Source: a virus
Taxonomy: Duplodnaviria > Caudoviricetes
Length of the DNA stretch: 54,940 nucleotides
IMG/VR virus record: IMGVR_UViG_3300010233_000019
Coordinates: 1 to 54,940 of that record
Strand: one strand, 5' to 3'
Shown here: positions 1 through 54,940 of the stretch, in pieces
Layout of the letters: every line of letters begins with the position of its first letter
Position numbering within the stretch: the first letter of the stretch is position 1
Notes under the pieces: model-generated
What the model was told of the DNA's origin: nothing
The model's database searches: none
What the model saw: the letters and a program-made list of their open reading frames with translations, nothing else
Made by a program: the position numbers and the translations under genes

Positions 1-33
1 ACCCGCCTTGCGTGCCAAGGCACTGACAATGGC
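1..33. repeat. 33-bp perfect inverted copy of 1643..1675
   Basis: acccgccttgcgtgccaaggcactgacaatggc is the exact reverse complement of 1643..1675. Confidence 0.95.
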
Positions 34-265
34 AATGACCTGGAAAGCGTTGATTCTGCGAGACCTACCCCCCTAGCCATGCCGGGGGCTATGTCGATCA
101 ATGCACCTCCGCGCGCGTCGTGGGCTAGGGCCATGGTCTCACCCCATCTCCCAGATTCCAAACGACTTAAAAAAATTTTAAAAACCAAAAATCCCTTCAA
201 AACAAGGCAAAACCCCCATTTCAAAATAACTCCCCTGCGACTTGGCCATGGTTGAGGGGGAAGTC

Positions 266-295
266 TTGACATTTGTAGTAGATATATGGTACAAT
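266..295 (+). promoter_or_regulatory. sigma70-type promoter at the start of the + arm
   Basis: TTGACA-18 nt-TACAAT with TG extension; A-tract-rich upstream sequence. Confidence 0.75.
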
Positions 296-303
296 GCAAC
301 AAG

Positions 304-675
304 ATGGAAATTGAAAATAACTCTCCCAAAACTCCCCCCGCAGAGGGCAAGGCCCTTTCAGAACCGGAATTTACCTTCCCCGTCGAGAAAGTGGTCTCGC
401 CCTGCTCGTGGGCAGAGTGTGGGTCTGGCCATCGATGGAAGCCAACCTTCGCGTTGGTCCAATGCCAAGGGTGTCAGGCTCCGGCATTGATGGGGAAAAT
501 GGAAAATTGCCCCTTCTGCAACGAACCCATGATCTCAGTGACACTACGCCATGACCATGTCCCGAAGGGTGGAGGAGTGGCAAAGAGGTGTCTTGGGGAG
601 AAACCCTATGGGGAAAGCGTGGATGTGATCTTGCAGAGGGCTCATTGGACTGAGGTGGAGGGCAAAACGGAATGA
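304..675 (+). CDS. hypothetical Cys-rich (Zn-binding) protein
   Basis: CxxC pairs (CQGC, CPFC); ATG at 304 just after the promoter. Confidence 0.65.
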   Translation: MEIENNSPKTPPAEGKALSEPEFTFPVEKVVSPCSWAECGSGHRWKPTFALVQCQGCQAPALMGKMENCPFCNEPMISVTLRHDHVPKGGGVAKRCLGEKPYGESVDVILQRAHWTEVEGKTE

Positions 676-881
676 GAAACTGGAAAACAACCACGTGCGC
701 TGGAATCAGTGCATTCTTCATGTTTGTGCTTTTCTCTCCGAATCTCTTCCTGCCCTGGCCATGGGTGGTGGAAGTAGCGAAGTTTGCCTCAATTGGGGGA
801 CTCTTGGCTTTTGGCATTGCGGCGAAGGATTACAATGTGAGTGGGCAAAATCCCTCCAATCGTGATAACGCATCGAAATAG
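672..881 (+). CDS. holin-like small membrane protein
   Basis: 69 aa, two hydrophobic segments, NWKTT start and AKD after the second segment. Confidence 0.55.
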   Translation: MRNWKTTTCAGISAFFMFVLFSPNLFLPWPWVVEVAKFASIGGLLAFGIAAKDYNVSGQNPSNRDNASK

Positions 882-896
882 ACCCAAGGAGACCTC

Positions 897-1223
897 ATGG
901 CAGAGAGATCTAAAAAGGCAGTGAACGCATTCCTCAAGAGTTGGGCAACGCGGGAGGCTTCGTCAAGGCCCCAGATTGTGAAGGTTTCATGGCTTGATGC
1001 GTGTATTCATCAGGGTGGGAGTTTGTATGTCCAACCTGGGTGGCGAGATGGGTACCAGAGTGGTGTGTTCATGGAAACCGTGGGATACCTTCTCAGTGCG
1101 GATAAGGATTGGATCACCGTGGCAATGGAGAGGAATGGAGAGACCAGCCAGCAATTCCGAGATTGGCAGGATATCCCAAGGTATAGCATCGCGGAGATCA
1201 AGGTTTTGGATAAGGGCAAATAG
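897..1223 (+). CDS. phage hypothetical protein (WxDA...VGxL...IPR family)
   Basis: SD AGGAG; motifs shared with 36268..36540. Confidence 0.75.
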   Translation: MAERSKKAVNAFLKSWATREASSRPQIVKVSWLDACIHQGGSLYVQPGWRDGYQSGVFMETVGYLLSADKDWITVAMERNGETSQQFRDWQDIPRYSIAEIKVLDKGK

Positions 1224-1234
1224 GGAGAGACAAG

Positions 1235-1687
1235 ATGATCCAATACGCAGATGATGGATTGACCTTAGAGTACACAGGCCCGGATGGTAAGAAGACCTCC
1301 AAGAGTTGGATGCAGGCGGGATATGGAGCGATGCTTGTGGTGATGGCTGCTCAGGGTCAGGCGCAGAGGGAGAATGTGAATGCCAAGGCCCTATATGAAG
1401 GGGCTCTGGCCAATGCCCAACAGAATGTGGATTCAGGCCATCAGGTCCTCGCTCCGACAAAGCCACTCATGAAGCTCGTGGCGGATGATGCGGTTCCAGT
1501 GAATGGAGTGGTCCCGGCAACGATGGTGGTGTTTGATCCCCCGCTGGCGGATTTGGTGCTTCCCCCGGTTCAGGTGCTGGTGGATGCCAATGCGATTCTG
1601 GCTGCCAGGGCAGCGTTGCCCTCGAATGAGGAAAAGATCCTAGCCATTGTCAGTGCCTTGGCACGCAAGGCGGGTATTGCAGTATAA
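1235..1687 (+). CDS. hypothetical protein
   Basis: 150 aa ORF with SD, tightly packed. Confidence 0.75.
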   Translation: MIQYADDGLTLEYTGPDGKKTSKSWMQAGYGAMLVVMAAQGQAQRENVNAKALYEGALANAQQNVDSGHQVLAPTKPLMKLVADDAVPVNGVVPATMVVFDPPLADLVLPPVQVLVDANAILAARAALPSNEEKILAIVSALARKAGIAV

Positions 1688-1693
1688 AGGAAA

Positions 1694-1936
1694 ATGGAGT
1701 CTATGACGAGTATCAAGAGAATTAGCTACGCATACAACTCCGTCCTTGAGGAAGGTGGGCAAGATGCGTATTTTCTTGATGCCATGGACTTCGAGGATGG
1801 CGAGACGGTGGTGGATGTGCATAAGACATATCGGACAAAGGGGGAGTTTATGGATGGGGTATTGGCCCTTCTCCCTCTCTTCGAATGTGCCGAGGATGGC
1901 AGCGATAGCAGCGGTGGCACATCCGCACTCATTTAA
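1694..1936 (+). CDS. hypothetical acidic protein
   Basis: 80 aa ORF with SD AAGGA. Confidence 0.6.
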   Translation: MESMTSIKRISYAYNSVLEEGGQDAYFLDAMDFEDGETVVDVHKTYRTKGEFMDGVLALLPLFECAEDGSDSSGGTSALI

Positions 1937-1959
1937 TATATAGGAGGTCAAGGAAGAGG

Positions 1960-2100
1960 ATGAAGATTGGAAAGACCAAACTCAAGATGTCGGATGGCAC
2001 CGTGAAGACCTTCGCCTCCGAAAAGAAACGAGACAACTTCGAGCGCGTGGCGGAGGCTTACAAACACGGTTGGCACCCCACGGGCAAAGGGAAGGGCTAA
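1960..2100 (+). CDS. small basic hypothetical protein (46 aa, not in ORF track)
   Basis: Manual translation MKIGKTKLKMSDGTVKTFASEKKRDNFERVAEAYKHGWHPTGKGKG; purine-rich SD; fills the gap exactly. Confidence 0.65.
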   Translation: MKIGKTKLKMSDGTVKTFASEKKRDNFERVAEAYKHGWHPTGKGKG

Positions 2101-2445
2101 ATGGCATTGCATGGTGGAGAGATTCAAAAGAAACGTGGCCAGGACATTGTGACTGGCCCAACAAATAACCCCCTGGGCGACACGCCTAGTAACCCTGCGG
2201 ATACCCTGAGGACGGCAACGCTGCCAATTCGCCAGGCCCAGGGGGTGACCCTGTCTCGTCCGATGGAGAGACCCGTCCGGCTATTCCGCCGCGAGGATCC
2301 TGCTTCGAGCCCTGAGATGTATTGTGAACCGCTTCCGGAAGCGGTAGACCCGTCCGAGGGGAAGTTCGGCAAGGATCAAAACAAATACAGCAAAGGGCCT
2401 AACCAAGAAAAGACAGAGAATGGAGGTTTGGTGTACGGGACCTAA
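2101..2445 (+). CDS. hypothetical low-complexity protein
   Basis: 114 aa ORF abutting its neighbours. Confidence 0.65.
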   Translation: MALHGGEIQKKRGQDIVTGPTNNPLGDTPSNPADTLRTATLPIRQAQGVTLSRPMERPVRLFRREDPASSPEMYCEPLPEAVDPSEGKFGKDQNKYSKGPNQEKTENGGLVYGT

Positions 2446-2448
2446 AAT

Positions 2449-2901
2449 ATGCCCACTGGTATAGCTACTACTATAGTCGAGAAAGACTCTATATTATATA
2501 AGGTCTGCTCAGTTTGTAAAGAATTAAAACCTCTTTCAACTTTTAGGATAACAAGTAAAACTATAGGATATGCTGGTGGTGCATACCACGAGTGCCGTCT
2601 TTGTAATAACAAGCGAAAAGCTGAAGCAGGTAAACGTCTTAGGTTAGATGTGTTAACCCATTATAGCAGTGGCACTCCAAAGTGCGCTTGTTGTGGTGAG
2701 ACTATCCTTGAGTTTTTGGCCCTTGACCACATAAATGGTGGGGGTCAGATTCATAGGAAAGAAATTGGGTCTGGTCATTCCCTATCAAGATGGTTAATAC
2801 GCACAGGATATCCTGAGGGTTTTCAAATCCTTTGCCATAATTGTAATTGTGCTAAGGGTTTTTATGGCCAATGCCCTCATCAAAGAAATAAGGAGATATA
2901 A
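2449..2901 (+). CDS. HNH endonuclease (free-standing, homing-type)
   Basis: CACCGE...LALDHING...ILCHNCNCAKG; N-terminal CxxC motifs; visibly more AT-rich than flanks. Confidence 0.85.
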   Translation: MPTGIATTIVEKDSILYKVCSVCKELKPLSTFRITSKTIGYAGGAYHECRLCNNKRKAEAGKRLRLDVLTHYSSGTPKCACCGETILEFLALDHINGGGQIHRKEIGSGHSLSRWLIRTGYPEGFQILCHNCNCAKGFYGQCPHQRNKEI

Positions 2902-2904
2902 AAC

Positions 2905-3135
2905 ATGGCAAAGAATGTAACCAAAGTTGACGGTGGAGAACGTGGTGTGGAGCATCCCAAGTCGATGGATGCGGCGTTGATTGGGGATACCCGTCATCGT
3001 CTGCACACGGCTTCCCTGTCCAAAGCAATCCATATGGGTGGCACCGCCAAGCATTCCCAGAGCGGTGGCCCGGATTCGAATATGCTTCGCTACGACGATG
3101 GCATGGGGACTGGTGAAGCGGACGATAATTGCTAA
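2905..3135 (+). CDS. hypothetical protein
   Basis: 76 aa ORF with SD AAGGAG. Confidence 0.65.
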   Translation: MAKNVTKVDGGERGVEHPKSMDAALIGDTRHRLHTASLSKAIHMGGTAKHSQSGGPDSNMLRYDDGMGTGEADDNC

Positions 3136-3161
3136 GTTGGCTTAGGCCATATTGAGGACCG

Positions 3162-3404
3162 ATGAAGAAACGAATGGTGATTTGCGACATTGACTCCATA
3201 TGTCGTTTGTTGAAGGATTATTGTGGTCAGGTGGGATTCCCCGAGGATGGTCAGGCTGTAAAGTTAATGCTCAACCCACAAGAGCATAAGCTGGCGATCA
3301 TCGTGGAGAGTTCCACCTGGGCCACGCCGCAGGCGGCGGAGCTTGTGAAGTTTGATATCCAACGCTTCTATGGACTTGGCCAAAGCCAAGGAACGGTGAG
3401 TTAG
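3162..3404 (+). CDS. hypothetical protein, probable paralog of the next gene
   Basis: Shares Y..P..G...NP...VES..W.T pattern with 3407..3679. Confidence 0.7.
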   Translation: MKKRMVICDIDSICRLLKDYCGQVGFPEDGQAVKLMLNPQEHKLAIIVESSTWATPQAAELVKFDIQRFYGLGQSQGTVS

Positions 3405-3406
3405 AG

Positions 3407-3679
3407 ATGGCCCAGAAAGCATTCATCCTCGAGCCCCATGACCTGTTGATGCTATGGTGTCACTATACAGATGGAGAGGTCCCCTTGAATGGTGAGGTCA
3501 AGAGTGTCGGGGTAAACCCGATGCTTCAGCGGTTTGTTGGCCTTGAGGTGGAGAGTGACGAGTGGGAAACTCTCGAGCCCTTGCAGCTTCGCTACGAAGG
3601 CAAGAAAGTCTTCTCCTGGTCAAAAGGGGAAGGAGAAAAACCATGGACTCAATCAAACGAAACCCCAACTCGCCAGTAG
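3407..3679 (+). CDS. hypothetical protein, probable paralog of the previous gene
   Basis: Same pattern as 3162..3404. Confidence 0.7.
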   Translation: MAQKAFILEPHDLLMLWCHYTDGEVPLNGEVKSVGVNPMLQRFVGLEVESDEWETLEPLQLRYEGKKVFSWSKGEGEKPWTQSNETPTRQ

Positions 3680-3813
3680 TCCCCGAGACATATGCCCTCG
3701 TGGAGAGCACTTGGCCTAGCACATGGCCACTCTTTGTGTGGGCCAAACCTCGCTACACTGGAACCGAAGATCTCTCTGAAGAGGATCTACCCTTTTAAAA
3801 GGAACCCAACCCT

Positions 3814-4587
3814 ATGCGAATTCTAGTTCTTGGAGATGGCTTCACAGATCGATACCATCTCGCCACATCCTCAAAGCTCAGTGCGGAGGTGCCCATCCCC
3901 ATTTGCAAGATAGAGGGCATTGTGGACCTCCCCGGTGGAGCCCTGAATGTCCGCGAGAATCTCCGATCCCTTGCAGTGGATGGTCGCTTCCTGGTCCCAT
4001 CGGGGGAGCTTAATTTGCCCATCAAGAACCGTCTCATGGTTGGCGACCACCAAATCGCCCGATGGGACGAGAAGGACTGGTGTACACCATATATCCCAGC
4101 GGATCTCTTGGTCCTCCTTGAGGACTGGGATGCGATTATTGTGAGCGATTATGGCAAGGGTTCAGTTTCAAAGGAGGTGATCCAGATTCTACGGGACCTT
4201 ACGATCCCGGTCTTTGTTGACACGAAGTGCGATCCCACTCCGTGGATCGGCTCGGAGGCAGTGATGTTTCCGAACTTGGCCGAATACAAGCAATACGAAC
4301 AAGCATATGAGTGGTTTGGAAAGGTACTCCTCAAACGTGGCAAGGATGGCCTTGCGATGGTGGAGTATGGAAATGTGGTCCTGACGCGGCCAAGTGTGGC
4401 ATCCTACGTACGAAGTGTGAATGGTGCGGGGGATACAACCCTTGCAGCGTTTGTGGTTGCCGTGATGAGTGGGGGCACATTGGATTATTGTATGAAATAC
4501 GCCATGGCTGCAGCGGCAGTGAGCGTGGAGAATCCCCTAACCTACGCCCCCACTGAGGCTGAGGTCTCACAGAAACTCTTTGTCTAA
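3814..4587 (+). CDS. PfkB-family sugar kinase, HldE/RfaE kinase-domain type (heptose-7-phosphate kinase)
   Basis: ILVLGD..DRY, LSAEVPIP, PGGALNV, IIVSDYGKG, VFVDTK, PNLAE, GAGDT. Confidence 0.88.
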   Translation: MRILVLGDGFTDRYHLATSSKLSAEVPIPICKIEGIVDLPGGALNVRENLRSLAVDGRFLVPSGELNLPIKNRLMVGDHQIARWDEKDWCTPYIPADLLVLLEDWDAIIVSDYGKGSVSKEVIQILRDLTIPVFVDTKCDPTPWIGSEAVMFPNLAEYKQYEQAYEWFGKVLLKRGKDGLAMVEYGNVVLTRPSVASYVRSVNGAGDTTLAAFVVAVMSGGTLDYCMKYAMAAAAVSVENPLTYAPTEAEVSQKLFV

Positions 4588-5452
4588 CTACTACCAACTC
4601 ACGGAGGAGGTTCTGGAGGGACTCAAATGGGTCTCTCCAAAGTCCGCGAGGGAAGCCCTTGGTATCATTGGTAAGTATGAGTACGACCACTGTGCGGATG
4701 ACCCCATATACTGGCTCGATCAGACCCAACATGTGAAGACCAAGACCTGGCCAAAAGGGCTCCCCTATGTCTTCACAAAGGATCCGCATATTCTTTACTC
4801 TTGCAAGACATGCGGGGTGGAGATCTTTGGAGACAAGCGAGGACTCCATCTGGAGATGTCCCATAAGATCCTCGCCAAATCCATTCGGGAACTTGGAGAA
4901 CAATTTGAAGAACTCAACCCCACCCGACCCTTCACAGTGATTGAGTACATGCCTCCAATCGCCAGAGCGTGGCTTGATTCTCAATTCTTTGTGCTGGAGA
5001 AATCCCGCGACATGATGGCCACTTGGTTGATGGTGGCACTCTTCACGTGGGATGCCCTCTTCCACAAGGGGCGACAACATATCTTCCAATCCCAAGACGC
5101 GGGAAAAACCCTCGAGCTTGTCCAACGCTCAAAGATCATCTACGATAACACCCCAAAGTTCCTGAAGGACACCATCGGACCCGTGATGTTTGGGAAGGGC
5201 AATTCCAAATCCGGGGAGTTCTTTATCCTTCGCCAAGAGAGCGAGATTCTGGGGTTCCCCCAAGGACCCGATCAGATCCGCCAGTTCCACCCTTCAGGGG
5301 TCTTCACAGATGAAACGGCCTTCCAGGTCGAAGCAGCATCCAGCTTCGCGGCCATCAAACCCGCCATCCAACAAGGTGGCAAATACGTGGGGATCTCCTC
5401 AGCCAATCGAAGCTACTTTGAACTCCTCTGCCGAGATCGGAGTGACGGATGA
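4580..5452 (+). CDS. terminase large subunit, N-terminal ATPase half
   Basis: Walker A-like EKSRDMMATW, Walker B VFTDETAF, coupling motif ISSA; no nuclease domain; TTG start. Confidence 0.85.
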   Translation: MSNYYQLTEEVLEGLKWVSPKSAREALGIIGKYEYDHCADDPIYWLDQTQHVKTKTWPKGLPYVFTKDPHILYSCKTCGVEIFGDKRGLHLEMSHKILAKSIRELGEQFEELNPTRPFTVIEYMPPIARAWLDSQFFVLEKSRDMMATWLMVALFTWDALFHKGRQHIFQSQDAGKTLELVQRSKIIYDNTPKFLKDTIGPVMFGKGNSKSGEFFILRQESEILGFPQGPDQIRQFHPSGVFTDETAFQVEAASSFAAIKPAIQQGGKYVGISSANRSYFELLCRDRSDG

Positions 5453-6015
5453 TAACCCCCCTCACAGGTCGCCGCTTCATGGGAAACTGGGACACAGTCT
5501 TCCAGTCTATCATGGAGACCCAAAATGAACTCCAGGTCCCCGGAGAGATCGCGGAGTTTGGTGTCTTTGAAGGCGGGAATACCTTGAAACTTGCCCAATA
5601 TGGCCGGAAGGTTTGGGCGTTTGACACCTACGAAGGAATCCCCAAGGAGGACTTTGATCCAGAGGTGGACAAGGATCTCCCAGGAAAGTTTACTCCCCAG
5701 TGGTCCATCGCGGATCTCTTTCGGGGGTACCCCCAGGTGATCCCCGTGAAGGGTCGGTTTGCAGAGACCCTCCCCACAATCGCCCCGAGTTTGAAGTTTT
5801 GTTTTGTCTTTTTGGATTGTGATCTGTACTCCTCCCACAAACAAGTCCTCTCGTGGTTGCCTTCTCATATGTCTCGGAATGGAGTGATTCTCTTTGAAGA
5901 CTACTACCTCCTCCCTGCAGCAAAACAAGCTGCAGAGGAATTCAAACTCGAACAAGGTTTCGGGGATCAGGGAGTTCCTGCGAATCTTGTGGTATGGAAA
6001 GACTCCCATGTGTAA
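5449..6015 (+). CDS. TylF/NovP-family SAM-dependent O-methyltransferase
   Basis: EFGVFEGG, AFDTYEGIP, KGRFAETLP, FLDCDLYSS, ILFEDY. Confidence 0.88.
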   Translation: MITPLTGRRFMGNWDTVFQSIMETQNELQVPGEIAEFGVFEGGNTLKLAQYGRKVWAFDTYEGIPKEDFDPEVDKDLPGKFTPQWSIADLFRGYPQVIPVKGRFAETLPTIAPSLKFCFVFLDCDLYSSHKQVLSWLPSHMSRNGVILFEDYYLLPAAKQAAEEFKLEQGFGDQGVPANLVVWKDSHV

Positions 6016-6172
6016 GGTCCTCGAAGCCTACAAGGAACTCGTCTGGTGGCAAAACAATGAACTCTACTCCGGAGACGATCCCCCGGGGTGGGAACGAAGA
6101 TATAGCCCGAAAGAATTTGCTGAGGCCAAACGCCTCTTGGAGAAAAAACAATGCGACTTGATGAACTTGTAG
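6008..6172 (+). CDS. hypothetical protein
   Basis: ATG overlapping the upstream stop; 54 aa. Confidence 0.5.
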   Translation: MCKVLEAYKELVWWQNNELYSGDDPPGWERRYSPKEFAEAKRLLEKKQCDLMNL

Positions 6173-6297
6173 ACTTGATGCTTCAGCCCCAGCAGGATCA
6201 GGAAGTAGTAGTTGAAGTAGGTGGACAACTTTTAGAAATGGAAATCTCCCCAAATCATCCTTCGGGAAAATTTGTCCTTAAAACAAAGGGTTAAAAT

Positions 6298-6990
6298 ATG
6301 AAAAAACTTCTTTTTCTCTTTCTCCTAATCCTCCTCCCAAGTCCTGCTCAGCAAATGACGTATTATACAGGGCTTTTTTGGGAAAATGGCTCTAGTGTTC
6401 CTGGCACTTGTACGGCTCCAGCATTTTATTACCACATCCCTACAACTACATTATATGCGTGTAGTAATGCTACGAAAACATTTGTCCAGGCGGGGGGCGG
6501 CTCGATGGTCTACCCATCCGGTACTGGCGTGGCTGTAGTCGCTAGTGGCGCAGCCTGGGCCACGACGCTCCCCACGTCCACCACAGTCAACGGGCAGACG
6601 TGTGCGCTGGGGTCATCTTGCACAATCGCAGCGGGTGGAACCGTCACCGCCACATTCCTGCTCTGCGCTGGCCCGTGCGTGGCAAACGAAACGAGCAACT
6701 GGAAGTGGTCCGCGCCCGCAGCGGTGGCCGTGGCGGGGTGCATCGTGGATGCCCAGACCTATCCGACAGGCGCGGCGGTAACCGTGGATCTACTCAAGGG
6801 TGGGACTACCACGGTGTTTACCTCCACGGTGCCGACTCTCGCGGCTGGCTCCAGCGCCTACAACGAGCAAACTGGGATGGCGGCAGCGGCAACGCTGGCA
6901 AAAGGAGACTTCCTGGTTGCTAAAGTGCTCACGGTGGGCAGCACCATTGCGGGTCAGTTTGTGAATCTCGTTTGCCGGTTGACCTACTAG
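6298..6990 (+). CDS. exported fibre/adhesin-like protein with Sec signal peptide
   Basis: MKKLLFLFLLILLPSPA signal; PGxC domain; Thr/Ala/Gly-rich beta C-terminus. Confidence 0.75.
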   Translation: MKKLLFLFLLILLPSPAQQMTYYTGLFWENGSSVPGTCTAPAFYYHIPTTTLYACSNATKTFVQAGGGSMVYPSGTGVAVVASGAAWATTLPTSTTVNGQTCALGSSCTIAAGGTVTATFLLCAGPCVANETSNWKWSAPAAVAVAGCIVDAQTYPTGAAVTVDLLKGGTTTVFTSTVPTLAAGSSAYNEQTGMAAAATLAKGDFLVAKVLTVGSTIAGQFVNLVCRLTY

Positions 6991-6998
6991 GAGACTCC

Positions 6999-8840
6999 AT
7001 GCGCTATCTGATGATCTTGATTCTCGCGTCCGTAACAGCGTGGGGCGCAACCTGCACCGCAACACAGAACGGCAACTGGACTACAGCCGCGACGTGGGGC
7101 GGAACGTGTGCCGGAAGCGGAACCAACTCCACCCCTGCGACGGGCGACATTGCGGCGATTGCGGCGAAGACGGTCACGGTGGACGCCAATGTTACGGTGG
7201 GCACCTCGCCCAACGATGCGACCACTGCCGTTATCACTTCCACTACCACGGGAAGGCTCAATGTTGCGGCGGGTGTGACACTCATCGTCAAAGGCAATAT
7301 GAGCTTCGGCAACGGCGGAACGCTCGACCTGGAGGCAGGGGCAACGCTCACCTTCGACAATTCCTCCAGCGGTGGAAGTCCCGTTTACCAACTCATCAAC
7401 ATCGGGAGCCAGACCTACATCTTCAACGGCACAGCGCAGGCCAGGGCGACGTTCCAGGCCATCGCTGGGCAGAGCTTCATCATCGGGCGACCCTGGACTT
7501 CGTTCACCGCTTCCTACACCGACTTCTACCGTGGTTCGGTGATCTCTGGCTCTCTGAGCGTGCCGGGTGATATATCTATCACCAATTGCACCTTTACTTC
7601 GTGGGGTCCAATCGCTCCCACCAATAGCAGCGCGACGGTGAACGTGATCGTGCGGAACAACGTCTGGACAAGCGGCACGGGCGCGAATGATTTCAAGCCG
7701 TCCTACTCCAGTGCAACTTTCACTAGCGGAACGCGAGAGATCAGCGGGAATGTGTTCAGCACTCTGTTTGCATACGACAGCACTTTGGGATTCTCGATCT
7801 TCAACAACTACTTCGGCAACTCTGTAAACTCCACCTCACAGAGCACGAAACTGTGGACGACATTCCATGACAATTTCGTCAATGGAGGAAGCGGCACCCC
7901 GGCAACTGGACAAATCTTCGTTGGCCCTACCTCGCACAACTATTTCGTGCAGACTACCGCCATCGGCAATCCTCACTTCATTGCCCCGGTTGCGGTGGCT
8001 GCTGCCACCACCTACGAGCAGAACATCTTTGAGTCCCAATCCATCGACGCGATAGACACTGGAGATGCGATCCTTATCAACGCTGGCGCGGGAACCACGT
8101 TCTCGATCACTCTCCAGAACAACATCGTGCTGCCAGATCCACTGGCGGGCGCGAACTACGTTGCGAGTGGTACTATGGCTACGATCTTTTCCAATTCCAC
8201 CACGACGAGCAACTGGAACAAAAACACCTTCAATACCAATAAGTCTGCGGCAACGGTACTGCGCGGCGGCATCGCTTATGAGGAGGGCGGGGGTGGATTC
8301 GCGGGGCAGATCGCGCAGATGAAAAGCAATCTCGCTTGGGGGTCAACGAGCGGACAGGGCGCACTGGCGGAACAGAACAGCGGCACCACGTTGGATGTGA
8401 TTCTCCCGGCTGGCGCTGACTACAACTGGACCTGGAACACGGACGCCGGGAACAACGGGCGCAGCTATAACTACAAAACGGGCGGCACGTTTATGTGGAG
8501 CGGCAGCCAGAACGCCGCTGCGGCTGGTGTGGATAATCATCAGGGAACGGGCGATCCGCGATTTCTGGACTCTACCCGGTGTGCGGCAAAGTGGGCCGCT
8601 GCGCGCGGTTACGGATCGACATTCGCGGACGCGCAGACTGCCCTGAAGGCGAACCCGGCTCGGGTGTCCGACCTAATCGACTATGTGCGGCAAGGCTACA
8701 TCCCTACCAGCCTTTCGCTCAAGGGGAAGGCACACGATGGCACCGACCCCGGAGCGGTGGTCATCACCGTGTTCGGCAGTGCGGGGGCCAATATGAGCAC
8801 GTCGCTGGCAACCACGTTCAGTGGGGGGGTGGCGTTCTAA
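6999..8840 (+). CDS. exported beta-helix-like protein with Sec signal peptide
   Basis: MRYLMILILASVTAWGA signal; GNWTTAATWGG start; repeated Asn-ladder motifs (NNVW, GNVF, NNYF, NNIV). Confidence 0.75.
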   Translation: MRYLMILILASVTAWGATCTATQNGNWTTAATWGGTCAGSGTNSTPATGDIAAIAAKTVTVDANVTVGTSPNDATTAVITSTTTGRLNVAAGVTLIVKGNMSFGNGGTLDLEAGATLTFDNSSSGGSPVYQLINIGSQTYIFNGTAQARATFQAIAGQSFIIGRPWTSFTASYTDFYRGSVISGSLSVPGDISITNCTFTSWGPIAPTNSSATVNVIVRNNVWTSGTGANDFKPSYSSATFTSGTREISGNVFSTLFAYDSTLGFSIFNNYFGNSVNSTSQSTKLWTTFHDNFVNGGSGTPATGQIFVGPTSHNYFVQTTAIGNPHFIAPVAVAAATTYEQNIFESQSIDAIDTGDAILINAGAGTTFSITLQNNIVLPDPLAGANYVASGTMATIFSNSTTTSNWNKNTFNTNKSAATVLRGGIAYEEGGGGFAGQIAQMKSNLAWGSTSGQGALAEQNSGTTLDVILPAGADYNWTWNTDAGNNGRSYNYKTGGTFMWSGSQNAAAAGVDNHQGTGDPRFLDSTRCAAKWAAARGYGSTFADAQTALKANPARVSDLIDYVRQGYIPTSLSLKGKAHDGTDPGAVVITVFGSAGANMSTSLATTFSGGVAF

Positions 8841-8998
8841 TGAGACGACTGCTGCTGCTTCTCGCTCTTACTTTGCCCGCCATCACGAATGGAGCCACCC
8901 CCTCGGGGACGAATCTATCCCTCACCACCAAGGGCAATGGGACTAACAACATCAATGTCCTCGCCAACTCTTGGTGCTCCCTGGTGCAGATGAACTAG
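8840..8998 (+). CDS. 52-aa signal-peptide ORF, possibly an internally deleted remnant
   Basis: MRRLLLLLALTLPA followed by only about 35 aa; TAATG coupling. Confidence 0.5.
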   Translation: MRRLLLLLALTLPAITNGATPSGTNLSLTTKGNGTNNINVLANSWCSLVQMN

Positions 8999-9004
8999 AT
9001 CCCC

Positions 9005-9238
9005 ATGTCCTATCCCATCCCATTTGATCCACATAATTGCCTGGTCTATGTCCTCACCTTGTGGGTTCTATATCGGGGGAAGATCATCCTCCGAAAGTCC
9101 CCTCGGGGTTGGTGGTTCCATGCATGGTGGACAAAGGATGGAAAGGACCTCTATGAGTATACTCCTCTAGATCCAAGGTATGATCTCATCTCTCCTCCGA
9201 TGTTCTATAAGGGATACATCAAAACAACCCATCTCTAA
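9005..9238 (+). CDS. hypothetical aromatic-rich protein
   Basis: 77 aa ORF coupled (TAATG) to the next gene. Confidence 0.65.
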   Translation: MSYPIPFDPHNCLVYVLTLWVLYRGKIILRKSPRGWWFHAWWTKDGKDLYEYTPLDPRYDLISPPMFYKGYIKTTHL

Positions 9239-10146
9239 TGCCCACTCTCCTCCATCAACAGCAAGGACTGACCATTGTGAAGAACGACAAGAACGGCTTC
9301 ACAGTGTGCACACTTCACTTCACTGCGGATCCAAAGAAACGCAGCCCCGAGTGGAAACGCGAAGCCTCACAGGGTCTCTCCAAGGCCAAGTTCGAACAAG
9401 AATACGAGATCTCCTATGATGCGTTGATGGGGGAGAGGGTCTTCCCAGAGATCAAAGATCGCCAGGATGAAATCATCTATGCCGAAGGCCCCTTCCTGGA
9501 GGATCATTGGCCCTCCGATCTCCCCATGTGGGGAGGCTTTGATTATGGGGCTCGAAACCCCTCGTCCTTCCACATCTACACCATCTACGATAAGGTGATG
9601 TATGCTTTGTGGGAACTGTATGAGCCTTGCAAGAATATCTTGGACTTTGCCCAACGCATGAAGGATTGCCCGTATTGGGGGCAACTCCGCTACATCGCAG
9701 CGGATCCAGACATATTCAACCTCAAGCAACGCGACATGCGGACGGGACTCCCCATCAGTGTGGAGTCACAATTCCGTAGCCTCGGAGTGAACAAACTCCT
9801 CCAAGGAAACACCGATGAGGCGGGGTGGATTGCCCAGGTCCAACGTCGCTGGCAGGGGCCGGAGATCACCTTCAAGATCCACGCCTCATGTCGAAACATG
9901 ATCAACGAATTTGGCGAAGCCACCTACGTCTCCATGAGTGATCGCCAACTTGAAACCTCCAACTACCGAGAAGCAATGGTAGACAAGAAAAACCACTCCC
10001 TGGATGATTGTAAATACTTCATGAACTCATGTCCCTCGGGAGGACTCAGAAAGGGAAAGCTTCCCTCGCTCGTGTCAAACTACAGCCCCTGGACCTCGCA
10101 ACGCGAAACGGGAAGTCTCTATGATTGGAGTAAAAAGGAATTCTAA
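9238..10146 (+). CDS. terminase large subunit, C-terminal RNase H-like nuclease half
   Basis: EQEYE linker, GGFDYGARNP, AADP, KKNHSLDDCKY; directly upstream of portal. Confidence 0.85.
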   Translation: MPTLLHQQQGLTIVKNDKNGFTVCTLHFTADPKKRSPEWKREASQGLSKAKFEQEYEISYDALMGERVFPEIKDRQDEIIYAEGPFLEDHWPSDLPMWGGFDYGARNPSSFHIYTIYDKVMYALWELYEPCKNILDFAQRMKDCPYWGQLRYIAADPDIFNLKQRDMRTGLPISVESQFRSLGVNKLLQGNTDEAGWIAQVQRRWQGPEITFKIHASCRNMINEFGEATYVSMSDRQLETSNYREAMVDKKNHSLDDCKYFMNSCPSGGLRKGKLPSLVSNYSPWTSQRETGSLYDWSKKEF

Positions 10147-10149
10147 CCT

Positions 10150-12438
10150 ATGGCCATAGTTCCGTATGAACATTCATTTCCGGTAGACTTTGCACAGGGG
10201 GAGAACAAAGCCTCCCAACGAGCGGGATCCAATGAGGACGAGGCCCGCATTGCGGGATTCATCACCACATGGAGATCCCAACTTCGCTCTACATTCATCA
10301 CCCGCCGAAACATCTGGGACGATTGCTGGAAGCTCTATCGAGGGCTGGATGATTGGTCGAATAGGGAGGATTGGCAATCCAAGATTGTCCTTCCCAAGAG
10401 TTGGGCCTCCGTCAAGATGGCCACCAACACGATCAAGAGGCTCCTCTCCACTGCAAAGCGGCCCTATACAATTGAGTCGATCAACCCGGATGATCTTCTG
10501 ACTACCCTCCGGGCGGAGCAGATGACGGATCTCACCCGGGTCTTCCTGGACAAAGCTCACTTTCTTCAAGAATTCACTGAGGGCCTTGAGTGTGGGTTCA
10601 TCTTGGGCCTGGGAGTGTGGAAACTCTGGTGGGGTCTCGTCCCGCGCAAGAGGACCCGAGTTGAGACCCAAATGATGCAGATCCCCTATGGGGCTCCCGG
10701 GCAGTTCGGCCAAGGTGGCCAAGGCCCACAAGACATCCTCCAACACGAACCTGGCAAGGATGTGATGCCAGCCTTTGCCCAAGGCATGAAAGCCTATGGT
10801 GCTCAGGATGCTTCACAATACCCCACCCAACTCCCGCAGGAAGCATTGTCCCCACAGGGTTGGGGAGGTTTGGGGCTCGGCAACTTCGCCCCTCCCTCGA
10901 TGCTTTCCATCCCTCAGAAAAAGGTCATCCAAGAGGAAGTCCTCGAGGGGCAACTCTTTCTGCGTGCCGTGGATCCATACAACTTCCACTGGCTCCCCGG
11001 ATCAAAGCTCAACCGCTGGGTCGGAACGATGGAGGATGTGGAAATCCCCAAGTGGGAACTCATCAAGATGGCCGAAGCAGGACTCTTCCCGATGGAAAAG
11101 GTCAAGGCCATTCAACCCAAGCGAATTGATGAGCGGTACCTCATGCGGACCCTCCGATTCTCCGAGACAGTGCTGACCCAGAATGGCCCGAACTCCGACA
11201 CGGCAGTCTGCCAACTCACGGAGTACTTTGGTCCACTCATCTTTGATGGCAAGATCTGGGATGAAAATGCTCACGTAATCCTAGCTAACGACTCCACGGT
11301 TCTGCTCTACCAGCATAATCCCTTCTGGCATGGCAAGTCCCCATACATTGCATTCTCCCCATTGTCCCTGCCCTTCCGAACCGAAGGTGTGGGGCTCGTG
11401 GAGATGGTCCGGAATATTGACAAAGCTCTCTCCCAGCTTGCCAATCTTTCTGTGGATACTTTGATGTTTCGGCTTCTGCCACTCTTTGAGGTAGCTACAG
11501 ATGCTTTTGAGAATCCTGAAGATCTTGAAACTGGCATCACGCCTGGAAAGATGCTGCGTAAGAATCTTGGCTCGGCTGGGGTGGAAGGCATCCGGCCCGT
11601 ACGTTTCGAGGATGTCTCCTCGGGTACCGTCCAAGTCGCCGGACTCCTGGATCGTTCTCATCAGGAAGGTGCGCTGATCTCGGATGTCGCGGAGGGGATC
11701 CCTCGATGGAGGGGACAGCAAACCGCAACGGAAACCCAAGCCTTACAGCAACAAAGTGAGAGCTTCATGGGATCCATGGCGGGGGACATCGAGAGTCAGG
11801 CCTTGCAGCCCCTCGTGCAGATGGCGATGGATCTGATCTTTCAGTTCATTGATACCGCGAATGATCCCCGGATTGCATCGATCCTGGGCGTTGGTGCGGA
11901 TTCCCTCGCTGCGATGAGCCGAGAAGAGATTATGGAAATGATCCAGGGGGAGTACAAAGTGAAGGCCCTTGGCATCACAGGCCAGCTCCAGAAGGCCGAC
12001 ATGCTTCAGAATCTGGTCCAATTCATGAACCTCATCGGCCAGAATCCCCAAGCGTGGCTCCCGTATATCAACCAGGATGCGTTGCTGCGGAGAGTTCTTG
12101 AGGCCTTCCGCCCAACGATCCATGACATTGAGGATATCATCTCTGATCCGGCTCTGGCTGAGGCCAAAAAGGCTGAGATGCAGCAGAATGAAATCACCCC
12201 GGATCTGATCCGGCTCCTTCCGCAGCTTGCATCGATGGCTCAGGGCCAGCAACAGACTCAGCATGATCAGTCCTTGGATCTCCAGCGGATGCAACACGAA
12301 CGGGAATCCACCTTAATGGATCAACACATCCAGACCGCTCAGATGATGGCCCAACATGCCCAGCAAATGGGGGCCCAACAGATCCAGCAACAACAGGTCC
12401 AACAGCAAGCTGCCCCGCAGGGCCAGGGAGGTCAGTAA
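10150..12438 (+). CDS. portal protein
   Basis: 762 aa after terminase; VDPYNF, GVGLVE, QTATE motifs; Gln-rich tail. Confidence 0.85.
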   Translation: MAIVPYEHSFPVDFAQGENKASQRAGSNEDEARIAGFITTWRSQLRSTFITRRNIWDDCWKLYRGLDDWSNREDWQSKIVLPKSWASVKMATNTIKRLLSTAKRPYTIESINPDDLLTTLRAEQMTDLTRVFLDKAHFLQEFTEGLECGFILGLGVWKLWWGLVPRKRTRVETQMMQIPYGAPGQFGQGGQGPQDILQHEPGKDVMPAFAQGMKAYGAQDASQYPTQLPQEALSPQGWGGLGLGNFAPPSMLSIPQKKVIQEEVLEGQLFLRAVDPYNFHWLPGSKLNRWVGTMEDVEIPKWELIKMAEAGLFPMEKVKAIQPKRIDERYLMRTLRFSETVLTQNGPNSDTAVCQLTEYFGPLIFDGKIWDENAHVILANDSTVLLYQHNPFWHGKSPYIAFSPLSLPFRTEGVGLVEMVRNIDKALSQLANLSVDTLMFRLLPLFEVATDAFENPEDLETGITPGKMLRKNLGSAGVEGIRPVRFEDVSSGTVQVAGLLDRSHQEGALISDVAEGIPRWRGQQTATETQALQQQSESFMGSMAGDIESQALQPLVQMAMDLIFQFIDTANDPRIASILGVGADSLAAMSREEIMEMIQGEYKVKALGITGQLQKADMLQNLVQFMNLIGQNPQAWLPYINQDALLRRVLEAFRPTIHDIEDIISDPALAEAKKAEMQQNEITPDLIRLLPQLASMAQGQQQTQHDQSLDLQRMQHERESTLMDQHIQTAQMMAQHAQQMGAQQIQQQQVQQQAAPQGQGGQ

Positions 12439-12439
12439 G

Positions 12440-13105
12440 ATGCCAGTCGATACCATCCGAGGTTCCTCAGATCTCCCTCTCTCTGGGGAGGGCCATGACC
12501 AGGCGAATGTGGTGGGAATGCAATTCGCCCAGAAGGGAGGGCTGGATCGAATCCATAGTTCCAGCCTTACCCGGGCCGTGCAGACCGCCAAGGCCATCTC
12601 CCGCCACACCCACGCACCGATCACCAAGGTCAGTGAGGATCTTCATCCTTGGCATCTTGGGGGCCTGGAGGGAAGGCCAACCACTGAGGTCCTCCCTGAG
12701 ATGGATCGCCTCATTGGAGAGGCTCCCGATGAACCTGCCCCTGGGATGGGCCCAGAATCCACCGCGCAGGGGGAATCCTTCAATGACTTCAAACGTCGTG
12801 GCCTCGCGGGACTGAAGATGCTCCTTGCAGAGCACACAGCAGATCCCTCTGCCAAGATCGGAGCGGTCACCCACTACCGCAATGTCCGTCTGGCTAACGC
12901 CTGGGCGAAGGAGGGGGGAGTGGGAAATGACCGTGTGAAGCCCTCTGAAATGCACGATGACACCTCTGGACCCACGAGTGTGTGGAGGTTTGCCACGGGG
13001 CAGAAGGAAACTCCTCAGCTCACCAAAATCGACATGGGCTCCCCCGACCCCCTGGATGGTGGGGTATATCTCATCCGACATGGCGCAACGGATTGGAATG
13101 GTTAA
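12440..13105 (+). CDS. histidine phosphatase superfamily protein, circularly permuted
   Basis: RGxxDLPLSxxG, SSSLTRAVQTA, GES, VTH motifs in normal order, but VYLIRHGATDWN at the extreme C-terminus. Confidence 0.85.
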   Translation: MPVDTIRGSSDLPLSGEGHDQANVVGMQFAQKGGLDRIHSSSLTRAVQTAKAISRHTHAPITKVSEDLHPWHLGGLEGRPTTEVLPEMDRLIGEAPDEPAPGMGPESTAQGESFNDFKRRGLAGLKMLLAEHTADPSAKIGAVTHYRNVRLANAWAKEGGVGNDRVKPSEMHDDTSGPTSVWRFATGQKETPQLTKIDMGSPDPLDGGVYLIRHGATDWNG

Positions 13106-13117
13106 GGAGATACAGAA

Positions 13118-14392
13118 ATGGCAGATCCCGTAAGACTAGTCGAAGGCCCAAATGACACTGCAGTGGGGAATCCCTCCAATCCCATGGAGATCTCTGTGGT
13201 GGGACCCACCGATGCATTCTCCCGAATGAGGACCTCGAGTCCAGTCACACTATTTGACTCCCAGTTGCAATATGACTTGCACCCTCTTCTTTGGGAGAGT
13301 ATCCTCACTGCAACGGGCACGGTAACCCATCTCCCAAATGAATCCTCCGCGCAGTTAACCGTGGTGACCTCTGGGGACAAGGTAATCCGCCAGAGTCATG
13401 GGTACTTTCGATACCAACCTGGGAAGTCCCAACTCATTGCCCAGACATTTGTATTTGGAAGTGCCACAACAAATATCCGCCGAAGACTGGGGTACTTCGA
13501 TGTGGACAATGGGATCTTCCTCGAGCAAGTCTCCACGGGTGCGAGTATTGTGCGTCGCACCAAAACCTCCGGGGTGGCAGTGGACACTGCCGTGGCCCAA
13601 ACCAATTGGAATCTTGACAAGCTTGATGGATCCGGAACTTCTGGGATAACCTTGGATCTCTCCAAAGCCCAGATCTTAGTGATAGATCTCCAATGGTTGG
13701 GCACCGGACGGGTGAGGGTGGGATTTGACATTGGAGGGACCATCATCTATGCCCATCAATTCCTCAACTCCAACTCCATCACCACGGTCTACATGACCAC
13801 TGCAAATCTCCCCCTTCGATATGAACTTGAAGCCACTGGGGCGATTGGGGCTTCCACCACGATGAAGCAGATCTGTTCCAGTGTGATCTCCGAGGGGGGA
13901 TTTGAGGAAGGCCGAGGTCTGAGTTTCTCCGCGTCGAATCCCCTCGCAGGGAAGGCCATCACCACCCGGGCAGCGGTGATTACGATTCGGCCAAAATCCA
14001 CTTTCAACTCCATCCCCAATCGAGGCCAGATCATTCTGGACCATCTTGATACCATGGTTGTTACGAATAATGCTTTCTATGAAATCGTGTATAACGGCAC
14101 CCTTGGAGGAACCGCAACATACACCTCGGTTGATGCCAATTCCCTTGTGGAGTTTGACACCGCATCTACGACGGTCAGTGGTGGAACCGTGATTGAGAGT
14201 GGGTACCTTGCAGCAGGTGCGGGAAATGGAGCCAATGCAGTCTCCCAGGTCTCTGAAGTAGGGTTAAATTCTCGTCTCGCAATTGCCCTAAACGCTGCAG
14301 GGAATATTGCCGACACGATAACCTTTGTTGCCACAGCTCAAACTGGTACCTCCACAGTAAATGCAACCTTTGAATGGAAGGAAATCCGATAG
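13118..14392 (+). CDS. probable virion structural protein (beta-rich)
   Basis: [32 protein letters not shown] motifs; lies in the head region. Confidence 0.65.
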
Positions 14393-14399
14393 GAGATTT

Positions 14400-15455
14400 A
14401 TGAAACAACTTTTGCGTTTGGCAATGGTACTTTTAGGGCTGGGCCTCCTTGGCCATGCCCAGACTCCCACATGGTATGGGGGGATCTACTATGATGCGGG
14501 GACTTCCACCCCGGGGAGTTGTAGCCCTCCCGCGATGTTCTATCGCACGGATCAGATTATATTCTACATGTGTGGGAAGGATGGAACCTACCACTCTGCG
14601 GGGAGTGGGGGTGGGAGTAATGCAAGTGTCGTGGCAACCTTCAATACCTCTACGAGTAGTTGTAGTTTGGCGGTGGGGGCTCCGGTGGGAGCCACCTGTG
14701 TTGCTGCAACTGGGGCTTCACCAAAAGTAACTGTCACTCATAAACTCAACAATGCCCACGTAAGTGGGTGGGTGGATGATGCAAATGGAATTGTGGGAAG
14801 CAACATCCTTACTGCCAAGGCCACCTCTGCGGATATATTCGTGTGGACATTTGTCTCTGACCAAACCGGAACGGCGACTATTGACACCGGAGGTGTTGGC
14901 CCTCCGGGACCTACGGGTAGTGCGGGTGCAACGGGGGCTACTGGTCCTACAGGTGCAACGGGTCCCACCGGACCCACGGGCCCGACTGGCTTAACTGGTC
15001 CTGCCGGACCTGCAGGATCTGGTGCGGGGGATGTCCTTGGCCCCGCTACAAATCATGATGGGTGGATCCCAGAGTGGAATGGAGCAAATAGCAAGACCCT
15101 AAAGGATGGTATTGACCCGGCAACGCTCCTCACAACTAGTTCCGGAGCAACCATAACCATTGCAACTGGGACAGCGGCTCTGGGCACCGGGGCACTTGCA
15201 GCCAATACTTGTGCATCTGAGGTGCAACCCACAGCGGCAACGGGGAGTCTCTCAACCATTGCCACTACAGATATCATCAGTTGGACTCCAAACGCAGACT
15301 GGAGTGGGTTGGTGGGATATGGAAAGGCGAGCACAGACGGTCTAATTGTGTACCCGAAGCCCTCTTCGGCCCATGTGGGGTTTATCGTCTGCAACGCGAC
15401 GGGCACGAGCATCACAGTACCAGCGGCAACCGTGAACTGGGCGGTGAGGAGATGA
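14400..15455 (+). CDS. exported collagen-like fibre protein
   Basis: Signal [20 protein letters not shown]; PGSC domain; about 14 Gly-X-Y repeats. Confidence 0.8.
14898..15023 (+). repeat. collagen-like Gly-X-Y coding repeat
   Basis: [42 protein letters not shown]. Confidence 0.9.
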
Positions 15456-16225
15456 TACGTAGGCTAATACTTATTACATTCCTAGCCACATCGGGAGCTT
15501 TTGCCGCTATCGCCTTGGTAGACCATACGGCAGGCGGTCCAGTAACCGCTGGAACTCCATTCACCACCACAGCCATCAATACCACCGGGGCCACGCTTCT
15601 GGTGGTTGTGAGAGTAGACAACACCGGGAACACCTTGAGCACCGGGATTTCCTTTGACGACAAGGTTGGTGGAATCAGCACGGGTAACATCTGGCGCTAC
15701 CTAACCGCGCAGACCACCGGATCTCCTGGCACTCAGGTGCTAATCTCCTATTCCTACAACAGCGCAGGCGGGGCGTTGGTGGTAGGGGCAAACCATACCT
15801 TTTTCGGTAATCCTGGCGGTAACACCCTCAGCATGGCCGCATCTGCATGGTCAGGCACAAAAACCTCCGCAGATCCCTTTGCCAGTGTGCAGAACGGCGC
15901 TCATACTGCCGCCTCTCCAGGTGGGGCTAGTAGCTTGGCGACGGGAAACATTACCCCGCCTAGTGATGGTTGTTTGATTATTTCTGGCACGGGAGTTAGG
16001 TCTGGAACTAGCTATACATCCACATTGACATTACTTGATGCTGTGGATTGGATCACTGGGCAAAGAACTGGCATTGCTCATTCCTATCAAATCCAAACTA
16101 CAGCAACAATAGTTGGCACGACTTGGACCATTGGTTCTGGTGGCACGGACCAGATATCCGTTGCCATCGCGGCCTTTCTACCAGCCGCTGGATCCACTAT
16201 TCGTAGAAGGTGGTATGGCCAATGA
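15452..16225 (+). CDS. exported Thr/Gly-rich beta protein
   Basis: Signal [18 protein letters not shown]; ATGA coupling. Confidence 0.75.
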
Positions 16226-17481
16226 TAAATCGATTTGCATGTCTCCCGCGCAAAATCACCCGTCGCAAGTTTGGAAAGTTTGCAATGGGACTAGGCGCTG
16301 CCACGGGTGCTGAACTTCTGTCTACGCGCAAGGCATGGGCAGCGGGTACCCCATTCACCATCGCCTTGGTACCTGACCCACAATACCTAGCAGGAGATCA
16401 GGTGTCCTCCAGCGCCCAGGCCTACAATGCTCTGATCCAGTGGGGCATCACCAACAGGAATCTCAGCGTCACCGGAACTCCCCTCAACATCAAAGGGTTC
16501 CTCCAGGTTGGTGACTGTGTGAACACTGTCAGTGCGACAACCTTTGACGCGCAACAGCAGATCAGTGCGAATGCCTATGCCCTAGCCGAAGCCACCAACC
16601 CAAGAATGTTTGTGGCTAGGTGCGTGGGAAATCATGACTATGTTGGCGGGTCCGGTGCGATTGACCGTGCCACCCTTGGCTACATGTTCCGCGATGATAA
16701 GGCAGGAGTATGGAGCCCTACCAACGTAGCCTCGATCTACTCTGGCGGGATGGACCTGGGCGCTGGAGACTCGGCAGTGTTTGGGGGAGTCTACCCTGAT
16801 CCGACATTCCCGGTGAGTACCGCCAATAACTACATGAGGTTGAATATCCAGGGAATGAAGATAGGTATCATGTCCTTGGAGTTCTACCCTCGCACCGCTG
16901 TGGTTAGTTGGGCATTGAACCTTATCAGGTCCTATCCGACTCATCAATGGTGGATTACTACCCATGGCTATATGGACACCCTTGGTGCTCTCGCCACGCG
17001 GGGAAGCGCCTTTGGTCCAGCAACATATTCCCTGGCTGCTGGAGGGGCCAGCAACAGTGGAGACGAACTTCAGGCCCTGGTGCTTGCTGAGCCCAACCTG
17101 ACCGGAATCTTCTGCGGACATTGGATAGATGGCTATGGTGGTGGATCAAATTGGGTTTGGCAAAGGCTTCCAGCAACCAGCACAAGCCCTAAGGCCCAGA
17201 CAATCCAGCAGGTACTTTGCAACTGCCAGGGAGCTGCGGGAACCGGAGATGTAATCAACTTTGGAATTCCCCCTAATGGAACCTCCGATGTGATGCATCT
17301 GATGCTGCTCCGTATCACACCCGCGACCCAGATGATGGAGAGTTTCCTAGTCAGCACTAACAACGGGAAGTGGACAGGAGCCCTTGGCAGTCTCAACAAC
17401 GCTAATCCCGTGCAACTTTTCAATGTCAGTATGGCCCAACCCCCGGGTCTGTATTGGATGCCAAGCCCAGTTAATAGATAA
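16222..17481 (+). CDS. Tat-exported calcineurin-like metallophosphoesterase
   Basis: TRRKF twin-arginine signal ending in AWA; DPQY, GD, GNHD, TH and GH metal motifs. Confidence 0.8.
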   Translation: MINRFACLPRKITRRKFGKFAMGLGAATGAELLSTRKAWAAGTPFTIALVPDPQYLAGDQVSSSAQAYNALIQWGITNRNLSVTGTPLNIKGFLQVGDCVNTVSATTFDAQQQISANAYALAEATNPRMFVARCVGNHDYVGGSGAIDRATLGYMFRDDKAGVWSPTNVASIYSGGMDLGAGDSAVFGGVYPDPTFPVSTANNYMRLNIQGMKIGIMSLEFYPRTAVVSWALNLIRSYPTHQWWITTHGYMDTLGALATRGSAFGPATYSLAAGGASNSGDELQALVLAEPNLTGIFCGHWIDGYGGGSNWVWQRLPATSTSPKAQTIQQVLCNCQGAAGTGDVINFGIPPNGTSDVMHLMLLRITPATQMMESFLVSTNNGKWTGALGSLNNANPVQLFNVSMAQPPGLYWMPSPVNR

Positions 17482-17498
17482 CCCCCAAAAGGAGCCCT

Positions 17499-17738
17499 AT
17501 GTCCGATTCAATCGTCACCATCAGTACCCCCATAGCCACTATCGTGGACGCCAGTTCCAAGGTCTTCGCCTCAATCATGGCCTACGCAGAGAAGGTCCGC
17601 GAGACGGAGTCCCCCCTCTCCCGAGACGAGGAGGACCATATCCGCTTCCAGGCATACTGGGACTGGCGAGGGGTCTTGCAGTTCTGCAAGATCGTGGGAG
17701 ACCCTCTTCCTTGGCCCCCCTCTGGGCCCCCTAAGTAG
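17499..17738 (+). CDS. hypothetical protein
   Basis: SD AAGGAG; 79 aa. Confidence 0.65.
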   Translation: MSDSIVTISTPIATIVDASSKVFASIMAYAEKVRETESPLSRDEEDHIRFQAYWDWRGVLQFCKIVGDPLPWPPSGPPK

Positions 17739-17742
17739 CGAG

Positions 17743-17772
17743 TTGACAAACACATAGCAACTATGCTATAAT
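17743..17772 (+). promoter_or_regulatory. sigma70-type promoter for head genes
   Basis: TTGACA-18 nt-TATAAT with TG extension; CATAG-caa-CTATG inverted repeat in the spacer. Confidence 0.8.
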
Positions 17773-17785
17773 GTCCCTATAAACT

Positions 17786-18085
17786 ATGTCCTACGAGTCA
17801 AAACTCCTTGCAGTGGCCCAGGCAGAGGATACTTTCAACCTCTCCCAACACATTGCATGGACTGATGTTATCCGTCCCAGGCTGGAAGCCAAGGCCTCGG
17901 TGTACTCTAAGATGCTTGTTTCCCATCTCTTAGGGGGACAACTCCCCGGAAATCTCACCAAAGAACAAGTCGCAGGGAAGATTTACGGAATCCAAGAAAT
18001 CATATCCACCTTTGAGCAAGTTCTTGCTCAAGGGAAGAAAGCCCTCGAGGATATCGAATCCTCCGGGGTATCACTCCAACTCTAG
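17786..18085 (+). CDS. hypothetical head-region protein
   Basis: 99 aa helical ORF before the scaffold gene. Confidence 0.7.
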   Translation: MSYESKLLAVAQAEDTFNLSQHIAWTDVIRPRLEAKASVYSKMLVSHLLGGQLPGNLTKEQVAGKIYGIQEIISTFEQVLAQGKKALEDIESSGVSLQL

Positions 18086-18097
18086 AGGAAACACATC

Positions 18098-18856
18098 ATG
18101 GCACCAGATCCCACAGTTCAGACCACGCCCCCCGAGGGGGAAACTGCAGAACAGAAATACGCCCGACTCTACGAAGCAACGCCTCCGGCACCACCTGCTC
18201 CCCCGGCTCCAGATCCCAATGCGGCATTGATGGAATCCGTTCAGGCGCTACGCCAGGAAATGGCAGGGCTTCGCCAAACAGTTCAAACTCCGCCTCCGAC
18301 CCCCCAAGTTCCCCAAACCCCAACCACACAGTGGTTCGATCATCTCCGTGCAGGGGAATGGGAAAAGGCCGAGGAGGATCTCATTAACCGAGTTCGTGGC
18401 AAGGTTCTGGCAGAGGCCGAGACCGCCGCCTCAACCAAGGCCTACGAGGCTATGACAGTTCAATTGGAGGTTGATCGATACCTCCAGGATCTCCGTTCTA
18501 AGAACCCCGACATCATCCCGATGGAAGGGTACCTACATGCACCTGTACAGAACCGAATTGAAAGTCTCAAGCGAGAAGGACGTATTCAGTCCAATGCTGA
18601 CTTCATTCGGGAATACAAAAGTGTTGTAGAAGATGAAGTTACAAAACTACGAAAAATCACCGGACAGTATCGTGCTGCTGGAACAAATGAGGCTCGAACG
18701 AGACAGCAGGAAGTCTCCTCTTCGACGCCCCTTCAACCCCAAAGTGTCAGTTCCCTCCAAGAAGGATCCCCGCAAGCTTCTCCCCCCGACGTAAGTACGG
18801 AAAGCTATTTTGACCGTCGGAAGAAGATTGAGGCGCTCCGTCGTGGGATGGGCTAG
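18098..18856 (+). CDS. capsid scaffolding protein
   Basis: Pro-rich N-terminus, helical and charged; directly upstream of MCP. Confidence 0.7.
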   Translation: MAPDPTVQTTPPEGETAEQKYARLYEATPPAPPAPPAPDPNAALMESVQALRQEMAGLRQTVQTPPPTPQVPQTPTTQWFDHLRAGEWEKAEEDLINRVRGKVLAEAETAASTKAYEAMTVQLEVDRYLQDLRSKNPDIIPMEGYLHAPVQNRIESLKREGRIQSNADFIREYKSVVEDEVTKLRKITGQYRAAGTNEARTRQQEVSSSTPLQPQSVSSLQEGSPQASPPDVSTESYFDRRKKIEALRRGMG

Positions 18857-18894
18857 CCCCTTGGGGACCAGCTAAAACACAGGAGATTTAACGT

Positions 18895-19848
18895 ATGGCA
18901 GGTCAACAGTATTCCACCGGATCCCTTGGTGGATTTCTATCTCAGCCCTTCCTGACTCAGCGTCTCCGCGCAGTTGCACAGCCGCAGTTCCGGTTCCGTC
19001 AGTTCACTGACGTGAAGGAAGCCATTGGTAAAAACCGTGGTGACACGTGGCTGTTTGACAAGCGTGGAAATGTCTCGACTCAGGGTACGGTGCTTTCGGA
19101 AACCAACACCATTCCCCAGACCAACTTTGTCGTAGGTCAGGGAACGGGCCAGATTGTAGAGTACGCGAATAGCGTGCCGTATACTGGCAAGCTCGAAGCT
19201 CTCGGCCAGATCATGATCGAACCCGCAGTGGAGCAGTCCCTGCGAGATGACATGGTCAAGACCCTCGAGTCCGCGTGCGGGAATGAGTTTGTAAAGACAG
19301 ACTTTGTTGCCGTGTGTTCGCAGACGAATTCGGTGGCTTTCACCACGAACTCGACTCCCGCTGCGACGGCCAGTGCTGATTTGACTGGCTTCAATGTCCG
19401 CTCGATTGTGGACTTCATGAAGAAGAAGCTCATTCCGAAGTTTGACGGGGCTTCCTATATCTGCATCGCCTCCACCGCTGCGCTCTCGGGTATGTTCTCG
19501 GATACCGCGGCGGGTGGTTGGGTAGATGTGTCCAAGTACACCGTGGAGTATGCGAAGAACATCTTCAACGGGGAGATCGGCAAGTACTACAATGTCCGCT
19601 TTGTGGAGGAAACTGGGTACCTGTCCAACTCCATCGGTTCGGGTAGCACCCATGGTGCGGCTCTGTTCTTTGGCGCGGACAATGTCTACGAGGCCGTAAC
19701 GGTCCCCGAGGAAATTCGCGTGAAGGTCTCTCTCGACTACGGTCGTGATCAGGGTCTCGCGTGGTACTTCCTGGGTGGGTTCAAAATGGTGTGGAGCTTC
19801 GCGGTAACCCCCGCTGAGCAGCACATCGTGTATGTCACCAGTGCGTAA
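18895..19848 (+). CDS. major capsid protein (HK97 fold, N4-gp56-like)
   Basis: QFRFRQF, GEIGKYYNVRFVE, DYGRDQGLAWY; strong SD; position. Confidence 0.88.
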   Translation: MAGQQYSTGSLGGFLSQPFLTQRLRAVAQPQFRFRQFTDVKEAIGKNRGDTWLFDKRGNVSTQGTVLSETNTIPQTNFVVGQGTGQIVEYANSVPYTGKLEALGQIMIEPAVEQSLRDDMVKTLESACGNEFVKTDFVAVCSQTNSVAFTTNSTPAATASADLTGFNVRSIVDFMKKKLIPKFDGASYICIASTAALSGMFSDTAAGGWVDVSKYTVEYAKNIFNGEIGKYYNVRFVEETGYLSNSIGSGSTHGAALFFGADNVYEAVTVPEEIRVKVSLDYGRDQGLAWYFLGGFKMVWSFAVTPAEQHIVYVTSA

Positions 19849-19861
19849 TTAGGAGAAAATC

Positions 19862-20353
19862 ATGGCATACGTTGATCCGACTTATAACAGCAATGACACG
19901 GTGAATCTCGTAGCCACGGTCTCTGCACCGCTGGCTCTCGGCACTGTCTCCACCGCAGGTGGGGGCACGGATACTTACACTGGAGTGGGTACCGCCAGCA
20001 TCAACGGCGCGTACGCGTTCCAGAAGTTCTTCAAACCGACGGTTATCTCGAATATCAAGGTATTCATTGGTACCGCTCCGGGTGGTGGTGTGACGAATGA
20101 GACGTTCATCTTTTTGAACGGTACCAGCACGGTGGGAACTGTGGTTATTGGAACCCACACTGCGGGTGAATTCCTCGATGTCACGATGGCCACGGTGACG
20201 GTTGGCTCTACAGGTCTGGGCACCAATGGTGCTGCATTCACGTCGAGCAATGGCCAGCTCACTATGAAGGTCACCAACACCAACACTGCAACCGCTTCGA
20301 CTCTTGGGTCCTACGCGATCTATGCTGAACTGCATGATCTGTTTACGGTCTAA
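19862..20353 (+). CDS. capsid decoration/cement protein (probable)
   Basis: Thr/Gly-rich beta protein following MCP with similar codon usage. Confidence 0.6.
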   Translation: MAYVDPTYNSNDTVNLVATVSAPLALGTVSTAGGGTDTYTGVGTASINGAYAFQKFFKPTVISNIKVFIGTAPGGGVTNETFIFLNGTSTVGTVVIGTHTAGEFLDVTMATVTVGSTGLGTNGAAFTSSNGQLTMKVTNTNTATASTLGSYAIYAELHDLFTV

Positions 20354-20372
20354 GTAAGGCGAAGTTTCAAGC

Positions 20373-20406
20373 CAAGGAGGGGTACCCACTCCCCTCCTTG
20401 ATTCTC
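20373..20406 (+). terminator. stem-loop after the capsid genes
   Basis: CAAGGAGGGG-8 nt-CCCCTCCTTG perfect 10-bp stem; weak U tail. Confidence 0.6.
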
Positions 20407-20438
20407 AACCCAGGGCAAGGCCCTGAGAGGAGTTTTAA

Positions 20439-20930
20439 ATGAGTCTTGTAAAACGTAAAAAGAAAATCATCTCCCCCGAGGGAGACCAGGTGGAGATTGA
20501 ATCGAATTCAGCCACCCCTTGGGAAAATCTCTATGAGGGTTCCCTCATTCCGATTCGAGTGACTTGCCAGGATTACCAACCCATCCACCCTGCGGATATG
20601 AGTTGTCACACAAATCTCCCCATCTCGAGTAAGGTGATTTTGAATCACATGGCCCCAGAACATGGTGCGGGGGGAGGGTTTCTCTTCCAGCTTCGCAATC
20701 GCCCGGGTCAGAAATCCGAGCTTTGGAAAGAACTCGCTGAGGCGGGAGTGGAGGTTCATGACTTGCGATGTGATGTGTGTGATGAGCAACTCCCGATGGT
20801 GCCTCGACGGCTGATCCGCCATATCTCCGCACATGCGGGGAAGTTTCGCTCGGCTAGAGCTGGTGGGGGATTTTGGATGACCCTCAAATTTGAAAGCCCC
20901 GAGGATTCCGGAGATGAGTACCAGGATTAA
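20439..20930 (+). CDS. hypothetical protein with duplicated C2H2-like module
   Basis: Two copies of C..C...LP...H...H...AGGGF..L. Confidence 0.7.
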   Translation: MSLVKRKKKIISPEGDQVEIESNSATPWENLYEGSLIPIRVTCQDYQPIHPADMSCHTNLPISSKVILNHMAPEHGAGGGFLFQLRNRPGQKSELWKELAEAGVEVHDLRCDVCDEQLPMVPRRLIRHISAHAGKFRSARAGGGFWMTLKFESPEDSGDEYQD

Positions 20931-20933
20931 GAC

Positions 20934-22430
20934 ATGGAAAATTGGGTTCTCTACAAGTCCGTAGCTTACCTTCGAGGTCGGGGAGCTTCCTTTGGCGGCT
21001 CCCTGCTCCCGCCACAAGCGTTGGCGGATAGGGTTTTCTCCATCCAGATCGACCCGATTAATACACCCCAAAGTGATGGAGTGGATCATGGGATTGAACT
21101 CTTCGCGGAGGGCTCCCTAGATCATGTGTATATCGGCCCGCGAGTAGAACTCCTCCAGGAAAAGGACCTCACCAAGCTTCTCCAAGACGCATCGGCCAAA
21201 CTCAAGGATGGGGGGCATTTGATTGTCTTCTGCCGGATTGGCCACAATGAGGGAGGTGTGTTGGAACTCTACCCTGCCCAACTCGAAGGTCTCATTTCGG
21301 CTTCGGGGAAATGGCAAAAGAAAGCCCACCACGAACAAGATGAGGGGTTCCTTGGGATCTACAAGAAACTCCCTGGCAAGAGGGGGATCCTGCCGATTCG
21401 GCCCACTCCCGAGGGCAAGCGAGTCTGTGTGGTCCGGTACGGGGCAATCGGAGATGGCATCATCATCACCCCGTTGCTTCGCCAACTCAAGAAGGATGGC
21501 TACCACATCACCCTGAATATCAACCCCTACTGCAAGGAAGTCTTCAAGCATAACCCCCATGTGGATAATCTCCTCATCCAAGAACGAGAGTCCATCCCCA
21601 ACGCCATGCTCTCGGGGTATTGGAAGTATTGGGAACTCAAATACGACAAGTACATCAACCTCTCTGAAAGTCTCGAGGGGGATCTCCTCATGGTCGAGGG
21701 GCGAAAGGAATACTTCACCTCCAAGACCTGGCGACAGAAGAAGGCCTCTTGGAACTACTATGACTATGCCCTCCATCGTGCGGGGTATGGGCCGGAGACC
21801 TTTGGCCAAAATGGGGAACTCTTCTTCACCGAAGCTGAGGAGCGTCGGGCGAAACGATGGTTCGCAGAGCTTGCCAAGGACGGCCCAAGATTCATCATCC
21901 AGTGGGCCTTGAATGGCTCCTCCCATCACAAGGTCTACCCGTTGATGGAGAGTGTGCTGAGGGAGTGGTTCTCTCGCCATCCGGACTCCCTAGCCATAAC
22001 CACAGGGGATTACATGGCCAGACTCTTGGAATTCGAACATCCCCAACTCATCGAGAAAGCCGGAACATGGCTCCTTCGGGAGTCCCTCTTGGCCACGAAG
22101 TATGCCAACCTTGTGATTGGCCCAGAAACCGGAGTGACCAATGCCTCGGGGTGTTGGGACACTCCCAAGATCGTCCTCCTCTCCCATAGTACAAAGGAGA
22201 ATATGACGAAGTACTTCGTGAATGATTTCTCCCTCGAGCCGGATGTTTCCCTCGCGCCATGTTGGCCGTGTCATCAACTCCACTACACCCGGGAGTCCTG
22301 CCCAGAGGGAGTCATTCTGGATACATCCTCAAATGAGGAACTCGGAAAGGCTCCGATTTGTTCTATCTCCATCACACCCTCGAAGCTTCTTGAGCAGATG
22401 GAAAAGATCTACCAAATCTGGAAGGTATAA
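20934..22430 (+). CDS. GT9 (heptosyltransferase-like) glycosyltransferase with N-terminal methyltransferase-like domain
   Basis: VVRYGAIGD..ITPLLRQLK, NPHVD, HKVYP, LVIGPETG, CWPC; N-domain SLDHV...LKDGGHLIV. Confidence 0.85.
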   Translation: MENWVLYKSVAYLRGRGASFGGSLLPPQALADRVFSIQIDPINTPQSDGVDHGIELFAEGSLDHVYIGPRVELLQEKDLTKLLQDASAKLKDGGHLIVFCRIGHNEGGVLELYPAQLEGLISASGKWQKKAHHEQDEGFLGIYKKLPGKRGILPIRPTPEGKRVCVVRYGAIGDGIIITPLLRQLKKDGYHITLNINPYCKEVFKHNPHVDNLLIQERESIPNAMLSGYWKYWELKYDKYINLSESLEGDLLMVEGRKEYFTSKTWRQKKASWNYYDYALHRAGYGPETFGQNGELFFTEAEERRAKRWFAELAKDGPRFIIQWALNGSSHHKVYPLMESVLREWFSRHPDSLAITTGDYMARLLEFEHPQLIEKAGTWLLRESLLATKYANLVIGPETGVTNASGCWDTPKIVLLSHSTKENMTKYFVNDFSLEPDVSLAPCWPCHQLHYTRESCPEGVILDTSSNEELGKAPICSISITPSKLLEQMEKIYQIWKV

Positions 22431-22433
22431 GCG

Positions 22434-23384
22434 ATGCCAAGTGCGTATCAAAACTGGACCCTTGCCCAAACCCGCCAAATCATCCGAAGGGACCTTATGG
22501 ACCCCTCGGGGAAGTGGTGGTCAGATGAGTTTCTAGATCTCCAAATCAACCAATGGCAAAACTCCCTCCAACAAGAGTATGAACTTGTTTGGGGCTCCGC
22601 AACAATCACCACCGCACTCAACACGATTACCCTCTCCTCCATCTCCCCGCCCATGCATAGGCTTGATGCGGTGTATTTTATTGGCACCTCCTCGGGGGAT
22701 CGGGGGTGTCGACTCGCTGGGAGACTCTTACAAGATCTGGAAATTTACAACCTCACCTGGAGAGATGCAACAGCGGACACTCCCCGAGAGATCATCCAAT
22801 ATGACTCCACCCAAATGATCGTCTGGCCACCCTTGATGCAGAGTGGGACGTTTGTGTTTGAGTACCCTAGGCTTCTAAGTGTAGCAGGAGATGGGGACTT
22901 CCTCTCCCTTCCCCCATGGGCTCAATGGTCGGTTAAACCCTATGTCTGCGCAAAGGCCTACCTCCAACCCGGGCCAGTAAATGACATCCAAAAAGCTCTC
23001 CGCTATAAGAAACTCTACGATGCCGAGAAGGCTCGGATCCATCTCTTATGGGATAATTGGTTTCCCGAGAGATACCGCCGCCTCAAACCTATGGGGAATT
23101 ACGAGAAGGATATCCTCAAACCTCCTCCTGCATGGAGTGCGCCATCCACAGCAGGGGGAATTCCGGATGTATACAAAACCTTCCTCCCTTCAGGGAGTGT
23201 GGATGGAGTCAATAAGGTATTCTCTATTCCCATTGTTCCCACCTCCGCAAAGGTCTTTTTGGATGGACTTCTCCAGGCGGATGGTGGGGTGGATTATACC
23301 CTGAGTGGTTCGACATTTACCTTTGTCTCACCCCCCGAAGTGGGTGCGGAGATTGTGATCTGGACGTTTATCTTTGGAGGCTAG
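22434..23384 (+). CDS. head-tail adaptor-like protein with C-terminal small beta domain
   Basis: DPSGKWWS start like 25434; C-terminal GSVDGVN...DGLLQ..DYT domain. Confidence 0.6.
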   Translation: MPSAYQNWTLAQTRQIIRRDLMDPSGKWWSDEFLDLQINQWQNSLQQEYELVWGSATITTALNTITLSSISPPMHRLDAVYFIGTSSGDRGCRLAGRLLQDLEIYNLTWRDATADTPREIIQYDSTQMIVWPPLMQSGTFVFEYPRLLSVAGDGDFLSLPPWAQWSVKPYVCAKAYLQPGPVNDIQKALRYKKLYDAEKARIHLLWDNWFPERYRRLKPMGNYEKDILKPPPAWSAPSTAGGIPDVYKTFLPSGSVDGVNKVFSIPIVPTSAKVFLDGLLQADGGVDYTLSGSTFTFVSPPEVGAEIVIWTFIFGG

Positions 23385-23612
23385 ATGAGTACCTTTGCTA
23401 AGTATCCTCTCACTGGGGCGGTGGATGGAGTGAATACCCTCTTCACCACACCCCTTCTCCCCACCACACTAGAGGTCTACAAGAATGGATTGATCCAAGA
23501 TCCCACCGCAGGGGACTACACCCTAGGGACTAACACAGCTACTGCTACAGTGACTTTTGCCATCCCCCCTTCTCCCGGGGATCTCTTGGCTGCTTGGGTG
23601 TTTAACCAATAA
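23385..23612 (+). CDS. small virion beta-domain protein
   Basis: GAVDGVN..F...NGLIQ...DYT, homologous to the C-terminus of the previous gene. Confidence 0.7.
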   Translation: MSTFAKYPLTGAVDGVNTLFTTPLLPTTLEVYKNGLIQDPTAGDYTLGTNTATATVTFAIPPSPGDLLAAWVFNQ

Positions 23613-23621
23613 AGGAACCTC

Positions 23622-25424
23622 ATGTCCACACAAATTGATCTAACTCGACAAGTAAAAGGGGCGCTACCCATCGCCAATGGTGGGACCTCATCCACCACTG
23701 CCCCTGCTGCGAGGTTGGCCTTAGGAGTTGTAGCCTCTTCGGATTACATCATCTCCTCGTTGTATAACTTCTCCCCGCAAAGTCCTGGGGGGTCCTTAGG
23801 GATTGGGGCCAACACCATCACACTCTCTCCCATGCCTGCGGGGGTTTCAACAGGGTCCATTGGGAAGGGCTTTCTGTATATCTCTGGAGGTTCGGGAAGT
23901 GCAGAGCCCGTGCCAATCGTTGGGTGGACTTCCACCACGGTTACCGTGACTTGTGGGAATACCCACTCCGGAGGATGGACAATCCAAAGTGCCACGCAGG
24001 GAATCCAAGAAGCCATCATCGCCCAGAGTGCTCCTTGTGAGATTCACCTCCCCGCAGGGACCTTGGCGATAGTTGGGCCAATCTATGTCCCCCTTGGAGG
24101 GTGGGTGATCTCGGGAGAGGGCACCACAAATACAACCCTCACTGTGGATAGTACCTATCCGGTTGGAAATGGAGCTATCCTTGGGGCCCCATTTGTGTTG
24201 CAGGGTGGTGTGAATCGAGCGGAGTTCAGAGAGTTCCAAGTGAACTACACTCAACCGGACTCGGCGGTGCTTGTGGCGTATGTTCACTATCAACCAACAT
24301 TCTATGGAGTGGGTGCATCCTATGTGAGGATCCACCATGTCAACACCAACCTCGCGTGGGTGAGTGGGGATTTTCGTTCGAATGGTTCGGGCTTGCATTG
24401 GAGTGATTCCTACATCTCGGGCTACGACACCGCACTCAAAGTGGCGGGCAACGGCGACACTTACCGGCTCACGAACGTGGTCACCTTTGCGGGCTATGGC
24501 GCCACGGCAAACCAAGGCACGGTCTACACGAGCAATGCCATCGGCTTCAGCGCGGTTGGATCGTTCCTGATGGTGTATGGCTGCCTTTCTCTCGGCAAGA
24601 CGGGGTGGGTGATCGACGGCAATGGCGGCGGCGAGTTTTCGCAGTTTGCAAACTGCGGCTTTGACACCAGCAACGGTCTGAGCCTGTCCAACTTCGCCCT
24701 GGTGCACATCGTGAACTCGTACTTCACGCCGGGCTTGTTGTCAACATTCTGGATCAATTCGGCCGACTGCAATGTGCTTGTGGAGAATTGCTATTTTTCT
24801 CCGAATGGATCGAGCGCCACTCCGCTGATTACAGCCACCAACGGCAACGTATTTATCAGGAACTCGATTTTCAACCTAGCAGGAATGGATGTGCCGCTGG
24901 TCAATCACACGGGTTCCGGAAACTTTGCGTTCACCGACAACACGCTCGGCGGGATCGACCAGACCTTCACGCGCTCTCGCCTGACCATCGGCAATGGGAT
25001 CGTTTCAACGATCCAAGGCAACATACTTTCGGCGCTATTCGGCGCTCACACGGGAACTTTCGTTACGTTTACTGGGGGGAACAGTGGCCCATCGGTGATG
25101 ACCGGGAATAATCTCATCGGCGGTAACGGAACGAATGCGTGGGCCATTGCGGGAGCGTCCTTGCTGATCTCTGGCGTCATCAAAGACAACATCGGCTACA
25201 ACCCGGTGGGACTCTCGGCAATCACCGTGGGGGCCAGCCCGTTCACTTACACCGCTGGATCCACCTCCGAGACGGTATATATCTCTGGAGGTACTGTGTC
25301 CTTAGTCAAACGGGGAGCCACCACTGTGGCCTCAGCCAGTCCCTCAACAGTGGAACTTCCCCCATTTGGAACCGTCCAGGTGACCTACTCCGTGCTACCC
25401 ACGATGGTTAAAGATATCCACTAA
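23622..25424 (+). CDS. tailspike / receptor-binding protein with pectin-lyase-like beta-helix
   Basis: GALPIANGGT anchor motif, IQEAI..IHLPAG..ISGEG beta-helix start, Asn ladders. Confidence 0.75.
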   Translation: MSTQIDLTRQVKGALPIANGGTSSTTAPAARLALGVVASSDYIISSLYNFSPQSPGGSLGIGANTITLSPMPAGVSTGSIGKGFLYISGGSGSAEPVPIVGWTSTTVTVTCGNTHSGGWTIQSATQGIQEAIIAQSAPCEIHLPAGTLAIVGPIYVPLGGWVISGEGTTNTTLTVDSTYPVGNGAILGAPFVLQGGVNRAEFREFQVNYTQPDSAVLVAYVHYQPTFYGVGASYVRIHHVNTNLAWVSGDFRSNGSGLHWSDSYISGYDTALKVAGNGDTYRLTNVVTFAGYGATANQGTVYTSNAIGFSAVGSFLMVYGCLSLGKTGWVIDGNGGGEFSQFANCGFDTSNGLSLSNFALVHIVNSYFTPGLLSTFWINSADCNVLVENCYFSPNGSSATPLITATNGNVFIRNSIFNLAGMDVPLVNHTGSGNFAFTDNTLGGIDQTFTRSRLTIGNGIVSTIQGNILSALFGAHTGTFVTFTGGNSGPSVMTGNNLIGGNGTNAWAIAGASLLISGVIKDNIGYNPVGLSAITVGASPFTYTAGSTSETVYISGGTVSLVKRGATTVASASPSTVELPPFGTVQVTYSVLPTMVKDIH

Positions 25425-25433
25425 ACGTGCCTT

Positions 25434-26144
25434 ATGGGAATCCTCCACACAATTCAGGTACTTCTAAATGACTCCGGAGTGTTTTGGCCACAAGCCCAAA
25501 TCCTCGATGCAGTGAATGAGGCCCAGCTCTGGGGGTTTGCCCAGACCAAGTGGTCCCGAAAGTCCTGGGCAATCACCCTTCCCAAGGGGACGGATATATT
25601 CCCCGTCCCTTCGGATCTCCTGGTTCCTGGGTGGATGGAGAGTCAGAACACCCTTGTGGATGGCTCGGTGTCCCACATGAGAGCCTTCCCCACCACACAC
25701 CGGGAGCTAGAACATTTCCTCCGGACTTGGCGCAGCGCGGGATTGGATGCTCCACAGTATTTTGTGATTTGGGATGCATTCAACTTTCGATGCTACCCTC
25801 GCCCGGATAAGGAGTATCTCTACACCCTCTGGGGAGTGGGGTATCCAGTGGAGATTGTGGACTCCCTTGGAGACTTTGCAGGACCTGTGGTTTACACCGA
25901 GGCTCTGCAGCATTTCTCTCTCTCGTTGCTTCTAAGTGCAACTCGCCCGGATCTTGCAGAGATGTATATGTCCCTTGCAGAGAGAGGGATTGTGGAGTTT
26001 AAAAAGCAACTCCGCAACCAGCAAAGCCATAATATCCGGAGACTTGCCCCAGCCACGGGGAGGTTGCAGATCCAACAAGGTGGGGCGGTTCGGGCATTGC
26101 CAGTGTATTACCCTATGGAATCCAGTGCGGGAGGATCAGCGTAA
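25434..26144 (+). CDS. tail adaptor-like virion protein
   Basis: LNDSGVFW...AVNEAQ; YPRPDKEY; upstream of nozzle gene. Confidence 0.6.
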   Translation: MGILHTIQVLLNDSGVFWPQAQILDAVNEAQLWGFAQTKWSRKSWAITLPKGTDIFPVPSDLLVPGWMESQNTLVDGSVSHMRAFPTTHRELEHFLRTWRSAGLDAPQYFVIWDAFNFRCYPRPDKEYLYTLWGVGYPVEIVDSLGDFAGPVVYTEALQHFSLSLLLSATRPDLAEMYMSLAERGIVEFKKQLRNQQSHNIRRLAPATGRLQIQQGGAVRALPVYYPMESSAGGSA

Positions 26145-29100
26145 TGCCGATTGGAACCCAGACTAGTGTGAATTTTGGCCTTGGTCTCAACGCCGTGGTG
26201 GCTCCACATCTTTGCCAAGAAGGCGAGGTCCCAGCGGCAGCGGATGTGGATTTCTCTCTCGAGAATGGTGCGGCCACGGCCCGGCGTGGATCGATTGTGG
26301 TTATGTCTTCCACGGCCACGGCTACGAATCTCAATGTGATCATCCGTCGATACAATGGAAGTAGTGCTTCTCTTGACCAGAGTCCGTGGTATTGGGTGTG
26401 TGCCTCGGGACCAATGTTCCGGGGGACTCTTACGGGATCCCTGATCACAGGGACAAATATCCGTACGATATTCTCTGGTGAGAGACCGAGTTTTGCAACG
26501 GCTTACCAAGACTGGGCGTATTTGGCAAATGGAGATGTTGCCATCCGAGATAATGGCTCCCAAACCTGGGATTGGATTATGGGAGCACCTACAAATCCCC
26601 CAATAACCGTACTCCCGGGGGGATCAACATTTACTGGATTTAATGCAGCCCTCGCTGCGGGAAGTGCAGGGACATTTGTGAGTTCTACGGGGTCCCCTGT
26701 GTTGAGTACCTTTACTACAGGTTCCTCTACTGGGATTGTTGCCACAGGAACAGTGACCAATACGAATTGGGAAAATCCCACTGTCTCCACCTTCACTGAG
26801 GGTTCCCATACGGGGACCAATACATATACCATTGGGGCCTTTGGGGTGGATTATTTCCTCCTAGGCCTCACCAATCCCTCGGTGGTGACACGGGTCTCGA
26901 GAGATGCATCGATTGGGGACACCTCATTCACCAACTACTGGCACGCTGAGACGACGCTAGATGAGATTGCAAACAATCCTGCAGACTCCATCGCTCAGAC
27001 CCTCCAAGTCACAGCAACATCGCAACTTCAGAATCTCCAACGCTCCACGGCCATCCGGCAACCTCAGCTTGGGGTTATCTCGAAAAGCCAACTTCTTTCC
27101 TTTCCACACCTCGTGGGTGGAGTGATGGCGTGGAAGGTAAATCGTACAGACTATCAACTTGTAGGCTCCACAATCGCCACCCCGGATTGGACGAATATCA
27201 AGGCTGTTCGTATTGTAATTGAAACTACTGGCCAATGCACAGCGGTTCTTGGAAGTTGGCAAACCTTTGGAGATGCGGGGTTTTGCCTTTCAGATACAAC
27301 CACAGGGTACTCATATTGCTATACTCTTGCAAGACTTGAGAATGGTCTCCCAGTAGCAGAGGGAGGGCCAAGTCCATTTTCAAGCCCAAAAAAATGCCAA
27401 GGGGCAGCGGCGGGCCTGACGATTGGGTTTATTGGGGCTCCCTACACGAATCTCCAAGGGGTGACACATTATGGTATCTACCGCCAAGGCGGGGTGTTGA
27501 ATGATGCGTATCTGGTGGATTACTTTGCCATCAACAACCAAGGGATATCTAACGCGATTTATTCAGATTATAGTTACTCCGATGCGGAGATTATTAACAA
27601 TCCCTCTCTAACTCGAAACCTCTGGACTTCCTGGCCAACCGCTGGGGTCAATGCAGTCTCCGAGCCCTGGCAGGATAGGGTCTTTCTGGGCACTGGGAAT
27701 CAACTCTTCTGGTCTCTCCCCGGACAGCCGAATACGATTCAGCAAGAAAGCCAAACCACAGTATCCAACACGGGGGATCCCATTCAGGGGTTCTCTGCTT
27801 GGGGACCATTGGTGATTGTGAATCAGAACTCCGTCTACGAGATGGACGGCACAGTCTTTGAGGGACCCGCGCAGGATTGGACACTCCGCAAGTCCGGAAG
27901 CCGCAGAGGCTCCGCCGCATCCAAGACCATCATCAAAACCCCCAAGGGGATTTTGCTCTTTGGGTATGATGGGATGTCCTTGTATTATCCCGGCTATGGA
28001 GTTGACACGCCCTTGGATTGGGTGTATAATAAGATAGGTGATGCTTGGAAGGGAACTTCGGTTTTGGACCCCGCAGCCCAAAAGGGATACCGAGTCCCGG
28101 CGTTTAATATCCCTCTCCTCGGCCAGGCTTGTGCGACGTATGGGGATGGGAAGATTTATCTGGCCGCCCCGACCTTCAAGAGCTTTGGGGATCCCACCTT
28201 GAATAACACGGTATTTGTGTTTGATCTGGTATTGGAAAGAGTGTGGTATTATGAGTATCCCTACACTATTAATTCCCTCTTTTGGGACTTCGTGAATAAC
28301 CGCCTCGTCGCGGGACTCATGGATGGGCGGATCGTACAACTTGAACAAGGCCTAACCGATCCGAATGGATTTGTGCAATGGGGGTTCCGCACCAAGACTT
28401 GGGCCTCACCACTGGACATCCTCATTGAAGGGGCCTCAGTGGAGGCAGAAGCCTCAAATGGAATTGAAGTTCGAGGGTCCCTGGATAGTGTGTTAAACAC
28501 CATGGGAACTCTAACAAACACCACTCGTGGATGGACCCCCCAACCACTTGCAGGGCAGGTGGTGAATAATTTGGCATTTGAATTCTTCGGTACCCAAGAG
28601 GGGACCCTAGGGCAGAAAGTCTCGGGGCTACAATGGTCCGCGATTGTCCAACCTCCAAAAGTCACGTATTGGAGAACAGACTTTGATCCCTCGGGAGATC
28701 CATCTACAGAGAAGATTTGGGATTGCAACTTCACGGAGATTGCCATTCAAGGTTCGGCCCCAGTGATTGGGGTGACCTTTGTGGACAATGTCCCTGTGAT
28801 GACAAATACATACCCCGCCCCAAGTTCGGGGCAGAACTATGCATATGAAGGGAGAGCTTCGAATTTGGTAGGCCCAGTGACTCTCCCCAAGGCCTATCCA
28901 AATGAGATTCTAGGGAACATATCCTACACCACCTATACCGTGGGGAGTGGAGGGACCTTTCAGATCTTCAACTCCTGGAACCAAACCCGCCCAGAGCCAC
29001 CAAGGGTTCTACAGTATGTATCTTCCAAGATCAGCGCCCCGAGTGATTCCACAATCAAGACCTGGGTGAATGAGGTACATCCTCTACATGGAACCATCAC

Positions 29101-29623
29101 TGCGACTTTGATGGTGGATGGACATGCAGTGGCGATCAATACCATGACCGGGGATTTCCGAAAGAGTTATGAATTTGGAGAGCCCAATGTCACTGTGGGA
29201 AATACCGTTTGGGTGGTATACAATGCCTCCACTCCATTCAAGTGGTACAAGACGGACTTTGAACTAGAACCACGTCCCTTCAACAAGACCACCTGGGTCC
29301 TTACATATAAACGCCCCGGAGGCGTGACACAGTTGGATATGGCAAGGTTCAATTCCCTAGATCTCGAAGGATTCGGCACCGTTACTTCGACTTGGAGAGC
29401 TGATGGGGTTCCAGTTCTCACGAATACCGTAGTGGTCTCTGGAAGACAATTCTTTGATGTGCTCTCTTTCCCTCCAGGGATTCGGGGGTATCTCTTCGAG
29501 CAGGAACTCACATCTTCAGAACCCTTCCGAGTATGGAGATCAAATCTCGATATCGAGCGGATTGGCGTGAAGGGGTTCTCTCGAGTCACATATCATGGCA
29601 AACCCCAAGAGGTGGCGAGTTAG
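26144..29623 (+). CDS. tail nozzle / head-stabilisation protein
   Basis: 1159 aa, beta-propeller-like segments (DRVFLG..QLFWS); podovirus gene order. Confidence 0.65.
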   Translation: MPIGTQTSVNFGLGLNAVVAPHLCQEGEVPAAADVDFSLENGAATARRGSIVVMSSTATATNLNVIIRRYNGSSASLDQSPWYWVCASGPMFRGTLTGSLITGTNIRTIFSGERPSFATAYQDWAYLANGDVAIRDNGSQTWDWIMGAPTNPPITVLPGGSTFTGFNAALAAGSAGTFVSSTGSPVLSTFTTGSSTGIVATGTVTNTNWENPTVSTFTEGSHTGTNTYTIGAFGVDYFLLGLTNPSVVTRVSRDASIGDTSFTNYWHAETTLDEIANNPADSIAQTLQVTATSQLQNLQRSTAIRQPQLGVISKSQLLSFPHLVGGVMAWKVNRTDYQLVGSTIATPDWTNIKAVRIVIETTGQCTAVLGSWQTFGDAGFCLSDTTTGYSYCYTLARLENGLPVAEGGPSPFSSPKKCQGAAAGLTIGFIGAPYTNLQGVTHYGIYRQGGVLNDAYLVDYFAINNQGISNAIYSDYSYSDAEIINNPSLTRNLWTSWPTAGVNAVSEPWQDRVFLGTGNQLFWSLPGQPNTIQQESQTTVSNTGDPIQGFSAWGPLVIVNQNSVYEMDGTVFEGPAQDWTLRKSGSRRGSAASKTIIKTPKGILLFGYDGMSLYYPGYGVDTPLDWVYNKIGDAWKGTSVLDPAAQKGYRVPAFNIPLLGQACATYGDGKIYLAAPTFKSFGDPTLNNTVFVFDLVLERVWYYEYPYTINSLFWDFVNNRLVAGLMDGRIVQLEQGLTDPNGFVQWGFRTKTWASPLDILIEGASVEAEASNGIEVRGSLDSVLNTMGTLTNTTRGWTPQPLAGQVVNNLAFEFFGTQEGTLGQKVSGLQWSAIVQPPKVTYWRTDFDPSGDPSTEKIWDCNFTEIAIQGSAPVIGVTFVDNVPVMTNTYPAPSSGQNYAYEGRASNLVGPVTLPKAYPNEILGNISYTTYTVGSGGTFQIFNSWNQTRPEPPRVLQYVSSKISAPSDSTIKTWVNEVHPLHGTITATLMVDGHAVAINTMTGDFRKSYEFGEPNVTVGNTVWVVYNASTPFKWYKTDFELEPRPFNKTTWVLTYKRPGGVTQLDMARFNSLDLEGFGTVTSTWRADGVPVLTNTVVVSGRQFFDVLSFPPGIRGYLFEQELTSSEPFRVWRSNLDIERIGVKGFSRVTYHGKPQEVAS

Positions 29624-30235
29624 GTGAAGAAAACACAAATCGCCATTCCCCCATTCAAGGACTTCAATGAGGCGAGGAATGTGGTGCAAAATGCCCTCTC
29701 AGGTTTGGTCTCAACTTTGGTAGAGGATTCCAAGAATACCCAACTTGATGGTAAGGGTCTAACCGCGCAGCATCTCGCCACTCCAATTCTCCCTGATGAT
29801 GCAGCAACAAAGGAGTATGTGGATAGGGCTCTTCAAAGCGGACTTCCCCCAAAGAGTGTGGGGGTCCTGGGGGATTTTCAACTTGCCAACGCATCCTCTC
29901 AGTTATCCCTGACAGCGGGATTTCAAGATGTCCCTGGATGCGCGTTGACTTGCCAGAGGAGTGGGACGTATCTAATCCAAGGGAACTTTTTCTTCATCGC
30001 AAGTGGCACGAGTAGTCAAATCTTTGCGGGGGCACTTCTCGCAAATGGGGTTCAACCCACAGGGTTTGCTATAACCCAGGAGAATAGAAATGGATTCTAC
30101 AGTGCCGCCTCTCAACAGTGGCTTTTGCCTATGTTAGGGGGGCAGATTTTAAAACTCCAAGCACTCTCCCTTGCGGGAGTGGGAAAGACTGAAACTCCCC
30201 ATACAAGTATTACAATTTTATGGGTTGGACCCTAA
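29624..30235 (+). CDS. tail-associated protein
   Basis: DAATKEYVD fibre motif; beta-sandwich-like C-terminus. Confidence 0.6.
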   Translation: MKKTQIAIPPFKDFNEARNVVQNALSGLVSTLVEDSKNTQLDGKGLTAQHLATPILPDDAATKEYVDRALQSGLPPKSVGVLGDFQLANASSQLSLTAGFQDVPGCALTCQRSGTYLIQGNFFFIASGTSSQIFAGALLANGVQPTGFAITQENRNGFYSAASQQWLLPMLGGQILKLQALSLAGVGKTETPHTSITILWVGP

Positions 30236-30266
30236 ATCAACACTCGCCAAAGGAGGCGAAAACAAA

Positions 30267-31049
30267 ATGAATGTTATATCCGGACAAAATGTAGATCTCA
30301 TCTTCCCCTTTCCCCTATCGGAGGTGAAACGGACATATGGGTGGAATCATTGCTACCGCACACTCACGGAGACGGATGATACTCCGAGCACTCAGGAGGA
30401 TTTCATCACATGGATGGAGAGTGTGGTGCAGACCATCCCCACTTGGGGGATCATTGATAAGAATCATATCACCAATATCAAACACGAAGCTCCATTGATT
30501 GGGATTGGGGTCTTCGAACCCATTGTGTGTCTGCCGAAGGGTGTGATTCGAAATGGACTCTTTCATGTGGCTACGGCCCGAAAGGCCTGGCGGACGGGAT
30601 TGGTCGATGAAGCGGGGCTCCTTGTGATTAGGGCACTCTTTGAGGAGATCCCAACATTGCTCCGAGTGAGTGCGTCGATTATGGAAAAGAATTTTCCGGC
30701 CAAGGCTTTGGCCAAGAGAATGGGATTCAAGTTTGAAGGTCTCACGGAAGACGCGATTGTGAAGGGTGGGATAGCAGAAAATCTGGTCAACTTTGGCCTA
30801 ACAAGGAAGAGGTGGGAAGCATGTCAATGGGAACAACGAGTGGTGGCGGAGCCCCGGGAATCGGAAGTCTCCTCATGGGTCCCCTTGGAGGGGCACTTGG
30901 AGGCCTCTTCTCAAGTCTCCTTGGAGGAGGGAGCCAGACAAATACCACAAATAGCTCTGGAAGTTCCAACATGTCTGGATCCGCAAGTAGCGATACCAGC
31001 CAAAACTCCGGAGGTCAAACAAATCAAAATGTCTCCGGAACAAATGTAG
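30267..31049 (+). CDS. GNAT (RimJ/RimL-like) acetyltransferase
   Basis: WRTGL, NFPAKALAKRMGFKFEG; SD AGGAGG. Confidence 0.75.
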   Translation: MNVISGQNVDLIFPFPLSEVKRTYGWNHCYRTLTETDDTPSTQEDFITWMESVVQTIPTWGIIDKNHITNIKHEAPLIGIGVFEPIVCLPKGVIRNGLFHVATARKAWRTGLVDEAGLLVIRALFEEIPTLLRVSASIMEKNFPAKALAKRMGFKFEGLTEDAIVKGGIAENLVNFGLTRKRWEACQWEQRVVAEPRESEVSSWVPLEGHLEASSQVSLEEGARQIPQIALEVPTCLDPQVAIPAKTPEVKQIKMSPEQM

Positions 31050-31567
31050 CTACCACTACCCCGAATCTCTCCCCGGAGTATGCGGCGTTTCAAGCTTCAC
31101 TGCCCGGGAGGTTCAATCAGGGCTTCGCTCAGGCGTCAAAGCCATTGCTGGGGCAAGCACAGCAGACGGCCTTCACAGGGGGCCTCAATACAAACTACAA
31201 TCAAGCCTTGCAGGGGTTGATGGGGAACCTTGCCAAGAGAGGAGCCTTAAATTCCGGAGCCGCCGGAACTGCTCAGGCGGGGCTCCTCAATAACAAACTC
31301 AACTCCCAAAGCCAGTATCTTGCGCAGGCTCCGGTGCAGAATCGGCAATATGCGGATACACAGTTCCAGAATGTCCTGGGACAAGCGGGATCATACAAGC
31401 CGATCTTTGGCCAAACCACCCAAGGTGCAAACAACCAAACCTCCCTCACAGATATTAGTAATTGGCTGAGTTCGATGATGAATAGTAGCCAAAACCAAAA
31501 CACCTCCACCACCCAAAGCACCACAGAGAAGAAAGGTGGGACGGGGTTGCTGGGGAAATTGTTCTAA
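30821..31567 (+). CDS. internal virion / DNA ejection protein
   Basis: Gly-rich hydrophobic N-terminus, Ser/Gln/Asn-rich body, LAKRGALNSG. Confidence 0.7.
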   Translation: MSMGTTSGGGAPGIGSLLMGPLGGALGGLFSSLLGGGSQTNTTNSSGSSNMSGSASSDTSQNSGGQTNQNVSGTNVATTTPNLSPEYAAFQASLPGRFNQGFAQASKPLLGQAQQTAFTGGLNTNYNQALQGLMGNLAKRGALNSGAAGTAQAGLLNNKLNSQSQYLAQAPVQNRQYADTQFQNVLGQAGSYKPIFGQTTQGANNQTSLTDISNWLSSMMNSSQNQNTSTTQSTTEKKGGTGLLGKLF

Positions 31568-31576
31568 GGAGCCCTG

Positions 31577-33397
31577 ATGAGCCCAGATTTGAATTCCCTC
31601 TATGACCTCCCCCAACAGGGGGAGCAAACCTTGGACCCTCGGGAGTTGCTAAGGCAGCAACTTCTGAAGTTCCAGGGGCAGGTATCCCCGCAGGCTTCGC
31701 CCAGTCCGATGCCGGATCTTGTGCAACGCGGGGCAGGACCAAAGCCCAACCCCACAGACTATGGGGCTCCGCCCCAAAAAGGAAATGCCGGGACCTTTCT
31801 TGAAGCGTTGCTGAATGGCTTTGCCGCGAAGAATAACCCAGAGTTCTTTCGGCAGACTCAGGAATCCTCTCGAGCGAGGGACATGCAGGATCAAGAGAGG
31901 ATCCGCCAAGCGGATCAATTCCGAAATCAGATGTTGCTGCATAACACCCTCTCGCCATATGAGAAGGCAATTCTCGAGGAACAAAAAGCAGCACAGCAAA
32001 ACAAGCAGCAAGAGGATCAACTCAAGTTGATGCAGATGGCCACACCGGAAGGGCCAGTGGCACTGGGGCAGGCTCCAAACTTACAGGGGATGGTCTCCCC
32101 CTCGGTTCAGGGAACCCCGGGGACTCCCGGACCCTCTCAGGGACTCGGGCCAAATCCCCAGAATGATTGGGGACAAACTCCCCCAGTTCCAGGACAAGCT
32201 CCAACACCAGGATTGGAGTTCCTCGGACCCACCTCAGCCAATGCGGCTGCACCGCCCTCGATGACGGGTACCATGGGAGGGATTCCTTTCCATCAAAATC
32301 CCGAGTATGATCCGAATGAGAAGAAGGCCAATCGCATCGCAATGCCTGCAGATTCGGAGATGGGTAAGGCCTATACCACGATGTTCAAAGGTGCGGTGCC
32401 GGATAAGGAGGGGAACTTCAATGTAGACCCGAGGGTCTTACCCTTCATCACGGAGAATGCCAAGGATCGGGCCAAGGCAGAGGAACAACACGCGGCGATG
32501 TTGGACTTGCAAAGCAATGCCAAGTCCCTTCATGGTCTGGTGGATAACTTTATTGCAAAGGCAGACCCTCCAACCGCAGCGATGTTTAAGAGTGAAATTG
32601 ACACCGCCCGAACCCCCCAGCAACTTGAGGGGGTCTCCGGGAGGATCATTGCATATCAGACCACGAATGGGCCCGAGGCTCGAAAAAGGAATCTTGAACT
32701 CGCTACGGCTGCGGCGGTGGCTACGGATAATGCCAAAGCCCAAGGGGTCATCAAACGCTCCGAAGCCATGGCGGATAGCATGTACGATGTGATGATGAAG
32801 ACTGGGATGCCTCCGGATGTTTTGATGAGAGGGAGGAATCCCGAAGAGAGAATGGCCATCACCGCGAAGTGGGTGAGAGATGGAAAGCAACTTCCAGTCT
32901 TTCTCACTCAGCAGGGTCAGAAGGCTCTGACGGAGATTGATTCAACTCTAGCCCTGGCCAAGGAAATCAAAGGGCTCCTCGAAGCCAAAGGTCCAGATGG
33001 AAAGGCCCTAAAGGATTCTTCCATGCCATTCAGTACACTCTTGCAATCTGCAGAGTACAAAGCAGGTATCAAACCCTTACAGGATAAATATATCAACCTC
33101 ACAAAGGTCTTCCAGACTCTGGCAGCGGGGCGTATTGCCAAAGCTTCGGGTTCCTCAACCGAGAAGATCCAAGAGGACCTTAAGGTGCATACACCATTTC
33201 CCGAAAAGGATTCCCTCGCCTTGGCGTATAGCAAACTTCTAAGTATCATTCATTACATTGAGGATAACCAGAGGAATGCGGTGATTCAAAACAACAACAA
33301 ATGGGGAGGGCTCATCGGGGCGGGAGTGATTGAGGACAAAGAAACGGGGAAAGAAGAAACCCCTCAAGAGAAAGCTGAAAGGCTTCTGGGGAAGTAA
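31577..33397 (+). CDS. internal virion / ejection protein
   Basis: 606 aa Gln/Pro/Ala-rich helical protein in the ejection-protein position. Confidence 0.65.
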   Translation: MSPDLNSLYDLPQQGEQTLDPRELLRQQLLKFQGQVSPQASPSPMPDLVQRGAGPKPNPTDYGAPPQKGNAGTFLEALLNGFAAKNNPEFFRQTQESSRARDMQDQERIRQADQFRNQMLLHNTLSPYEKAILEEQKAAQQNKQQEDQLKLMQMATPEGPVALGQAPNLQGMVSPSVQGTPGTPGPSQGLGPNPQNDWGQTPPVPGQAPTPGLEFLGPTSANAAAPPSMTGTMGGIPFHQNPEYDPNEKKANRIAMPADSEMGKAYTTMFKGAVPDKEGNFNVDPRVLPFITENAKDRAKAEEQHAAMLDLQSNAKSLHGLVDNFIAKADPPTAAMFKSEIDTARTPQQLEGVSGRIIAYQTTNGPEARKRNLELATAAAVATDNAKAQGVIKRSEAMADSMYDVMMKTGMPPDVLMRGRNPEERMAITAKWVRDGKQLPVFLTQQGQKALTEIDSTLALAKEIKGLLEAKGPDGKALKDSSMPFSTLLQSAEYKAGIKPLQDKYINLTKVFQTLAAGRIAKASGSSTEKIQEDLKVHTPFPEKDSLALAYSKLLSIIHYIEDNQRNAVIQNNNKWGGLIGAGVIEDKETGKEETPQEKAERLLGK

Positions 33398-33406
33398 GGA
33401 GAAACC

Positions 33407-35053
33407 ATGGCAGATCAAAGTCCAGCGGAACTAGCGGATCTGAAGGATCTGTATAACCAACGGGGCTCCTTGAAGTTGAGCCCCACACAGCAGATCAGAC
33501 TCACGGCTCTAGCCAAACAAAATGGGTGGGACAAGGCCACCCCCGGGACAAGTGGGGAGGACATCTCGGGTTCCCCATTCTTGCAGGCCTTGAAACTTGG
33601 TTGGGGTGCTACCAAGCAGGCCACTCAGAATGCAGTGGGGCGGTTTGGTGAGGCACTTGGCCAAGACTCCCAAGCCGTGGGCCAGATGTTACAGGATCAA
33701 CTAGGGAAACTCACGGGGTCCCATCCTCTCGAGGCAGTGACGGATACCGCCTCGGGTCTCATCGGAGCCCAGCAGCAGCAGCAGCAGCAAATGCAACAAG
33801 AGAATCCCATCCGAGCGGGACTTCGGCAGGGGATTAATTCCACCCCATTGGGAGCATTGGTCGGACCCCAAGTGAATCGGGCAATAGACCGCTTTACCTC
33901 GGGGGATCCGGCAGGGTCCATGTCTGATGTGGCACAGCTTGCACTGATGAATTCAGGTCCGGATATTGTGGAAGCAGCGGGAACTCCCCTTCGAAGGGTT
34001 GGGGAGTCTATGGTAAGGAATTCTCAGAGGGATCTTACGGATGTGGCGGGGGATTTCTTGCAGAAGAACAAGACAGAAAAGGATCTTGCAGTGGTGCCGA
34101 GGATTGATAGGGTGACGGGTAAGGCCCAACCTGGGCTGACGCCATTTGAGGAAATGCGGGGTCGTATCGAGTCAATGGATACTCAGCCAAGGCGAGGACG
34201 GGAGGCCACTCCCCAAGCAGAGCGAACCCAAGGGGTGATCGCCAAGGCCACGGAACTAAGGAATCAGCGGCTCCAAACTTCCCAGGCCCAGATGCCCATC
34301 TCCGATGTGTTGACTCCAGCGATGCAGTATATCCAGGAAAAACAAGCCGTAGGGGATTCTACGTCCTCGGCGGAGAGTGCTCTGGCCAACAAGATTGAAG
34401 CCCTCACTAAGATCCCCAAACTCGTGGATCCCCAAGGAAAACCTCTCGAGACGGATTGGCAATATGCCCAACGAGTCCAACAGGCCAACCCTACCGCAAC
34501 TCCGTGGAAATGGCAAGAACGAAAGGAAGCTTTGAAGGCCACCCAGACGGAACGGGAAGCCCAACGCAGCCAAGGAACCCTCGCGGAGACCAATCCCTCG
34601 GAGGATACCATTCGGGATTTGATGATCCATGGCATCAACGAGGGCCACTCGAGGATCGCTGGGGCAGAACCCGGGGAGTTTAATCGGACCATCCACCAAA
34701 CCATTGCCATCCAGGATGCGGTGAAGGAGATGGCCAAGACGAAGCCCCAGACCCTGATGCACGCGATGCAGTATGTCCTTGGTGGGGCAACCGTGGCGGG
34801 ACTCTCCACTCTGACAAATCTCGGTGGGGTGATCCCCATCGGTGCGGGGGCGGCAAGTCTTGGGGGTGGAGTTCTCGCAGCAGCGGCGGTTTTTGCACGG
34901 AAACTTGCCACAGACCCCATTGCTCGGGCAAAGTTTGGAGATTACCTTCGCCAGACAAATCTCCGAGGCGGGGCTGCTGCCCAAACGATTGGGGGGATTC
35001 CTAAGCTTCGAGCCCTAGTACCCACCCAACCAGCAACACAACCCCCGCAATAA
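33407..35053 (+). CDS. internal virion / ejection protein
   Basis: 548 aa with C-terminal Gly/Ala hydrophobic segments. Confidence 0.65.
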   Translation: MADQSPAELADLKDLYNQRGSLKLSPTQQIRLTALAKQNGWDKATPGTSGEDISGSPFLQALKLGWGATKQATQNAVGRFGEALGQDSQAVGQMLQDQLGKLTGSHPLEAVTDTASGLIGAQQQQQQQMQQENPIRAGLRQGINSTPLGALVGPQVNRAIDRFTSGDPAGSMSDVAQLALMNSGPDIVEAAGTPLRRVGESMVRNSQRDLTDVAGDFLQKNKTEKDLAVVPRIDRVTGKAQPGLTPFEEMRGRIESMDTQPRRGREATPQAERTQGVIAKATELRNQRLQTSQAQMPISDVLTPAMQYIQEKQAVGDSTSSAESALANKIEALTKIPKLVDPQGKPLETDWQYAQRVQQANPTATPWKWQERKEALKATQTEREAQRSQGTLAETNPSEDTIRDLMIHGINEGHSRIAGAEPGEFNRTIHQTIAIQDAVKEMAKTKPQTLMHAMQYVLGGATVAGLSTLTNLGGVIPIGAGAASLGGGVLAAAAVFARKLATDPIARAKFGDYLRQTNLRGGAAAQTIGGIPKLRALVPTQPATQPPQ

Positions 35054-35101
35054 GTTGGGGGATACACCAAAGTAAAACTAGCCCTATAAGGATTTCCAAA
35101 G

Positions 35102-35377
35102 ATGATTACTCCTTTCCTTCAGTCTCAGCAGCCCCGGCCAGTGTCGGTAACCAGCCTGGTATGGCTCAGCATCACCACGTTGTTGGCATTGGTGCTAACC
35201 CTCGTCGGAGCATGGGGACAGAATACAAGCAAGCGTGTCGATCAGCAGAGTGAAACTCTGTCCAAGGTCGTGACCCAGCAAGCGGTGGATCAAGAGAGGT
35301 TCTCGGAGATTCAGAAATCCCTCCGAGAACAGAAGGCGATGATTCAAGTTTTGTTGGACATGCACACAAAAAAATAA
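35102..35377 (+). CDS. membrane protein with coiled coil (possibly lysis-related)
   Basis: One hydrophobic helix followed by a heptad pattern. Confidence 0.6.
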   Translation: MITPFLQSQQPRPVSVTSLVWLSITTLLALVLTLVGAWGQNTSKRVDQQSETLSKVVTQQAVDQERFSEIQKSLREQKAMIQVLLDMHTKK

Positions 35378-35388
35378 CAGGGGGTCTC

Positions 35389-35985
35389 ATGGCGGATTTG
35401 AGGTCTATGTGGCAGGATTTGATGGCCCGGTGGAGAACCCCCGAGGATGTACCCCGGGTCGCGCAGGATAGGTACACACGGACTCCGGTGTTTTGGAATG
35501 AAACAGACCCTCGGATTGGGGGACAGTATAGGGCCAATGCGAATCCGGGTCAGATCTTACAGGACTCACCGGGAGGGCGAAGCCCAGATCTTGCGGGGTT
35601 GGTTCAGAATTGGAAAGCCAAGAAGGGAGCCATATCTTTGCAACCTTCGGGGTATGGGGCAAGTGGCCCGACCCTCGCCCACGAAGTGGCACATAGGATA
35701 TATGATGTGGGGGGACTCGCGGGACATGCAGAGGAACTCGCGGGACAGGTTCCCACTTCATCCCGAGATTATCTTCAGGCCTCTCCAGTGTATAATCGCC
35801 AAGAAAATGCAGGAAGCCCAAGGCAACTCTCTGATGAGGGCCTTGGGTTGGCATTCAACAATGCGTGGGATCCAAAGCCCCAAGAGGGATACGTCCAGGC
35901 AGCGGCCTCGAAGTTGCAAGATCCCTCCCTACGGGATGCGTTGCTACGGATGTGGCAGAACCGCAAGATGACAGCGAGGGAATAG
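35389..35985 (+). CDS. HExxH zincin-like protein
   Basis: TLAHEVAHRIY and a downstream DE. Confidence 0.6.
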   Translation: MADLRSMWQDLMARWRTPEDVPRVAQDRYTRTPVFWNETDPRIGGQYRANANPGQILQDSPGGRSPDLAGLVQNWKAKKGAISLQPSGYGASGPTLAHEVAHRIYDVGGLAGHAEELAGQVPTSSRDYLQASPVYNRQENAGSPRQLSDEGLGLAFNNAWDPKPQEGYVQAAASKLQDPSLRDALLRMWQNRKMTARE

Positions 35986-36267
35986 ATGGCATCAACTCTG
36001 AGTGCGAACGTCGCACGCATGGAAGTACCCCAGTTCCAAACAACGCCATCAAAGGCCTCTACGTGAATACTAAAGGAATGGATCCAGCAAATCTCGCGCA
36101 GATTGAGAAGATTGCCCACGACATGGGGCTTCCAGTTAGGAAATTCAGGGGCACCAAGGCCTTCTCCCAAGCTCGAGCATCAATGCAGAAGATTGCCACA
36201 GGGGCGAAGGTCTTCGGAGGTGCCGGACTTGCAGCTCTCGGAGCAATGGCCCCCTCGCGGGACAAGT

Positions 36268-36540
36268 CTACCCAATGACCTTGCTGCGTTTGGGAAGGGC
36301 CCGAGGGAGATCCAGGACCCTCATCTCCACGATGGAATGGCGGGGGATGGAAAGACGCCACCGCCCCGGAGAAGTCTCGGGATTCCCATGGAGTTCCATT
36401 GTGATCATCACGGCCTCGGAGTTTTCATCCGCGAGGAACCCCACCTCTTCGAGTTCCACGAGGGCTGCGACGTTGGGGCCTGTGTCGGATTCATCGGAGC
36501 AGGCATCTTTCCAGCGGATGTAGCAGATCTGTGGGGTCAT
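36268..36540 (-). CDS. phage hypothetical protein (paralog of 897..1223)
   Basis: IRWKDAC...EVGFL...ITME...IPRHSI. Confidence 0.75.
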   Translation of the reverse strand: MTPQICYIRWKDACSDESDTGPNVAALVELEEVGFLADENSEAVMITMELHGNPETSPGRWRLSIPRHSIVEMRVLDLPRALPKRSKVIG

Positions 36541-36552
36541 CTTGGCCTCATT

Positions 36553-36744
36553 TCAAACATTATATTCCTCATTGATTCCCAGATAGGTCAGCAGGGAGAC
36601 CATATGGTCATGGGCTTTGGCCCATGCCTTGCGGAGGGTGGGGTCATCGATCTTTGAGGAGGGGAGTTCATCTAGTAGGGCATGATCCAGGCCATGTTCG
36701 AAGACGAATTTAACCACACTCTCATTGCACAGGCGTCTTGCCAT
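36553..36744 (-). CDS. hypothetical protein
   Basis: 63 aa, SD GAGG. Confidence 0.6.
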   Translation of the reverse strand: MARRLCNESVVKFVFEHGLDHALLDELPSSKIDDPTLRKAWAKAHDHMVSLLTYLGINEEYNV

Positions 36745-37072
36745 TTTTCAACCTCTCTCGTAGAAGGGTATCAAGGTACCCACTGGCGTTGAAGATCAAT
36801 GCACAGATGCTCTCTTCAAGGGCATCCTGGCCTGGCCAGCCTCGATGTTGGGTCCACCAGTCGAAGAAATGTCTCCAGGCACTCTTGATGTAGCAAGCCT
36901 TGGGGATTCCTTTTTGCCAGTTATCACTATCCCGAAGCTTGCCGTCTGCTTGTTTGCGGTGCTTGTGCATATATGCACCATAACGTTCCACTACAAGCGG
37001 GGAGAGAAATCCCTCATAGTCATACTTGTTCTCATCAGTGTCTCGGGTTGCTCCGGTGTCGAAGTTTCTCAT
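36722..37072 (-). CDS. DUF5664-like (dATP/dGTP diphosphohydrolase N-terminal-like) protein
   Basis: FDTGATRD...K.DY...NWQKGIP...SAWRH. Confidence 0.7.
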   Translation of the reverse strand: MRNFDTGATRDTDENKYDYEGFLSPLVVERYGAYMHKHRKQADGKLRDSDNWQKGIPKACYIKSAWRHFFDWWTQHRGWPGQDALEESICALIFNASGYLDTLLRERLKNGKTPVQ

Positions 37073-37212
37073 CTCTTATCTCCAATCGGATTAAACATTC
37101 TTCAGCCATCCAATCACTCAAGCCAAGGAGACATCCTCCAGGATTGCGATGTCTCCCTGCCCTCACCTCTATTGCACAGCGATCTACTTCAAAAATACAT
37201 TGAGCCAGGGCT

Positions 37213-37986
37213 TTAACCCTTGTATAGTTTTCCCTCGGGAGATACAAAGCTGTGGTTGAAGATTGAGGTGGTGTAACGATTGAAGAATCCATTTGGTTGG
37301 AAGCGGAAGATTGAGATGGCTTGCTGCCATTTTGTGGCTCGGCCTTTGAGCCAGTACTGGCGATAATCACACACACATCCGAGAGAGGCGGCTTCATATT
37401 TGAGGTTATCCCCTTCCCGTTCTACGGTGTAGTTTTGGATGTCGTGAAGGTGACCGTAGAAAAAATTCCGTCCGTACCGAGTCGCATGTTTTTCAGCGTG
37501 ATATTTATTTGTGTATCTTCCATGCCCGAAGCTTGCTTTGCCAAGATCAAGGACTTTCCCAGTGGACCAGTAAGGTACCCAATTCCATCCACGTTCTGCA
37601 ATACGAAGTCCATTCTCTGCCTCCACGAGACCTGAAAGTTGGGGTTGGAACTGAGCAAGGAGAGTTCCACGGTAGTCGTGGTTTCCTTCGATAAGCCACT
37701 TCTCCGCATCGGGGGTGGCCTGTTCAAATTCATCTAGGTCCTTGTTGGCCTTGGTGTAATCCTTGAAGAGGGTCTCGCCCTCGACGTTTTTGATGTTCCC
37801 CTTGTTGTGGGAGGAGATGGAGTTGTGGTCCATCACATCACCAAGCCACACAACGTGGGACCAACGATGGTCATTTGCGTAGGTCTTGATGGCGTCGAGA
37901 GTTCGGCGATCCTCACCTCCTGCCTTTGCTCGATAGTGGACATCGGGGATCACAAGGACATTCGTAGGGGGTGTAGTACTTTTCAT
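37213..37986 (-). CDS. calcineurin-like metallophosphoesterase
   Basis: PDVH, LGDVMD, EGNHD, HG, GHLH. Confidence 0.85.
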   Translation of the reverse strand: MKSTTPPTNVLVIPDVHYRAKAGGEDRRTLDAIKTYANDHRWSHVVWLGDVMDHNSISSHNKGNIKNVEGETLFKDYTKANKDLDEFEQATPDAEKWLIEGNHDYRGTLLAQFQPQLSGLVEAENGLRIAERGWNWVPYWSTGKVLDLGKASFGHGRYTNKYHAEKHATRYGRNFFYGHLHDIQNYTVEREGDNLKYEAASLGCVCDYRQYWLKGRATKWQQAISIFRFQPNGFFNRYTTSIFNHSFVSPEGKLYKG

Positions 37987-38004
37987 TGGCACCTCACTTT
38001 TGGT

Positions 38005-38033
38005 ATTATAGCACGGATCTTCTTGAAAGTCAA
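38005..38033 (-). promoter_or_regulatory. sigma70-type promoter
   Basis: TTGACT-17 nt-TATAAT with TG extension on the minus strand. Confidence 0.75.
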
Positions 38034-38037
38034 GGGG

Positions 38038-39228
38038 TTAGAGACGGATCACCTTGTCATTCTTGTGGGCGATTTGGCAAGAGCCAAGTAGCAACGTCTC
38101 CGCACTTTGGAGGAGACGGATGTTGTACTTCCGGCCAAGTTCCTTGAGGATCTGTTTCCACTCACAAGGGAGCATCCCGAGGATATCCTTTGCGGCTTGA
38201 GCTTCGAGGGTGGGAGGGACCACTGCGTCATCAATGCGACTTGCCATTCCACTGAGGAGTTTTGTCCCGAAGCGCACATCCACTTCATCCACCCATCCCC
38301 AGTGTTCCCGAGTCAGAGCCATGAGCATCGCAAGACGAAGCACCGTGTCACGAGAGCGATTCGCGTAGGGGAAGGTTGCCTTGGAGAAGAGTTTGAACCG
38401 ATTGTGGTACCAGTTCTCGTAGGTGTGGACTGCATCCTCAGTGAGGATCATCTCTCCAACGTGGGATGCCTTGTTAATGAGCCGGACAATCATCTCATTC
38501 CATCGGGAGTTGGACTCACGGATTGAGGCCTTCTCGGCTTGGTCGCTTACTTCGTATTTGAGGAGAGGGACCTGTCTCCCCCCAAGGGACTCCACGATGA
38601 TGAGGAAGCGCCCCATGAAGCCCCCCTCAAGGGCTCCATCTGGCATGGCTTTGTGTAGCCACTCCACAGTGGATCCGCAATGCATGGTGATGGTGGGGCG
38701 TTTGATGATTTTGGGTCCCCCAAAGGCCAGGTCTCCCTTGGTGGAGATGTCCACACTTTCATTGCTGGACAAGAGATTTGTGATCTCCTGGGTCATGGAC
38801 TTCTGGTAGTCCTTGCCTCCAAGAAAGGAGGTTAGTTCCCCAATTGGGAGATAGGCCGCAGCAGGATCCCCAATAGTAATTAAACGCTGATAGATGGTTT
38901 CTATTGTCCGGCCCCCAATGATAGGTATTGTGCCAAGTTTCTCGAGTTGGCGTTGAACAAAGTTGATTGCAGTGTCCTTCCCGATCCCGGAAGGTCCCAC
39001 GAGCATCACACTTTGGTTTGGGTATACCTTCCATCCTACCCCTCCTACTGGTTGTTGATCGATCCAGATGTTTCTCTTACATAGGGCCCCAATGAGCGAG
39101 ATCCCACATGCCACCTGATAGGAGAAGGGAACTTCCGTAGTGGAGAGAACCCTACACCAATCCTGGAGGAGAGAGTCCTTAGGGAGGAGGGTCCAGTTCA
39201 AGTCTTTGCCTCCCGACAAAAGTAACAT
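38038..39228 (-). CDS. DUF3987-like P-loop ATPase (primase/helicase-associated)
   Basis: YPNQSVMLVGPSGIGKDTA; GFMGRFLI. Confidence 0.75.
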   Translation of the reverse strand: MLLLSGGKDLNWTLLPKDSLLQDWCRVLSTTEVPFSYQVACGISLIGALCKRNIWIDQQPVGGVGWKVYPNQSVMLVGPSGIGKDTAINFVQRQLEKLGTIPIIGGRTIETIYQRLITIGDPAAAYLPIGELTSFLGGKDYQKSMTQEITNLLSSNESVDISTKGDLAFGGPKIIKRPTITMHCGSTVEWLHKAMPDGALEGGFMGRFLIIVESLGGRQVPLLKYEVSDQAEKASIRESNSRWNEMIVRLINKASHVGEMILTEDAVHTYENWYHNRFKLFSKATFPYANRSRDTVLRLAMLMALTREHWGWVDEVDVRFGTKLLSGMASRIDDAVVPPTLEAQAAKDILGMLPCEWKQILKELGRKYNIRLLQSAETLLLGSCQIAHKNDKVIRL

Positions 39229-39368
39229 AGCCACTCCTTCGAGACGGGGGAATGATGATAGAACGCCCCCTGGCAACACGGACATACTACATTTGTAGGA
39301 AGAGTATATTGATGCTCGTAGGTCCGGCCATGGATGCAGCGATCTCCAAAGTCTAGACAGTATTGCAT
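39198..39368 (-). CDS. small Zn-ribbon protein
   Basis: CPCC...WLCYFC. Confidence 0.5.
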   Translation of the reverse strand: MQYCLDFGDRCIHGRTYEHQYTLPTNVVCPCCQGAFYHHSPVSKEWLCYFCREAKT

Positions 39369-39517
39369 TCTTGTCCTCCCTTCAGGGCTCGAGCGAGGTG
39401 CTTGGGACACAAGGGACCTCCGGTTTTGTAGAGGCAGGCCTTGTATGGGCAGAATTTCTCGGGCGTGGTTTCCTTTTGGAGACGGAGTTGCATGGCAATG
39501 TGGTTGTGTGAGGCCAT
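39353..39517 (-). CDS. small Cys/His protein (54 aa, not in ORF track)
   Basis: Manual translation MASHNHIAMQLRLQKETTPEKFCPYKACLYKTGGPLCPKH...; TGATG coupling. Confidence 0.55.
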   Translation of the reverse strand: MASHNHIAMQLRLQKETTPEKFCPYKACLYKTGGPLCPKHLARALKGGQECNTV

Positions 39518-39708
39518 CAATCCGAGTCCTCGTAGGATCCCACTCCATTTGAAACAAGCTGGGAAGCTTGCTCTAGAAAGAGTTCCGCATCGGAGACTTC
39601 TAGATCTGTGAGTTCCACCCCCGAGTGGATGAAGTCATCCATCATCTCCACAAGTTCGAGGAGGGTTTCTTCCAAATCAGTAAGGTACAATTCTTCATTT
39701 ATGGTCAT
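39517..39708 (-). CDS. highly acidic small protein
   Basis: 63 aa, 18 Asp/Glu, no Lys/Arg. Confidence 0.65.
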   Translation of the reverse strand: MTINEELYLTDLEETLLELVEMMDDFIHSGVELTDLEVSDAELFLEQASQLVSNGVGSYEDSD

Positions 39709-39827
39709 CGTTTCTCCCGTAATTCCTTTGCTTGCTCTGCGGCTTCTCGCTTGCGTTCCGAGAGACTTCCCCCTCGGAGGACCTTTACAAGATGGACATG
39801 CTCCTTGATGAAACTTGGTTTGGACAT
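39705..39827 (-). CDS. small basic protein (40 aa, not in ORF track)
   Basis: MSKPSFIKEHVHLVKVLRGGSLSERKREAAEQAKELREKR; ATGA coupling. Confidence 0.5.
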   Translation of the reverse strand: MSKPSFIKEHVHLVKVLRGGSLSERKREAAEQAKELREKR

Positions 39828-39845
39828 GGTTATCTTTTTTGGCAT

Positions 39846-42521
39846 TTAGCCCTCCAATTTTAACTTCGAAACTTCTCCCCAACTCTTGGTGGAGTATTTG
39901 ATATCACACTCGAAGTGGAATCCATTGAGTTCTGGCCAGGGTTGGCACAAGATCGAAGCCGACTTCCGGGCTTGTTCCATGTGGCCGTCATGGGGACCCA
40001 TCAAGACAATCGAATCATGTACCTGTGCTGCCATTCTCCAGTCCCTGGCCATCTCATGAAAGACTCCCATCTTCCAGTGATCCACACTTGGCCAGATCCT
40101 GGGATCCGTTGGGAAGTGACAGAACATCATTCGTAAAACCATATCCGCCAAGGTGGATGCGGGTAAGAAGGCGAGGCTCTGTCCCGAAATATCTCTACTC
40201 TGAAACCATCTCTTGCGCCCAAACGGATTACACAGCCACCCTTGTTTCTGAGCAGTCTCAATCGTCCGTTGTTGCCACTTAGCAGTGCCAGCATTAAGCC
40301 CTTTCCAAATCTCCACAAACTCCTTAATGTCGGCCTCGGAGTAGTTAAACCCTTCCTCAACGAGAAACTCGCGTTGCTTTTTAACACCCATACCGTAGTT
40401 TCTGCCATGGTTGATTTTCTTTCCCACGTCTCGCCAGAGTTTGTCGTCTTTGGATTTGGAGATGGGACGGCCAAAGATTTTTGATGCCAGATCACAATGC
40501 TCATCGTAGCCGGGGGTTTTGAGACGTTCCCATCGATCCCAGTCCTCGGCTAGCCATGTGGTGAGGTAGTTTTCTGCTCCGGAGATATCCAAATTAAGAA
40601 TCCCCCAACCAGGATTGTCAGGAACGTAGATAATCCGGAACTCTTCCGGTTGGTTTTGAATATTGAGATCAATCCCTTCACGACGGCCCGAGCTTGCCAA
40701 GCGTCCCTCGGAAGTGCCGTGGACCTTGAGATTGAAGTACATTCGATCTTGGCCAAGCAATGAGTCCTTCGCAAAGTTATTTCGGAGAGTAATCTTTTCC
40801 TTAAGCTTGTCGAGGATGGAGAACTCCGGGTGATCCTTAGAGCCCCAGAGTTTCCGGGCTCTCTTGCCTGTTGTGATGTTTCCACTTTTGGTGTCCTTTA
40901 TGGTGCGAAGCCCTTGGCCCTGGGAGTATGCCTGGACTTGGGTGGTGGAGTTGTAAGGGACAATCCTCTCTATACGAGTTCCTTTGGTAATTTTTGCCTC
41001 CACCATTTTCCCACTGGTGAGTTTCTTACCACACTCGCAAGTATATTCTTGACCGAGGGATGTGAACTCGAAACGCTTTGGCGAGTGAGGATTGCGCGAA
41101 TTGCCTTTACAAGTCTTGAATTTGGGTCGTAGTGTTCCAGGAGCTGCGATGCAGTTACATGGGACTTTTTGTTCATAAGGTTTTAATCCCTCTGGAAGAA
41201 GGTCTTCGTATTCGATTATCTCTTTATCAAGAACCTCTCGTATCTCTCCAAGTCGAGACGTGTCAAGTTTGAAGCCTCGCTCTCCAATGTCTCGGCAGAT
41301 GAAGGCCGCAGGGACGGAGACGTGTCGATAGACAGCTTCAATGTCGAATCGTCGGAGAGCTTGAGAGAGGGGGATATTGATCTGGAACTCTGCATCAGTA
41401 TCTCGTGCGTTGTAGAGTCGGTAAGCTTCATCTCCACTTCGACAACCAAGATATCCCCCACTGTCCTTAGGGATACCGAGATCTGGAGAATCCCAGGTCT
41501 TCCATTGAATGTGACTGGGTACGAGGTTTCCGTCTTCATCTTCGATTTCTCCCCATTTTCCTTTCCAGAAGACTTTGTTCGTGAAGACCGAGGCCACGAA
41601 GCCAAGGTCATGTTTCATATCGGGTTGGACGAGGTGTTGCTTGAGCATCGTGTCTTCGATCACAGCTTTGGAGACATCCCATCCAAGCCGATCAAGATGG
41701 GCCATGTCTGCGTTGATGATGTTGTGGCCAATCAAACTCGTGGCGGACTCGAAGATCCTTTTAAGCTCAGGTATATAGGCACCAGCAAAAGGCACAACAA
41801 TAGCGCTATAAAACCTATCAGTGAGACCACACACAGTGATGTTACCGTCTCGATCCCATTCAAAATCGAACGCAAAATCCTTCGCATTCCAATCTTTCAC
41901 TTCCTGCAAGGTTGGGAAAAGATTGTATCGCTCCGGGGGGAGGACAAGGGACTTTTTGAGATCCCCCACTACCACGCTGAACATCTTGGCTTGCCTCATG
42001 AGGAAGGCGGGATGGAGAGTAGGGATCACACGGGGCTTGGCACTCGTATCACCCCGAAGGGGAAGGGGACTACCTCTCCATATGGTTATCCCTTTACGTG
42101 TGGTGAGGGCTTCGAGGGCATGGTCCCCAAGGGCGATGATTTTGGGCTTCCCACTCCTGGCCAAGGATGGGAGGAAGTGGTGTTTGCGGCAATACTCAAT
42201 CCCCACACGGGCAACGTCTTTACTGGTCCATCGCCACTTCGGATCCGCTGGAAAGACATTCTCCGGAGGGCGGCACCCAATGACATTCAATGTGGAGCAA
42301 TGATCAAATGGGATCCCCGCGCATTTGGTGAGATTGCGGAGCCACTGGCCTGCTCCGCCGACAAAGCCTCGACCCTGACGAGCCTCTTCCTCCCCTGCGG
42401 CCTCTCCAACGAGGAGATGCTGGCCATCACTTGAGAAGAGAGGGACATAGCCTTCTCCTGGGCCATTGCTGGTGAGATGGCCAATTGGGCATAACGCACA
42501 GTACGCTGGTTTAGCAATCAT
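39846..42521 (-). CDS. family A DNA polymerase with N-terminal uracil-DNA glycosylase (family 4-like) domain
   Basis: LVGEAAGEEE..GFVG..G, CRPPEN, TLHPAFLMR; exonuclease FDFE, GHNI..D, YNARD; polymerase GRLAS, NIQNQP, LDISGAE, KKINHGRNYG, VHDS. Confidence 0.92.
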   Translation of the reverse strand: MIAKPAYCALCPIGHLTSNGPGEGYVPLFSSDGQHLLVGEAAGEEEARQGRGFVGGAGQWLRNLTKCAGIPFDHCSTLNVIGCRPPENVFPADPKWRWTSKDVARVGIEYCRKHHFLPSLARSGKPKIIALGDHALEALTTRKGITIWRGSPLPLRGDTSAKPRVIPTLHPAFLMRQAKMFSVVVGDLKKSLVLPPERYNLFPTLQEVKDWNAKDFAFDFEWDRDGNITVCGLTDRFYSAIVVPFAGAYIPELKRIFESATSLIGHNIINADMAHLDRLGWDVSKAVIEDTMLKQHLVQPDMKHDLGFVASVFTNKVFWKGKWGEIEDEDGNLVPSHIQWKTWDSPDLGIPKDSGGYLGCRSGDEAYRLYNARDTDAEFQINIPLSQALRRFDIEAVYRHVSVPAAFICRDIGERGFKLDTSRLGEIREVLDKEIIEYEDLLPEGLKPYEQKVPCNCIAAPGTLRPKFKTCKGNSRNPHSPKRFEFTSLGQEYTCECGKKLTSGKMVEAKITKGTRIERIVPYNSTTQVQAYSQGQGLRTIKDTKSGNITTGKRARKLWGSKDHPEFSILDKLKEKITLRNNFAKDSLLGQDRMYFNLKVHGTSEGRLASSGRREGIDLNIQNQPEEFRIIYVPDNPGWGILNLDISGAENYLTTWLAEDWDRWERLKTPGYDEHCDLASKIFGRPISKSKDDKLWRDVGKKINHGRNYGMGVKKQREFLVEEGFNYSEADIKEFVEIWKGLNAGTAKWQQRTIETAQKQGWLCNPFGRKRWFQSRDISGQSLAFLPASTLADMVLRMMFCHFPTDPRIWPSVDHWKMGVFHEMARDWRMAAQVHDSIVLMGPHDGHMEQARKSASILCQPWPELNGFHFECDIKYSTKSWGEVSKLKLEG

Positions 42522-42940
42522 CTAGACTTCCTATAGGTCTTTAGATATTCTTTCATATATAGTTGCCTTGCTGGACGTAGGTGTCTAGGGATATTCCACT
42601 CTGGGCCTCTTACATGTAAGCTATGGTGGAGACCTTCTGGAAGTACTTCAAGATTGGATAGGGAATTATTTGTAAAATCTCCATCAATATGGTGAACATG
42701 TTCTTGTGGAGTTAGGGGATAGCCAAGATGGTGTTCCATTTTTCTTCGTGCGCGAAACCGGCAAGCCCTCCACTGAGGAGTTTGCGTAAGTTCTCTACCA
42801 AAAAGAGCATCTCGTTTTGAACGAAGAATTTCTTTACAAAGATAAGCTACCTGAGATTTACTTATACCCAAAGATGCTGCAACCTGACGAGTACTTAGAC
42901 CAGAGAGATACAAGTCTTGAACTTTTTGTGCGTCTATCAT
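42518..42940 (-). CDS. HNH endonuclease with N-terminal HTH
   Basis: GLSTRQVAASLGIS; VHHIDGDFTNNSLSNL..H; AT-rich. Confidence 0.85.
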   Translation of the reverse strand: MIDAQKVQDLYLSGLSTRQVAASLGISKSQVAYLCKEILRSKRDALFGRELTQTPQWRACRFRARRKMEHHLGYPLTPQEHVHHIDGDFTNNSLSNLEVLPEGLHHSLHVRGPEWNIPRHLRPARQLYMKEYLKTYRKSR

Positions 42941-43167
42941 TAATCCTCAGAGTAGAATCGGGATTGCTTCTGGCCAGTATACATCTCCGCTCGGACATAG
43001 CCAAAACTCTGGAGCTTGGCCACGAATTCATTCATCAGGCCAAGAAGTTTTGGAAACTCCCGTGAATCAATGGAGAGATATGGTTGGTTAAGATCATAGG
43101 TGTTTAGAGTTTCCGGATCAAGTTGGATCTGGAAGGTTACTGGTGCGTGGTGAGTGGTGTGCTTCAT
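42940..43167 (-). CDS. hypothetical protein
   Basis: 75 aa, coupled to the HNH gene. Confidence 0.55.
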   Translation of the reverse strand: MKHTTHHAPVTFQIQLDPETLNTYDLNQPYLSIDSREFPKLLGLMNEFVAKLQSFGYVRAEMYTGQKQSRFYSED

Positions 43168-43172
43168 ATAGT

Positions 43173-43736
43173 TTAACTCCCTGTTTCAAATCCATGGTGA
43201 TCACTCCGGGTGTCTTCGGAGAATTTTGGCACATCCTTGAGGATCTCGTAGATCTCATCCCAACTCCAGGGGTAGAAGTTGTGGGTATCCACGCCGACAT
43301 CAAGGCTTCTATCGAGACGGGGCAAATTCCCATGGCAATGCCCATGGAGATGGAAGGATCCTTTGCCCTTACCCGACCAACTCCGCATGGGGTAGTGGAG
43401 GAGATGGCTGCGGATGGTGCCATGAGTGACACACTTGGTTTCCCCTACCCATTGGCAGTACTTGGCATACTCGGAGTGACGGAGCTTGTCGTGGTTTCCA
43501 ACGATAAGATGGACGGCTTTGGTGTTGAGGCGAGAGAAGAATTGGTTCAGATCATACGTAGACCATGCGAGGTCTCCGAGGTGGTAGAGGATATCTCCCC
43601 TTCGGAGGACCGAGTTGAATCGCTCGAGCATTATCTCCTCCATCTCGAGGTGATCAGAGAACGGGCGCTTGCAGTACTCGATGATCCGGTCGTGGCCAAG
43701 ATGGGTATCTGCGGTGAACCAACTTTGTGGGGGCAT
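43173..43736 (-). CDS. calcineurin-like metallophosphoesterase
   Basis: FTADTHLGH, HLGD, GNHD, HYP, HGHCH, DVGVD. Confidence 0.88.
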   Translation of the reverse strand: MPPQSWFTADTHLGHDRIIEYCKRPFSDHLEMEEIMLERFNSVLRRGDILYHLGDLAWSTYDLNQFFSRLNTKAVHLIVGNHDKLRHSEYAKYCQWVGETKCVTHGTIRSHLLHYPMRSWSGKGKGSFHLHGHCHGNLPRLDRSLDVGVDTHNFYPWSWDEIYEILKDVPKFSEDTRSDHHGFETGS

Positions 43737-43940
43737 AAAAGATTGGTCACCAGTAGGCTTGCGAGGCCTGGCAGATCCCCCAACGCTGGTGAGTCCATCG
43801 AGGGAGCCTTGGTTAGGGCAGATCTTACGTCTTGGCCGTTTATTCTCCAAGTACTTAGACATATTCACGGCTGTCCTAAAGAGGTACCCGGCTTTGCACC
43901 GGGATTGGGGGCTAAGGAATACCCCTACCAACGTCGAAGT

Positions 43941-44240
43941 TTACTTCTTATGGGCTATGGGTGTCCTCGGTGCCTTCGGAGCAGGAGGACGGGTAGAGAA
44001 TACAATCGGCCCACCACCTGGGAGGATGATGAAACCACTCTCATCAAGCTGTCCTCCACACCACTCGGGTGGCATCGGGGGACACTTGGGACTGGGAGGT
44101 GGCGGTGGCGGCGGTGGCCCACAAGGTGCCGGATCTTCCACACATGGATCCGGGGGGAACGTGGGTCCGTGATAGGGATCCTGGGCCATAAGACCCAGTC
44201 CCACAATTGAAGCGAAGAGGAGACCATAAAGTTTCTTCAT
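43941..44240 (-). CDS. exported Pro-rich small protein
   Basis: Signal MKKLYGLLFASIVGLGLMA; poly-Pro run; four Cys. Confidence 0.65.
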   Translation of the reverse strand: MKKLYGLLFASIVGLGLMAQDPYHGPTFPPDPCVEDPAPCGPPPPPPPPSPKCPPMPPEWCGGQLDESGFIILPGGGPIVFSTRPPAPKAPRTPIAHKK

Positions 44241-44255
44241 GGGGTTTCTCTTCGA

Positions 44256-44687
44256 TTAGACCGCCGCGATGGTGCGGAAGTCGATTTTATTCACATCAAC
44301 CACCTCCCCTGTCTGGTCAGGCTCTTTGACCACATCGACTTTGGCTTTGAAGTTGGGCTGGATTTGAGTGAGGCGACCCAGCCAATCTTCCAAGGACTCT
44401 CCGGGGTTCTGCACGACCCCTGTGCGATCTGCGATTTTGCGAAGCGCCTTCTGGTCATAGGGATTGTGAATCCAGAAGGTGTTGAAGAGGCGACGCCCCG
44501 AGAAGGTGGGATCTCCCGTGACAATGAAGGTCCCATTGATCATCAGGGTTTCTTGTCCTGCCATCTTGCCGGACTTGGGGATCTTCACTTGGCCCCCAAT
44601 CTTGGCAAGCTGAAGGGTATAGGTCCCCTGGTCAATGGGGCGGAAGGTCGGATCCACGTCCATGATATTGAAATATTGAAATTCCAT
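44256..44687 (-). CDS. single-stranded DNA-binding protein (DUF669-like)
   Basis: FRPIDQGTY...GRRLF OB-fold pattern; next to AAA and nuclease genes. Confidence 0.7.
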   Translation of the reverse strand: MEFQYFNIMDVDPTFRPIDQGTYTLQLAKIGGQVKIPKSGKMAGQETLMINGTFIVTGDPTFSGRRLFNTFWIHNPYDQKALRKIADRTGVVQNPGESLEDWLGRLTQIQPNFKAKVDVVKEPDQTGEVVDVNKIDFRTIAAV

Positions 44688-44773
44688 GTAGTAACTCTCC
44701 ATTTCTTGGCACTCCTGCCAAGGTTTGTAGGTGATTGATTTAAAAGGCCTCAAGCGATCCTTGAGGTTCTCCT

Positions 44774-44802
44774 ATTGTACCACTCCGCAGGGGCTTTGTC
44801 AA
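44774..44802 (-). promoter_or_regulatory. sigma70-type promoter
   Basis: TTGACA-17 nt-TACAAT with TG extension on the minus strand. Confidence 0.8.
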
Positions 44803-44803
44803 G

Positions 44804-44827
44804 GGGAAGGGCGGAGTTTCCTTCCCT
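44804..44827 (-). terminator. stem-loop upstream of the promoter
   Basis: GGGAAGG...CCTTCCC inverted repeat in an intergenic gap. Confidence 0.4.
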
Positions 44828-44878
44828 AAGCTACGTTCCTCCCGGTTGGAGCGGGTAGGTCGTGGCGTATCACCTCCT

Positions 44879-45019
44879 CTATGTGAAAGTTCGACGGTAG
44901 GCTAGTTTTAACCATTTTTCAAAACAAGGGAGACATCCACATCTAGGGCAGTAAACACCTTTGTATTTTGGGAAATCCTTACAAGGATTTAGTTGCTTAA
45001 TTTTAACAGGTTTGGGCAT
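44879..45019 (-). CDS. small Cys-rich protein
   Basis: MPKPVK...YCPRCGCLPCF. Confidence 0.5.
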   Translation of the reverse strand: MPKPVKIKQLNPCKDFPKYKGVYCPRCGCLPCFEKWLKLAYRRTFT

Positions 45020-45020
45020 T

Positions 45021-45902
45021 CTAGAACCTCGTCTCCGGTTCCGTGGGCAACGGCCCCATTTGGGGAAGCCAGAACTTCTCCCACATGTCACACAAGTCGA
45101 GGCCTTCAGGGTCATCATCTCGAAGCTTGAGCCGAGTGCCTTCCTTTGGGAAGATATCAAAGCGATCTTTGAGAGCCTTGGGGCCATCGGTTTCGGTTGT
45201 AAGGAAGCGGAGGTTGAGGCGTGTGCCCCCCACAACTGTGGGGCGAATGTCAATTGTCGCGGCGATTTGGAACATCGCAGCAGCACTGGCGGCCATTGCT
45301 CCGGGGAGGTCTGGTCCCCAGAAGGTCATCCGCCCCATCTCATCCTCAATAGTGCGGTCTGTGGCCGTGACTAGGACGTGTTTCTTCAAAGCCGGATCGG
45401 CCATCGCGGACATGTTGAGAAGACTCTGGAAGACCTGACGAGTGAGTTCTCCCATCACTTGGTAATCACTTCGACCTGGGATCCCAGCGGTGCGGAGTTG
45501 GCCTTGCACGGGACCTTTGTCGCGGCCAGGGTATGCGAGGGCTTTGGTTTTGACGAATTTCTTGACCATCTCTGTGGCTGAATCAAGCACGACGCCACCA
45601 AAGGTTCGATCATTCCGGAGGGCGGCTAGGGCCCGATCTAGCTCCTCCATGGAGTTAGGTACAAATAGGGGACCTTCATTCTTGCGAAGTGTTGCAGCTC
45701 CCCCACCCTCGCCACTTTCCACGGCAATGTAGAGGGTGGGCTTGTTGTTGAATTTCATAGTCAGGCGGTGCAGGGATCCGGCAAGTTTAGTCTTGCCCTT
45801 ACCCGACGCCGCCCAGAGAAGCATCGCTAGTTTTGTATCTGGGGATACAATGTCCTTTGTGTTGGTGAGAGTTACCCCCGGGAGGGAGTAGGTTGGATTC
45901 AT
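45021..45902 (-). CDS. AAA_24 / Sak4-like ATPase
   Basis: AASGKGKT, VVLDSATE, LKDR. Confidence 0.8.
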   Translation of the reverse strand: MNPTYSLPGVTLTNTKDIVSPDTKLAMLLWAASGKGKTKLAGSLHRLTMKFNNKPTLYIAVESGEGGGAATLRKNEGPLFVPNSMEELDRALAALRNDRTFGGVVLDSATEMVKKFVKTKALAYPGRDKGPVQGQLRTAGIPGRSDYQVMGELTRQVFQSLLNMSAMADPALKKHVLVTATDRTIEDEMGRMTFWGPDLPGAMAASAAAMFQIAATIDIRPTVVGGTRLNLRFLTTETDGPKALKDRFDIFPKEGTRLKLRDDDPEGLDLCDMWEKFWLPQMGPLPTEPETRF

Positions 45903-46162
45903 TTGGGCTCCTTTTCTTTCTTACATGCAGTGCATCCAATGAAGGGTACAAATTGTGCTGGTACATGCCCGTGAGAGGGTTTCCAGAGTGGGCCTTGGCC
46001 GAAGTAGGTCTTTAGAAGTTCCTTTAGGGTGGCAAGTTCTGTACTGGGACTTGGGGGAAGACCTCTAAAGGTGTAATAATCTCCGTGGGTTGCACCACCT
46101 TTGTAGAGTCCTGGGTGGTCACTTGTGGAGTGAGAGGGGGAATTACAATGCCAACATTTCAT
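45899..46162 (-). CDS. hypothetical Zn-binding protein
   Basis: CWHC..H..H and CTAC. Confidence 0.55.
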   Translation of the reverse strand: MKCWHCNSPSHSTSDHPGLYKGGATHGDYYTFRGLPPSPSTELATLKELLKTYFGQGPLWKPSHGHVPAQFVPFIGCTACKKEKEPK

Positions 46163-46443
46163 ATGGAGGCCCCATCCAGCGCCCCCCGGTGCTTCGCCAG
46201 CACGGCGGCGGCACGTCGCTGCAACTCCTCATTTGCTCTACGGTCTATCGCATCTACTGGGCACATGCGTACCCAAGACATCGCAGCGACTAGCAAGCGG
46301 AGGGCTTCGTCGCGCTCCGCACGTAGCGCCGCGAGGGCATCTCGCCGCTCAATACAGCCAGGGCACACATCCGCTGATGCCGGATGCTGCCCGCTGCACC
46401 CCGGAGTTTCGATCTGCTGCCGAACCACCTCGTAGTCTGTCAC
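46159..46443 (-). CDS. hypothetical protein
   Basis: 94 aa, ATGA coupling on both sides; GC-rich. Confidence 0.6.
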   Translation of the reverse strand: MTDYEVVRQQIETPGCSGQHPASADVCPGCIERRDALAALRAERDEALRLLVAAMSWVRMCPVDAIDRRANEELQRRAAAVLAKHRGALDGASI

Positions 46444-47468
46444 TTGGGTACCTCCTTCACGTAATCCTCAATCTCCACCATTGAGGGATCCTCCAATGTG
46501 GGCATTGCCCCATCGGGAATATGGTTGTTGAAGTACGGGCACTGCCGATTCATTCGAGGGTCAATGCACGCTTCAGTTTGCCACGGCACCGAGACAAGTC
46601 CCTCTTGTCGCATGTATGCCATGGATTGGGCGACTTTTAGAATATGCTCTCGATCTCGCTTAAGGCGATTTGGGGATCGTTGGACGACCATTCGGTAGTA
46701 TGCAGAGGCTTGCTCGACGGGATCGGTCTTGAGTTTTGCAACCTTCTGTACATTTCCACACACTGGGCAAGAGTAAGTTCCCTCTCCAGTAGGGATCCAT
46801 AAGTCAAAAGCGTACTGAGCCACGCACTGTTTGCATTTCCGTTTGGGTTCATAGATTTTGGGCTTCTCCAAGATGTTGACAAGCACTCCTTGGATTGTAT
46901 GGCGAGGGAGAAGATGACTGAGGGCGAGGATCTGGAAGGAAGCTTGCATATTGGATTCCCATTTCCTCATCCACATGCCCAGGTCAATGCCAGGGTCCTT
47001 GGTTTTGTACTCCTGAATCCAAAACCCAGGACTCAGGGTTAAGGTCTGACCGGGGATGCCACTTTCAACTTGGGTGAGGGTTTCCACATAGAAGTACATG
47101 TCGAGCTTGGCGAGGCCATCCAAAGCATCTTGCCCATCTTGTAGGGGAAACCTTAAAGGTTCCTCACATCTCACCAATGGCCAAGGCTCCTCGGGATAGG
47201 CCTGAGAGTATCCATATACCAAGGCATTACACATGTTGAGAGCTTCGGGTGTGGGGCCGATCTCCTCGATGGTGGTTTGGGGGATCTCAACTCGATGGGT
47301 GAGTTGCCAGGTTTCTAGGCCACTGTGGACCAGAGATCCAATGGCCAAAGCATCATCTCGTTGGCCCTCTCGGGGTTTGGGCTTGCGGTGAGATACGGAT
47401 TGCTCGTACCAAAATCCCGGACACTTTAGCCATGCGTAGTATTGGGAGTAGTCAATGAAAGGATTCAT
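46440..47468 (-). CDS. PD-(D/E)xK exonuclease (Cas4/RecB-like) with Zn-ribbon insert
   Basis: CP, GSLVH..LE, KLD, EYKT, Q, C-terminal C..CPY. Confidence 0.8.
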   Translation of the reverse strand: MNPFIDYSQYYAWLKCPGFWYEQSVSHRKPKPREGQRDDALAIGSLVHSGLETWQLTHRVEIPQTTIEEIGPTPEALNMCNALVYGYSQAYPEEPWPLVRCEEPLRFPLQDGQDALDGLAKLDMYFYVETLTQVESGIPGQTLTLSPGFWIQEYKTKDPGIDLGMWMRKWESNMQASFQILALSHLLPRHTIQGVLVNILEKPKIYEPKRKCKQCVAQYAFDLWIPTGEGTYSCPVCGNVQKVAKLKTDPVEQASAYYRMVVQRSPNRLKRDREHILKVAQSMAYMRQEGLVSVPWQTEACIDPRMNRQCPYFNNHIPDGAMPTLEDPSMVEIEDYVKEVPK

Positions 47469-47515
47469 CGAGTGGGGAGTCCTTGGGTGAGGAATGTGTA
47501 GCCTGCGGTGTTGGT

Positions 47516-48145
47516 TTAGGTAGTGGTGGTCTGACCGAGGGCTCCCTGCCACGGTGTTTGGGTAGTTGCTTGAATCTGCATACGTTGGATAGCATCTATG
47601 GCTTGTCTTGTCCAGACTGGTTCGGGGGCAGGGACCCCTCGCAAGGCTTCCTCGCGGGGAGGGGTAGCGTGATAGCGATCTCTACGACGCGGAGCCTTTT
47701 GTTGATGGATCTCTGCAATAGGCATATCCGCTGGGAGTCCTCTTGTCACAGCCCAGAGACGTTTCTGGGCAAGTTCCACAAGGGTCTCCGGGACTTTGGA
47801 ATCCGGGCGGAGGAAACTCTTTCCCCACTTTCGGGAAAGTCGGGTGTCGTTTTGCTTTGCCGCGACCCAAGTGTTGATGTCGATGAGGCGATCTCCGAAG
47901 GGCCACTTCCCAATCCCCTGGAGCATCCCCCCACTCAAGGCGGAGAACTCCCGTATTGTGGTGATCCCCACAAGGGTGCTTCGGAAGGAGAGAAGCCAGG
48001 TTTGGAAGGCCTCAAAGTTCTCGGGGGATGGCACACGTTCAAAGGTCTCCTCTCGGGCAATGGCCGCGAAGCGACTCATCCGGGGGAGGACCCCCGTGAA
48101 GTCAAGCTCTATCGCAAGGCCAACGTGGATTGTAGGTTTGGGCAT
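47516..48145 (-). CDS. hypothetical protein
   Basis: 209 aa ORF with SD. Confidence 0.65.
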   Translation of the reverse strand: MPKPTIHVGLAIELDFTGVLPRMSRFAAIAREETFERVPSPENFEAFQTWLLSFRSTLVGITTIREFSALSGGMLQGIGKWPFGDRLIDINTWVAAKQNDTRLSRKWGKSFLRPDSKVPETLVELAQKRLWAVTRGLPADMPIAEIHQQKAPRRRDRYHATPPREEALRGVPAPEPVWTRQAIDAIQRMQIQATTQTPWQGALGQTTTT

Positions 48146-48146
48146 T

Positions 48147-48422
48147 TTAGGTTACTTCTCCTGTGATAAGGCAAACTGTAGTGAGGTGGTCACGAAACCA
48201 CCGTTCCATGCCATACCTGTCGGTTAGACCTGGGACAATGGAGATCATGTGGGCACGATTCTCACGGGTTCGGGGGAATCCCCCACTCCCGGGGCAACTG
48301 AGTTCCAGATGGACATCGGGAGGGTCACAGTAGCAATAATCATCCTCTCCATGACCCCCCATGCAACCTCCTGTGACTTCGAGGGAAATGGACATTTCTA
48401 CATGGTGCTTTGGGCACATCAT
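48147..48422 (-). CDS. hypothetical Cys-rich protein
   Basis: CPKH, CYC motifs. Confidence 0.55.
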   Translation of the reverse strand: MMCPKHHVEMSISLEVTGGCMGGHGEDDYCYCDPPDVHLELSCPGSGGFPRTRENRAHMISIVPGLTDRYGMERWFRDHLTTVCLITGEVT

Positions 48423-48560
48423 CTTTCTTGTACTCCTCGATTGTGGCGTTTAAAGCCTCTTTGCCGACATAGGATTTCACATTCCTGGCATACCCCAATG
48501 TCCTCTTCGTAGAGGCAGATCGAAATGAGTTCCTCCTCGGGGAACTCCCGAAGGCATACT

Positions 48561-48725
48561 TCACATTGGGGGTGCATTTAGGCCTCGTTGGAATTGGGTA
48601 GAACATAGTGGGTGGGATCTGTATTCGCAGATTTGAAGTAGTTCCAGGGCAAGAAGTTTACAAAGATAGTGTCCCCTAAGCACCCAAGGTTGAGTAGGGT
48701 TACATTGATGCCAAATTGTCCACAT
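48561..48725 (-). CDS. W..CK-family microprotein (copy 11)
   Basis: MWTIWH...YLCKLLA. Confidence 0.65.
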   Translation of the reverse strand: MWTIWHQCNPTQPWVLRGHYLCKLLALELLQICEYRSHPLCSTQFQRGLNAPPM

Positions 48726-48892
48726 CAGGATTTTACCCATTCCACGGTGCAACATTCCTGGAGATAATCCAGGTGCTGGTGTTGGTAGACTAGAAGTCTA
48801 ACCTTACATGTATCCGAACCTCGAATTTCTCGGGGAATGATGCTATGCTGATACCGTCTACTGCCTACACAAGAGTACCAAATATTCCACAT
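48725..48892 (-). CDS. W..CK-family microprotein (copy 10)
   Basis: MWNIWY...TCKVRL. Confidence 0.65.
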   Translation of the reverse strand: MWNIWYSCVGSRRYQHSIIPREIRGSDTCKVRLLVYQHQHLDYLQECCTVEWVKS

Positions 48893-49074
48893 CAGCCACG
48901 CTCCAACCAAATCTTACAACACAAAGGGAAGTAGCGAACGCTGTATTCCCACAACTCTTTTTGGGCAAGAAGTTTACACCAAAACGTCTCCTGCACATAT
49001 GGGGTAACATATATATGGTTATTCACTGCTGTGAGGGAGGCATCACAACTGTACCAAAGCTTCCAACATCTCAT
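48892..49074 (-). CDS. W..CK-family microprotein (copy 9)
   Basis: MRCWKLWY...FWCKLLA. Confidence 0.65.
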   Translation of the reverse strand: MRCWKLWYSCDASLTAVNNHIYVTPYVQETFWCKLLAQKELWEYSVRYFPLCCKIWLERG

Positions 49075-49610
49075 AACTCCTCCATCAATCCATACACCAA
49101 AATATGGCTCAAGATGAGATGGCCATCCTCGCTGCGACCCATGTGCATCGCGGGGACAAGGAGGGTGTGATCTGCGAGATCCTTTGCATGCCCCCCATCA
49201 AAGCCAAGAACTGCAAGGGTTTCCATATCCTTCCCTCGTGCTGCGAGAAGGGCAGCGAGGATGTTGGGGGAGTTTCCACTCCCTGAGATCACAATAAGGA
49301 GATCCACAGGACTCCCGTACATCTCGAGTTGCCGAGAGAAGATGTGTTCGTAACCCTCATCGTTACCCAGGGCGGTGATCATGGCCAAGGACGTGAGACT
49401 TTGGGCCTTCACATGACATTGTTTGGTGAGATCCTGGGCAAAGTGATCCGCAAGGGAGGCACTGCCTCCGTTGCCACAGATCCATACCGTGCCACCTCGC
49501 TCTTGGCATTGGGTTAGGAGATCCCAAGCCTTGAGGATCTCCGGTTCGGAGATGGAGGCAAGATTCTTTTGCAAGGAGAGGAGATAGGTCTTGATGTATT
49601 TTGAGGTCAT
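49071..49610 (-). CDS. gmhA: phosphoheptose isomerase (SIS domain)
   Basis: CGNGGSA..A.HF, TALGND.GYEHIFSRQ, ISGSGNSPN, GFDGG, EDGH...H. Confidence 0.88.
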   Translation of the reverse strand: MTSKYIKTYLLSLQKNLASISEPEILKAWDLLTQCQERGGTVWICGNGGSASLADHFAQDLTKQCHVKAQSLTSLAMITALGNDEGYEHIFSRQLEMYGSPVDLLIVISGSGNSPNILAALLAARGKDMETLAVLGFDGGHAKDLADHTLLVPAMHMGRSEDGHLILSHILVYGLMEEL

Positions 49611-49762
49611 AGAGAGGACTCTGAGGGCTTTGGTTGTAGCATCCACATCCTACCAGGAGAGGTCTGGCATAAGTACTTAAGTTGAGAGGTAGCCCAAATC
49701 TTGCATGGATACGATGTCCATCTTAGGAACCTTCCATTCTTGAGGTACACTATTATCCACAT
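49607..49762 (-). CDS. W..CK-family microprotein (copy 8)
   Basis: MWIIVY...YPCKIWA. Confidence 0.65.
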   Translation of the reverse strand: MWIIVYLKNGRFLRWTSYPCKIWATSQLKYLCQTSPGRMWMLQPKPSESSL

Positions 49763-49908
49763 AGGGGTGCTTCGTGTTTGGTGAGTTTCCATGTCAAACG
49801 TGGGTAAACACGTTTGCAAGCCACATAAGCCCCAAGTGCAAAGAGCTTACATTCATACTCTGCCCAGGTTTTAACTACCCCTTCAGAGACCCAAGTGAGT
49901 TTCCACAT
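49753..49908 (-). CDS. W..CK-family microprotein (copy 7, not in ORF track)
   Basis: Manual translation MWKLTWVSEGVVKTWAEYECKLFALGAYVACKRVYPRLTWKLTKHEAPLCG. Confidence 0.65.
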   Translation of the reverse strand: MWKLTWVSEGVVKTWAEYECKLFALGAYVACKRVYPRLTWKLTKHEAPLCG

Positions 49909-50047
49909 AAATTTGAACTATCCAGCCTGTTCCCGGCACGGCTGGTCTCCTGAAGGGGTCTGGCCACCATAGGGTCATAGACCCAGTACGACCAAGATAC
50001 CCAAAGCAGGAAGGATATATTATATGCCCTGCCTTGGCCCCTTCGCG

Positions 50048-50123
50048 TCCTACCCCCACTCCGTCACTGAGTTATGAGGGCACTGCCCACACAGGGGATT
50101 TGAACCCCTGCTGTGAGGTAGAA
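50048..50123 (-). ncRNA. circularly permuted tRNA-like RNA element
   Basis: Order on the minus strand: closing stem, T arm (TTCAAAT loop), acceptor-like stem closed by AGT, TA, D arm, closing stem. Confidence 0.65.
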
Positions 50124-50124
50124 A

Positions 50125-50307
50125 TTAAACTTGCCGAAATCTCACCTCGTATCGGAGGAGGGGATGGTCAGGATTTCTTGCACCGCCCCTCGCGCACCTT
50201 GCAAGTGCAAGGATCTTGCAAGGGAAGGAAATGGCTTCTATATTACCATATGCTCGTAGAGGCTTCATCTCCCCGTAGTCATATGTATTCCACCAAACTT
50301 CCCACAT
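50125..50307 (-). CDS. W..CK-family microprotein (copy 6)
   Basis: MWEVWW...FPCKILA; SD AGGAG. Confidence 0.7.
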   Translation of the reverse strand: MWEVWWNTYDYGEMKPLRAYGNIEAISFPCKILALARCARGGARNPDHPLLRYEVRFRQV

Positions 50308-50324
50308 TTCAGATGTGCTCTCCT

Positions 50325-50782
50325 AGAATTGGCTCCCCAGTACCAAGAGGGTTTCAGAACCCTCCTCGGCTCTATCACATCCCCCGCTGAGGAGCCAGGG
50401 GAAGCGGAGGCATTTCTGCCTCGGTGTGGTGGGGAATTTCACCCGCTGGACTGTGTTGAAGGCTTGGCAGAGCAAGGGCCTTTGCAATCAAACTCTCCCA
50501 AGGAAGACTCCTCTCAAAGGACACACATCCTTTGATTGGGAATGAGCTTTGGTGATTGGTCAGGACCTTTGGTGGCAAACCTAACAGCTACGCCTTTCAC
50601 GCCCACGTTTCTCCGTAAAGCTACAGAGAACAAAGAGGTCATATAGATTTACTCAAAGCAGATCTAGCAAGGCTTGCTAGATGGACTTCAATACATCCGA
50701 TCACTCCTTGGGCAACCGATGCCAAGCTCCAGATATCCTCTGGAGGGGTTTTAAACCCCGTGCAAAAAGGTAAGGCTACCCT
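50325..50782 (-). ncRNA. candidate large structured non-coding RNA
   Basis: About 460 nt without a convincing ORF, with at least 8 closely spaced hairpins. Confidence 0.5.
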
Positions 50783-50950
50783 TTAGGGGCGGGGTTTAAA
50801 GGTGAATTCCCAAGTGGGGTACCAATATTGCCATTTGGCTATCTGGATTGGGAAACGGAGTTTGCAATGCACATCATCGTTCTCGGGATGGGGCATCCAA
50901 TCTCTGTAAAGAGTCCCCTCTCGGCGTCGGGACCAGAGTTGCCAGGTCAT
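50783..50950 (-). CDS. W..CK-family microprotein (copy 5, not in ORF track)
   Basis: Manual translation MTWQLWSRRREGTLYRDWMPHPENDDVHCKLRFPIQIAKWQYWYPTWEFTFKPRP. Confidence 0.65.
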   Translation of the reverse strand: MTWQLWSRRREGTLYRDWMPHPENDDVHCKLRFPIQIAKWQYWYPTWEFTFKPRP

Positions 50951-51435
50951 AACATATACCCCAGATGTCCATCCTTGTAAGCGTCAAAGACCTCATTGGG
51001 GTCATCCTCAAAGGATTTGGCCACCATCTCAAGGGTGGCTTGAGTGGGTTTGATGACCTCGGGTAAAGGCCAGAGGAGTTTCTTCCACCCATCAAAGAGG
51101 CGATTGAATTGTGGCCAAAGAACCGGGGTGTGTTGCATCCATCTCCACAGCCTCTCCCCATCACAGAGGTACACATTGTCGCTTTGGGAGAGGAGATTTC
51201 GGATGTGAGCTTCCAGTTCAATGGGGATGTGGTACTTCTCCGGCCAAAGGAGACCTCGGAATTTGTCATCAATGTAAACCCATGTCTGACAGGTCGAGGT
51301 GCGCTTCTCACAGTAGCGGCAGATGATACTTCGCCCATCCTGGGTCTCCGGAGAGGGGAGGAAGTTGAACTCGATCCCACTCGCGGTGATTGTGGAGAAG
51401 CCACAGAGAAGGCAGGTTTTGGAGATGGTACTCAT
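50947..51435 (-). CDS. hypothetical Zn-finger protein
   Basis: CLLC...CRYC. Confidence 0.7.
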   Translation of the reverse strand: MSTISKTCLLCGFSTITASGIEFNFLPSPETQDGRSIICRYCEKRTSTCQTWVYIDDKFRGLLWPEKYHIPIELEAHIRNLLSQSDNVYLCDGERLWRWMQHTPVLWPQFNRLFDGWKKLLWPLPEVIKPTQATLEMVAKSFEDDPNEVFDAYKDGHLGYML

Positions 51436-51620
51436 TAGAGTCGAGCCATGGTCATGGTTCTTGGGGAGGTGATGACCCGAAGATCCTCGGGGGCTGTGCC
51501 AGCTTCGAGGAGATCATTGTATGCCCAGCAAATCTTGAGTTTGCAAAGGGATGTTTGATAGGTATGCCATCTATCACTCCAAACATCCCTATATTGCAAC
51601 ACATATCGAAGTCTTCTCAT
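51435..51620 (-). CDS. W..CK-family microprotein (copy 4)
   Basis: MRRLRYVLQY...WHTYQTSLCKLK. Confidence 0.6.
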   Translation of the reverse strand: MRRLRYVLQYRDVWSDRWHTYQTSLCKLKICWAYNDLLEAGTAPEDLRVITSPRTMTMARL

Positions 51621-51802
51621 CTGGGGACACTTTGAAAGCGGGCTCGGGGATATCGGTCTTGCCACTCCCGTAATACTGCGAGACTTTGGAGTCTACAGGA
51701 GCGGTCGGTGTTTTCGTTATATCGATGGGGGTACTGAGGATTATAAAGTTCCTTCCACTCAGGGGAGAGGTAGTCTTGCTGGAATAGGATTTTCCAAATC
51801 AT
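51617..51802 (-). CDS. W..CK-family microprotein (copy 3)
   Basis: MIWKILF...SCRLQ...YP..RF. Confidence 0.65.
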   Translation of the reverse strand: MIWKILFQQDYLSPEWKELYNPQYPHRYNENTDRSCRLQSLAVLREWQDRYPRARFQSVPR

Positions 51803-51805
51803 TTC

Positions 51806-52582
51806 CTAAGCCTCCTTCTGGGCCCATAAGGTGATTGCCCTCTTGTATGCTATGAGGGTATTCGCATCCTCCACGGACGGGGCGGAGTTTACCTCAAGGA
51901 TGACAAGGGTTCCGTCATCCTTTTCGAGGATGTCGCAAGCTCCATGAGTGTAGCCAAGGGCCCCCACCGCGGACTTGGCAACTTCCTTAAGCCTCTCGGG
52001 TCTTGGCCACTCCCCGTAGTTGAGATGCCACCCATTTCTGCGGCTCCGCACAAGGAGAGGAGAGATCCCAGGTTCTACTTTGACCTTCATCCCCGAGCGG
52101 ATGGCTTTGTCTCCGAAGATATGTTGGCGGTACTCGGCTTTGGAGGATACCACTTGCACCCAGAAGTCTCGTGAGAGCCATCGTTGGGAGAAGTGTTCTC
52201 CTCCGATGCGTTCGGGGGTTCCAGCTAGGATTCGAGGACGTTGGACTCGGTTACCTTTCTTGGTGATGATCCATCTCATCTCGGTTCGGCTTGGACTTGC
52301 GGGGACCCGGGTGAGTCTTTGGAATTCCGGACCCACAATGTCCCGGCCCTGAGTGTGATGGAGCTTACGGCCAAAGACTTCAATGCCATTCCGTACCCAT
52401 GCCTTAGCCACCTCCACATCCGTAGTGAACTCAGGACAAGCAAGTCCCGCAAGGCGAAATGCTTGGAGTTGTTCTAGGCCATTCTTGCCACCTTGGCCCC
52501 AATGGAAGGTAGGTCCGGGGGTGTCTTTGAGGGCTTCCTGCAATGCCCTCGTGGAAGGCCAATCTGGTCCGGTAATTTTCAT
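51806..52582 (-). CDS. ATP-grasp amide ligase (phiEco32-like / RimK-like)
   Basis: EYRQHI, RSRRNGW, AVGALG..GACD, ILEVNSAP. Confidence 0.85.
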   Translation of the reverse strand: MKITGPDWPSTRALQEALKDTPGPTFHWGQGGKNGLEQLQAFRLAGLACPEFTTDVEVAKAWVRNGIEVFGRKLHHTQGRDIVGPEFQRLTRVPASPSRTEMRWIITKKGNRVQRPRILAGTPERIGGEHFSQRWLSRDFWVQVVSSKAEYRQHIFGDKAIRSGMKVKVEPGISPLLVRSRRNGWHLNYGEWPRPERLKEVAKSAVGALGYTHGACDILEKDDGTLVILEVNSAPSVEDANTLIAYKRAITLWAQKEA

Positions 52583-52737
52583 CTAGGGATCCCCCTAAAA
52601 AGAACGATTTTATACTCAAAGTCGGCCACTAGTCCACATCTTTGCTGTGCGAGAAGGCGGCAGGGGTATCTTTCAGATGTGGCAAACCCCCAAGGATAGT
52701 TTGGTCCCATTCGATACATCACTTTCCATCCCCTCAT
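52579..52737 (-). CDS. W..CK-family microprotein (copy 2, not in ORF track)
   Basis: Manual translation MRGWKVMYRMGPNYPWGFATSERYPCRLLAQQRCGLVADFEYKIVLFRGIPR. Confidence 0.65.
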   Translation of the reverse strand: MRGWKVMYRMGPNYPWGFATSERYPCRLLAQQRCGLVADFEYKIVLFRGIPR

Positions 52738-53207
52738 CCCTTCGCCTCTTCCCGTTTCCTCATCACCGCCACATCAAAACATGTCTTGGCCGGGGAGAAG
52801 GAGCGGATTTTGATCTTGAGATGTCCAGGGATCCTGGACATCTTGTTGATCTGCACGGCGAGGTTCTTGAGCTGGGTGGGGACAAAGCGGGGATTCTTGT
52901 ATATCCCTCCCCCACAGATCTTGCAAACCAAGGACGAATCCTTCTTGAAAGGCCAATCCCTATCACACTCCGCGAGGATGTGATGGAAGAAGGCTTGTTT
53001 TTGCTTGTGCCCTCGGAGGGTGATTTGGATGTGTTTGTCTTTGTTGTCAACCATTGATGTGGTCCTTGGGGCGAGGGGTTTGATGGGGATTCCCTTCATG
53101 CCAATCTCCGCTCGATGTTTGTCAAAGCGGCACTGAGGGCACTCCCCATTGTAGGTGTAGATATTCCTGGCCCCACACAGAGCACATGTGATGAGGATAT
53201 CACTCAT
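52734..53207 (-). CDS. hypothetical Zn-finger protein
   Basis: CALC..CPQC and CKIC. Confidence 0.65.
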   Translation of the reverse strand: MSDILITCALCGARNIYTYNGECPQCRFDKHRAEIGMKGIPIKPLAPRTTSMVDNKDKHIQITLRGHKQKQAFFHHILAECDRDWPFKKDSSLVCKICGGGIYKNPRFVPTQLKNLAVQINKMSRIPGHLKIKIRSFSPAKTCFDVAVMRKREEAKG

Positions 53208-53406
53208 CTGGGGTCACTCCTGCGGGGACGATGATATATTCCCATTTTTCAAGATTATAGTTGGTGTACCGTTCGGATATAAGTTCGACCTTGCATGGCC
53301 ATACCCTTCGGCCAGCTTCTGGGGAACCCCAAAGGGGATACCATCTTGGGTATTGAATCTCCCCCCTCCAGGTGGAACGATTGCGAAACCACACCTCCCA
53401 TCCCAT
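53200..53406 (-). CDS. W..CK-family microprotein (copy 1)
   Basis: MGWEVWF...WPCKVE...EYIIVP. Confidence 0.65.
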   Translation of the reverse strand: MGWEVWFRNRSTWRGEIQYPRWYPLWGSPEAGRRVWPCKVELISERYTNYNLEKWEYIIVPAGVTPDE

Positions 53407-53410
53407 AGGG

Positions 53411-53731
53411 TTACCTTTGTTTCTTTCCCATCAAAAGCTCATCCATATCCAGCTCCTCTGGGACCTTTGCCTCAGCTTGGGCACCCTCGGTCATCACGAA
53501 CTTTGCGGATTGCTGGGCACTCTTGGTGAGGGTGTCGCTCATCTTGGCAAGAGTCTCAAGAGTCTGAAGACGCTCCTCGGGCGTAGCAAGCTCCCCGGTG
53601 AGCCTCTCCTTGAGATGCCCGAGTTGATCCTCAATGAGATCTCGGATTTGCTTGTGGAGCTTTAGGGTTTGTTTGAGATCAGTCTCCAAGAGGGAGAATG
53701 GAGTCTCCTTAGTGCCTTGGGGTCGAGCCAT
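53411..53731 (-). CDS. hypothetical coiled-coil protein
   Basis: 106 aa helical ORF with SD. Confidence 0.7.
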   Translation of the reverse strand: MARPQGTKETPFSLLETDLKQTLKLHKQIRDLIEDQLGHLKERLTGELATPEERLQTLETLAKMSDTLTKSAQQSAKFVMTEGAQAEAKVPEELDMDELLMGKKQR

Positions 53732-54649
53732 CTAGTTCACTCCTTCGGAGGTTTCCATCTTGAGAGAATCCAAAAACTCCTGCCATTGCAACTCCAAACA
53801 CGCAGGGCAGACGAGTTCTTTTTTGGTGTCCACCTTTGTGGTCCGGCAGATGTAGCAGATATCCGTGCTCATCCAATACCCAGTACCCACCGGACGAGAC
53901 GATGTGCTATTCCACGGTGGGTATGACCCAACTTCGCCAGAGTTCGAGTAGTCCGGATATAGGGTGACTTTTTTTTTGCTCGCTTCAAAGGGAAGGGTTT
54001 CGATTTTGAGAAGCGTGTCTCTCCCATCTTGGGTGGTGAGTTGATACTTCACAAACTCATCGATTTGCCAATTCGTTTTGATTGGGTTCCCAAGGATCCT
54101 AGCGATCTTACTGAGAGGAGTGTATGTGGAACAGAAAACAAGTTCTCCCCCCTCGAGGGTGGCTACGTGGAGATCTTGGGTTCCAAAGCGACAGAAGTTG
54201 AGTTGATCTTCTTCATACCACGCCAGGGCTCCATAGCCCTCGAGGCCTTCCACACCTTTGCCTTCCGCAAAGTTCGCATAGATATGCATCGAGTCCACTT
54301 CAAACTTGCGATTCCATCGGGTGTTCAGATCTGTGTGGGTCCGGATGATTCCATTGTGAATGCCAATCACCCGTCCACCATCGGCTTTGGGAAACTCGAA
54401 GGGATGTGCATTGTCCAGGAGCTTTGGAGAGCCATGTGAGGCACTTCGGGTGTGGAAGATCCCCCGATGTCCGGACCACTCTGGGGGACACTCAAAGGAA
54501 TCCACAATGGACCCAATGTGTTTGATGATGGTATAGCCATCCGAGGCTCCCCAAGAATCCGTGCCTCTCGCGGACATCTCAATCCCAAGATACGGAAGCA
54601 TTGCCCGAGTTGAAGGGGTGATGCGACTTACCCCAAATATTCCACACAT
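53732..54649 (-). CDS. class II (Ntn) glutamine amidotransferase
   Basis: N-terminal MCGIFG, RGTDSWG, HTRSASHG, NAHPF, HNGII, EVDS. Confidence 0.9.
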   Translation of the reverse strand: MCGIFGVSRITPSTRAMLPYLGIEMSARGTDSWGASDGYTIIKHIGSIVDSFECPPEWSGHRGIFHTRSASHGSPKLLDNAHPFEFPKADGGRVIGIHNGIIRTHTDLNTRWNRKFEVDSMHIYANFAEGKGVEGLEGYGALAWYEEDQLNFCRFGTQDLHVATLEGGELVFCSTYTPLSKIARILGNPIKTNWQIDEFVKYQLTTQDGRDTLLKIETLPFEASKKKVTLYPDYSNSGEVGSYPPWNSTSSRPVGTGYWMSTDICYICRTTKVDTKKELVCPACLELQWQEFLDSLKMETSEGVN

Positions 54650-54681
54650 GTAAGTTAAGTGTCCTTTTGGTTTAGATGGTG

Positions 54682-54939
54682 TTACTGAAGATTCCGAAGA
54701 TACTCCCGCCAATCCCCGGAGGGGATAAGTGGCTCTCCATCTCGATGGGGGAAGGTATATATTTCACACTTCCTGATAACTCCGTGGGTAACATCAAATA
54801 CGGAGGCTGTAAGTCTCCGATAAAGCCGTGGATGTCCCTCGATTTGATCAAGTAAGTGGAGAGTCCCTGGGGTAACTTGGTATATCTCCCCTCGGATGAT
54901 GTTAGTCCCGTCGAGGACAAGACTTACTCCCGGGACTTG
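54682..54939 (-). CDS. gamma-glutamylcyclotransferase (GGCT/AIG2-like), 5' end cut off by the window edge; not in ORF track
   Basis: Manual translation ...PG...IRGEIYQV...LLDQIEGHPRLYRR...IY...IPSGDW. Confidence 0.8.
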   Translation of the reverse strand, partial: QVPGVSLVLDGTNIIRGEIYQVTPGTLHLLDQIEGHPRLYRRLTASVFDVTHGVIRKCEIYTFPHRDGEPLIPSGDWREYLRNLQ

Positions 54940-54940
54940 G

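Follow-up and report, generated by a model that had tools for sequence, protein, structure and literature searches.

The viral sequence analyzed here (the window, 54,940 nucleotides, from a linear metagenomic contig with a CheckV completeness of 82%) contains a plus-strand gene at 12440-13105 whose 221-residue product, P0001, is almost certainly a genuine histidine-phosphatase fold with a permuted chain order. This dPGM-like fold is a textbook example among enzymes. The product of this open reading frame starts with MPVDTIRGSSDLPLSGEG and ends, at the stop codon, with GVYLIRHGATDWNG, so that the strand carrying the RHG motif lies at the C-terminus. An initial annotation had proposed that the protein is a natural circular permutant, and the proposal was borne out by the sequence, by profile searches, by the predicted fold, and by 133 of the best 150 cluster representatives listed.

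In a profile search with P0001, the Pfam model His_Phos_1 (PF00300) scored 86.7 bits against a cut-off of 21.7 (E 2e-24), and the match fell into two stretches. The main stretch paired residues 6-157 with profile positions 17-159 of 194; the first ~16 profile positions were absent at the N-terminus. The comparison with PhoE was made using a profile built from 68 relatives, which matched the structure 1h2e_A (E 3.2e-26) in two pieces. Profile positions 214-228 (iYliRHgaTawNeee) aligned with PhoE residues 4-18, and positions 9-177 aligned with PhoE residues 18-176, placing the junction at PhoE residue 18. A two-piece match of this kind is the signature of a circular permutation. P0001 is placed in branch 1 of the histidine phosphatase superfamily as a permuted variant; it passes the PF00300 threshold and has the six-stranded alpha/beta fold, but it lacks the canonical order with the RHG strand first. 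The labels "PhoE" and "histidine phosphatase" given by standard models miss this strand rearrangement.

The structure predictions gave the same result. The AF2 model of P0001 (pLDDT 96.5, pTM 0.93) has six strands, and its secondary-structure elements occur in the order H E H E H H E H H E E E. For the canonical sister P0033 (pLDDT 91.0) the order is E H E H E H H E H H E E; the elements of P0001 are those of P0033 rotated by one strand. The block containing the relocated strand was modeled with a pLDDT of about 98. Structure comparison yielded Z scores of 16-18 to more than 40 solved members of the superfamily, and Foldseek gave an E value of 6e-9. VIA-align placed model residues 2-201 on residues 16-199 of 4ij6_B (Z 17.8, rmsd 2.7 over 179 residues) and on residues 17-201 of 1h2e (Z 17.1, rmsd 2.7 over 177 residues); the first strand of the solved structures and the last strand of the model remained unpaired, as expected with a sequential aligner. 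The AF2 confidence values and the order of the elements suggest that the relocated strand inserts into the sheet in cis.

The gene is preceded by that for the portal protein (10150-12438, plus strand; phrog_1216, E 2e-18) and followed by that for a virion structural protein (13118-14392, plus strand; phrog_1645, E 3e-105). The portal stop codon occupies 12436-12438, the phosphatase ATG begins at 12440, and a Shine-Dalgarno-like AGGGAGG (12425-12431, plus strand) is located 8 nt 5' of the ATG, within the last codons of the portal gene. This location fits translational coupling of the phosphatase to the portal gene. The start at 12440 is sound, because the close relatives begin 4-10 residues ahead of IRGSS. 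No RHG motif was found upstream of 12440 in the phosphatase frame. A frameshift fusion of portal and phosphatase was considered and dropped, there being an 81-nt gap between the two in another locus (L005) and a good Shine-Dalgarno sequence and ATG in the window. The order portal, phosphatase, virion structural protein is found in both the window and L005, whose portal proteins are 82% identical. In L004 the phosphatase gene is 3' of the portal and major head protein genes, and in L003 and L007 it is at the end of the structural block, adjoining replication genes. The neighbors of the phosphatase gene in L003, L006, L007, L016, and L019 mostly had no recognizable family, and a phmmer search of neighbors from the relatives' loci against the window proteins gave nothing useful. 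Because the location of the gene varies between loci, its proximity to the portal gene argues only weakly that the free-standing form is packaged.

The new N-terminus (IRGSSDLPLSGEG, residues 6-18; 12455-12493, plus strand) corresponds to the canonical segment after the RHGxTxxN loop; in the canonical sisters, that segment reads RIRGWxDVPLxxxG. Across the 150 permuted sequences, Gly18 was invariant and Gly8 nearly so (148), and Arg7 was somewhat less conserved (131). The relocated first strand with the nucleophile motif (residues 208-221; 13061-13102, plus strand) is the segment matched to PhoE 4-18, and contains IRHGATDWN at residues 212-220, that is, RHGxTxxN at the C-terminal rather than the N-terminal end. 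Its key residues are Arg213, His214, Thr217, and Asn220, present in 135, 150, 148, and 127 of the 150 permuted sequences, respectively. The linker DMGSPDPLDG (residues 198-207; 13031-13060, plus strand) connects what were the last and the first strands of the ancestral chain; AF2 placed strands at 192-197 and 208-213 with coil between them, and the linker region is variable in the alignment of permuted sequences (A1).

The other catalytic positions are distributed along the body of the chain. The second arginine of the phosphate pocket, Arg45 in SLTRA (12572-12574, plus strand), was present in all 150 permuted and all 21 canonical sequences. The second catalytic histidine, His145 in VTHYR (residues 143-147; 12866-12880, plus strand), was found in 21/21 canonical sequences and in 134 of the 150 permuted ones, the rest of which had Asn (10) or Ser (6). 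In the segment LHPWHLGGLEG (residues 68-78; 12641-12673, plus strand), which aligns with LREIHLGDWEG of PhoE, the site of the canonical general acid, the Glu of LREIHLG, is occupied by Pro70. At position 70 of the permuted sequences, Pro predominated (100), followed by Ser (24), Asp (10), Ala (8), and Thr (8). Glu77 was present in 147/150 permuted sequences versus 3/21 canonical sisters, the others of which had Gln (7), Thr (6), or Ala (5). The initial annotation had named this arginine and histidine (as LTRA and VTH), the replaced acid (as LHPW), and the absence of RHG upstream, where the portal ends, and each of these observations held. The profile search, the structure prediction, and the recurrence of the break point, which it had put forward as checks, came out in favor of the permutation. 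Sub-branches occur with replacements at Arg213 (Leu in 11/150) or His145; P0001 itself retains Arg213, His214, Arg45, and His145. Given that His145 is replaced in 16/150 and Arg213 in 15/150 permuted sequences, some relatives may be inactive or mechanistically different.

The permuted order, with the same break point, was found in 26 of 34 word-index matches and in 133 of the best 150 cluster representatives (50% identity) listed. These 133 comprised 128 full-length proteins, 4 with a truncated N-terminus, and 1 with an insert; the remaining representatives listed were 14 canonical proteins and 3 fragments. In a tree whose alignment was built with a profile derived from permuted sequences, the 150 permuted sequences were monophyletic with moderate SH-like support (0.79), and their clade was nested (node support 1.0) in canonical sisters having RPWNLG, GESFNxFKxR, and VTHxR. 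Profile-profile comparison of the permuted alignment with that of the canonical sisters (A3) gave a probability of 100% and an E value of 8.6e-54 over 179 columns. The proposed origin is one permutation event in a phage-borne lineage, for which tandem duplication followed by trimming at both ends would be the simplest route. The canonical Glu had gone before the permutation, and Glu77 was fixed with the permuted clade. Proteins with an RHG strand at both the N- and C-terminus, as expected of evolutionary intermediates, were looked for and not found. P0054 was rejected as a candidate, its upstream LRHPST being judged compatible with chance, as were P0026 and P0102, whose second weak matches were insignificant.

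Searches of viral contigs retrieved one related locus with the single protein, and 2 and 16 loci with a 15-sequence alignment. A tblastn search of 50,697 deposited phage records produced no match; thus, the relatives are all metagenomic. Plasmids gave only two weak matches (query cover 69% and 56%, 27-31% identity). One of these overlaps an annotated histidine phosphatase family protein. PADLOC assigned no family to P0001, P0033, or P0022. The literature searched contained no description of a dPGM-like histidine phosphatase that is circularly permuted in nature, nor, among the matches listed, a histidine phosphatase tied to bacteriophage anti-defense. The permuted form is a large, phage-specific family that is apparently undescribed.

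The relatives divide about equally between stand-alone proteins and domains within large phage proteins. When 67 permuted proteins longer than 310 residues were scanned, 17 had other Pfam domains and 50 had no recognizable partner. The partner domains among the 17 proteins were 2H/LigT (12), XkdF peptidase (6), ADP-ribosyltransferase (3), SNF2 (2), ddrB-ParB (2), methyltransferases (2), Strawberry-notch helicase (1), Fic (1), and SLT (1). The family thus recurs in multi-domain phage proteins alongside further conflict domains, which is the mark of a polyvalent effector; P0001 itself has a single domain. Long proteins with a C-terminal phosphatase domain were also considered as portal fusions, and this was rejected; their N-terminal parts belong to no Pfam or PHROG family.

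The best explanation as a whole, which we hold with somewhat better than even confidence, is that P0001 is a folded, probably active, permuted phosphomonoesterase with an accessory role as a late phage effector. That the protein is catalytically active is quite likely; whether its role would be that of an effector (host-directed or counter-defence) or of a metabolic enzyme is close to an even call. The ancestral first strand (RHGxTxxN, with Arg213 and the nucleophile His214) is now the last, connected by the 10-residue linker to the ancestral last strand, and the chain begins in what was once the surface loop after the RHGxTxxN motif. In the proposed mechanism, the C-terminal strand would slot into the center of the sheet, where His214 would meet Arg45 and His145 around the phosphate, and catalysis would proceed via a phospho-His214 intermediate, as in PhoE or dPGM. 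With Pro70 in place of the canonical Glu acid, either Glu77 could fill that role or the substrate could have a good leaving group. During infection, the enzyme would attack either a small molecule bearing a phosphate or a phosphorylated end of a nucleic acid in the host cell. As an accessory, late-expressed effector, it would share a toolkit with the domains fused to its relatives (2H phosphoesterase, ADP-ribosyltransferase, Fic, and helicase). A more elaborate form of this proposal seems rather unlikely: that the protein is a dedicated counter-defence enzyme acting downstream of 2H phosphoesterases, removing the terminal phosphate after opening of a cyclic phosphate or cyclic nucleotide; that the nucleophile-last permutation was selected for insertion into, and excision or refolding from, ejected virion polyproteins; and that the free-standing copies are the same weapon expressed alone. 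If it were true, nucleotide immune signals would be erased for good, or cleaved RNA ends would be healed.

The initial annotation had suggested that the enzyme might stand in for GmhB, removing the 7-phosphate of D-glycero-D-manno-heptose-1,7-bisphosphate in concert with GmhA-like and heptose-kinase-like enzymes of the phage. The window does encode a PfkB-family kinase resembling heptose-7-phosphate kinase (3814-4587, plus strand; PF00294 E 1.5e-12, TIGR02198 rfaE_dom_I E 7.7e-35) and a SIS-domain protein resembling GmhA (49071-49646, minus strand; PF13580 E 2.1e-18, TIGR00441 gmhA E 9e-36), although both TIGR matches are below the curated cut-offs and the three genes are dispersed in the window (at 3.8, 12.4, and 49 kb). 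The complete genome of a relative (G001) also has both heptose genes and the phosphatase; the model for the HAD enzyme GmhB (TIGR00213) was not found in the window record (G000), G001, or G002. Histidine phosphatases can act on sugar bisphosphates, and YKR043C, presumably a sedoheptulose bisphosphatase, is among the PDB profile matches (E 8.6e-13). However, the complete genome G002 has the phosphatase and neither heptose gene (G003 is a 25% fragment), and G000 and G001 belong to one lineage (polymerases 55% identical), so that they are in effect a single co-occurrence. The adenylyltransferase for the next step of the pathway was not found in G000, G001, or G002, and the fusion partners of the family are 2H, ADP-ribosyltransferase, protease, and helicase domains, with sugar-nucleotide enzymes in none. 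P0001 has the histidine-phosphatase fold rather than the HAD fold of the GmhB model; it is not a member of the GmhB (HAD) family and is at most a functional analogue. Thus, the suggestion is supported by the heptose genes of the window and the absence of an HAD GmhB, and is opposed by G002 and by the occurrence of most of the family in other contexts, among them giant multi-domain phage proteins; a GmhB role is coherent in the window, without family-wide support, and we consider it improbable.

A similarly low probability is assigned to the enzyme being a protein phosphatase acting on phospho-histidine, phospho-serine/threonine, or phospho-tyrosine of host signaling or defence proteins. SixA, PGAM5, and Sts-1 are protein phosphatases of the same superfamily, and the SixA model matches P0001 weakly (TIGR00249, E 3.3e-6, well short of the cut-off). 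With a phosphoramidate substrate, the missing Glu acid would be less of a handicap, and some relatives are fused to the protein-modifying ADP-ribosyltransferase and Fic domains. In contrast, the best profile and fold matches are the small-molecule phosphatases PhoE, CobC, and iPSP1, and the commonest partner, 2H phosphoesterase (12 of the 17 proteins with partners), points to nucleotide or RNA chemistry. Pro70 in place of Glu, and the sub-branches with Arg213 changed to Leu (11/150) or His145 to Asn or Ser (16/150), could also indicate a catalytically dead module that binds a phosphorylated ligand or serves structurally after loss of the general acid. This appears similarly improbable: there is little or no variation at His214, Arg45, and Thr217, Glu77 is found in 147/150, and P0001 keeps all four of the residues Arg213, His214, Arg45, and His145; such purifying selection on the nucleophile is as predicted for an active enzyme. 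An artefact, be it an assembly error, a frameshifted piece of a canonical gene, or a pair of gene remnants, has a negligible chance: the identical order and break point in the 133 representatives, the same order in loci from other assemblies (L003-L020), the intact frame with its Shine-Dalgarno sequence, and the confident fold prediction all argue against it. In addition, a contig of 184 nt from run X1 aligns to 13042-13225 with a single mismatch, reaching from the RHG strand through the stop codon into the beginning of the downstream gene, although this run may derive from the same sample and is not independent support.

The probably active, permuted phosphomonoesterase favored here provides a natural test case for how a central strand can be re-threaded with an active site retained, and its strand order is kept across at least 133 clusters at 50% identity. 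It also preserves a series of steps: loss of the acid, then permutation of the chain, then a new, nearly invariant Glu. Members of this large phage-specific enzyme family turn up repeatedly within giant, multi-domain proteins of phages, next to domains known for attacking the host, and the family may offer a lead to an unrecognized step of phage-host conflict or, in the lineage of the window, to phage-directed heptose metabolism.

Among known phosphatases, the best profile matches were to PhoE (YhfR) of Geobacillus (Bacillus) stearothermophilus (1H2E and 1EBB; E 3.2e-26 and 5.2e-26), with fold matches of Z 17.1-17.2 and an rmsd of 2.7 over 176-177 residues. PhoE and P0001 have in common RHGxTxWN, the second Arg, a GESF-type motif, and the second His; they differ in that the RHG strand is first in PhoE and last in P0001, and in that the Glu of LREIHLG in PhoE is Pro70 in P0001. 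The top structural match was the phosphoserine phosphatase iPSP1 of Hydrogenobacter thermophilus (4IJ5 and 4IJ6; Z 17.8, 20% identity), which, unlike P0001, has the canonical strand order; the likeness in fold carries no evidence of a common substrate. GmhB, of the HAD superfamily, is unrelated to P0001 in fold and chemistry and could at most catalyze a common reaction; the nucleophile is an Asp in HAD enzymes and a His in histidine phosphatases.

The fused relatives resemble in architecture the polyvalent proteins of phages and conjugative elements described by Iyer, Burroughs, Anand, de Souza, and Aravind (J Bacteriol 2017, PMC5512222), whereas the window copy is free-standing. Within the portion of that paper that constitutes its main text, the terms "phosphatase," "phosphoglycerate mutase," "PGAM," and "permut" do not occur. 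Close counterparts of P0001 include the canonical phage-borne sisters (P0028-P0033, P0130, P0140, and others), which have RPWNLG (with the Glu lost), GGESFNxFKxR, and VTHxR as in the permuted family, and occur in similar genomic settings, such as the L001 open reading frame between terminase and portal. They differ from the permuted family in having the RHG strand at the N-terminus and in lacking an 8-residue stretch that directly precedes GESF in the permuted proteins.

The ORF at 12440-13105 (+) encodes a phosphatase of 221 residues that begins MPVDTIRGSSDLPLSGEG and ends GVYLIRHGATDWNG*, and our translation agreed exactly with that of the initial annotation. It starts one base past the stop of the portal gene (10150-12438), with an AGGGAGG Shine-Dalgarno sequence ahead of its start. 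The viral record is linear, 54,940 bases long and 82% complete by CheckV, with phage-like gene content along the entire window, including a virion structural protein (13118-14392), the major head protein (18895-19848), an SU10-type adaptor, a primase and an exonuclease. The last 32 nt of the virion structural gene overlap the gene of a fibre-like protein (14361-15455, +) that has a collagen-like G-x-x repeat, and in the family-A DNA polymerase (39846-42521, −) a uracil-DNA-glycosylase-superfamily domain (PF03167, E 2.4e-13) lies N-terminal to the 3'-5' exonuclease domain. The terminase large subunit appears as a pair of ORFs with 3.8 kb between them (4580-5452 and 9238-10146), each matching different terminase PHROGs; the intervening stretch holds a TylF-like O-methyltransferase (5449-6015) and two ORFs that have no family (6298-6990 and 6972-8840). 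In the closest related locus, L005, the terminase pieces (85% and 81% identical) are just 1.6 kb apart, with the methyltransferase in between.

The proposal that this protein is a natural circular permutant of a histidine phosphatase was borne out by profile matches in two pieces, the predicted order of its structural elements and conservation of the break point. The match to Pfam His_Phos_1 (E 2e-24) came as two stretches, of which the main one aligns residues 6-157 with profile positions 17-159 of 194; because this stretch begins at position 17, the N-terminus lacks the profile's first strand. A profile of 68 free-standing relatives matched PhoE of B. stearothermophilus (1h2e, 1ebb; E 3e-26), again in two pieces: profile positions 214-228 (iYliRHgaTawNeee) fell on PhoE residues 4-18, and positions 9-177 on residues 18-176. 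The pieces join at PhoE residue 18, and the permutation is therefore exact.

The AlphaFold2 model made with the same alignment (mean pLDDT 96.5, pTM 0.93) has the elements H16-31, E37-41, H44-57, E61-65, H81-93, H114-134, E139-144, H146-157, H168-172, E181-186, E192-197 and E208-213. The model of P0033, a canonical phage-borne sister with its RHG strand at the N-terminus (pLDDT 91.0), has E3-7, H33-45, E51-57, H60-73, E77-80, H96-108, H121-141, E145-150, H152-156, H158-163, E178-182 and E189-194. The two predicted series are the same, with the first strand shifted to the end, and the last strand would lie beside Arg45 and His145. VIA-align superposed residues 2-201 of the model on the stretch from residue 16/17 to about 200 in the phosphoserine phosphatase iPSP1 and in PhoE (Z 17.1-17.8, rmsd 2.7, 177-179 residues), and Foldseek matched the model to dPGM, TIGAR and CobC (E down to 6e-9, TM 0.57-0.66). 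We conclude that the gene product is a genuine circular permutant, conserved in phages, of a textbook enzyme fold.

Homologs with the same break point were numerous. A word-index search found 34 relatives (26 permuted, 8 canonical), and phmmer, run exhaustively, returned 1,588 representatives at E ≤ 0.001 (633 at ≤ 1e-10, 55 at ≤ 1e-30). The best 150 of these 1,588 included 128 with the full permuted order in a single match, 4 N-truncated permuted proteins, 14 canonical ones and 3 fragments; P0096 (1989 aa) is permuted and has an insert of about 200 residues ahead of the RHG strand (parts at 643-835 and 1042-1088). Across 150 permuted sequences, His214 and Arg45 were conserved in all, Thr217 in 148, Glu77 in 147, Arg213 in 135, His145 in 134, Arg7 in 131 and Asn220 in 127. 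Eleven changes of Arg213 to Leu are due to a sub-branch with LILHSLTDDD where others have LIRHGxT. Members of this LILH(S/G)LTDDD sub-branch (P0090, P0104, P0115, P0117, P0146-P0148, P0155, P0161, P0170 and P0172) have Leu for Arg and an acidic tail in place of LIRHGxTxWN, and RISGSS in place of IRGSS. Seven of the 11 carry a 2H domain, five of these with XkdF as well; two have only an ADP-ribosyltransferase, and two have no Pfam partner. One permuted homologue, P0016, is on a 63.6-kb contig that NCBI attributes to a Thaumarchaeota MAG; because the contig is of phage size, it may be viral and have been binned into the MAG.

P0028-P0033 and similar canonical relatives have three unusual motifs in common with the permuted family, RPWNLG, GGESFNxFKxR and VTHxR, and the canonical sisters matched the permuted profile with 100% probability (E 8.6e-54, 179 columns). 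A FastTree phylogeny (LG+gamma) was made from the shared core (profile columns 8-190) of 171 of the 182 stored sequences, leaving out 11 fragments or odd rows (P0044, 61, 62, 96, 107, 114, 119, 129, 139, 168 and 180), with the PhoE-like P0034 and P0035 as the root. All 150 permuted sequences formed a single clade (SH-like support 0.79) nested within the canonical phage-type sisters (node support 1.0), for which one permutation event would be the simplest reading. The acidic residue that the initial annotation thought replaced is already absent from the canonical sisters: 19 of the 21 canonical rows have Pro at the canonical Glu position, and the other two, both outgroup, have Glu. At position 77 the canonical rows vary among Gln, Thr, Ala and Glu, and the permuted clade is fixed for Glu. 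This distribution places the probable loss of the acid before the permutation, with Glu77 fixed with or after it. The break point falls within the loop after RHGxTxxN, which varies in length among canonical sisters and was modelled with lower confidence in the sister (second block pLDDT 74). No intermediate with both N- and C-terminal RHG strands was found among the relatives.

The permuted sequences ranged widely in size: 82 had at most 310 aa, 22 had 311-700, 29 had 701-1500 and 17 exceeded 1500. In one group of 700-1200 aa the phosphatase domain is C-terminal, behind low-complexity Pro/Gln/Gly-rich regions that contain A[KR]GG[VI] and GExGPE motifs. Of the 77 proteins in which 40 or more residues precede the domain, 23 have such a motif, recurring just ahead of the domain (P0036-P0154, up to 120 aa upstream). 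Ser is the last residue in 54 of 116 proteins with a C-terminal phosphatase domain, typically as ...GS, ...AS, ...QS or ...NS (within P0008-P0166); the ...GS ending also occurs in canonical sisters P0028, P0029 and P0033, and the Ser-ending tail is absent from the window's copy. P0049, P0111 and P0128 have a KPTVMTL..GPQ.V.PL tail after the domain. A Pfam scan of 67 long relatives (P0118 left out) found other domains in 17: 2H/LigT phosphoesterase (12 proteins), XkdF-type peptidase (6), ADP-ribosyltransferase (3), SNF2 (2), ddrB-ParB (2), methyltransferases (2), and Strawberry-notch helicase, Fic and SLT (1 each).

The position of the gene varies among related viral loci. L005 (portal 82% identical, phosphatase 61%) has the terminase-portal-phosphatase order of the window; in L004 it comes after the genes for the portal and the major head protein, in L001 a canonical sister lies between terminase and portal, and in L003 and L007 the gene ends the plus-strand structural block, adjoining minus-strand phosphoesterase, primase and polymerase genes. 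Because of this variation, we conclude that late, structural-gene operons carry it as an accessory gene and that it is not a fixed component of the head module.

The predicted fold, modelled with high confidence, has a complete and conserved phosphate-pocket set of Arg213, His214, Arg45 and His145. Of the characterised relatives, the small-molecule phosphatases PhoE, CobC and iPSP1 are nearest, and all NCBIfam matches were far below cut-offs. The suggestion that the enzyme stands in for GmhB in a phage heptose pathway makes sense for this phage: the window contains a GmhA-like SIS gene (49071-49646, −; TIGR00441 E 9e-36, below cut-off) and a heptose-7-phosphate-kinase-like PfkB gene (3814-4587, +; TIGR02198 E 7.7e-35, below cut-off), the complete relative genome G001 likewise has both kinds of gene, and GmhB had no match in the window, G001 or the second complete relative, G002. 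However, G002 has the phosphatase and lacks both heptose genes, the three genes are scattered rather than clustered, and the family at large is found in other contexts, so that we regard this role as improbable. A cytidylyl/adenylyltransferase had no match in the same three genomes. A third sugar-metabolism gene of the phage (53732-54712, −) encodes a protein whose N-terminal domain is a GlmS-like glutamine amidotransferase. The recurrent 2H phosphoesterase fusion suggests, with modest confidence, that the phosphatase acts on nucleotide or RNA terminal phosphates.

Full-text searches of the literature outside subscription journals returned no report of a circularly permuted histidine phosphatase or phosphoglycerate mutase, nor of a phosphoglycerate mutase ejected from a phage virion. 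The protein is a variant form of a known fold. What the window adds is the free-standing (majority) form, the clade of canonical sisters borne by phages, the putative order of Glu loss, permutation and Glu77 fixation, the variable genomic position, the counts of 2H association and the test of heptose-gene co-occurrence. The terms 'phosphatase', 'phosphoglycerate mutase', 'PGAM' and 'permut' have zero occurrences in the main text of PMC5512222. The multi-domain architectures of the fused permuted relatives match those of the polyvalent proteins described in that text.

Follow-up and report, generated by a model that had tools for sequence, protein, structure and literature searches.

The window analysed here is the whole 54,940-nt stretch of the viral record, which probably derives from a tailed phage, uncultivated and with a genome of about 65 kb. 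The eleven minus-strand ORFs of 51-68 aa that an earlier note had reported were all present, each with an ATG start (Table 1), and they lie on the coding strand of a minus-strand block spanning 36.7-54.9 kb. That note had described overlap with a neighbouring start or stop for most of these microproteins; by coordinates, it occurs in 10 of 11 (1-17 nt), the exception being m6. The reported interleaving with an ATP-grasp gene, a GmhA gene, and two structured non-coding regions was confirmed by profile searches and folding. The ATP-grasp gene matched the RimK-like PHROG 2599 (E 3e-16), the SIS/GmhA-like gene matched Pfam SIS_2 (E 2e-18), and the two non-coding gaps folded better than their shuffled versions did (z -3.5 and -2.5). 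One gap contains a hairpin bearing a tRNA T-loop-like loop. Neither gap matched an Rfam family or had copies in the fetched relatives.

Table 1. Microprotein ORFs and two neighbouring genes in the window, with the rank and E-value of each member against a leave-one-out HMM of the others.
Feature	Position	Strand	Length (aa)	First strand	Cys motif	Rank; E	Context
m1	53200..53406	-	68	WEVWF	C38-K-V	2; 0.067	flanked by the 106-aa gene and the 157-aa Zn-ribbon gene; 8-nt overlap with the latter's start
m2	52579..52737	-	52	WKVMY	C26-R-L	1; 3e-5	flanked by the 157-aa and ATP-grasp genes; 4-nt overlap at each end
ATP-grasp gene	51806-52582
m3	51617..51802	-	61	WKILF	C36-R-L	1; 4e-6	directly downstream of the ATP-grasp gene; AAGGAGG 9 nt upstream
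m4	51435..51620	-	61	YVLQY	C26-K-L	114; 36	doubtful member; 4-nt overlap with the m3 stop, 1-nt overlap with the 162-aa gene start
m5	50783..50950	-	55	WQLWS	C29-K-L	1; 0.044	overlaps the 162-aa gene stop by 4 nt; hairpin straddles its own stop
m6	50125..50307	-	60	WEVWW	C30-K-I	1; 0.016	isolated, flanked by the two non-coding gaps
m7	49753..49908	-	51	WKLTW	C20-K-L	1; 0.013	short-loop type
m8	49607..49762	-	51	WIIVY	C20-K-I	2; 0.18	short-loop type; overlaps the m7 end by 10 nt; upstream of the SIS/GmhA-like gene
SIS/GmhA-like gene	49071-49646
m9	48892..49074	-	60	WKLWY	C33-K-L	1; 0.007	first copy of tandem trio m9-m11; overlaps the SIS gene stop by 4 nt
m10	48725..48892	-	55	WNIWY	C29-K-V	1; 8e-4	tandem trio; 1-nt stop/start overlap on each side
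m11	48561..48725	-	54	WTIWH	C22-K-L	1; 6e-5	tandem trio; overlaps the start of a 52-aa Zn-ribbon ORF by 17 nt

Both motifs claimed for these ORFs were found in all eleven: [WY]-x-[ILV] begins at residue 2-6, and C-[KR]-[LIV] lies at residue 20-38. The loop between them measures 9-26 aa and the tail 17-27 aa. Mean column identity in the family alignment is 24%, W and C being the only invariant columns. Aromatic content is 11-22%, and ten members have a pI of 8.3-10.0, m1 being neutral (pI 6.3). The C-termini differ among all eleven, and a single one is acidic. Additional Cys residues are out of register across the family, the trio m9-m11 carrying 4-5 Cys each. A zinc ribbon or finger was not indicated, as the family has one invariant Cys and no four conserved Cys/His ligands. 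The CxxC/CxxS signature of the thioredoxin fold was also absent: no second Cys or Ser follows three residues past the helix-capping Cys, where the eleven proteins have E, L, Q, K, R, L, F, W, L, R, and L.

For the shuffled-control test of the motif, both elements were combined in the pattern M.{0,6}[WY].[ILV].{12,40}C[KR][ILV]. This pattern, which was defined post hoc, matched 11 times across the six frames of the window, every match being a listed ORF, versus a mean of 0.94 (maximum 4) when the window was shuffled 100 times under a second-order Markov model. In 300 shuffles of the array region, the mean was 0.06 and the maximum 1. Additionally, leave-one-out HMMs ranked against 1112 six-frame ORFs placed the omitted member first in 8 of 11 cases and second in two more. 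Pairwise Smith-Waterman z exceeded 3 in 14 of 55 pairs and 5 in nine, the values including 6.3 for m5-m3, 6.2 for m6-m2, 6.4 for m7-m8, and 7.3 for m9-m11. At z >= 3, ten members form one connected graph. Alignment by hhalign of two disjoint five-member halves resulted in a probability of 93.8% (E 1.7e-7). Because of these ranks, the pairwise graph, and the agreement of the halves, ten members are statistically solid as judged from sequence. The remaining one, m4, had no statistical support (rank 114, maximum z 2.1); only motif, architecture, and operon position speak for it, and its membership is doubtful. A lineage-specific expansion is recognized by copies that resemble one another significantly inside a single genome, and such similarity was thus found for all members except m4.

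The evidence that these ORFs are coding was examined at the nucleotide level. The invariant Cys is encoded by TGC in six ORFs and by TGT in five, the conserved Lys by AAA or AAG, and the conserved Arg by CGC or AGA. This synonymous variation, together with the start/stop overlaps in 10 of 11, argues for translation of the microprotein ORFs. The in-frame codon score was the best of six frames in eight ORFs, and another frame was higher in three. The family mean of about -0.01 is intermediate between off-frame decoys (-0.16 +/- 0.14, n=59) and segments taken from real genes (+0.24 +/- 0.12, n=173). Public protein libraries contain only three of the eleven, m3 among them. These intermediate scores, the eight missing library entries, and the post hoc pattern could fit chance or untranslated ORFs, an artefact of composition or of a nucleic-acid repeat. 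We consider this explanation very improbable. The pattern matches far exceed the shuffled expectation and occur nowhere else in the window, and the leave-one-out ranks and the hhalign result point to homology. DNA-level repeats among the copies are almost absent, none extending beyond 14-21 nt, while synonymous codons vary at the conserved residues. Furthermore, without these ORFs, about half of the 4.8-kb dense-operon stretch would, by simple arithmetic, be non-coding.

Relatives of the family were found in none of the databases searched, where it is confined to one genome. Ten members (m1 to m10) had no significant match in PHROGs, the sole row being phrog_18605 (E 0.046). For m1 to m9 and m11, Pfam-A returned only PF21605 (E 0.049), which scored 14.2 bits where the cut-off is 27.3. 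The family HMM had no match in 115 loci around ATP-grasp relatives (1.16 Mb, 20,217 ORFs; best E 0.8) or in loci L169-L171 (best E 0.15). GGCT, GATase, and a ZnR157-like gene are retained alongside the ATP-grasp relatives, which show 39-52% identity. In four syntenic relatives (L054, L055, L128, and L169), tblastn matched none of the 11 microproteins. Every larger neighbour tested has a colinear homologue in at least one of these four, namely GGCT, GATase, the 106-aa gene, ZnR157, ATP-grasp, ZnR162, SIS, ZnR52, the 91-aa and 209-aa genes, exonuclease, and Sak4; the exception, 'hyp_46085', is a 23-aa filler segment. The equivalent junctions in the relatives are closed or occupied by unrelated small ORFs. 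A lone candidate microprotein ORF in L055 was rejected (hhalign probability 1.5%).

The earlier note had also suggested that the microproteins might be substrates of the ligase. Two members do flank the ATP-grasp gene at 3-4 nt of spacing or overlap, and its RimK-like match would suit modification of substrates or carriers by this enzyme and the amidotransferase, in a RiPP-like or RimK-like manner. In their small ORFs adjoining an ATP-grasp ligase, the microproteins resemble graspetide precursors and RimK acceptors. However, the syntenic relatives keep the large neighbours without the family, which argues against this role, as does its absence from all the ATP-grasp loci searched. In graspetide precursors, cross-linking takes place in a conserved core that carries Thr/Ser and Asp/Glu, or Lys; since only W and C are invariant here, the family alignment has no such core. 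The members are also predicted to be folded, in contrast to leader-plus-core peptides. RimK-type acceptors carry a conserved acidic C-terminus that the enzyme extends, a feature that the microproteins lack. The ligase-substrate role is therefore disfavoured, and we regard it as highly unlikely.

The same comparison bears on two further explanations. The microproteins may act, pair by pair, as accessory subunits or translational-coupling leaders of the next gene (ZnR157, ATP-grasp, ZnR162, SIS, or ZnR52), and the ends of m1, m2, m4, m8, and m11 do overlap a larger conserved gene at its start. Yet the same larger genes occur in the relatives without such an upstream partner, six members have no larger gene next downstream, and conservation of a protein motif would be superfluous in a leader that served coupling alone. 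This explanation is thus quite unlikely. Alternatively, the copies may be selfishly or neutrally spreading mini-genes, duplicated into junctions without a host-directed role, or an addiction-type module. Copies at many separate junctions that are closed in relatives, the junction sequence common to the tandem trio m9-m11, and the restriction to one genome among everything searched are consistent with such spread. However, the copies are highly divergent while their frames, both motifs, and coupled starts have all been kept, which implies long-term selection on the protein, and neither flanking repeats nor a recombinase was found. We judge this account improbable as well.

AF2 models of two members were built with the paralogue alignment. 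For m1 (pLDDT 77.4, pTM 0.62), the model has a strand at 3-9, a helix at 39-44, and a strand at 55-61; for m2 (pLDDT 72.5, pTM 0.47), the corresponding elements are at 2-9, 27-34, and 41-48. Both thus have the same predicted topology of strand, loop, helix, and strand, with the invariant Cys directly before the sole helix. The earlier description, of a small fold that has expanded into a family keeping one Cys while its loops diversified, was upheld by homology for 10 of 11, by the likeness of the two models, and by the range of loop lengths; m4 could not be placed in it on statistical grounds. The structural-neighbour search of the models returned no convincing known fold (Z <= 5.3, against a stated noise level of Z 7-8 for the tool). 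The weak neighbour lists overlap in 6k8n_A, 8g9s_A, PurS, and CapRel. The best neighbour of m1 was the 70-residue chain 8g9s_A (Z 5.2, rmsd 2.8, 60 aligned), which matched m2 at Z 4.0 (49 aligned, 22% identity), both values being below the noise level. The entry 8g9s concerns type I-C CRISPR-Cas3 activation and inactivation, and we do not equate chain A with any molecule. T7 Gp2 and phi29 p56 (Z about 3) and AcrIF9 (Z 2.3) also fell below the noise level. A profile search of PDB sequences gave an unrelated chain as its best match (E 0.32).

Small nucleic-acid-binding proteins, serving as chaperones or regulators and holding RNA or ssDNA, such as transcripts of the gaps, on basic aromatic beta-sheets, would be another explanation. 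The basic pI of ten members and the aromatic content fit it, and in the models the alternating Trp of strand 1 would place aromatics on both sheet faces. The better-than-shuffled folding of both gaps and the T-loop-like hairpin would offer possible ligands. However, no RNA- or DNA-binding family was matched in Pfam or PHROGs, RRM and other nucleic-acid binders appear in the neighbour lists only at Z 2.3-3, m1 is neutral, and the gaps have no Rfam family and no copies in the relatives. We consider nucleic-acid binding unlikely.

Our preferred reading, held tentatively, is that ten, probably eleven, of these genes are real coding orphan paralogues that expanded within this phage lineage, where they would supply a panel of small binding proteins, particular to the lineage, for host takeover or anti-defence. 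Genes of this sort typically reside in the variable slots that separate conserved early genes of phages, and the microproteins fill such slots between conserved early and DNA-metabolism genes. They may be co-translated with their neighbours through the overlapping stops and starts. In the predicted fold of the products, which are 51-68 aa long, mostly basic, and aromatic-rich, an N-terminal Trp/aromatic beta-strand leads into a hypervariable 9-26 aa loop, which is followed by one Cys-capped helix and then a C-terminal beta-strand. The cap would consist of the invariant Cys followed by Lys/Arg and then Leu/Ile/Val, and Cys-[KR] at the helix N-terminus could either anchor the structure or supply a reactive thiolate. 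As free-standing binders with one conserved scaffold that displays different loops, each copy would bind a different factor of the host or of a competing element.

As in anti-CRISPR and anti-defence loci, microproteins of 50-70 aa without family annotation occupy variable slots and are absent from syntenic relatives. Typical anti-defence loci, however, mix unrelated families, so eleven paralogues of one family, recognized here by sequence analysis, are atypical. An adjacent Aca-type helix-turn-helix regulator is a hallmark of many acr loci; the Pfam scan of 10 neighbouring proteins returned SIS and GATase domains only and no HTH regulator. The array also resembles host-takeover clusters such as the module of Bacillus phage SPO1 in its dense, co-directional, packed small early genes with unfamiliar folds. 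SPO1-type modules, in contrast, are not known to consist of paralogues of one scaffold, whereas 10-11 genes here would share one predicted fold and an invariant Cys.

A bolder form of the binder reading, to which we assign a low probability, is a miniature germline-encoded binder repertoire on a scaffold of about 50 residues. Ten or more copies of the scaffold, each at its own gene junction, would give a single genome a panel of binders against different host factors, possibly covalent and thiol-based, the Cys-Lys/Arg pair probably being reactive. If true, this would be a new family, and its logic would be new among phage counter-defence systems.

Among small alpha+beta phage inhibitors and two-layer sandwich proteins, T7 Gp2, phi29 p56, PurS, and PaaB came up repeatedly as structural neighbours of m1, m2, or both, at Z 2.4-4.3, values that indicate a common arrangement rather than homology. 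They have no sequence similarity to the microproteins; what they have in common with the modelled members is one helix lying against an antiparallel sheet within 50-80 residues.

The eleven minus-strand ORFs that the earlier note had described as divergent paralogues (m1 to m11, numbered in order of their start positions) were all present, ATG-initiated and 51-68 aa long. Both motifs were found in 11 of 11: [WY]-x-[ILV] begins within residues 2-6, and C-[KR]-[LIV] within residues 20-38. The inter-motif loop comprises 9-26 aa, and the tail beyond the helix block 17-27 aa. In the MAFFT alignment, only one Trp and one Cys were invariant columns, and the mean column identity was 24%. Eleven copies of one microprotein scaffold are packed into 4.8 kb.

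For validation of the family, the motif was first confronted with shuffled controls. The regular expression M.{0,6}[WY].[ILV].{12,40}C[KR][ILV], without stops, resulted in 11 matches when the entire window was translated in six frames, all of them the eleven ORFs. The mean was 0.94 (maximum 4) in 100 second-order Markov shuffles of the window and 0.06 (maximum 1) in 300 shuffles of the region, a significance that is overstated because the expression was written after the sequences had been seen. Leave-one-out HMMs, which do not have this circularity, were run against 1112 six-frame window ORFs. The held-out member ranked first in eight cases and second in two, with E values of those ten from 4e-6 to 0.18, whereas the ORF at 51620 (m4) ranked 114 with an E value of 36. 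Pairwise Smith-Waterman z exceeded 3 in 14 of 55 pairs and 5 in nine, joining ten members in one connected graph; the z of m4 peaked at 2.1. Two disjoint halves (m7-m11 against m1, m2, m3, m5 and m6) were aligned by hhalign with a probability of 93.8% and an E value of 1.7e-7 over 37 columns. As the four tests agree, ten members are solid, whereas the eleventh is retained only on motif, architecture and operon position. The family is real and unusual, with comparative support confined to one contig; paralogy inside one genome can validate micro-ORFs where orthologues do not exist.

Coordinates of the microprotein ORFs, neighbouring features and predicted secondary structure
Feature	Position	Strand	Description
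m1	start 53406	minus	microprotein ORF
m2	start 52737	minus	microprotein ORF
m3	start 51802	minus	microprotein ORF
m4	start 51620	minus	microprotein ORF, doubtful member
m5	start 50950	minus	microprotein ORF
m6	50307-50125	minus	microprotein ORF
m7	start 49908	minus	microprotein ORF
m8	start 49762	minus	microprotein ORF
m9	start 49074	minus	microprotein ORF
m10	start 48892	minus	microprotein ORF
m11	start 48725	minus	microprotein ORF
m9-m11	48561-49074	minus	tandem trio
Early-gene backbone	51806-54939		colinear in four relatives
ATP-grasp ORF	51806-52582		258 aa
ZnR157	52734-53207		157 aa, Zn-ribbon-like
ZnR162	50947-51435		162 aa, Zn-ribbon-like
SIS	49071-49646		SIS/GmhA-like gene
ZnR52	48419-48577		52 aa, Zn-ribbon-like
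Non-coding gap	50308-50782	minus	475 nt
Inverted repeat	50750-50770 and 50780-50800		21-nt arms straddling the m5 stop
Non-coding gap	49909-50124		216 nt
Hairpin	50088-50115	minus	10 bp, one bulge; 9 nt past the m6 stop codon
m1 model	strand 3-9, helix 39-44, strand 55-61 (residues)		pLDDT 77.4, pTM 0.62
m2 model	strand 2-9, helix 27-34, strand 41-48 (residues)		pLDDT 72.5, pTM 0.47

The coding features indicate that the microproteins are probably translated, and an untranslated artefact is very improbable. The motif Cys is encoded by TGC in six copies and TGT in five, Lys by AAA or AAG, Arg by CGC or AGA, and the aliphatic residue by CTT, CTC, ATC, ATT, GTC or GTT. DNA-level repeats between copies extend over only 14-21 nt, at the motifs. 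Several members are preceded by Shine-Dalgarno-like sequences, such as the AAGGAGG of m3. Codon usage is neutral or unfavourable to coding: scored with a log-odds model built from 25 long genes, the family averaged near -0.01 per codon, higher than off-frame decoy ORFs (-0.16 +/- 0.14, n = 59) but lower than 60-codon pieces taken from real genes (+0.24 +/- 0.12, n = 173). The annotated frame was the best of six in 8/11, and a composition rich in Trp, Cys, Tyr and Arg may explain the intermediate scores. Every copy is on the coding strand, with start/stop coupling to neighbouring genes. By coordinates, ten of the eleven ORFs share 1-17 nt with the stop or start of a neighbour, in ATGA or TGATG-type junctions, m6 being the sole stand-alone copy, flanked by the two non-coding gaps. 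That the microproteins serve as partners of the coupled downstream genes is, in our estimate, improbable. The promoter and terminator scan returned fewer sites than in shuffles and was not informative.

The family is new to every library searched. Pfam and PHROGs, each queried with 10 of the 11 members, returned nothing significant, and the best E in a profile search of PDB sequences was 0.32, to an unrelated chain. Of the eleven members, only m1, m3 and m9 are in the public protein libraries that were searched, and the other eight are absent; this, too, is neutral or unfavourable to coding. The family profile recovered only these three proteins of the window from 5.8 billion word-indexed proteins, at both E <= 0.01 and E <= 10, and the same three from a full HMMER scan of 1.84 billion representatives. 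These blank searches are weak evidence of absence: true members scored 8-23 bits when left out (the doubtful m4 about 1 bit), far below the roughly 35 bits estimated to be needed in the HMMER scan, so divergent relatives would escape it. Moreover, micro-ORFs are frequently not called as genes. At the nucleotide level, tblastn of three of the eleven members found no match (E <= 1) among 50,697 GenBank phage records. A degenerate DNA pattern covering both motifs gave 39 single matches across IMG/VR, of which none was HMM-positive (best E 0.14). The family profile had no match at E <= 1 in eight capsid-related virus records, none in three ATP-grasp-related virus records, and non-significant matches only in a 2.5-Mb MAG (best E 0.08); the 61 genomes surrounding that MAG likewise gave none at E <= 0.01. 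Nothing was returned by single-protein scans of viral contigs with the ATP-grasp, SIS, polymerase and exonuclease proteins, by the ATP-grasp protein alone against metagenome contigs, or by a two-sequence exonuclease alignment against viral contigs.

The window, an entire IMG/VR virus record of 54,940 bp, is linear and about 82% complete by CheckV estimate, with a phage genome size of roughly 65 kb. A plus-strand block carries portal, virion and tail-fibre genes, and a minus-strand block at about 36.7-54.9 kb carries primase, family-A polymerase, HNH, phosphoesterases, a Sak4-like annealing protein and a PD-(D/E)XK-type exonuclease. No near relative of the window was found among the 50,697 GenBank phage records, and its polymerase showed at most 24% identity to anything among the matches listed.

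Synteny was more informative than any other result. Outside the window, 46 homologues of the ATP-grasp protein were identified, with up to 63% identity; the nearest, P0004, P0006 and P0007, reach 60-63%, and P0011, P0018 and P0019 are encoded on contigs of 64-65 kb. An alignment of 21 of the homologues yielded 74 metagenome, 41 viral and 3 genome loci with flanks. No member was recovered by the family HMM from the 115 loci of metagenome or viral origin (20,217 ORFs in 1.16 Mb; best E 0.8) or from the three genome loci (best E 0.15), and no retrieved locus contained a copy of either non-coding gap. Four distant relatives (loci L054, L055, L128 and L169) were colinear with the window. By tblastn, the GGCT, GATase, 106-aa, ZnR157, ATP-grasp, ZnR162, SIS, ZnR52, 91-aa, 209-aa, exonuclease and Sak4 genes have homologues in at least one of the four, and the microproteins 0/11. 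Neither L055 nor L169 has an m2: there, the ZnR157-like and ATP-grasp genes are directly adjacent or overlap. L055 also has no m1, its ZnR157-like gene being overlapped by a 116-aa gene. Unrelated small ORFs fill the ZnR162-like/SIS and SIS/ZnR52-like intervals of L169. From the ATP-grasp gene to the 91-aa-like gene that comes after it, the distance is about 0.75 kb in L128 and 3.4 kb in the window. Since they are absent from relatives that keep the backbone, the family, the two gaps and their arrangement are specific to this lineage, and they occupy variable slots of a conserved backbone. The role of ligase substrates, among those raised by the earlier note, is disfavoured by this result and by the absence of a conserved core or C-terminus, and we consider it highly unlikely. 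Selfish or neutral proliferation of the microprotein genes is also improbable, if less so.

The backbone itself comprises GGCT-like, class-II glutamine amidotransferase, coiled 106-aa, approximately 110-160-aa Zn-ribbon and RimK-like ATP-grasp proteins, and it looks like a glutamyl- or amide-transfer module. The public gene call of the ATP-grasp protein (P0005) covers 157 aa (61%), and homologues align over the full ORF. ZnR157, ZnR162 and ZnR52 start with paired CxxC, giving a Zn-ribbon-like look, and all three have homologues in the relatives, unlike the microproteins. L169, a 63,580-bp contig, is the best syntenic relative (ATP-grasp 44%, exonuclease 45%, Sak4 50% and SIS 34% identity). It is assigned to a Thaumarchaeota MAG; its GC content is 48.7%, and that of four other loci from the MAG 38-45.5%. 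The exonuclease occurs in one of 61 genomes related to the MAG, and L169 is probably a mis-binned or infecting virus. A 79-aa ORF of L055 with 'PCKF' was rejected as a family member (hhalign probability 1.5%).

The 475-nt gap has no family-like ORF in any frame and no Rfam match; its RNA fold has a z of -3.5, and 0 of 100 shuffles fold as well. The whole-gap fold of the 216-nt gap, also on the minus strand, has a z of -2.5. Its hairpin carries a 7-nt loop, UUCAAAU, on a GGGG/CCCC stem with a tRNA T-arm-like look; ARAGORN found no tRNA and Rfam no match. A processing signal and a tRNA-like element are both possible roles for this hairpin.

AlphaFold2 models were made for two of the eleven members, m1 and m2, with the eleven paralogues as input alignment. 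The two models have the same strand, loop, helix, strand arrangement, and in both the invariant Cys (C38 in m1, C26 in m2) immediately precedes the sole helix. Foldseek against PDB and BFVD returned nothing at E <= 0.001. In exhaustive VIA-align searches, where Z below 8 is common between unrelated pairs, the best match of m1 was the 70-residue chain 8g9s_A (Z 5.2), and that of m2 a subdomain of topoisomerase III (Z 5.3). Weak neighbours common to both were 6k8n_A, 8g9s_A, PurS, the CapRel C-terminus and a RuBisCO small-subunit-like domain; T7 Gp2 and phi29 p56 were among those of m2 only. As these Z values are below noise level, the models are read as sharing a generic small two-layer alpha+beta arrangement, with no fold assignment. 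In the ESM Atlas, m9 had no usable feature match, whereas m3 had matches at 0.76, below lead level, with unnamed viral proteins as structural neighbours.

This is a paralogous, probably translated family of small alpha+beta proteins, in which the anchors are conserved and the loops vary, and its genes are located in variable slots. As a general kind, small orphan proteins encoded in the variable parts of phage genomes are well known; what is unusual is the ten- to eleven-fold expansion in one genome, spread over separate junctions, with an invariant helix-capping Cys. Tentatively, and with somewhat less than even confidence, we infer that the products would be free-standing binders directed against host or competitor factors during early infection, one scaffold with differing loops giving many specificities. 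Nucleic-acid binding, with which the basic character of 10 of 11 members and the aromatic-rich composition of all eleven are consistent, is rather unlikely. The small proteins of phages form a large pool of activities that manipulate the host, most of it lacking annotation. If the copies bind different targets, the family would be a minimal binder scaffold of natural origin, from which new inhibitors could be drawn. The invariant Cys is a single cheap mutational handle on the binder idea. Since Cys followed by Lys or Arg at a helix N-terminus lowers the thiol pKa in many redox and nucleophilic proteins, a reactive thiolate is plausible by analogy; the residue could equally be a packing residue. 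Homodimer prediction for m2 (score 0.01, mark 0.42) speaks neither for nor against binding. The members of the m9-m11 trio have four to five Cys each. In every one of them a Cys directly follows strand 1, and m9 and m10 also have a CC pair ahead of the last strand; the trio may represent a metal- or disulfide-stabilised subtype.

Follow-up and report, generated by a model that had tools for sequence, protein, structure and literature searches.

Between the early genes of phage T7 lie RNase III processing hairpins, one irregular hairpin per junction. In the filamentous Ff phages, an intergenic region of about 500 nt with five hairpins serves for packaging and contains both origins, and works as single-stranded DNA. 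GOLLD and ROOL, the latter with an average length of 581 nt, are large ornate RNAs of phages and prophages that are often located near tRNAs, as outlined in PMC5737381. PeSLs are presented in PMC4122927 as composite terminator/promoter stem-loops in the hyperplastic regions of T4-like phages. Here we analyse a hairpin-dense, 475-nt intergenic spacer in a phage genome that shares some features with each of these systems and belongs to no described family.

The spacer is located in IMG/VR record IMGVR_UViG_3300010233_000019, a contig classed as linear, with an estimated completeness of 82%, that was analysed over its entire length of 54,940 nt (hereafter, the window). Portal, capsid and terminase genes on the contig identify it as a tailed dsDNA phage. 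The plus-strand arm (approximately 1-36.7 kb) carries the portal, major head, terminase-like and tail-fibre genes. The minus-strand arm (36.7-54.9 kb) is the early/replication arm and encodes a metallophosphoesterase; a primase-like DUF3987 protein; a family A DNA polymerase with an N-terminal UDG-family domain; an HNH endonuclease; a Sak4-like protein and an exonuclease; a SIS-domain (GmhA/DiaA-like) protein (49071-49646); an ATP-grasp protein (51806-52582); and a glutamine amidotransferase. No integrase was seen in the window.

The spacer occupies positions 50308-50782, between two small minus-strand ORFs, and is bordered by the TAA stop of a 55-aa ORF (50783-50950) and the ATG of a 60-aa ORF (50125-50307); all genes around it are on the minus strand. 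Its GC content (0.51) is genome-like. The first-pass annotation had described a long gap in an otherwise tightly packed arm. The gap is indeed long, at 475 nt, but the arm is not tightly packed, with at least five further gaps of 200-270 nt (39286-39516, 44754-45020, 45903-46158, 49909-50124 and 53208-53410). The 4-kb stretch around the gap (48.1-52.7 kb) contains many ORFs of 50-76 codons that are atypical in composition and lack homologues off the contig.

Judged by sequence comparison, the phage is an orphan. The polymerase shows at most 24% identity to anything in 50,697 phage records, and blastn in distant mode with positions 49000-52000 as the query found no match in these 50,697 records. 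The 162-aa gene beside the gap has no homologue but itself among 5.8 billion proteins. Searches of viral contigs with this 162-aa neighbour, the SIS-domain protein, the ATP-grasp protein and PolA retrieved no relatives; an alignment of the SIS-domain protein with its relatives at 65-67% identity, used as the query, matched viral contigs at only 34-38% identity, and the phosphoesterase matched 13 loci in viral contigs at 32-39% identity, none of them with another of 24 window proteins. Among the matches listed, SIS loci in metagenomes showed 44-48% identity, and SIS-like proteins at 65-67% identity are encoded on four metagenome contigs. Nothing was detected when loci L002-L008 were compared with the gap by blastn and with the hidden Markov model (HMM) of the small-ORF family described below. 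Exact-pattern searches for the hairpin at the stop codon in viral contigs and for a 21-nt palindrome in genome contigs produced no match.

The 475-nt gap is non-coding by all tests run. The longest ORFs within it are 67 aa (50375-50578) and 54 aa on the minus strand and 68 aa (50329-50535) on the plus strand. Codon log-odds trained on 28 long genes range from -0.10 to -0.32 for four minus-strand gap ORFs, against a reference of 0.165 +/- 0.078 when windows of 60 codons are read in frame within long genes; the accepted small ORFs next to the gap also score poorly on codon usage, so that poor scores do not exclude coding. By a home-made position-specific composition score of 3-periodicity, no frame exceeds 0.1 in any of 18 windows covering 49740-50760, compared with 2.4-3.7 for the SIS gene. 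The HMM of the small-ORF family (8 members), run against 1790 six-frame fragments, gave no minus-strand match in the gap at E ≤10 and matched one plus-strand gap fragment at E 4.7; Pfam and PHROGs were blank for every gap ORF tested. A phmmer search of 1.84 billion representative proteins with the 67-aa ORF returned one match (E 2.9e-5), to ten stretches of a repetitive 1019-aa protein; we treated this match as spurious, given the repetitive target, a pairwise BLASTP E of 11 and incoherent Pfam matches. The non-coding status proposed in the first-pass annotation is thus upheld by codon scores, periodicity, the family HMM and protein searches, and the short ORFs do not appear to be conserved as proteins, with no credible homologue of the 67-aa ORF among the 1.84 billion representatives.

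It is therefore very improbable that the gap conceals one or more missed small proteins, such as the products of the 67-aa minus-strand or the 68-aa plus-strand ORF. ORFs of 28-68 codons are present on both strands, but there is no Pfam, PHROG or family-HMM match and no credible homologue among the 1.84 billion representatives; the 67-aa ORF begins at TTG and, by inspection, lacks a convincing ribosome-binding site; and Trp codons are not enriched, with 7 TGG on the minus strand of the 475-nt gap versus 37 in-frame TGG in the 10 ORFs of the neighbouring family. Stop-codon recoding of the gap was considered and rejected, as TGA and TAG stops, four in total, interrupt the best frame in addition to the TAA of the upstream ORF.

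What sets the gap apart is its density of hairpins. A scan of the whole 54,940-nt window for perfect stems with loops of 3-8 nt, together with inspection of the sequence, recovered all seven stems that had been named in the first-pass annotation, each where it had been placed. With a minimum stem of 6 bp, the contig has 127 such hairpins, of which the gap holds 6; with a minimum of 7 bp, the gap holds 4 of 29, and with a minimum of 8 bp, 2 of 6. Only 4 of 2179 sliding 475-nt windows contain as many as 4 hairpins with stems of 7 bp or longer, each of these windows overlapping the gap; nowhere else in the 54.9-kb contig are perfect hairpins so densely clustered. When the gap was shuffled 1000 times with its dinucleotide content kept, the mean was 0.21 hairpins with stems of 7 bp or longer, none of the 1000 shuffles reaching the observed 4, so that the excess over shuffles at this stem length is 19-fold; with the minimum lowered to 6 bp, the mean is 0.82, and a single shuffle of 1000 reaches the observed 6.

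Folding energies point in the same direction. Compared with 100 shuffles for each strand, positions 50325-50782 have a fold z of -3.71 on the minus strand and -2.74 on the plus strand; for the whole gap (50308-50782), the values are -3.43 and -1.85, respectively. The gap is therefore more stable than shuffles on both strands (z of -3.4 to -3.7 on minus, -1.9 to -2.7 on plus), and its minus-strand z is the lowest among 11 intergenic gaps tested, most of the others being near 0. In 150-nt windows taken at 50-nt steps, z on the minus strand is -2 or lower in 13 of the 19 windows starting at 49850-50750, but in only 2 of the remaining 41 windows in 49000-51950; the lowest value in 49000-51950, -4.26, is at 50650. 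As a null, 366 windows of 150 nt were folded across the contig on the sense strand; outside this region, their z has a mean of -0.36 and a standard deviation of 1.09, with 5 of 358 outside windows at z ≤-3 and a minimum of -4.11 at 30001. Thus, single windows that are equally structured exist elsewhere on the contig, but nowhere else is the signal unbroken over about 900 nt, as it is in 49850-50800. The hairpin excess and the better-than-shuffle folding are real, and the gap is a statistically solid, non-coding, unclassified, single-copy feature.

The following anatomy is that of the predicted minus-strand RNA, with pair probabilities taken from a single-sequence fold of 551 nt. At the upstream end, a composite hairpin (50750-50800) is formed by an inverted repeat, with an 11-bp outer helix (50800-50790/50760-50750) and an 8-bp inner helix (50784-50777/50772-50765), pair probabilities of 0.96 and 0.94, and a local energy of -23.0 kcal/mol. 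This hairpin straddles the UAA stop (50785-50783) of the 55-aa ORF, and its 3' arm can alternatively form the 6-bp GGGGTT/AACCCC stem (50745-50759). It is followed by a 7-bp hairpin, CUCCAGA/UCUGGAG, with a 5-nt loop (50727-50745; pair probability 0.99), and by an extended irregular hairpin of 80 nt (50631-50710), with helices of 7, 4, 5 and 8-9 bp (probabilities 0.93-0.99), that is capped by a perfect 9-bp stem (50662-50682). Next comes a 9-bp hairpin with the loop GCUU (50609-50630), in which a U.G pair on the minus strand, noted originally, corresponds to a C.A mismatch on the plus strand. A branched domain of about 160 nt (50447-50605; helix probabilities 0.73-0.97) is closed by helices of 5 bp. 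Within it are a hairpin of 8-9 bp (50514-50535; 8 bp as one of the seven named stems) and two tandem copies of a 20-nt sequence (50533-50552 and 50553-50572, 80% identical); as a local 141-nt fold, this domain has a z of only -1.11. Downstream are a 6-bp hairpin whose minus-strand loop is the tetraloop GAAA (50407-50422; pair probability 0.98), a 6-bp UCCCCU/GGGGGA hairpin (50380-50402; 0.87), and a hairpin with a 7-bp core (50347-50364) and a G.U extension available on the minus strand only (50342-50370). Last comes a Shine-Dalgarno-like AGGAG (50322-50318), 11 nt from the ATG (50307-50305) of the 60-aa ORF. Both elements are predicted to be mostly unpaired, with unpaired probabilities of approximately 0.2-0.8 for AGGAG and 0.6-0.97 around the AUG.

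In the ensemble fold, long-range closing helices (50811-50801/50443-50432 and 50824-50816/50338-50330) also appear, with a probability of about 0.9. We considered this closure as a sign of a compact fold and dropped it, because it rests on a bulged 11-bp repeat that, by a rough estimate, is unsurprising in 550 nt. The single-sequence fold gives no support for multistem junctions or pseudoknots. The predicted structure is therefore mostly a string of about nine largely independent local stem-loops plus the branched domain of about 160 nt, rather than a compact, ornate RNA.

The preference for the minus strand is modest. The orientation of the neighbouring genes favours this strand, the fold z is lower on minus both for 50325-50782 and for the whole gap, and two hairpins depend on G.U pairs that are present only on this strand: the hairpin at 50342-50370 has -15.8 kcal/mol on minus versus -10.6 on plus, and that at 50609-50630 has -10.1 versus -5.9 kcal/mol. 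Summed over the local hairpins, the energies are -105.4 kcal/mol on minus versus -99.0 on plus, but 4 of 8 hairpins are slightly more stable on the plus strand, and 6 of the 7 stems named originally are perfect Watson-Crick palindromes that can form on either strand. Given the modest strand bias and the perfect palindromes, a reading at the RNA level is preferred, not proven, over one at the DNA level.

Under the DNA-level reading, which we consider improbable, the palindromes would work as DNA: the gap could host an origin or a priming site for replication, mark a site of packaging or a genome end, or offer proteins a set of palindromes to bind. The six perfect palindromes span 15-22 bp, and the plus strand, too, beats shuffles; the gap lies in the replication arm, with the primase-like gene, the family A DNA polymerase gene and the DiaA/GmhA-like SIS gene nearby; and it contains both the 20-nt tandem duplication and one AT-richer patch of 40 nt (GC 0.325, under the 1st percentile of the window, 0.35). 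However, the palindromes are all of different sequence, and therefore no single binding protein explains them. No word of at least 8 nt occurs three times in 49909-50790, and there are therefore no iterons. DnaA-like boxes, searched at up to 2 mismatches from the consensus, are absent from the gap and form no cluster nearby: 49650-50850 contains 3 such sites, that is, 2.5 per kb versus 3.5 per kb window-wide. GC content is genome-like, there is no GC-skew turn at the gap, and the terminase genes are 40 kb distant. The replication origin that had been put forward as the alternative to an RNA thus found no positive evidence: iterons and clustered DnaA boxes are absent, and the single AT-rich patch is modest.

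At the RNA level, the gap matches no known family. Rfam 15 includes models for GOLLD, ROOL, tRNA, tmRNA and group I and group II introns. Scanned over both strands of the whole window, it gave 0 matches at the gathering score, in line with the original proposal of a new RNA; at E ≤10, the 7 matches in 49700-51000 are not credible, the best having an E of 3.4 and all lying 22-56 bits under the gathering scores. On the minus strand of the gap, no sigma-70-like promoter was found, although other promoter types may be missed by this search. The terminator scan, which may miss terminators lacking a U-tract, found no G+C-rich hairpin followed by a U-tract in 50308-50782; this agrees with the earlier remark that none of the stems has a clear terminator U-tract. 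Terminator-like sites number 3 in 47500-52500, versus 5.4 expected from shuffles.

These results bear on the proposal that the gap, alone or together with a second structured block of 216 nt, is a stand-alone or processed large structured non-coding RNA of a new class, acting in trans, perhaps with Trp-rich microproteins. We regard this as unlikely, albeit the strongest of the alternatives. The hairpin excess and fold z, the extension of the structure signal over about 900 nt (49850-50800, including the second block), and the long-range closing helices at about 0.9 in the ensemble fold are all compatible with such an RNA, and large phage and prophage RNAs near tRNAs have precedents in GOLLD and ROOL, as outlined in PMC5737381. 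Against it, there is no Rfam match, neither a promoter nor a terminator marks the limits of a gene, most of the robust helices span short distances, the 11-bp bulged repeat is, by a rough estimate, unsurprising in 550 nt, and ARAGORN predicts no real tRNA nearby. Of the first-pass proposal of a new large phage non-coding RNA, the non-coding status, the better-than-shuffle folding, the lack of a known family and some minus-strand bias hold up, whereas a delimiting promoter or terminator is missing and the fold is mostly local.

The second non-coding structured block (49909-50124, minus strand; fold z -2.50 and -2.83) contains, at 50093-50109, a minus-strand 17-mer, AGGGG-TTCAAAT-CCCCT, that resembles a tRNA T-arm and is the "tRNA mimic" originally placed about 200 nt from the gap. 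The T-arm-like piece is present, but it is not part of a real tRNA: ARAGORN predicts 0 tRNA or tmRNA genes in the window, and there is no Rfam tRNA match at E ≤10. Exact searches of IMG/VR and of 185,579 species genomes with a 23-mer including this piece found no match. We also rejected an attP reading of the T-arm-like piece, as there is no integrase in the window and no match in the 185,579 species genomes.

Both small ORFs that flank the gap belong to a family of ten minus-strand ORFs of 51-76 codons (48561-52737) with the loose pattern MW..W, then C[KR][LIV], then a Y/P...PR tail. The upstream 55-aa ORF contains 6 Trp, and its start codon and the stop codon of the 162-aa gene overlap in the sequence ATGA; the downstream 60-aa ORF carries the motif MWxxWW...CKILAL. 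The ten W..CK ORFs are probable, atypical microprotein genes. In favour of real genes, the codon TGG occurs 37 times in frame in the ten ORFs versus 11 and 10 times in the other frames, and the start codons of two members overlap solid genes as ATGA. Other results call for caution. In 3-periodic composition, all 10 score ≤0.15, whereas 91% of 185 gene chunks score above 0. With leave-one-out profiles, the left-out member was recovered weakly or not at all (best E 0.0034, 0.11 and 0.35), five members falling outside the top four matches, and the ten-ORF family has no homologue outside the contig. Two further ideas were discarded: a DNA hairpin underlying CKxLA (TGCAAG..CTTGCA) occurs in one paralogue only, the others using different codons, and a sigma-54-like TGG/TGCA arrangement has the wrong spacing.

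The link between the spacer and the W..CK microproteins is one of adjacency only. We consider it quite doubtful, more so than the trans-acting RNA in its general form, that the 475-nt and 216-nt blocks together (approximately 870 nt, 49909-50782) constitute a new class of large structured phage RNA that works with this lineage-private, ten-copy, Trp-rich microprotein family, for example, as a scaffold or decoy in host takeover.

The abundance of atypical orphan small ORFs in the surrounding 4 kb raises another prospect, namely, that the gap is debris of fast-turnover small early genes, a mixture of remnants of lost ORFs and stem-loop cassettes with little or no function. The 67-aa gap ORF loosely aligns with the core of the family (AKALAL vs CKLLAL), and in T4-like phages, PeSLs mark regions prone to indels. 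However, the family HMM finds nothing in the gap; comparison of the gap with the rest of the contig, including the paralogue genes, yields only exact words of 12-13 nt (E ≥0.6); and no motif common to the 16 intergenic gaps of the contig was found beyond scattered 9-12-mers. Moreover, decay alone does not produce a 19-fold hairpin excess. We consider debris about as improbable an origin of the gap as an element acting at the DNA level.

The reading that we tentatively prefer, as the best available though short of an even chance, is that the gap is a structured, intergenic part of the early transcript from the minus strand and acts in cis. We infer the transcription of the gap, its strand and every function proposed for it. 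In favour of co-transcription, the gap contains neither a sigma-70-like minus-strand promoter nor a U-tract terminator, and the spacer would most likely be transcribed in one message with both flanking small ORFs. As RNA, it would form about nine largely independent stem-loops besides the branched domain of about 160 nt. The stop codon of the upstream ORF would be enclosed in the first hairpin, and the ribosome-binding site of the downstream 60-aa ORF would remain open. The hairpins could act as nuclease barriers or processing sites, determining how stable the two halves of the early message are and in what ratio they occur, and might break translational coupling of the flanking ORFs. Several observations count against the cis-acting mRNA segment: nine hairpins exceed what simple mRNA processing needs, the strand bias is modest, palindromes suit DNA equally well, the local z of 141-150-nt folds within the gap is only -1.1 to -2.6, and equally structured windows (5 of 358 at z ≤-3) exist elsewhere on the contig.

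If the gap is a functional RNA, it adds an unclassified structured element to the early regions of phages, which are among the least understood parts of their genomes. If, in addition, it is paired with the private Trp-rich microproteins, it could indicate a new RNA-protein device for host takeover or anti-defence. At present, its value is that of a precise target, with coordinates, strand and helices defined.

Compared with the systems outlined at the outset, the gap resembles the Ff intergenic region in its length and in its hairpin-dense, non-coding look, but it is found in a tailed dsDNA phage, an unrelated type of virus. With PeSL cassettes, it shares the placement of stem-loops among small orphan early ORFs, in a region that looks variable; PeSLs, as presented in PMC4122927, are repeated conserved cassettes with an early promoter, whereas the gap hairpins are all different, unrepeated and lack a sigma-70-like promoter. 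The size of the gap, its phage setting and the tRNA-like feature about 200 nt away recall GOLLD and ROOL. Unlike these RNAs, for which covariation in many sequences backs a conserved complex fold, the gap has no match to an Rfam 15 covariance model, no supported multistem junctions or pseudoknots, and no genuine tRNA neighbour, ARAGORN having placed no tRNA or tmRNA gene beside it or elsewhere in the window. The T7 early mRNA differs from the gap in hairpin number, with about nine hairpins in 475 nt here. Like the T7 hairpins, those of the gap are non-coding, lie between small early genes on the presumed transcribed strand and are accompanied by neither a promoter nor a U-tract terminator, and by this analogy, structured hairpins between the genes of phage early operons would be the closest functional counterpart of the gap.

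Ten small minus-strand ORFs rich in tryptophan and cysteine, spread over positions 48561-52737, form one private family (48561-48755, 48725-48910, 48892-49074, 49607-49762, 49753-49908, 50125-50307, 50783-50950, 51435-51665, 51617-51802 and 52579-52737). The family follows the loose pattern MW..W ... C[KR][LIV] ... P.R, with a tryptophan content of 6.2% compared with 2.2% in the long genes, and TGG occurs 37 times in frame versus 11 and 10 times out of frame. No codon periodicity was seen in the ten ORFs, the leave-one-out test gave the family weak support, and no homologs were found beyond its own contig. Nearby, a 52-aa ORF (48419-48577, minus strand) contains two CxxC pairs and looks like a zinc ribbon; the Pfam hints for this ORF are weak (E-values of 0.016 and 0.033).

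Apart from the hairpin-dense gap at 50308-50782, another structured non-coding block was detected on the minus strand at 49909-50124, with folding z-scores of -2.5 to -2.8 relative to shuffled sequence. This block includes the T-arm-like element AGGGG-TTCAAAT-CCCCT (50093-50109, minus strand), which the first-pass annotation had described as a tRNA mimic. Neither ARAGORN nor Rfam identified a tRNA in the block, and the T-arm-like 23-mer had no exact match in the viral and genome collections.

Elsewhere in the contig, folding of 150-nt segments beyond the gap is strongest at 30001-30150 on the plus strand (z-score -4.11), which includes a third GGGTT..AACCC hairpin at 30062-30077, and next strongest at 39451-39600 on the minus strand (z-score -4.09). 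Among all perfect hairpins in the contig, the longest two are a 10-bp stem at 20373-20400, located directly past the ORF that comes after the major head gene, which is likely a terminator position, and a hairpin at 52819-52843 with a stem of 11 bp and a loop of 3 nt, within the ORF 52734-53207.

Two separate plus-strand ORFs, 4580-5452 and 9238-10146, match large-terminase PHROGs. The approximately 3.8 kb between them encompass a TylF-type methyltransferase gene as well as two further ORFs (230 aa and 622 aa) that showed no match; the terminase gene may be split or interrupted.

Five genes for sugar or small-molecule enzymes are dispersed over the window, encoding a PfkB-family kinase (3814-4587), the TylF methyltransferase (5449-6015), a SIS/GmhA-like isomerase (49071-49646), an ATP-grasp protein (51806-52582) and a glutamine amidotransferase (53732-54712). 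Taken together, these predicted enzymes suggest that the phage encodes a modification pathway. The family A DNA polymerase (39846-42521, minus strand, 891 aa) unites, within a single protein, an N-terminal domain of the uracil-DNA-glycosylase family with a 3'-5' exonuclease domain.

The region upstream of the SIS gene holds a single perfect DnaA-box consensus, approximately 110 nt away at 49753-49761 (plus strand), with no cluster of DnaA boxes around it. The fold family of the SIS gene product also includes the DnaA-associating protein DiaA, and one match, 29.6% identical, is annotated as such.
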